Origin: Eledone cirrhosa
Lineage: Eukaryota
DNA: 64,000 nt
Assembly (NCBI GenBank): GCA_964016885.1
Contig: CAXHJY010001097.1
Coordinates: 62,001-126,000, forward strand
Reading direction: 5' to 3'
Shown here: positions 1 through 64,000 of the stretch, piece after piece
Numbering within the stretch: position 1 is the stretch's first letter
Layout of the letters: each line of letters begins with the position of its first letter
Notes under the pieces: model-generated
What the model was told of the DNA's origin: nothing
What the model saw: the letters and a program-made list of their open reading frames with translations, nothing else
Databases searched by the model: none
Translations under genes and position numbers: made by a program

Positions 1-26475: not shown

Positions 26476-26873
26476 ATCATCATCATCGTTTAACGTCCAT
26501 ATTCCACGCTTGCATGGGTTTGGACGGGAGTTTTCCCACTTGAGGCAAGAGTGGTTGTCTTGCTAGCATAGGACTGTCTGGCGGGTTTTCTACGGCTGGA
26601 TGCCCTTCCTAACACCAACCACATTTACAGTGTGGGGCTGGGAGTTTTTTACCGTGTTGCCTACACGGCCACATTACGGCGTGCACTGTGTGTTTTTTTG
26701 TCGTGACACCTACACGACCTCATTTGTTTCGGCCTGGATGTTGTGGTACCAACATAACTTTACATTGAAAGGGGTGGTGGGGGTGATGTGACGGGGGTGT
26801 ATTTTGTTAGCGATGCCTACTGACTGTAGGTTTACTTTGTATTTAGGTAAGGCGGGTCTTCTCTATTACTGAG
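26476..26873 (-). mobile_element. RTE LINE 3' end (5'-truncated), same family as 54280-56686
   Basis: Reverse complement of 56272-56686; (ATC)n tail. Confidence 0.85.
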
Positions 26874-27400
26874 TATATATATATAAATACTATGTATATA
26901 GTGTATAGTATATACACAATATATACACTATATATAAATACTGCATATATAAAGTATATGCTACATATAGACAATATATAAACTATATATATACTACATA
27001 CACATTATATATAATGTTGTCCAAGGGAATAGCTGAAACAGCTTGGTACCAATGACATCATAGATCATCATTTAATGTCAACTTTCCCTGCTAGCAAGGG
27101 TGGGACAGGTCTTTACAAACCAGGGGGCAGTGGTTATTCTACATTCTACTGACTGTATTTTATTGTGGCACCAGTACTAAAGAGGTTGTCATGTCTTTGA
27201 CAGAGCTGAAGAGTCCTCCTAAACCTTTGTTTGGCAAGAGAAGAAAGTTGTAAAGTATTTTCAAATGTGAATTATTTCTAAAAAAAGTCATAATTTCAAC
27301 TGTCATGAAAGTACCATCAACAAATATTAAAGTTATAAAATTGTTTTTATTTACACATAAATGTGGATATTTTGTCATAAATATAAACATAAACCAGTTA

Positions 27401-29376
27401 TCATCATCATCATCATCATCATTTTACGTCCGCTTTTCCCTGCTTGCAAGGGTGGGACGGGTCTTATTCAGCACAGCATCTCTCCACTCGTCACGGTCCC
27501 TCGTCATCTCCACCGTGAGCTTCAATGATCTGAGGTCTGTTCTCACCACCTCCGCCCATGTTTTTCGTGGTCTACCTCTACCACGTCTTCCTTCAACTGG
27601 CATTTCCTGGCACTTCTTCACCCATCGGTCATCCTCCATGCGCATCACATGTCCATACCACCTCAGTCTCCTCTCCCGTACACTACATTCTATCCCTCTC
27701 AGACACAGTTTCTCTCTCAACACATTTATGCTGGGTCGTTCACGCACATTTACACTGCACATCCAACGGAGCATGCTTGCCTCATTTCTCTCCAGCCGTC
27801 GCATATCTTCTGCGGTAGCTGCCCATGTCTCACTACCATGCAGCATCGCGCTCCTCACACAGGCATCATACAACCGGCCTTTCGTACGCAGGGAGAAACC
27901 CTTCTTCGTCAACAGAGGAAGCAGCTCCCTAAACTTCTTCCAACCCGTCCTTATTCTAGATACTATGGCCTCGGAACACCCTCCTCCCATGCTAATCTGA
28001 TCTCCTAGGTACCGGAAGCTATCCACCACTTCTATAGCGCCCTCTCGCATTTGAAAAATGTGTCTATCAGTGCGACTTCTACTGTCTAATTTCCCTGTAC
28101 ATCTACTGCATACATATTTCTCCCTACCTGTTAGTTTGCCTGCTATCCCGCTACATCTCTTGTGTACCCAGGACCTACATTGTGTGCATTTTATAGAATT
28201 TATGCCAGTTCCTTTTCTGCATATCGAACATGGCCATTTCCCTGACGGAATCAGGGTTTTGTCCTCTTTTCTACTCATCAACACTTTTGTCTTAGCTAGA
28301 TTTACTCTCAGTCCTCTTGCTTCCAACTGCTGTTTCCATAGCCGGAATTTATTCTCTAGCTCCTCTACTGATTCTGCCATAAGAGCCAGATCGTCAGCAT
28401 AGAGAAGTTCCCATGGACAGCCAGTCTTAAACTCCTCTGTTATGGCTTGGAGGACTATAATGAACAAGAGCGGGCTGAGGACCGAACCCTGATGTACTCC
28501 TACTTGTATCTGGAATTCCTCACTAAACTCCATTCCTACCCTGACTTTACTGAGAGTACCTCTGTACAAAGTTTGCACTGTCCTTACAAGCCATTCCTCA
28601 ACACCCAGCTTCCTTAGGGACCACCAGATGACAGATCGGGGTACCCTATCAAAGGCCTTCTCTAGGTCAACAAAGGCTAAGTATAGTGGCTTATTCTTCT
28701 CTAAGAACCTCTCTTGCATTTGTCTCACCAAGAAGAGGGCATCTGTTGTACTCTTCCCAGGCACAAAACCAAACTGCATCTCATCTAGTTTGACCCTTTC
28801 TCTAATTAGTTGTGCTAGAATCCTTTCTGCCACTTTCATAACCTGATCTATCAGTTTTATACCCCTATAATTGCTCCTCTCCAAAGCATCCCCTTTACCT
28901 TTGTAGCAATTTATGAGAATACTGCTGCACCAGTCTTTGGGTATGACACCACCATATATAGCCTGATTGATTATGCGTGCAACCAGTTTAGTGCCTACGT
29001 CCCCTGATGCCTTCAGCATCTCAGCAACTATTCCCGATGGTCCGGCCGCCTTACCATTTTTCATTTCCCTAATCGCCTCTTGGACCCTATATTCGTCAAT
29101 CTCAATAGCTGGTCCCTCTGTCGGATCTACCAAGGGTAATTTCTCTCTCTCCCATTCGTTCTCCACATTCATCAGTCTCTCATAATGACATTTCCAGGCC
29201 TCCTTTTTCTGGTCATTCGTGACACTAAGTACACCGGCATCATCCCGGACACATTTATCACCAACAACATCCTGATTTGCATTGACACACTGCCTTGCAA
29301 TGTGGAACACCGCACGCCTCTGATCTTCCCGTCGCAGAATATTGGCAAACCTCCTACTCTCTGCCTCCCTGCGTGC
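27401..29376 (-). mobile_element. Young 5'-truncated RTE LINE, left arm only
   Basis: Uninterrupted RT ORF; (ATG)n tail directly after the stop; flanked by tta...tta; empty site at 53571-53573. Confidence 0.95.
27424..29310 (-). CDS. RTE-type reverse transcriptase (628 aa, no endonuclease; N-truncated)
   Basis: AFVDLEKAFDRV, GVHQGSVLSP and YADD motifs; internal C-x2-C...H..C finger; RLRWYGHV C-terminus. Confidence 0.9.
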   Translation of the reverse strand: MFHIARQCVNANQDVVGDKCVRDDAGVLSVTNDQKKEAWKCHYERLMNVENEWEREKLPLVDPTEGPAIEIDEYRVQEAIREMKNGKAAGPSGIVAEMLKASGDVGTKLVARIINQAIYGGVIPKDWCSSILINCYKGKGDALERSNYRGIKLIDQVMKVAERILAQLIRERVKLDEMQFGFVPGKSTTDALFLVRQMQERFLEKNKPLYLAFVDLEKAFDRVPRSVIWWSLRKLGVEEWLVRTVQTLYRGTLSKVRVGMEFSEEFQIQVGVHQGSVLSPLLFIIVLQAITEEFKTGCPWELLYADDLALMAESVEELENKFRLWKQQLEARGLRVNLAKTKVLMSRKEDKTLIPSGKWPCSICRKGTGINSIKCTQCRSWVHKRCSGIAGKLTGREKYVCSRCTGKLDSRSRTDRHIFQMREGAIEVVDSFRYLGDQISMGGGCSEAIVSRIRTGWKKFRELLPLLTKKGFSLRTKGRLYDACVRSAMLHGSETWAATAEDMRRLERNEASMLRWMCSVNVRERPSINVLREKLCLRGIECSVRERRLRWYGHVMRMEDDRWVKKCQEMPVEGRRGRGRPRKTWAEVVRTDLRSLKLTVEMTRDRDEWRDAVLNKTRPTLASREKRT

Positions 29377-30251
29377 TTAGTGTTTGTAAAATAAACACAT
29401 ATAAACACATCAATCTTGTTTTGTTTTTCTTGCACTGATGGAGTCATAGGGGTGTCACTGTGGACATTTGAAACTTGGTGGAGCCCTTCACTCACCAGGT
29501 TGGAACAGGTGATTTCTTCCAGAGAATGAGAGAGAGGAAGTGAGAAAGAAATATAGGGAGGAAGAACAGACCCCTGTGGTAGACTGGTACTTTTTTGTTA
29601 TCAACCTTGAATGGATGAAAGGCAAAGTTGACCTCAGCAGGATTTAAACTCAGAGCAGAGAACCAGAACAAATATGGCAGAAAGCATTCCATCCATTGTT
29701 TTATAGACTTTAAATAAATGTTTCTACTTTTAAATCAACCCCAGTGCATTACTGGTACTTTTTTAAACCCAGAACATAAAGGGCTGTAACTATATGACAC
29801 AAAGCATATCGTCTGACACTCTACTGATTCTGTCAATCCACCACCCTCAGCAATAAAATAAGATTGTGTCTCTATAAGAAACCTTAATGACAAATATGAA
29901 GTAGAACATTCTACAGAGTGTATTTGTGGATTACAATACAAAACCTGAGAATAATTTCCAACATATTTCACCATAATAAATGTTCATTAATATATATTAT
30001 TTCGTGGCATTCTTGAGATCATTAATCCCTACCTGAACATCCCTAGACATCTGATCTATGTAGGTCATTTTCAGTCATCTCACTAGGGTTTTACTATGTT
30101 TAGGTATCCACCACAGGAGCCAGCTCATCAGGTCATCCCTTCATTGGTAGGAATGTCTGGCATATCTTGTCCTTCGCTCCCTAGTTATTGTAGTAATCTT
30201 CAATATATGGCAGTATACTTCTTCCATTTGATAGAGTATATATATATATAG

Positions 30252-30695
30252 ATGCATATGAAGGATGACAGCTGCATTAAAAGGTGCAGAGCACTAAATG
30301 TCGCTGGAAGCCTTGGAGTGGGGAGATCCAGGAAGACCCGGGATGAGGTGATAAAAGCTGACCTTGCCCAATTGCACCTCTCAAAAGCGATGACGCAGGA
30401 CGGTGCCCTCTGGCATCATGCAGTAATACAGAAGACCTGACTTCACACGGCTACAAGCCGAAGCTGAAGCATATAGACAAATATGTCCTCATCCCCACCC
30501 ACTGCAAAGTGGTCAACAAAAAAGCCCCCAGCCCCCAGATTAAAGTGGCTGTGTAGGCACCATGGTAAAAAAGGCACCTAGCACACACAGTAAATGAGGT
30601 TTTGTGTTAAGAAGGACATCAAGCTGTAGAAATCAAGCCAAAATCAGTTCCCGTACGAGCAAGACGAGGTCTCATGACGTAAAACGGTGATAATA
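30252..30695 (+). mobile_element. RTE LINE 3' fragment (mirror at 52235-52657)
   Basis: MKDDSCIKRC...GRSRKT.DEVI C-terminus plus 3'UTR. Confidence 0.8.
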
Positions 30696-30792
30696 AGTAT
30701 AAGATAAGGATTTTTCAAGCTTCACATTTTATATTCTTCCTTCCAGAGTGTGTCTGTATAGTTGTGTGTTTCACATTTCACAGTGATGGGGT

Positions 30793-31875
<1,083 letters not shown>

Positions 31876-33078
31876 ATTTCTAGCTAGTGATCTTTACATA
31901 AAGGATTCTCACTACTTTTATTGATACATTAAGAAATGTAGATATCGTTAATATATGCCATGTATTCTAATATACAAAGGGTCCATAAAAGACTGCAGAA
32001 GTCTGCTTTCTTCTTCTACAAGTTGTAATGTAGCATTTAATTGGTAAAGTAATAAGACATATGTCAGTGTAAGACTGATCTTGGATGAAGAAAAGGCAAG
32101 TGCTTATATATATATATGTGTGTGTGTGTGTGATTATTGTGGAATATATCACTATTATTATTGTTAAGGTGAGAGAAGCTCTATTCACAATAAAATACTC
32201 AGCTCATAAAACAGACGAATAAGACTTCTATAGTTAAGGTTCTTGTTATTGGGGACAGTTCAGGTGACAAGAGGATTAATATCCAGAATTTCAAAAGATG
32301 AAGGTTAATATATATATATATATATATATACAGACATACAGTGTGTAGGTATGAGAGAGAAATAAATAAATAGACGTGTGTGTAGAAATATGTGTTGTAA
32401 TAAATCAAGATATTTCACTTCAGATAGAAAAGTTCACAATGTTTGTGTTGTGGTGGAAAAGGAAATAATACGTACTTTAGTTGTCAAGACCAAATATAAA
32501 GTCAAGAAAAGTTAGTAAAAACTAAATGTTCACTGATTTCTGATTAAAATAATATTTTCCTGTCCTGTAAAATGTTGAACAACCACTTCAATATTTAATA
32601 ATACAGGTGATAAAACAACAACTATAAGGTAAATAAGTCACCTTATGTTATTTACAAACATTAACGTCCACCTTAATATGAAATAATCACCATAAAAGAT
32701 AAAATTAGATGAGGTTTAAGTTGTAACAATGGAGCTGATATAAATAGTAATATTTCACCGTCTAGTTGACACCGGTGTCATCACTTAAAAGTCCCCCACA
32801 TAATTTAATACATTCAGAAACAACTTCCGTTATATGAACTACCAGAAAACCACCCGAAGGTAGCATGTGTAGTATGTATATTGATATTATACGCAAGTAT
32901 ATATGATACATGTATATATATACCTGCGTATAATATCAATATACACACTACACATGCTACCTTTGGGTGGTTTTCTGATAGCATGTGTAGTGTGTATATT
33001 GATATTATACGCAAGTATATATATATATACATGTAGATATGATACATCAAATAAAATCATAATTGACAATATATAATT

Positions 33079-33263
33079 GTTTCTACGTCAGGCACAAGGC
33101 AAGCAAATAACAGTGTATTACTGGTACTTTATTTTATCGACCCCGTAAGGATGAAAGGCAAAGTTAACTTCGGCGGGATTTGAACTCAGAATGGCAAGGG
33201 CCGTAACTCTATGCGTCAAAGCATGGCGTCCGACCCTCTACCAATACTGCTAATCCACCGCCT
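33079..33263 (-). mobile_element. Young SINE, left arm only, with 15-bp TSD ttgacaatatataat
   Basis: TSD at 33064-33078 and 33264-33278; empty site at ~49617-49631. Confidence 0.85.
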
Positions 33264-33425
33264 TGACAATATATAATACACAGAAATTGAACAAAGACTG
33301 TGTTACACTGTCTTATGTAATCAGTAACGTAATCCATGATACATTAAAAAAGACGATATTATATATAAACTGCATTAGGAGAAAATTAGTGACAGAAAAT
33401 TAATAGTTTATTGAAGTGATGGCCA

Positions 33426-33437
33426 ACCGGAAGTGTT
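33426..33437. promoter_or_regulatory. ETS-type CCGGAAGTG motif ~1.5 kb upstream of ZNF B (mirror at ~49459-49468)
   Basis: Motif match in CpG-poor DNA next to a gccat; function untested. Confidence 0.3.
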
Positions 33438-33789
33438 GGCATTTCAGAAATTTTAAAGAAGTGAATTTTTAAACAAACAAAATATATTTAATCTACAGCC
33501 CCGAAATTTAGTAGATAAATTATGTAATAGTCATTCATTATTTATTCAAAGTAATCTAACTTATTTTATTAATGGGATAAACAATTAGAAACTGTACGCA
33601 GTCCCGCGCTCCTTCTTTTATTATAGTTTAGATTCATACGTTCAATAGATATGCTAGTACTTTATTCAGATTTGAATAAATAACGTTATTAATGTTATAT
33701 AACTGTTCATATTAAACCAAAACACATTATTAAAGGTAATAAAATATTTACGTAATGGAAAAAAAAAGAAAAAACGAATCAAACAACGA

Positions 33790-33975
33790 AAATAATTGTT
33801 TCTACTTTTGGCACAAGGCGAGTAATTATCGCAGTGTATTACTGGTACTTTATTTTATCGACCTCGTAAGGATCAAAGGCAAAGTTAACCTCGGCGGGAT
33901 TTGAACTCAGATCATAAAGGGAGGTAACTCTATGCTACAAAGCTTGGCGTCCGACGCTCTACCGATACTGCCAAT
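33790..33975 (-). mobile_element. SINE shared by both arms (mirror at 48735-48925)
   Basis: Core tttatcgacctcgtaagga..aaaggcaaag and B-box complement gggatttgaactc. Confidence 0.8.
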
Positions 33976-34747
33976 AAAATAACGGGAGAGGGCCAGACTT
34001 TATATTTCAGTCTGAGCTGTGATTCAGGCCAACCCTACAGACAAAATGACGAAGGTGTTACCACAGAGAATAGCCAGAGACACCCACTACAACATCCACC
34101 CCACCTCATGGGACTACTTCCTCAAGGGGGCTGCTGTCTTTCTAATTTTGAGAAGGAAATCAGCAGTGTAGGGACAAAGAGGAAGTGGTTTGTCAGGCCC
34201 CAGTATATAACTATCTCCCTCTTCTCTCTATTACAGGTAGTAAAGCCTGGGATTGTGGCTGCAGGGAAAATGTTGGAGGCAGAGAATGATACAACCCATG
34301 CTAAACCTCCAACTAAAGCTGATACTTGTCTTTTTCAGCTGTGGAGATTAGAGACATGTGGAATGATGTGTCTTGCTTAAGAACACAATGTACCTCCCTA
34401 ACTGACAATTGAAAACATGATATTACCATATGTTGTATGACTTCACTATACAATATATATGTGTTTGTATACATATATATAGTATATATTTGTGTATACA
34501 TTGTCTCATTCCATGAGAGTAACTTGGTCAGTCTATGAACTTCTCATCCGACCCTTCTATATGTATATACATGTTTGTCAGCGTGTGTGTACATATGTAT
34601 ATAGAATATTGTCACAACTACTATATACACCACATATACACTATATATAATATTGTCCAATATATATAGACTATATGTCATGTTGTCCAAGGGAAAGGCT
34701 GATATAGATCAGCACCAGTGACATTACAACTATTATATACACTATAT

Positions 34748-35578
34748 ATCATCATCATCATTATCATTTAACGTCTATCTTCCACGCTAGCATGGGTTAG
34801 ACGGGAATTGTCCCACTTGAGGCAGGATTGATCAGGTGACCGTGTCTCGCTCGTATAGGACTGTATCTGGCAGGTTTTCTAAGGCTGGATGCCCTTCCTA
34901 ACACCAACCACATTTCCAGTGTGGACTGGGAGTCTTTTCGTGATGACACCTACACTACCTCTTTAGTTTGGACTGGATGTTGTGGTACCAACATAGCTTT
35001 ACAGAGACAGGGTGGTGTTGGTGTGAGTGGGAGGATGCAGTAGGGTGTGTGGGTTGGGGTGTATATTTGGTTAGGAGGGGCCTACTGACTGTAGGTTAAC
35101 TTTGCACGTAGGGAAGGCAGGTCTTCTCTGTTACTGTGTGGTGCCATAGATCTCAATCCAGTGACATTGTCTAAGAGAGGTGTAAGTGTGCAAGGTTGGA
35201 TTTTATGTCATCCCAGGTTTTTCTGGGTCTACCTACTCCATAACTTCCATCAATTTTGATATCCCTGCACTTTTTTTTTAAGATGTCATCTTTCATGCGC
35301 ATCACATGACCATACCAATGTAATCTTCTCTCAAGTAAACAGCATCTGATCCCTCTTATTCCTAATTCTCACTTAGTTTGTTTATGTTTTGCCGTTCATG
35401 TATATTACAATTACACGTCCAACAGAGCATGCATGCTTCGTTCCTTTCCAATCTGTGCAGGTCCTCTGCACACAATGCCCATGTCTCACTGCCATGTAAC
35501 ATTGCTGTTCGTATACACGCATCATACAGCCTGCCTTTCATTTTTAGAGAAACCTTTTGTGTCCAGCAGCGGTATTAG
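34748..35578 (-). mobile_element. RTE LINE 3' fragment (mirror at 47139-47960)
   Basis: Homologous to 55840-56686; (ATC)n tail. Confidence 0.8.
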
Positions 35579-35699
35579 CTCATTGTGACATGTGAGAGAA
35601 ACCATTCTCTTTGAATGTTACATTAACTACACACAAACATATACATACAGCTGGGAAGCCATATCACTTTGATATATTTTGTAAATCTTTCTCTAAATG

Positions 35700-36800
35700 T
35701 TGTGGATTCACTATACACTAACATATACAGGAGAGGAACTATATCACTATGATGTCTGTGGTAAATGCTTCTCTAAATTCTGTGACTTTACTACGCACTA
35801 ACATATACAGGAGAGGAACCATATCACTGTGATGTCTGTGGTACCTCACTCTCTAAATGTTGTGACTTCACTACACACTAACATATACAGGAGAGGAACC
35901 ATATTACTGTGATGTCTGTGGTACCTCACTCTCTAAATGTTGTGGCTTCACTACACACTAACATATACAGGAGAGGAACTATATCACTGTGGTGTCTGTG
36001 GTACCTCACTCTCTAAATGTTGTGGCTTCACTACACACTAACATATACAGGAGAGGAACCATATCACTGTGGTACCTCACTCTCTAAATGTTGTGACTTT
36101 ACTACACACTAACATATACAGGAGAGGAACTATATCACTGTGGTGTCTGTGGTACTTCACTCTCTAAATGTTGTGGCTTCACTACACACTAACATATACA
36201 GGAGAGGAACCATATCACTGTGATGTCTGTGGTACCTCACTCTCTAAATGTTGTGGCTTCACTACACACTAACATATACAGGAGAGGAACCATATCACTG
36301 TGGTACCTCACTCTCTAAATGTTGTGACTTTACTACACACTAACATATACAGGAGAGGAACTATATCACTGTGATGTCTGTGGTACCTCACTCTCTAAAT
36401 GTTGTGACTTTACTACACACTAACATATACAGGAGAGGAACCATATCACTGTGATGTCTGTGGTACCTCACTCTCTAAATGTTGTGGCTTCACTACACAC
36501 TAACATATACAGGAAAGGAAGTATATCACTGTGATGTCTGTGGTACCTCACTCTCTAAATGTTGTGACTTCACTACACACTAACATATACAGGAGAGGAA
36601 CCATATCACTATGATGTCTGTGGTACCTCACTCTCTAAATGTTGTGGCTTCACTACACACTAACATATACAGGAGAGGAACCATATCACTGTGATATCTG
36701 TGGTACCTCACTCTCTAAATTTTGTTGCTTCACTACACACTAACATATACAGGAGAGGAATCATATCACTGTGATGTCTGTGGTACCTCACTCTCTAAAA
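35700..36800 (+). repeat. 80-bp minisatellite derived from a dead C2H2 finger, 14 copies
   Basis: Unit translates YTGEEPYHCDVCGTSLSKCCDFTTH*; period 80 bp with two 71-bp variants. Confidence 0.9.
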
Positions 36801-37454
36801 TTTGTTTGCTTTTAAGAAACCACTGGTAAATGAAATAATTGCCTTATGTTATTTATTACATAACTATTAAGCTCTGTTACCTACATAGAGCACTCTTTTT
36901 TCCTGGACTTTTCCGACGGAATTACTTCACATATATACATATAAACGAAAAAAATGAAACGAAATTTCATTTCCCACTCTTAGTACGGCTGTAACTTAAA
37001 TATAAGTATGTATACGTACATACATATATGTATACAGACGTACAGTAGTATGTATATATACATACATGCACACATATATATATGTACGTATGGATTCACC
37101 AAACATTCATTACAACGCTCAGTGTGTTTGTAAACAAACATCCCGAATTAAGCCGTAGTGTCCAGCAACCATCGTTGCTCGTTTGTTCAACACTGACAAA
37201 GGAACGCTGTACTAGTTTCAAGCTTGTTAGCTATCGTCAGCAACGTATACCTTCCTGCCGATATACAAATTGGGCTACTCAGCCGTTAATATGCATAAGG
37301 AAATTATATACTTTCGGACGTTCAACCATCTGGCAGGAAGGTATACGTTGCAATTTGTATATAATAGGGGTTAATTTGAAGCAGAAAATGTTGGGGACCA
37401 CTTAAGACAACAAATCGTTCTTTTTATTTTATAACAATTATTATTATTATCATA

Positions 37455-38371
37455 TCTATATATATAAAACTGTGGTTGTCTGTCTGTCTATCGATTTTTG
37501 GCACACATCTCCTCTTAGAATCTCTCACGGAATTGCACCGAAATTGCTATACTTGTACATTGAGCCCTAGCGAAGACATCGGAAAAAAAATATTTCAAAT
37601 TGACCCGCCCTATCTGACGAAATCGAATATAATGTATCGATTTTTGAGCGTAAGTGATCAGTTATTTCCCTTTGTTCTGTTTACATTGAGCGTCTTACGT
37701 AAAAAATTACGCTGGCTTTACGAACAGTTGTCGAGCCAGCAAAATATTGACCTGCAAAATTCATCAGTTCGAACACTAAGCTTCCGTTTTGCTTCATTTC
37801 CATTTAAAAGCATTTTAAAACAATATTTTTACTTGAAAACAAGTCTATTTAAAGACTACGTAAAACAAGCAAATATTTCGCCGTTAGGCGTGCAGACAGA
37901 CAGTCGTGCAGAGAGGTGATATAGGCGTGCAGACAGACAGTCGTGCAGAGAGGTGATATAGGCGTGCAGACAGACAGTCGTGCAGACAGACAGTCGTGCA
38001 GAGAGGTGATATAGGCGTGCAGACAGACAGTCGTGCAGAGAGGTGATATAGGCGTGCAGACAGACATAACTGATAATTTGGTTACGCTAATGTTTTTCTC
38101 TGCGTTGCAGTGTTTACATTTTCGATCTTTGTTAATAAATAACCAGTGCAGTTTCTATCCCCAACATCCTCTTTTGTTATAACATTCGGGTTATCGTTAT
38201 GTTTTCTTAACTTCATAAGGCATATTGTTGGTTGAGGGAATATTAATCAAAAACACCACATGCAAGTCTGCACAGTAGACACTACAGTTTTTAAGCCAAG
38301 AAAGAAACTTAACATTGTAACTTTAACACAGCTACTGAGCGACCCCGAGCAACGCCGGGCTTTACTGCTAG
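37455..38371 (+). mobile_element. Non-autonomous Helitron, left arm only, with internal 37-bp tandem repeat (37886-38066)
   Basis: 5' TC, 3' hairpin cccgagcaacgccggg plus CTAG, A|T target with no TSD; empty site at ~45630-45645. Confidence 0.9.
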
Positions 38372-38430
38372 TATATATATATTTTAGTCTTCAAATTTAT
38401 TATTATTACTATATATATATATATATATAG

Positions 38431-38684
38431 TACAAATGAGGTCGTGTAGGTGTCACGCCAAAAAAAAATACACAGTCCACGCTGTAATGTGGCCGTGTAG
38501 GTAACACGGTAAAAACCTCCAGTTCCACACTGTAAATGTGGTTGGTGTTAGGAAGGGCATCCAGCTGTAGAAAACCCGCCAGACGGTCCTATGCGAACAA
38601 GACAACCACTCTTGCCTCAAGTGGGAAAACTCCCGTCCAAACCCATGCAACCGTGGAATATGGACGTTAAACGATGATGATGAT
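38431..38684 (+). mobile_element. RTE 3'UTR/tail fragment (mirror at 45333-45588)
   Basis: Matches 56435-56686; (ATG)n tail. Confidence 0.8.
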
Positions 38685-38852
38685 AGTAATAATAATAAAT
38701 TTGAAGACTAAAATCCAAAGAGAGCTCGATAAGGATAAATATATATTAAATATATAAGAACCGTAGAGCAAATATTTATTAAAATTTTTTCAGAAGATCC
38801 CACTAAGGGTGAAAGCAGCGATTCTTTGCTTAAACTTTAATCTGTTATTTTA

Positions 38853-38915
<63 letters not shown>

Positions 38916-39161
38916 GAGGTTATATTTAATTTGTTGGGATTCAACAAGCTTAAACATTTTTATAACTGATATAAAGCACTCAACACTTAGTGGTGTAACT
39001 ACACAATATATTAATAAATGGAAACTATATTTATTTTATTATACATATTTCAAGGGCCACAATGTCTTTTAGAGAAGAAGAGATCCTAAAGAATGTGGCC
39101 CTTGAAATATGTATAATAAAATATATTTGGTTTTATAAATATAGTTTCCATTTATTAATAT

Positions 39162-39207
<46 letters not shown>

Positions 39208-39900
39208 TGTATGTATATATACACATATATATATATGTGTGTGTGTGTACCCCTCATTCCGTTTTTAAAAATACACTCGTTGAACCACGTCATCCCCGTG
39301 GCAACACGTGGTCCAAATCATTCGCAGTTTTGCATTTGCTGTGTAAACGCAGATGGTTATCTTCTTCTCCTTTGGTGAACATCCAAGTATTTAACTGCTG
39401 TGATTTACGGATTAATAGGTGAAATATATTTCTTACTTAAAGAAATATATACAAAGGAGATTAATCATTTTAAATGGTATCTATATTTGAAGTTCTAGTT
39501 AAACTTTAATTAGTTACCTACCTAGCTATGTGTGCCTACATTCTTTACAAATTATACCCTGTGATTGTTTCATGTATTTATTATATATATATATATGTCA
39601 ATCTATTTCTAGTTGATATGTAATGCTCGGATCTAATCTTTGAGCTTATTCTACGGTGGATATGGCGCATGTCTCTCAGACATGACAACCCTTAATTTTA
39701 ATTTTGGATATATATACATATATATATACATATAACATATGTATATATACAAATATACATATAATATATATATATACATATATATATATGTATGAGGTTG
39801 GTGTTAGGAAGGGCATCCAGCTGTAGAAATCAAGCCAGAATCAGTTCCTGTCCTACCCCTGCAAACAGGGAATAACGGACGTAAAAGGATGATGATGATG

Positions 39901-39950
<50 letters not shown>

Positions 39951-39956
<6 letters not shown>

Positions 39957-40293
39957 AGATGAAATCAAAAATGCAACTGGAGTCTTATTTTTAAAAAAAT
40001 ATATATATTTATTTGGTTCCTTTACCGGTTTCGCAGTTCTTCCCGCTTTTCAAAATTAGAGTTGAGATGGAGGGTCTGTGGTTTTCCTCACAAGAGAAAA
40101 ACCACAGACCCTCCATCTCAACTCTACTTTTGAAAAGCAGAAGAACTGCGAAACCGGTAAAGGAACCAAATAAATATATATATATTTTTTTAAATAAGAC
40201 TCCAGTTGCATTTTCGATTTCATCTTTTTTTCTTTATACTTTCACTCGTGTAGGACACCTCGGTTATTTTTCATTTTGTAAAAAAAACCTCAC

Positions 40294-40300
<7 letters not shown>
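39951..40300. mobile_element. Palindromic element in (TA)n with hammerhead-like cores in both arms (mirror at 42810-43160)
   Basis: Arms of ~135 bp around 40091; ctt-TTGAAAA-gcag-aagaa-ctgc-GAAA-CCGG-TA-aag at 40127-40162. Confidence 0.7.
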
Positions 40301-40330
<30 letters not shown>

Positions 40331-40645
40331 GGAGGTGAGTTTTATTGTAGTACAATAAAGCAATGCAGATATCGGATAAGAAGCACTCTACAGTTTGTAG
40401 GACTGGAGTATACATAATATATAAGATATGTTGATTTAAAACTGCACTATCCACAAGTGTTTTTTAACCTTCATATCATGTCTTCCTATTTTATCTTATG
40501 AAAACACAAATATTATTGCATGATGATGTTTGTTTTTGAAATGCACATAATAAAATACATGGAACTCTTTTAACCATCTTTTGATCTTATATATTATATA
40601 TATATATAGTTAAAAGAATAGAGGTGTAACACACAAGTTATTATA

Positions 40646-41026
40646 TATTGGTAAACGGAATAGAAAATGCTGACAAATTGTTCACAGTTGAAAAATGGTT
40701 TAATTAGGAATAAAAGAGTATTAGTGATTGTATGGGTTAGTATTCAGTTGTGGTTTTAAGTTTTTAAGTTTTTACCGGTTGCGCATTTCTAAATGCTTTT
40801 CAAAAATAATTTTGAGATAGAGTGTCCGTGTTGATCAGAGCAAACAACACGGACACTCTATCTCAAAATTATTTTTGAAAAGCATTTAGAAATGCGCAAC
40901 CGGTAAAAACTTAAAAACTTAAAACCACAACTGAATACTAACCCATACAATCACTAATACTCTTTTATTCCTAATTAAACCATTTTTCAACTGTGAATAA
41001 TTTGTCAGCATTTTCTATTCCGTTTA

Positions 41027-41031
<5 letters not shown>
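40646..41031. mobile_element. Near-perfect ~190-bp-arm palindromic element with hammerhead-like cores, left arm only
   Basis: Arms mirror around atcagagcaaa (~40838); a single-arm copy lies at 8332-8521. Confidence 0.75.
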
Positions 41032-41087
<56 letters not shown>

Positions 41088-41729
41088 TCTCATGTATACA
41101 CACAGATACTCACATTCACATATATATATTTATATAGTAAAGCACTTTACTATTAGGATTATATATATCTATATATGTTGCCTTGGCTGCTATTTCTAGG
41201 GCTAAAATTAACACCGGAAGTGGACAAGATGAAAAAAGTTAGCTAAAATCCAGTCTCAACTTTTTAAACGATAGATTTTTTTATGTCAACAAACGGAGAA
41301 TATTTGGCAAGAAAGATAACTCTTGTCTTACTTAAAGCCGGAAATTGAGTTAAAAATTTTGCGGGTCTGCAGTTTATATAAACCTTCTTATTTGGTCTTG
41401 TTAACTGGCATTTGACTGCTGTTTCTAGCATATATTAATAGACACTTTAGAAATAGCAGCCAAAAGTCAGCTAACAACACTATAGGAAACACCAGAAAGA
41501 AGGACCCATGTACACACACACACATATATATATATATGTACATGAGTGTGTGTGTGTGTATATATATATACATGTACACACACACAGACATCTGTGTGTG
41601 CGTTTATATATATATATATATACACAGACACGCACAAATATATTAATATATGTGAGTATATATATATAATATATGTATGTATGCATGTGTGTGTATATAT
41701 GTGTATGTGTACGTATTCATACATACATA

Positions 41730-41761
<32 letters not shown>

Positions 41762-41864
41762 CATATATATGTATATATATATATATATACATATATATGT
41801 ATATATATATATATATACATATATATGTATATATATAAAGTATATATATATACATATATATATG

Positions 41865-41920
<56 letters not shown>

Positions 41921-42028
41921 GGGGGAGGGGGTTGTATATAAATATTCACACACACATACACATAGATATACATATACTGTATATATATATACATATACAT
42001 ATATATCATATACACACATATACTGTAT

Positions 42029-42062
<34 letters not shown>

Positions 42063-42078
42063 ATGTATATGTATATAC

Positions 42079-42112
<34 letters not shown>

Positions 42113-42776
42113 GCATATATATATATATATATATACATATATATGTATGTATGAATACGTACACATACACATATATACACACATGCATATATTATATATA
42201 TATATACGCACATATATTAATATATTTGTGCGTGTGTGTATATATATATATATATATATAAACACACACACAGATGTCTGTGTGTGTGTACATGTATATA
42301 TATATACACACACACACACTCATGTACATATATATATATATGTGTGTGTGTGCATGAGTCCTTCTTTCTGGTGTTTCCTATAGTGTTGTTAGCTGACTTT
42401 TGGCTGCTATTTCTAAAGTGTCTATTAATATATGCTAGAAATAGCAGTCAAATGCCAGTTAACAAGACCAAATAAGAAGGTTTATATAAACTGCAGACCC
42501 GCAAAATTTGTAACTCAATTTCCGGCTTTAAGTAAGACAAGAGTTATCTTTCTTGCCAAATATTCTCCGTTTGTTGACATAAAAAAATCTATTGTTTAAA
42601 AAGTTGAGACTGAATTTTAGCTAACTTTTTCATCTTGTCCACTTCCGGTTTTAATTTTAGCCCTAGAAATAGCAGCCAAGGCAACATATATAGATATATA
42701 TAATCCTAATAGTAAAGTGCTTTACTATATAAATAGATATATATGAATGTGTGTATACGTGTGTATGCATGAGAGC

Positions 42777-42809
<33 letters not shown>

Positions 42810-43289
42810 CTAGAAAGTGATGTTTTATTTTACAAAATGAAAAATAATCGAGGTGTCCTACACGAGAGAAAGTATAAAGAAAAAAAGATGAAATCGAAAA
42901 TGCAACTGGAGTCTTATTTTTAATAAAATATATATATTTATTTGGTTCTTTACCGGTTTCGCAGTTCTTCTGCTTTTCAAAAGTAGAGTTGAGATGGAGG
43001 GTCTGTGGTTTTCCTCACATGAGAAAAACCACACACCCTCCATCTCAACTCTACTTTTGAAAGGCAGAAGAACTGCGAAACTGGTAAAGGAACCAAATAA
43101 ATATATATATTTTTTTAAATAAGACTCCAGTTGCATTTTCGATTTCATCTTTTTTTCTATATATATATATATATGTATCATCATCATCATCATCATTTTA
43201 CGTCCATTTTTCCCTGTTTGCAGGGGTAGGATAGGAACTGATTCTGGATTGATTTCTACAGCTGGATGCCCTTCCTAAAACCAACCTCC

Positions 43290-43346
<57 letters not shown>

Positions 43347-43354
43347 GTTATATG

Positions 43355-43403
<49 letters not shown>

Positions 43404-44186
43404 AAAATTAAAATTAAGGGTTGTCATGTCTGAGAGACATGCGCCATATCCATCGTAGAATAAGCTCAAAGATTAAATCCGAGCATTACATATCAACTAG
43501 AAATAGATTGAGATATATATATATATAATAAATACATGAAACAATCACAGGGAATAATTTGTAAAGAATGTAGGCACACATAGCTAGGTAGGTAACTAAT
43601 TAAAGCTTGACTAGAACTTCAAATATAGATACCTTTTAAAATGATTAATCTCCTTTGTATATATTTCTTTAAGTAAGAAATATATTTCACCTATTAATCC
43701 GTAAATCACAGCAGTTAAATATTTGGATATTCACCAAAGGAGAAGAAGATAACCATCTGCGTTTACACAGCAAATGCAAATCTGCAAATCATTTTAACCA
43801 CGTGTTGCATTTGAACCACGTGTTGCCACGGGGATGACGTGGTTCAACGAGTGTATTTTTAAAAACGGAATGAGGGGTACACACACACATACACACACAC
43901 ACACATATATATATATATATGTGTGTATATATACATACATATATATATATATAAAGAATTAGTATATCTACCAACATATATATACAGATGCATACCTATG
44001 CTAGCAAATATATAGGTTTTGTCTTAGTAACTTTGTGGTTCAATGCAAGGGGATGCAGAACAATTATATGAAAGACGTAAAATAAGAAAATTATAAAAAT
44101 TAACTTACTTACTAAAATTTCACTCTTTTTTAAGTTAAATTTTATAATTTTCTTATTTTACGTCTTTCATATATATATATATATAT

Positions 44187-44509
44187 TAGAAAGTGAGGGT
44201 TTTTTTTTACAAAATGAAAAATAACCGAGGTGTCCTACACGAGTGAAAGTATAAAGAAAAAGAGATGAAATCGAAAATGCAACTGAAGTCTTATTTTTTT
44301 AAAAGTACCAGTAATGTACCAGCCACTTTTTCCATATAAAACAAGTAACATTCAGAGACCAACCAGATGTGAGAAAAACCACAGACCCTCCATCTCAACT
44401 CACCTTTTGAAAAGCAGAAGAACTGCGAAACCGGTAAAGGAACCAAATAAATATATATATTTAAAAAAAAAATAAGACTTCAGTTGCATTTTCGATTTCA
44501 TCTCTTTTT

Positions 44510-44515
<6 letters not shown>
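44187..44515. mobile_element. Third copy of the 39951 element family with a different inversion point, right arm only
   Basis: Inverted tail 44187-44300 then a forward copy with cctt-TTGAAAA-gcag..ctgc-GAAA-CCGG-TA-aagg at 44403-44440. Confidence 0.7.
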
Positions 44516-44601
<86 letters not shown>

Positions 44602-45136
44602 AAAATGGGGAGAAGAATACTGCATGGTTGCACATGGATAACATGTTATAAAATGAGTCCCTCATCAGTGATTTGCCAACGATCATTGGTATTTCATCGC
44701 ATTAAAAATCATATACCTGACGTTGGTGAGAAAATAACTAAAATAAGTTATTAGGACAATTGAAACGCGTAAAGCGAGTGAGACAAGTAAACAACACAGG
44801 GGAAAGCTAACCGAAGATGGAAAGAAACACAAGCAACATGGTTATTCTTTCAGCATAATTGTATATATATATATACAATATATTACCAAATGGAAACTAT
44901 ATTTATAAAACCATATTTATTTTATTATACATATTTCAAGGGCCACATTCTTTAGGATCTCTTCTCTAAAAGACATTGTGGCCCTTGAAATATGTATAAT
45001 AAAATAAATATGGTTTTATAAATATAGTTTCCATTTATTAATATATTGTGTAGTTACAACACTAAGTGTTGAGTGCTTTATATCAGTTATGAAAATGTTT
45101 AAGCTTGTTGAATCCCAACAAATTAAATATAACCTC

Positions 45137-45175
<39 letters not shown>

Positions 45176-46299
45176 TAAAATAACAGATTAAAGTTTAAGC
45201 AAAGAATCGCTGCTTTCACCCTAAATGGGATCTTCTGAAAAAATTTTAATAAATATTTGCTCTACGGTTCTTATATATTTATCCTTATCGAGCTCTCTTT
45301 GGATTTTAGTCTTCACATTTATTATTATTACTATCATCATCATCGTTTAACGTCCATATTCCACGCTTGCATGGGTTTGGACAGGAGTTTTCCCACTTGA
45401 GGCAAGAGTGGTTGTCTTGCTCACATAGGACTGTCTGGTGGGTTTTCTACGGCTGGATGCCCTTCCTAACACCAACCACATTTACAGTGTGGAACTGCAG
45501 GTTTTTACCATGTTACCTACACGGCCACATTACAGCGTGGACTGTGTGTTTTTTTTTTGTCGTGACACCTACACGACCTCATTTGTACTATATATATATA
45601 TAGAAATAATAATAAATTTGAAGACTAAAATATATATATATATGATAATAATAATAATTGTTATTAAATAAAAAGGACGATTTGTTGTCTTAAGTGGTCC
45701 CCAACATTTTCTGCTTCAAATTAACCCCTATTATATACAAATTGCAACGTATACCTTCCTGCCAGATGGTTGAACGTCCGAAAGTATATAATTTCCTTAT
45801 GCATATTAACGGCTGAGTAGCCCAATTTGCATATCAGCAGGAAGGTATACGTTGCTGACAATAGCTAACAAGCTTGAAACTAGTACAGCGTTCCTTTGTC
45901 ACTGTTGAACAAACGAGCAACGATGGTTGCTGGACACTACGGCTTAATTCGGGATGTTTGTTTACAAACACACCGAGCATTGTAATGAATGTTTGGTGAA
46001 TCCATACGTACATATATATATGTGTGCATGTATGTATATATATATACATACTACTGTACGTCTGTATACATATATGTATGTACGTATACATACTTATATT
46101 TAAGTTACAGCCGTACTAAGAGTGGGAAATGAAATTTTGTTTCATTTTTTTCGTTTATATATATATATGTGAAGTAATTCCGTCGGAAAAGTCCAGGAAA
46201 AAAGAGTGCTCTATGTAGGTGACAGAGCTTAATAGTTATGTAATAAACAACATAAGGCAATTATTTCATTTACCAGTGGTTTCTTAAAAGCAAAAAAAT

Positions 46300-47035
46300 T
46301 TTAGAGAGTGAGGTACCACAGACATCACAGTGATATGATTCCTCTCCTGTATATGTTAGTGTGTAGTGAAGCAACAACATTTAGAGAGTGAGGTACCACA
46401 GATATCACAGTGATATAGTTCCTCTCCTGTATATGTTAGTGTGTAGTGAAGCCACAACATTTAGAGAGTGAGGTACCGCAGATATCACAGTGATATGGTT
46501 CCTCACCTGTATATGTTAGTGTGTAGTGAAGCCACAACATTTAGAGAGTGAGGTACCACAGATATCACAGTGATATAGTTCCTCTCCTGTATATGTTAGT
46601 GTGTAGTGAAGCCACAACATTTAGAGAGTGAGGTACCACAGACACCACAGTGATATGGTTCCTCTCCTGTATATGTTAGTGTGTAGTAAAGTCACAGAAT
46701 TTAGAGAGTGAGGTACCACAGACATCACAGTGATATGGTTCCTCTCCTGTATATGTTAGTATGTAGTGAAGCCACAACTTTTAGAGAGTGAGGTACCACA
46801 GATATCACAGTGATATAGTTCCTCTCCTGTATATGTTAGTGTGTAGTGAAGCCACAACATTTAGAGAGTGAGGTACCACAGACACCACAGTGATATGGTT
46901 CCTCTCCTGTATATGTTAGTGTGTAGTAAAGTCACAGAATTTAGAGAAGCATTTACCACAGACATCACAGTGATATAGTTCCTCTCCTGTATATGTTAGT
47001 GTCTAGTGAAGCCACAACATTTAGAGAAAGATTTA
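46300..47035 (-). repeat. Mirror copy of the 80-bp ZNF-derived minisatellite, 9 copies
   Basis: cctc(t/a)cctgt recurs every 80 bp from 46341 to 46981. Confidence 0.9.
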
Positions 47036-49005
47036 CCAAATATATCAAAGTGATATGGCTTCCGAGCTTTATGTATATGTTTGTGTGTAGTTAATGTAAC
47101 ATTCAAAGAGAATGGTTTCTCTCACATGTCACAATGAGCTAATACCGCTGCTGGACACAAAAAGTTTCTCTAAAAATGAAAGGCAGGTTGTATGATGCGT
47201 GCATACGAACAGCAATGTTACATGGCAGTGAGACATGGGCATTGTGTGCAGAGGACCTGCACAGATTGGAAAGGAACGAAGCATGCATGCTCTGTTGGAC
47301 GTGTAATTGTAATATACATGAACGGGAAAACATAAATGAACTAAGTGAGAATTAGGAATAAGAGGGATCAGATGCTGTTTACTTGAGAGAAGGTTACGTT
47401 GGTATGGTCATGTGATGCGCATGAAAGATGACAGCTTTATAAAAAAGTGCAGGGTGATCAAATTTGATGGAAGTTACGGAGTAGGTAGACCCAGAAAAAC
47501 CTGAGACGACATAAAATCCAACCTTGCACACTTACACCTCTCTAAGACAATGTCACTGGATTGAGATATATGGTGCCACACAGTAACAGAGAAGACCTGC
47601 CTTGCCTACGTGCAAAGTTAACCTACAGTCAGTAGGCCCCCTCCTCACCAAATATACACCCCAACCCACAACCCCTACTCCATCCTCCCACTCCCACCAA
47701 CACCACCCTGTCTCTGTAAAGTTATGTTGGTACCACAACATCCAGTCCAAACTAAAGAGGTAGTGTAGGTGTCATCACGAAAAGACTCCCAGTCCACACT
47801 GGAAATGTGGTTGGTGTTAGGAAGGGCATCCAGCCTTAGAAAACCTGCCAGATACAGTCCTATACGCTCACCCGATCAATCTTGCCTCAAGTGGGAAAAT
47901 TCCCGTCTAACCCATGCTAGCGTGGAAGACAGACGTTAAATGATAACGATGATGATGATATATAGTGTATATAATAGTTGTAATGTCACTGGTGCTGATC
48001 TATATCAGCCTTTCCCTTGGACAACATGACATATAGTCTATATATATTGGACAATATTATATATAGTGTATATGTGGTGTGTATAGTAGTTGTGACAATA
48101 TTCTATATACATATGTACACACACACTGACAAACATGTATATACATATAGAAGGGTCGGATGAGAAGTTCATAGATTGACCAAGTTACTCTCATGGAATG
48201 AGATAATGTATACACACAAATATATACTATATATATGTATACAAACACATATATATTGTATAGTGAAGTCATACAACATATGGTAATATCATGTTTTCAA
48301 TTGTCAGTTAGGGAGGTACATTGTGTCCTTAAGCAAGACACATCATTCCACATGTCTCTAATCTCCACAGCTGAAAAAGACAAGTATCAGCTTTAGTTGG
48401 AGGTTTAGCATGGGTTGGATCATTCTCTGCCTCCAACATTTTCCCTGCAGCCACAAACCCAGGCTTTACTACCTGCAATAGAGAGAAGAGGGAGATAGTT
48501 ATATACTGGGGCCTGACTAACCACTCCTTCTTTGTCCCTACACTGCTGATTTCCTTCTCAAAATTAGAAAGACAGCAGCCCACTTGAGGAAGTAGTCCCA
48601 TGAGGTGGGGTGGATGTTGCAGTGGGGGTCTCTGGCTATTCTCTGTGGTAACACCTTTGCCATTTTGTCTGTAGGGTGGGGCTGAATCACAGCTCGACTG
48701 AAATATAAAGTCTGTCCCTCTCCCGTATTTTCGTTGGATTGGCAGTGTCGGTAGAGCGTCGGACGCCATGCTTTGTAGCATAGAGTTTCCTCCCCTTATG
48801 ATCTGAGTTCAAATCCCGCCAGAGTTCACTTTGTCTTTCATCCTTACGAGGTCGATAAAATAAAGTACCAGTAATACACTGCGATAATTGCTGGCCTTGT
48901 GCCAAAAGTATAAACAATTATTTTCGTTGTTTGATTCGTTTTTTTTATTTTATTACCTTTAATAATGTGTTTTGGTTTAATATGAACAGTCATATAAAAT
49001 TAATA

Positions 49006-49191
49006 ATTGTTGGTACGTCAGGCACAAGGCCAGCAAAAACCAGTGTATTACTGGTACTTTATTTTATCGACCCCGTAAGGATGAAAGGCAAAGTTAACCT
49101 CGACGGGATTTGAACTCAGAATGGCAAGGGCCGTAACTCTATGCGTCAAAGGATGGCGTCCGACCCTCAACCAATACTCCCAATCTACCGT
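49006..49191 (-). mobile_element. Young SINE, right arm only, with TSD atataaaattaataat
   Basis: TSD at ~48992 and ~49193; empty site at ~33685-33705; nearly identical to 33079-33263. Confidence 0.85.
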
Positions 49192-50702
49192 TATATAAAA
49201 TTAATAATGTTATTTATTCAAATCTGAATAAAGTACTAGCATATCTATTGAACGTATGAATCTAAACTATAATAAAAGGAGGGGCGTGGGATTGTGTACG
49301 GTTTATAATTGTTTACCCCATTAGTAAAATAAGTTGGATTACTTTGAATAAATAATGAATGAATATTAGATAATTTATCTACTAAATTTCGTGGCTGTTA
49401 ATTAAATATATTTTGTTTATTTAAAGATTCACTTCTTTAACATTTCTGAAATGTCAACACTTCCGGTTGGCCATCACTTCAATAAACTATTAATTTTCTG
49501 TCACTAAATTTCTCCTAATGCAGTTTATATATAATATCGTCTTTTTTAATGTATCATGGATTACGTTACTGATTACATAAGACAGTGTAACACAGTCTTT
49601 GTTCAATTTCTGTGTATTATATATTGTCAATTACGATTTTATTTGATGTATCATATCTACATGTATATATATATACTTGTGTATAATATCAATATACACA
49701 CTACACATGCTAGCAGAAAACTACCCGAAGGTAGTTTTCTGCTAGTTCATATAACGGAAATTGTTTCTGAATGTATTAAATTATGTGGGGGACTTTTAAG
49801 TGATGACACCGGTGTCAACTAGACGGTGAAATATTACCATTTATATCAGCTCCATTGTTACAACTTAAACCTCGTCTAATTTTATCTTTTATGGTGATTA
49901 TTTCATATTAAGGTGGACGTTAATGTTTGTAAATAACATGAGGTGACTTATTTACCTTATAGTTGTTGTTTTATCACCTGTATTATTAAATATTGAAGGG
50001 GTTGTTCAACATTTTACAGGACAGGAAAATATTATTTTAATCAGAAATCAGTGAATATTTAGTTTTTACTAACTTTTCTTGACTTTATATTTGGTCTTGA
50101 CAACTAAAGTACGTATTATTTCGTTTTCCACCACAACACAAGCATTGTGAACTTTTCTATCTGAAGTGAAATATCTTGATTTATTACAACACATACACAC
50201 ACACACGTCTTTTTATTTCTCTCTCTCATACCTACACACTGTATGTCTGTATATATATATGTATATATATTAACCTTCGTCTTTTGTAATTATGGATATT
50301 AATTCTCTTGTCACCTGAATTGTCCCCAATAACAAGAACTTTAACTATAGAAGTCTTATTCGTCTGTTTTATGAGCTGAGGATTTTATTGTGAATAGAGC
50401 TTCTCTCACCTTAACAATAATAATAGTGGTATATTCCACAATAATCACACACACACACACACATATATATAAGCACTTGCCTTTTCTTTATCCAAGATCA
50501 GTCTTACACTGACATATGTCTTATTACTTGTACCAACTAAATTCTACATTACAACTTTGTAGAAGAAGAAAGCAGACTTCTGCAGTCTTTTATGGACCCT
50601 TTGTATATTAGAATACATGGCATCTATTAACGATACCGACATTTCTTAATATATAAGTAAAAGTGGTGAGACTCCTTTATGTAAAGATCACTAGCTAGAA
50701 AT

Positions 50703-51809
50703 ATGTCTGAATGTAGCTGTGAGATTTGTAGGAAAACTTTCCCTTCAAAACTGAAACTATCCTCACACGAGAAAATACACAGTGGAGAAAAACACTTCCA
50801 TTGTGAAATATGTGGGAAATATTTTGTCTCGAACAGTGATTTAAAAAGGCATATAAGAACACACACTGGAGAAAAACCTTTTGCATGTGAAATATGTGGG
50901 AAATCCTTTTCTTGTAATTCTAGTCTTGTAGATCACAAAAGAACACACACAGGAGAAAAACCTTATTCATGTGAAATATGTGGGAAATCCTTTTCTTATA
51001 ATTCTAATCTTGTAGTTCACAAAAGAACACACACAGGAGAAAAACCTTATTCATGTGAAATATGTGGGAAATCTTTTTCTCAAGGTTCTAGTGTTGTACA
51101 ACACAAAAGAATACACACAGGAGAGAAACCCTTCCATTGTGAAATATGTGGGAAATCTTTTTCTCGTGGTCCTCATCTTGTAGATCACAAAAGAATACAC
51201 ACAGGAGAGAAACCTTATTCATGTGAAATATGTGGGAAATCTTATTCTCGTGGTCCTCATCTTGTAAAACACAAAAGAATACACACAGGAGAAAAACTTT
51301 ATTCATGTGAAATATGTAGGAAATCTTTTTCTTGTAATTCTAGTCTTGTCGATCACAAAAGAATACACACAGGAGAAAAACCTTATTCATGTGAAATATG
51401 TGGGAAATCTTTTTCTTGTAATTCTAGTCTTGTAAAACACATAAGAACACACACAGGAGAAAAACCTTATTCATGTAAAATATGTGGGAAATCCTTTTCT
51501 TGTAATTCTAGTCTTGTAGTTCACATAAGAACACACACAGGAGAAAAACCTTATTCATGTAAAATATGTGGGAAATCCTTTTCTTGTAATTCTCATCTTG
51601 TCGATCACAAAATAATACACATAGGAGAAAAACCTTTCCATTGTGAAATATGTTGGAAATCTTTTTCTAGTAATTCTACACTTGTAGATCACAAAAGAAT
51701 ACATACAGGAGAAAAACCCTTCCATTGTGAAATATCTGGGAAATCTTTTTCTCAAGGTTCTCATCTTGTAGATCACAAAAGAATACACACAGGAGAAAAA
51801 GCTTATTAA
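50703..51809 (+). CDS. Tandem C2H2 zinc-finger protein (368 aa, 13 fingers, last with C>S), paralogue C
   Basis: CEICGKSF-x5-L-x2-H-x3-H repeats with TGEKP linkers in one open frame; no effector domain visible. Confidence 0.85.
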   Translation: MSECSCEICRKTFPSKLKLSSHEKIHSGEKHFHCEICGKYFVSNSDLKRHIRTHTGEKPFACEICGKSFSCNSSLVDHKRTHTGEKPYSCEICGKSFSYNSNLVVHKRTHTGEKPYSCEICGKSFSQGSSVVQHKRIHTGEKPFHCEICGKSFSRGPHLVDHKRIHTGEKPYSCEICGKSYSRGPHLVKHKRIHTGEKLYSCEICRKSFSCNSSLVDHKRIHTGEKPYSCEICGKSFSCNSSLVKHIRTHTGEKPYSCKICGKSFSCNSSLVVHIRTHTGEKPYSCKICGKSFSCNSHLVDHKIIHIGEKPFHCEICWKSFSSNSTLVDHKRIHTGEKPFHCEISGKSFSQGSHLVDHKRIHTGEKAY

Positions 51810-52136
<327 letters not shown>

Positions 52137-54279
52137 ACCCCATCACTGTGAAATGTGAAACACACAAATATACAGACACACTCTGGAAGGAAGAATATAA
52201 AATGTGAAGCTTGAAAAATCCTTATCTTATACTTATCATCATCACCGTTTTACGTCATGTGAATTCGTCTTGCTCGTACGGGAACTGATTTTGGCTTGAT
52301 TTCTACAGCTTGATGTCCTTCTTAACACAAAACCTTTTTTTTACCATGGTGCCTACACAGCCACTTTACTCTGGGGGCTGGGGGCTTTTTTGTTGACCAC
52401 TTTGCAGTGGGCGGGGATGGGGACATGTTTGTCTATATGCTTCAGCTTCGGCTTGTAGCCGTGTGAAGTCAGGTCTTCTGTATTACTGCATGATGCCAGA
52501 GGGCACCGTCCTGCGTCATCACTTTTGAGAGGTGCAATTGGGCAAGGTCAGCTTTTATCACCTCATCCCGGGTCTTCCTGGATCTCCCCACTCCAAGGCT
52601 TCCAGCGAAATTTAGTGCTCTGCACCTTTTAATGCAGCTGTCATCCTTCATATGCATCTATATATATATATACTCTATCAAATGGAAGAAGTATACTGCC
52701 ATATATTGAAGATTACTACAATAACTAGGGAGCGAAGGACAAGATATGCCAGACATTCCTACCAATGAATGGATGACCTGATGATCTGGCTCCTGTGGTG
52801 GATACCTAAACATAGTAAGACCCTAGTGAGATGACTGAAAATGACCTACATAGATCAGATGTCTAGGGATGTTCTACTGGGGATTAATGATCTCAAGAAT
52901 GCCACAAAATAATAATATATATTAATGAACATTTATTATGGTGAAATATGTTGGAAATTATTCTCAGGTTTTGTATTGTAGTCCACAAATACACCATGTA
53001 GAGAGTTCTACTTCATATTTGTCATTAAGGTTTCTTATAGAGACACAATCTTATTTTATTGGTGATGGTGGTGGATTGGCAGAGTCAGTAGAGTGTCAGA
53101 CGATATGCTTTGTGTCATATGGTTACATCCATTTACGTTCTGTATTAAAATCCTGCTGAGGTTAGCTTTCTTCTTCCTCAGAGGTTCAGTAAAATAAAGT
53201 ACCAGTAATGCACTGAGTTAAAAGTAGAAACATTTATTTAAAGTCTATAAAGCAATGGATGGAATGCTTTCTGCCATATTTGTTCTGGTTCTCTGCTCTG
53301 AATTTAAATCCTGCTGAGGTCAACTTTGCCTTTCATCCATTCAAGGTTGATAACAAAAAAGTACCAGTCTACCACAGGGGTCTGCTCTTCCTCCCTATAT
53401 TTCTTTCTCACTTCCTCTCTCTCATTCTCTGGAAGAAATCACCTGTTCCAACCTGGTGAGTGAAGGGCTCCACCAAGCTTCAAATATCCACAGTGACACC
53501 CCTATGATTCCATCAGTGCAAGAAAAACAAAACAAGATTGTTGTGTTTATGTGTGTTATTTTACAAACACTAACTGGTTTATATTTATATTTATGACAAA
53601 ATATCCACATTTATGTGTAAATATAAACAATTTTATAACTTTAATATTTGTTGATGGTACTTTCATGACAGTTGAAATTATGACTTTTTTTTAGAAATAA
53701 TTCACATTTGAAAATACTTTACAACTTTCTTCTCTTGCCAAACAAGGGTTTGGTAGGACCCTTCAGTTCTGTCAAAGACATAACAACCTCTTTAGTACTG
53801 GTGCCCCAGTAGAATGTGGGAGAATATGTAAGAGAGATGTGGTCTACCATTGCACCCTGGTTTGTAAAGACCTGTCCCACCCTTGCTAGCAGGGAAAGTA
53901 GACATTAAATGATGATCTATGATGTCATTGGTGCCAAGTTGTTTCAGCTATTCCCTTGGACAACATTATATATAATGTGTATGTAGTATATATATAGTTT
54001 ATATATTGTCTATATGTAGCATATACTCTATATATGCAGTATTTATATATATTGTGTATATGTAGCCCGTACATATTATTTATATGTTTATATATAGTGT
54101 ATATATTGTGTATATGTAGCACATACTCTATATACATAGTATTTAAATGTAAATATATAGTGTATATATTGTGTATATGTAGCACATACACTATATACAT
54201 AGTATTTATATGTATATATATATAATGTATATTTTGTGTATATGTAGCACGTACACTATATACATAGTATTTATATGTA

Positions 54280-56686
54280 TCAATTAAGGCCAAAAAGCAG
54301 GCTTGGAAAGTATGGCGGGATGGGGGAAGCAGAGAAGATTATCAAATGGCCAGGAGGGAAGCTATGAAACAAGTGTACTTCGCAAGAAGCGAAGCAGAGG
54401 AAAGAAAGTTCAAGCATGTCCGACAACGCGAGGACCAAAAACGTGAGGTGTTCAGTATTGCGAGGCAATGTGTCAGGGAAAACCGTGATATTGTCGGGGA
54501 GAAGTGTGTACTTAATGATGACGGCGTACTTGCCATCACCAACACTGATAAAAAGGTAGCTTGGAAGTGTCACTACGAAAGGCTACTAAATGAGGAGAAT
54601 AAATGAGAGAAAGACAGTCTCCCCCACATCGACCCAATAGAGGGACCAGCAGTGTTAGTCGAGGGTAGTATAATAAGTAAGGCAATCAAAGATATGAAGA
54701 CGGGTAAGGCGGCTGGGCCTTCGGAAATAGTTGCCGAGATGCTGAAGGCATCTGGTACGGTGGAACACACCATGGTCACCTGGATAGTTAACCAAGTCGT
54801 ACAGAATGGGGTTGTTCTGAAGGACTGGCGTAGCAGCAGCATCGTTAACTGTTATAAGGGTAAAGGAGATGCCCTAGATAGGAGTAACTATAGAGTCATT
54901 AAATTAATCGACCAGGTCATGAAGGTCACGGAAAAAGTAATAGCGCAACTAATCAGAGAGAGAATTGATCTAGATGAAATGCAGTTCGGGTTTGTGTCAG
55001 GCAAAAGTACCACAGACGCTCTTTTCATTGTACGACAACTACAGGAGAAGTACCTAGCTAAAAGTAAACGCCTATACTTAGCTTTTGTCGACTTGGAGAA
55101 AGCCTTCGACAGAGTCCCCCGTTCCATTATCTGGTGGGCTCTTAGAAAACTAGGTGTTGACGAATGGCTTGTGAGAGCTATACAAGCCATGTATAAAGAA
55201 ACAGTCAGCAAGGTTAGAATTAACAACGAATATAGTGAAGAGTTTAGTGTAAAAGTTGGCGTCCATCAGGGCTCTGTTCTCAGCCCCCTACTATTTATTA
55301 TTGCCCTTCAGGCTATAACAGAGGAGTTCAAGACCGGTTGCCCATGGGAACTCCTATACGCAGATGACCTAACACTCATAGCTGAATCAATGGCCGAGCT
55401 AGAGAAGAAATTCCAAACATGGAAGCACGGCCTAGAATCAAAAGGCCTTAAAATTAACCTGGCTAAGACTAAAGTTCTAGTTTGTAAGAAAGAAAATAAG
55501 GTGGCGGTCCCTTCCGGGAAGTGGCCATTCTCAGTGTGTAGGAAAGGCGTAGGTAGAAACTCCATTTTGTGTCCCAAATGCAAAGTATGGGTGCATAAAA
55601 GATGTAGTGGTAAGCTAACTAAGAACATAGATTTTACATGTGGCCGGTGCTCTGGTGCAATAAGTAGCAGCAAGTGTCCACAAAATACTAGCTCTTTAAA
55701 CTGCGCAGAGGGTTCGATAGAAATAGTGGACAGCTTCTGTTACCTGGGTGACAAAATCAGCAGTGGGGGAGGGTACTCTGAAAGTACAGCAGCTAGAGTC
55801 AGAACTGGATGGAAAAAGTTCAGAGAGCTTATACCACTATTAGCCGCTAAAGGGTTCTCCCTAAAAATGAAAGGCAGGTTGTATGATGCCTGCATACGAA
55901 CAGCAATGTTGCATGGCAGTGAGACCTGGGCATTGTGTGCAGAGGATATACGTGACTAGAGAGGAACGAAGCTTGCATGCTCCGCTGGATGTGTAATAGT
56001 AATATACGTGAACGGCAAAGCATAAACGAACTAAGGAAAAAATTAGAAATAAGAGGGATCAGATATTGTTTACTCGAGAGAAGGCTACGTTGGTATGATC
56101 ACGTGATGCGCATGAAAGACGATAGCTGTATAACAAAGTGCAGGGCATTAAAGATAGACGGTAGCCACGGAATAGGCAGACCCAGAAAGACCTGGGACGA
56201 GCTGATAAATTCCGACCTCACACACTTACACCTCACCAAGACAATGTCACTGGACCGAGACCTTTGGCGGTACTCAGTAATAGAGAAGACCCGCCTTACC
56301 TAAATACAAAGTAAAACCTACTACAGTCAGTAGGCATCTCTAACAAAATACACGCCCGTCCCCCCACCCCCACCCCATCCACACCGCCCCTTTCAATGTA
56401 AATTTATGTTGGTACCACAACATCCAGGCCGAAACAAATGAGGTCATGTAGGTATCACGACAAAAAAACACACAGTCCATGCTGTAATGTGACTGTGTAG
56501 GCAACACGGTAAAAACCTCCCAGCCCCACACTGTAAATGTGGTTGGTGTTAGGAAGGGCATCCAGCTGTAGAAAACCCGCCAGACAGTCCTATGCGAGCA
56601 AGATAATCACTCTTGCCTCAAGTGGGAAAACCCCCGTCCAAACCCATGCAAGCGTGGAACACGGACGTTAAGCGTTGATGATGATG
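54280..56686 (+). mobile_element. 5'-truncated RTE LINE with RT, a few disruptions, 3'UTR and (ATG)n tail
   Basis: ORFs 54346, 54652 (YADD) and 55977; stop at ~54604, frameshift at ~55950. Confidence 0.95.
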
Positions 56687-56814
56687 TATATTTTGTGTAT
56701 ATGTAGCACGTACACTATATACATAGTACTTATATGTATATATTTAGTGTATATTTTTGTGTATATGTAGCACATACTATATACGTATGTATATATATAG
56801 TGTATATTTTGTGT

Positions 56815-57345
56815 ATCATCATTACACTACTTTTCCATGCTTGCATGGGTTGGACGGGTCCTTCTTAGCACGACATCTCTCCACTAGATGCGTTCCTTCG
56901 TCATCTCCTCTTCCAGTATTTACAATTTGAGTTAAGCTCTCACAACATTTGCCCCTGACTTTCTTGGTCATCCTCTCCTGCAGCTTCCTTCCACTAGGAT
57001 TTCTCCAAGCTCTGTATTTCTCAAACATATACGTTGCAGATCCAACAAAACATGGTTGCTTCATTTTTCTCCAGTCTAATCGCATCATCTGCAGTCACAG
57101 CCCATGTTTCTCTACCATGCAGTATTGTGCACTTCACACAGGCTTTATATACCCTTCCTTTTGTGTGTAGGGAGAAACCTTATGTTATCAGCAGTAGTAG
57201 TTCACTAAACTTCCATCCTATCCTTATTCAAGCCACTCTACTCTTGGCACACCCTCCTCTGCTGCTGATTAGGTCACCTAGATAGCAGAAGCTATCAACC
57301 ACATCTATAGATCCTTCCTGTGACTGGAAACGGTGTATAACAGTA
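56815..57345 (-). mobile_element. Old RTE 3' fragment; the arm homology ends within it
   Basis: VVDSFCYLGD.IS..GGC motif; tail acccgtccaacccatgcaagcatggaaaag; mirror remnant at 25570-25710. Confidence 0.75.
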
Positions 57346-57811
57346 GCACTCTTCCTCTCAATTTCTGCTGTGCTGCCTAACCAACCACTTCCTCTCTGTC
57401 CCCACACTGCTGATTTCCTTCTCAAAATTAGAAAGACCACAGCCCACTTGAGGAAGGAGTCCCATGAGGTGGGGTGGATGTTGCAGTGGGTGTCTCTGGC
57501 TATTCTTTGTGGTAACACCTTTGTCACTTTGTCTGTAGGGTGGGGCTGAATCACAGCTCAGACTGGAATATAGTGTCTGTCCCTCACCCTCTCCCATTAT
57601 TTTCGTTGCTAGATACGTTTTCGTTACTATATAAAATATAATTAGATTAATGAAAGTTATAATTAAGATAGCAGGTCGTTGACAATGTTTCCCTTTCCGG
57701 TTTTTGACCAGTGTCATACGTTAAAAGTCCCTAATATAATTTAAAATATAAATATATTGCCTGTACGTTTATAAACACACTCTCTCGTGTGTAATCGTTT
57801 CTTATATTATA

Positions 57812-57820
<9 letters not shown>

Positions 57821-57843
<23 letters not shown>

Positions 57844-60800
57844 AATATTGTGTACAGTGCTCAGGTGCACTACAACTCATCAAAAGTGTATGTATAGTAC
57901 ATAGGGTAATGTACAAACGTCAGGAAAATGAACAGTGCATGAGTCATGCTACACGCATGTGTATGGAAGGGGTACATCAAGTGTAGTTTTGGCGTATTTC
58001 GGGAAGCATGAGTGTCTTAAAGGATGCAGTGTCTCGGCAGCTAACAACTGACGCAGGCAGTTTGTTCCATGCTTCAGCAACTCTGAGCGTGAAAAAATGT
58101 TTACGAAAGTCATGGGAGCTGTGCTGTTTTCTGATTTTGTAGGCATGTCCACGTGTGTTAGACACATGGAGATCAAAATGGTGCTCAGGGTTGTAATTGG
58201 CGAGATGGTTAATACCTTTGTGGGTGTTTACCAAGTCCATTGCCAAACGTCGGAGCTTCAATGAATCCATGCCCAGGGAAGCAAGGCGTTCAGAGTATGG
58301 TAGGTGTCTGATGGAGGGTATGCGCTTGGTTGCACGTCTCTGAACAGTTTCCAGGAGGTCAATGTTCTGAGCAAGATAGGGGTTCCAGACTGATGATGCG
58401 AATTCCAAGTGTGGTCGTACCATAGCTGTATACAGTTTTAAATAGATGGCTGGAGAGCGGATAACAAAGGTCTTGCTGAGTGATGCCAAGACACCCTCGG
58501 CCCTCTTGACAATCTTAGAGACATGCTTTGTCCAACGCAAATCGTTGCTGACAGTAATGCCCAGGTCACGTTCACAAGAGGACTTCTTGATATCAGTGTT
58601 GTGGAGGGAGTATGTGGACGCTGGATTTTTCCTCCCAAAGTGCATGGTGGTACACTTGTCCACAGCCAGCTTCAGTTGCCAGTCTGTGATCCATTGCTGC
58701 ATTGTGTCCAGGTCTGATTGTAGGAAAGAGTTGTAGATTTCAGGATCAGTCCTTTTGATTTCAAGGTACAGCTTGATGTCATCTGCATATTTCAGTACCA
58801 TGGCATTCTTTAAGTTGGCATGTATGTCATTAATATATGCCACAAACAAAAGGGGACCAAGAACAGATCCCTGTGGTACTCCAGATGACATCTCATATGG
58901 TGAAGAATGCTGTCCTAGAACCGTGACTACCTATTTTCGGCTGAGAATGAAGGATTTCAACCAGTTCTAAAGATCATCCCTCACACCCATTGCAGAGAGT
59001 TTTGCCATAAGTCTTTTATGTGGCACAGAATTAAAAGCCTTAGCAAAGTCAAGGTAAACAACATCCACCCATGAGGCGTTGTCAGTGATCCGGGTGATGT
59101 CTTCAAGGAACTCGATAAGCTCATCACAGCAGCTGGAGTTAGGAATAAATCCAAACTGTGAGGGCCGGATGAGGCTGTGAGAGCTCCAGAAGTTCCAAAG
59201 TGTTTCTCTGACACAGGATTCGACAGTTTGGCCATAGAGCTAGTAAGACTAACTGGACGATAGTTGACAGGTGACATGCGGTTGCCCTTTTTGAACAGGG
59301 GAATGACACTGGCAGTTTTCCACTGCTCCGGAGTAGCACCATTGTTGAGACAGTATTGAAAGAAGAAAGAAAGCTGGTGCAAAAGGAAATACTCGCCACG
59401 TTTGAGAAGCAGGTATGTCACACCATCAAGACCAGGGGAGGCATAGTTGCGCTTATTCTTAAGGTGACATCGCAACATTGCAGGTGTAAATTCCATAGTT
59501 GTTATGGAATTTGATGTTAGAGATGGTGGAGATGGTACATTCTGGTTTTCAACAGTAAAAATACTTGCATAGCACTCAGCAATGAGTTCTGCGCATTATT
59601 TGGGATCGTCAGTGATCTGGCTTGTGTGGGGATTGTGAAGAGGACCAACTGGAGAGTGAGGTCGCTGCTTTGAATGAACATATTTCCAGAACACCTTACT
59701 GTCAGGATTGGTTGATACGCACTGTTCAAATTCAAGCACTGCCTTCTTTGTCACTTGCTTGAGATGGTTAGAAGATTTATTCCGCTTTTTCTGTTGGCAT
59801 CTGATTTATGCAGTTTATATTCCCGTTCAGCGCTCCGACGTTCTTTCCTGGCAAGTCAGACGCTGAAGTTTCCCAAATTGCACTTTTGGGGTGTTTTTTT
59901 TTCTGTTTACGTGGCACTGATGCTGCACACGCTATCCATATTGAGTCCAGGATGCTCTGGAGTATAGTGTTCACATCTCCAGAGTTATACATCTCATGCC
60001 AGTCTGGGCACTGTAGCTCAGTGCAGTACAAGTTCCAATCTGCTTTCTTCCAATCAAAGCAAGCAGATTGGAGATGGCTCTGGTTTTTGTTGCTGCCCGC
60101 AAGTGCCAGATTGGCAATGATCATAGCATGATCAGAGTCGCCTAGAGGTTCTTCAGTAGAACAACTGATAACCACTTCAGGAGTAGTGGTGAAGATCAGG
60201 TCCAAAGTGTTGTCACCTCTTGTTGGAGAGGTGACTACTTGTGACCAGTTTCAGTCCAGCACTAGTTCAAGGATATCGTTTGCACTTTGTGGCCAACGAA
60301 AGGTTTCCCAATCGATCTCAGGATGATTGAAGTCACCTGCAATAAACACATAAGTGGCTGTTTTCTTGACAGCAACTCTGAGGATATCGCAAAGCTGTGT
60401 GTCCTGGTGGTATTTTTTTTTGGGGGGGGGGGGGCGATAAACAACACCAAGCAGAAGTATTGACATGGTCATGCGTAGGTCACAAAATAAAATTTCTTCT
60501 TGTGATTCGTTCAAATCAACGCAAGGAATTATCGAAAAGTTTGAACGAACGTAGACCATCACACCACCACCACGGCGATTAATGCGGTCCTTGCAGAAAA
60601 GGTTGTACCCAGTAATGCTGAAAACCCCATCACAGAGTAAGGAATGTGCCCATGTTTCTGTGACTGTGATGAAGTCAGGGTCGATGCTTCTGACGTAGGA
60701 GTCAAACAGATGTATCTTGTTGCATAAAAATACGAGCATTTAAGGACAACAATTTGTACCCTGCTTGCAGTTTATGATGGTGTGTAGAGGGTGGCAGGTT

Positions 60801-62050
60801 GTTCTGGTTTAGTTTCCCAGAGTTGTTGCAGTTTTTTTCATTGCCAGTTATTGTGGGTAGATCACACTCAGACCAGCTGGTATCTCTCTTCCACGTTTCA
60901 CCAGCCTTAACAAACCTCTAGATCTGCCCATCATCACGCAGACTAAAACTTTCATGTTGTGCTGAGTTCCGATTCAAGGAAGCTGCAGCACGTAGCTTTG
61001 GACGTACATGGGGTGGTAGGCCTGGTAATCCGATTTTCACGCCCAGCTTTAACAGAGGCCAGATGGTATGAGATTGCCTCAGTGGGGTCCGAAAAAGACA
61101 GCCTGATGAGTCCGGGTTTTGGACCAGGTCGGCCAATGCGGAGAGCACCCTTTGGGGGAACACAGCCTAGGTCTTTGGCTGAGCTGGCAGAAAATGCCTG
61201 AAGATCAGCCTTGTCCTCTGGTACCCCAATGGCAATTACTTCATGGGTAGCAGATTCCGCAGTCTTCTCAGTGTGCCCAGATACGCCAAGAGGTACAGGG
61301 AGATTCTTTAGCAAGGCATTCCGATAAGATTCCTCATTGTGGGGTCCTACCCGAATGCTTGCCTTTATTCCTGTTACTTCCCTTCTTAAAGCAGAAATCA
61401 TTAGTTGCAATTCTGCAAAATCTATACTGGTCGGTTGTTGTTGTTGTTGTTGTTGTTGGTGTTGTTCCTTCACGGGAATGGTAGGGGAAGACACAGTCGC
61501 CGGTTGTTGGTGTCGAGATGTACTGGGAGTGGAAGACATGGGTTGTTGTTGTTTCTGATGTTATCCCACAGGAATAGCAGCAGAAGCCAGTGTCATAGGT
61601 TTTTCCGTTGTTCGGTAACAATGGTAGAGGGAGATACAGTCATCGGTTTTTGTTGTTGTTGTTGTTGTTTTTCAATAACATTAGTGGAGGCAGGCATACA
61701 TGCCAGGCACTGAAAGGACCAAGATTTTAGCTGGACCATCTCCCAGATTCCATCCATCATAGCATTATGATGTCTCTTTTTTTGGCCTGGGATCCTCCGG
61801 AAGCCTGTGGCGCATTGAAGGCAGACATAGATGTGCCAGGTTCCACATTCGACCCAGTGATTACGGAACGAGTCTTCGTGTTCCGAACAGATATGGCAGA
61901 TGTGGTTTTCTGGGCAATGTTCTATTTTGGAACATCGACCAGTTTTGTCGCATACTTCATCCATGGATATCACCATGGCAATTTTGTTATTTCTATCCAT
62001 CCGGAGAAAAACACAGAATGTAAACTATATAGGTTTAGCGCACTTGATTA
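57821..62050 (-). mobile_element. Near full-length CR1-clade LINE (ORF1 with PHD-like finger, ORF2 EN-RT), frameshifted
   Basis: RT SGVPQGSVLGPLLF and YADD, CR1-type C-terminus (RPHLEFASSVWNP, TRGH, FFT.RV..WN.LP), EN TETW/GDFN/SDH, Cys-rich ORF1 61593-62000, (TTA)n tail. Confidence 0.9.
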
Positions 62051-62269
62051 CGATAGAAATAAAATGTCTGTTTATGTTTGTTTTTTTGTGTATTTTGTTT
62101 ACGTTTTCCTAAATGATGTGTGTACAGAAGAGTCTGTGCATGAAACAAATAAATATGCTACGTGAGTTAACGAGATAAATGTTTGTTTGGGTTTTGTTTT
62201 TGTATTTCTGTTTCTGTGTTACTATGTATTATGTGTGTGTGTATGCAACAAGATCTGCACACGGATATA

Positions 62270-62314
<45 letters not shown>

Positions 62315-62840
62315 GGTGTATGTGGGTTAGAAGCGAAGTCAATGTCCAGAAATATTTTACAAATGTACGTAAGATTGGCCGGTATAGTGTCTCACATGAA
62401 ATAGTGTGGTTTCTTTTCACTTGTGTGTATATGCATGTGGTATGTATCTGTATATAAATATGTGTGTATATTGTTGTTTATAGATTTTGTGAAGTACTTA
62501 CTGCAATCCCTAAGGGATGTAGTGATTTGTTGTTTATTTCCCCCGTCCATGACCACACGTGGTTTGTTGGCGAAAATCAAATCAAATAAAATCTACTTTG
62601 TTAAAATAATTCTATATTGAAGCTGGTACTAGTTGTCAGGGAACAGTCAAAGTATTTGTAATAATGAATATTGTAATCCATCTGACGTGTGTTTAAAGGC
62701 AGTTTTTGGTGATATGGAACTTATGCCCAACAGCTACATGAACCTGGGACACAGAACAGAATCTACACAAAATTGTTAATAAAATACATGTATATTTATT
62801 TATACACATGTAGGAGTCACCTTACATGATATGTATATTA

Positions 62841-62915
62841 CAGTGTACCCCACAAATGTATACACACTTACATAGATTGTAGTTGACGTGTGTATACATT
62901 TTTGGGGAGACCCTG
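62841..62915. mobile_element. Tiny degenerate Tc1/mariner-like MITE
   Basis: cagtgtaccccacaaatgtatacacac ... gtgtgtatacatttttggggagaccctg imperfect inverted termini. Confidence 0.45.
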
Positions 62916-62939
62916 TCTATATTTTATATACACATATAT

Positions 62940-63619
62940 GGCATACGTCAAGACGGGCGGTCAGAAAAGTGAAAGTAAATTTATTTTCATTTTCGAACGT
63001 CGTGTTTACATTTTGTGTGTGTGTTTAGATCTAAATTAGTGTCGTTTTAACTGATTATATATATATGTATATGTGTGTGTGTAGTTGACGGTTGAGAGAA
63101 GAGTACTCAATACCGAAGTAATCTTGTAATGAGACTTGCACATGCTGGTGACGAAGCTTCTTCTTTGCACGGCTCCATGTGTTCTCTAGGAGCTGTGTGT
63201 GCACATCAAGGTCCGCAGGATCTACAAAGTTCCGTTCGTGCACCACAACATCATGAACGTAAATCCCACCTTCAATTTCCAAATAGGAAGCCCAACCATC
63301 GGGGATGATGCGGCTGCCTGGCAAAATCCCTGCTGAATGATGGGGACGAGAGTGTCAGAGCTTCGATTTGGGACTTCTGCAAGGCAGCAGCGTCTAGAAT
63401 GGCGGACTCACCATTCTGCAAGCCTCATTACAAGATTACTTCGGTATTGAGTACTCTTCTCTCAACCGTCAACTACACACACACAAACATATACATATAT
63501 ATATAATCAGTTAAAACGACATTAATTTAGATCTAAACACACACAAAATGTAGACACGGCGTTCGAAAATGAAAATAAATTTACTTTCAGTTTTCTGACC
63601 GCCCGTCTTGACGTATGCC
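62940..63619 (-). mobile_element. Merlin (IS1595/ISXO2-like) DNA transposon deletion derivative with ~200-bp TIRs
   Basis: TIRs start ggcatacgtcaagacgggcggtca; internal fragment IIPDGWASY...H..NFVDP...HTQLLENTW..AK; near-matching 8-bp flanks acatatat/atatatat. Confidence 0.85.
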
Positions 63620-63657
63620 ATATATATATGTTAAAAGATGATTGATATATAAATAAA

Positions 63658-63734
<77 letters not shown>

Positions 63735-63754
63735 TTATATATATTTATTTATAT

Positions 63755-63785
<31 letters not shown>

Positions 63786-64000
63786 TCACAGTATATATAT
63801 ACACACTTTCACAAAGTATATAGCTAATGTCCTATAACATATTCCACGAATAACGGTTAATTTTTTACACATATTATTTTTACACATATTTCAATATATT
63901 CTACAATGTATTAATTCAGTTTCTCAGCATATTTTAAGCCTTTCACCCATTTTCGATAGCCTTAGATTTTCGTTCAAACATTCGATGACGTCATACGTCT

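What the first reader, a model, noticed from the sequence alone, without database searches (positions are those of the whole stretch)
40646..41031. A second, unrelated palindromic family has the same U3-A8 hammerhead layout with a different stem II and GCAA in place of GAAA
Seen: ttt-TTGAAAA-gcattt/ag/aaatgc-GCAA-CCGG-TA-aaa at 40872-40908, its inverse at ~40770-40806, and again in the single-arm copy at 8373-8408. Flanks are unrelated to family 1, yet the core, the CCGG-TA and a paired stem II of different sequence are kept, which amounts to cross-family covariation. A13C is present in all copies. Inferred: either a doubly variant ribozyme or a dead master copy that still spreads.
Basis: partly seen in the sequence, partly recalled or inferred. 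Interest (0 to 1): 0.7.

Follow-up and report, generated by a model that had tools for sequence, protein, structure and literature searches.

The report
Penelope retrotransposon with crippled hammerhead core
This palindrome is the clipped, folded-back end of a Penelope-type jumping gene whose self-cutting RNA motif carries a core change, predicted to slow or stop cutting, in about 99% of 11,000 matches, so it offers a natural test of whether such elements need their ribozyme.

Summary
The motif is real, at the stated places. The palindrome is not a MITE and not a separate family. It is the 3' pseudo-LTR of a Penelope-like element (RT + GIY-YIG, probably Neptune clade), inserted in (TA)n as two 5'-truncated arms, one with a 36-39 nt tail (window 40609-41030). 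Family 1 is a homologous sister element. The U3-A8 core is already published for Penelope hammerheads. What is new is A13C: 11,000 exact matches against 135 with another base, present in three subfamilies, and not the rule in three GAAA sister families. It is not one dead master. Intact two-pLTR copies exist, and RT-EN stayed under purifying selection between C13 subfamilies (dN/dS 0.15-0.29). The hammerhead block did not change (0 of 41 sites against 23 of 143 in the flanks). A competing hairpin is predicted to bury the core. Most likely this is a slowed or silent ribozyme whose fold is kept. Cleavage is untested and no RNA data were listed. The scan noted U3-A8, two-ended arms and a PLE frameshift on other DNA, but no A13C.

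The parts
40609..41030 (.). Whole insertion: two head-to-head, 5'-truncated pseudo-LTR arms of a Penelope-like element in (TA)n
   Evidence: the mirror arm of the window's large palindrome lacks 40323-41052
40609..40647 (-). 36-39 nt 'tail', on this arm only; in full-length copies it runs on into the 5' UTR and ORF1
   Evidence: loose (TA)n ends at two places 36 nt apart in independent contigs
40648..40832 (-). Left arm (pLTR, minus strand), tail-bearing
40773..40803 (-). Minimal type I hammerhead motif, U3-A8 and C13; predicted cut after GUA at 40773
40833..41030 (+). Right arm (pLTR, plus strand), ends at the short site ...TTTACCAA then (TA)n
40863..40878 (+). Predicted 6-bp hairpin (UCAAAA with UUUUGA) that buries core bases U3-A6; its 5' strand lies in the conserved block
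40875..40905 (+). Minimal type I hammerhead motif: UUGAAAA, 5-bp stem II, GCAA, palindromic ACCGGU, A17; stem I only 3 A-U pairs
8332..8520 (+). Single-arm, 5'-truncated copy of sister subfamily 2a (stem II GCATT-AGA-AATGC, also GCAA), short end
40130..40159 (+). Family 1 hammerhead (U3-A8, GAAA) of a homologous sister Penelope-like family; also at 42980-42951 (-) and 44407-44436 (+)

Best explanation
The palindrome is the 3' end of a 4.7-4.8 kb Penelope-like retrotransposon, present as two opposed, 5'-truncated arms in a TA repeat, and its hammerhead motif carries a family-wide A13C change that likely slows or silences self-cleavage without having stopped the family from spreading. Shown: the arm is the terminal repeat that flanks ORF1 and an RT + GIY-YIG ORF2; the ends fall at two fixed sites; C13 is fixed in three subfamilies. 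Inferred: the element's enzyme nicks (TA)n and starts reverse transcription inside the pLTR RNA at two sites about 37 nt apart. The two short cDNAs (or one that folds back) are joined at a self-complementary 4-mer such as GATC, which gives a palindrome with a tail on one arm only. The RT-EN protein is likely made by a -1 frameshift at U UUU UUA. The hammerhead-shaped block is likely still kept for something other than fast cutting, such as an RNA handle for the element's protein, slow protein-assisted dimer cleavage, or promoter sequence. My odds: negligible cleavage with the block kept for another role 0.5; slow or assisted cleavage 0.35; dead and conserved by chance 0.15.
For: Five of 30 loci run on from the arm through a 3' UTR into a GIY-YIG frame. 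Pfam gives RVT_1 (E 8.7e-8) and GIY-YIG (E 1.5e-6), both above cut-off. Five of 7 fetched long copies show two same-strand GCAA hammerheads 4,726-4,824 nt apart, and 4 of 7 have both frames open. All 18 loci scored as two-armed among 30 (12 independent insertions) have one tail end and one short end. Seven of 13 junctions centre exactly on GATC or GCGC. C13 against other bases: 11,000 to 135, and of the first 100 exceptions 51 are T, 33 A and 16 G, the pattern of decay after insertion (my hand count). Subfamily 2c, picked with a query lacking the motif: 27 C, 1 T, 0 A and 2 not assessable of 30. Sister families keep A13: 61 non-A matches in family 1; GAAA in all 12 family 3 loci; 97 of the first 100 in family 5. 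ORF2 between C13 subfamilies: dN/dS 0.29 (770 codons) and 0.15 (211 codons), pS 0.13-0.14. Monomer folding buries U3-G5 (P unpaired at most 0.02) in all three C13 subfamilies, against 0.20-0.27 in family 1. PMC4075628 (one passage, citing earlier work): A13 changes inhibit 10-100 fold. PMC11167929 (parts 1-2 of 4): two internal RT start sites make the tail, and hammerhead mutants do not impair insertion in vitro.
Against: The motif block has not drifted since C13 arose. Between subfamilies 2b and 2c, 0 of 25 scored hammerhead sites (6 more were lost to an alignment gap) and 0 of 16 upstream sites differ, against 23 of 143 flank sites (Fisher p 0.018, or 0.002 pooled). The only change is in loop II. 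That is what a still-working ribozyme would also show. A 10-100 fold loss is not zero. Folding models do not favour the hammerhead monomer in the GAAA families 3 and 5 either (P of pair 2.1-1.1 = 0.0), so misfolding does not single out family 2. The dN/dS values rest on single decayed copies. The insertion steps are inferred from DNA ends only. Neptune rather than Nematis was not tested on a tree.
Confidence: 0.75

Rival explanations
1. A working doubly variant hammerhead: U3-A8 plus C13 still cleaves at a useful rate as a dimer of tandem pLTRs, probably helped by the element's own protein, and selection keeps it.
For: The block is invariant across about 14-16% neutral divergence. The four closing pairs of stem II are intact in 47 of 47 arms scored in the loci and 27 of 30 in the loci. 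Two copies are predicted to pair through ACCGGU. The Anolis Poseidon hammerhead cuts only with protein (PMC11167929, parts 1-2).
Against: A13 is a consensus core base (PMC3088659, passages). Stem I has only 3 A-U pairs. A 6-bp hairpin is predicted to bury the U-turn. C13 is the rule in none of three sister families.
Confidence: 0.3
2. A dead master copy, or a non-autonomous stub, copied in trans by another family; the motif is a relic and its constancy is chance or reflects a recent burst.
For: Most copies are short stubs: about 11,000 motif matches against 340 exact matches at the ORF1/ORF2 junction. The ORF is split by a frameshift in 99 of the first 100 junctions. Young copies are 98-100% alike.
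Against: C13 spans three subfamilies about 16% apart in the pLTR flank. ORF2 is under purifying selection between two of them. The same -1 overlap with T TTT TTA is present in families 1 and 3, so it is a design and not damage.
Confidence: 0.07
3. The block is conserved as DNA promoter or start-site sequence of the pLTR (CCAAT, TGGCGC and TTTGAA words nearby), and the hammerhead shape is inherited baggage.
For: The conserved block includes 16 nt upstream of stem I that a hammerhead does not need. CCAAT and TGGCGC lie 120-185 nt upstream in families 1 and 2. PLE promoters lie in pLTRs (PMC6765202, passages). The reading of these words as NF-Y, E2F and CHR sites is recalled, not from a call.
Against: Changes between families keep base pairs, and change within family 2 is confined to loop II. 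Family 3 lacks those upstream words.
Confidence: 0.15
4. A TIR-type MITE of a DNA transposon.
For: It looks like a short perfect inverted repeat in TA.
Against: The ends are asymmetric in 18 of 18 two-armed loci, 12 of 30 loci scored as single-armed, arm length runs from about 190 nt to 1.8 kb, and the partner frame is RT + GIY-YIG, not a transposase.
Confidence: 0.01

Closest known systems
Minimal hammerheads of metazoan Penelope-like elements, including the U3-A8 variant of Schistosoma Cercyon elements (Cervera and de la Pena 2014, PMC4209133; parts 1-2 of 4 and search passages of the supplementary PDF seen)
   Same: Type I motif in the pLTR, short stem I, G10.1-C11.1, palindromic stem III that needs a dimer, U3-A8 pair, thousands of truncated copies, pairs on opposite strands 100-700 bp apart.
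   Different: C at position 13, fixed across a lineage (their consensus is GAAA; their descriptor would not have found GCAA). No extra base between A9 and G10.1. A predicted hairpin buries the core.
Neptune/Nematis-type C-terminal-EN Penelope-like elements (Craig et al. 2021, PMC8557442; passages seen)
   Same: RT then CX4CxxC linker then GIY-YIG with CxxC and His residues, DKG and GxKF motifs, partial tandems, inverted 5'-truncated copies, a 30-40 nt tail on one end, (TA)n targets. The Fig. 1 legend says ORF1 can be set off by a frameshift.
   Different: The clade was not placed on a tree here. The family itself seems undescribed in the papers searched. No clear pseudoknot follows the slippery site in family 2.
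Poseidon element of Anolis carolinensis, PAc (Frangieh et al. 2024, PMC11167929; parts 1-2 of 4 seen)
   Same: Two RT start sites 3' of the hammerhead that define the tail; AT-rich targets; both strands extended; hammerhead catalysis not needed for insertion in vitro.
   Different: PAc has a C3-G8 core and one ORF that starts inside the hammerhead. Here ORF1 starts 193 nt after the predicted cut and RT-EN is in the -1 frame.
Animal non-LTR retrozymes (bioRxiv 10.64898/2026.07.22.740005; part 1 of 5 seen)
   Same: Type I hammerhead of PLE origin, high copy number.
   Different: Retrozymes are non-coding tandem units. This is a truncated end of a coding element, not a tandem monomer.

Membership tests
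Penelope-like element (EN+) | RT domain followed by GIY-YIG endonuclease | tested here: met
Penelope-like element (EN+) | Pseudo-LTRs from partial tandems, inverted 5'-truncated copies | tested here: met
   5 of 7 long copies with two direct motifs; inverted 5' segments in L031, L033, L035, L097, L099
Penelope-like element (EN+) | 30-40 nt tail on one end only | tested here: met
   18 of 18 two-armed loci
Neptune clade | CX2-5CxxC motif upstream of a C-terminal GIY-YIG; (TA)n targets | tested here: met
   CX4CxxC in ORF2; TA flanks. The motif is shared with Nematis per PMC8557442.
Neptune clade | RT groups with reference Neptune RTs on a tree | not tested
   No named reference PLE sequences came from the tools; hits carry no clade names.
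Hammerhead ribozyme | Core C3/U3 U4 G5 A6 N7 G8/A8 A9 with a 3-8 pair | tested here: met
   UUGAAAA; U3-A8 published for PLEs
Hammerhead ribozyme | G12 A13 A14 A15.1 | tested here: not met
   C13 in 11,000 of 11,135 matches
Hammerhead ribozyme | Stem II with G10.1-C11.1; A15.1-U16.1; H17 | tested here: met
Hammerhead ribozyme | Stem I closing the junction | tested here: inconclusive
   3 A-U pairs only; predicted pair probability 0.0 in the monomer
Hammerhead ribozyme | Self-cleavage after H17 | not testable with these tools
   Needs an assay; no RNA holder was listed
TIR MITE | Symmetrical terminal inverted repeats and a cognate transposase | tested here: not met
Non-LTR retrozyme | Non-coding tandem monomers each with an intact hammerhead | tested here: not met
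   Tandem unit is the 4.7-4.8 kb coding element

The most novel reading that the evidence does not exclude
A natural U3-A8/C13 hammerhead, held in an off-state hairpin, is switched on by the element's own RT-endonuclease and has been kept by selection through three subfamilies. It would be the first lineage-wide A13 substitution in a working hammerhead that I could find, and a protein-gated ribozyme in a retrotransposon.
Probability: 0.25. Interest if true: 0.65.

Novelty: new variant of a known kind. Interest (0 to 1): 0.42.

Why it matters
What hammerheads do for Penelope-like elements is open: Craig et al. call the function unclear (PMC8557442, passages), and catalysis was dispensable in vitro (PMC11167929). 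This genome holds sister families that spread to many thousands of copies with A13 and with C13. If the C13 form is silent, a whole lineage has transposed for a long time without cleavage while keeping the fold, which points to a non-catalytic role. If it cleaves, the hammerhead core tolerates more than the consensus says, and GAAA-only searches miss abundant motifs. A 60-nt assay decides between the two.

Tried and rejected
Rfam scan: only sub-threshold microRNA-like hairpin hits among the 150 of 324 shown. Independent GCAA families: of 255 matches with another base at position 7, one group of look-alikes had no RT hit in its loci and ended in a TTAA/CCCT-type terminus like a DNA-transposon MITE (the piggyBac likeness is recalled), so I dropped it as a chance match. 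Family 5 has GAAA in 97 of the first 100. A few small groups (L140, L145, L168, L169) were not followed up. An alternative parse using the GAAA inside stem II fails, as no U16.1 follows. A retained intron ending at TTTTTTAG was considered as a rival to frameshifting. ORF1 has 0 stops in 193 and 178 codons of its low-complexity part while the other frames have 5-11, which favours coding, but this was not settled. No RNA holder listed. Contigs of five runs show no other letter at position 13 at the 5% level, but their kind is unknown and some may be the source sample; they are not used as independent support. Relatives in metagenome and GTDB contigs: none confirmed. Not-in-print claim for A13C rests on searches (0 papers with 'hammerhead ribozyme' + 'A13C'), 33, 63, 89 and passages. 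Lunse et al. 2017, the most likely place for such a variant, and a review of hammerhead mutant data were not held. The single-mutant values of PMC9901934 are in figures I could not see, and I saw only 9 of 14 'GCAA' places in the PMC4209133 supplement.

Full report
Observation. The window is repeat-rich animal DNA from a 3.0-Gb genome. A relaxed hammerhead scan of both strands found seven candidates. Three have TTGAAAA, a paired stem II, GCAA, CCGG and TA (40875-40905, 40803-40773 on the minus strand, 8376-8405). Three have the same layout with GAAA (family 1). One is an unrelated weak match. The core pattern occurs 32,671 times in the genome against 52 for the reversed control. The claim that the families are unrelated is wrong: they align at 74% over 143 nt, about 30 nt upstream of the core are shared, and stem II differs at 3 of 13 letters. 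Two of the differences between the families keep pairs (stem II pair 4, stem I pair 3).

What the palindrome is. A DNA search returned the 40 best-scored of 117 candidates, 92-100% alike over most of the arm. In the 30 loci fetched, ends fall at two fixed places. All 18 loci scored as two-armed have one end with a 36-39 nt tail and one without. These are 12 independent insertions, because six loci share flanks and two are the same place. Twelve loci scored as single-armed; two of these were mis-scored through variant letters (L003 has a tail, L015 has a second arm). The 5' side is variable, and 7 of 13 junctions centre exactly on GATC or GCGC. In the window the left arm carries the tail, so the insertion spans 40609-41030. 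The mirror arm of the window's large palindrome lacks 40323-41052. Five loci continue upstream through about 900 nt of UTR into a GIY-YIG frame, and Pfam confirms RT and GIY-YIG. Searching with the 5' part of the frame led back to the same repeat: pLTR, tail, then ATG 24 nt further on. Five of 7 long copies show two direct GCAA motifs 4,726-4,824 nt apart, and 4 of 7 have both frames open. This is the published Penelope-like layout of partial tandems, inverted 5'-truncated copies and a one-sided tail (PMC8557442 and PMC3846280, passages). A CX4CxxC linker before a C-terminal endonuclease and TA targets point to Neptune; Nematis is not excluded.

Coding design. ORF1 (455 codons stop to stop) overlaps the RT-EN frame (784), which is in the -1 frame. 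This form holds in 99 of the first 100 of 340 junction matches. Family 1 (L122, 49-60% protein identity) and family 3 show the same overlap. Each has T TTT TTA in the ORF1 frame and FF(R/K) in the -1 frame (for family 3, 9 loci picked from the commonest 777-codon class and 3 picked for fused frames). A programmed -1 frameshift is the likely reading. The Fig. 1 legend of PMC8557442 already mentions a frameshifted ORF1 in PLEs. So the split is not damage.

The A13C change. With the family 2 stem, C13 has 11,000 exact matches and other bases 135. These count arms, not insertions, and leave out subfamily 2c. Subfamily 2c was sampled with a query that lacks the motif: 27 C, 1 T, 0 A and 2 not assessable of 30. 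Families 1, 3 and 5 keep A13, so A is ancestral and C arose once. Apparent GCAA families elsewhere were chance matches or decayed copies. ORF2 of subfamily 2b against two 2a copies gives pS 0.13-0.14 and dN/dS 0.29 and 0.15; no 2c copy gave enough codons. The lineage therefore kept making protein after C13 was fixed. Between 2b (7 copies) and 2c (29 copies), 0 of 25 scored motif sites and 0 of 16 upstream sites differ, against 23 of 143 flank sites (p 0.018; 0.002 pooled). The single substitution is in loop II. Against activity: stem I is three A-U pairs, a 6-bp hairpin is predicted to bury U3-G5 in all three subfamilies, and A13 changes are reported to cost 10-100 fold (PMC4075628, one passage). 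The upstream conserved 16 nt include that hairpin's 5' strand. However, the models do not favour the hammerhead fold in families 3 and 5 either.

How it most likely works. Shown: pLTR position, two fixed ends, TA targets, coding frames, fixation and constancy of the block. Inferred from PMC11167929 (parts 1-2): the protein nicks TA-rich DNA and starts reverse transcription inside the pLTR RNA at two nearby sites, with no need for hammerhead cleavage. Early stops and joining at self-complementary 4-mers then give short palindromes. The ribozyme is likely slowed or silent, while the block is kept as a protein handle, a gated slow ribozyme or promoter sequence.

Known and new. U3-A8 in PLE hammerheads, opposite-strand pairs and low activity are in PMC4209133. 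Natural core variants in the passages of PMC3088659 include A6C, U13a and U15.1-A16.1, but not C13. I found no lineage-wide A13C in searches, but the key paper by Lunse et al. was not held. Earlier notes of this scan report U3-A8 cores, two-ended arms and a PLE frameshift on other DNA, and none mentions A13C. Verdict: a new variant of a known kind, of moderate interest as a ready natural test of what Penelope hammerheads are for.

Noticed in passing
L096:3597-3666; L129:2496-2583; L122 (minus strand, about 5770-5680): Three Penelope-like families 49-60% alike in protein share an ORF1/RT-EN overlap with T TTT TTA in the ORF1 frame: a likely -1 ribosomal frameshift. A retained intron ending at TTTTTTAG is the rival.
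   Followed up: partly
window about 19391-55181: A very large, degenerate inverted repeat centred near 41930, with many 86-98% arm pairs. Six loci (L001, L005-L008, L018) share the flanks of this insertion, so the region is itself repeated in the genome.
   Followed up: no
window 40326-40600: A second mobile segment in the same TA tract, absent from the mirror arm and found independently in L026, L033, L076, L077, L083, L105.
   Followed up: partly
window 40863-40878; L121, L129, L189 upstream of the core: A UCAA word 3-12 nt upstream of the core, complementary to U3-A6, occurs in families 1, 2, 3 and 5; it could be a shared off-switch strand.
   Followed up: partly
window 40628-40649 (minus strand): A predicted 9-pair hairpin with three G-U pairs begins at the short end and covers the first half of the tail: a candidate RT start structure.
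   Followed up: no
G000:C1:14371325-14371361 (L103), L128-L139, L176-L191: Two more U3-A8 GAAA families: family 3 (young, full-length tandem copies) and the older family 5 (732 matches), which keeps the GATG/CATC stem with a variable loop.
   Followed up: partly
L140, L168; L145, L169: Small repeated groups with TTGAGAA or TTGACAA followed by a short stem and AACCGGT; possibly more reduced hammerhead-like motifs.
   Followed up: no
L031:2884-5648, L033:2-2444, L034:1826-3064: Family 2 copies often sit inside or beside other Penelope-like elements with different RTs, consistent with shared TA targets.
   Followed up: no
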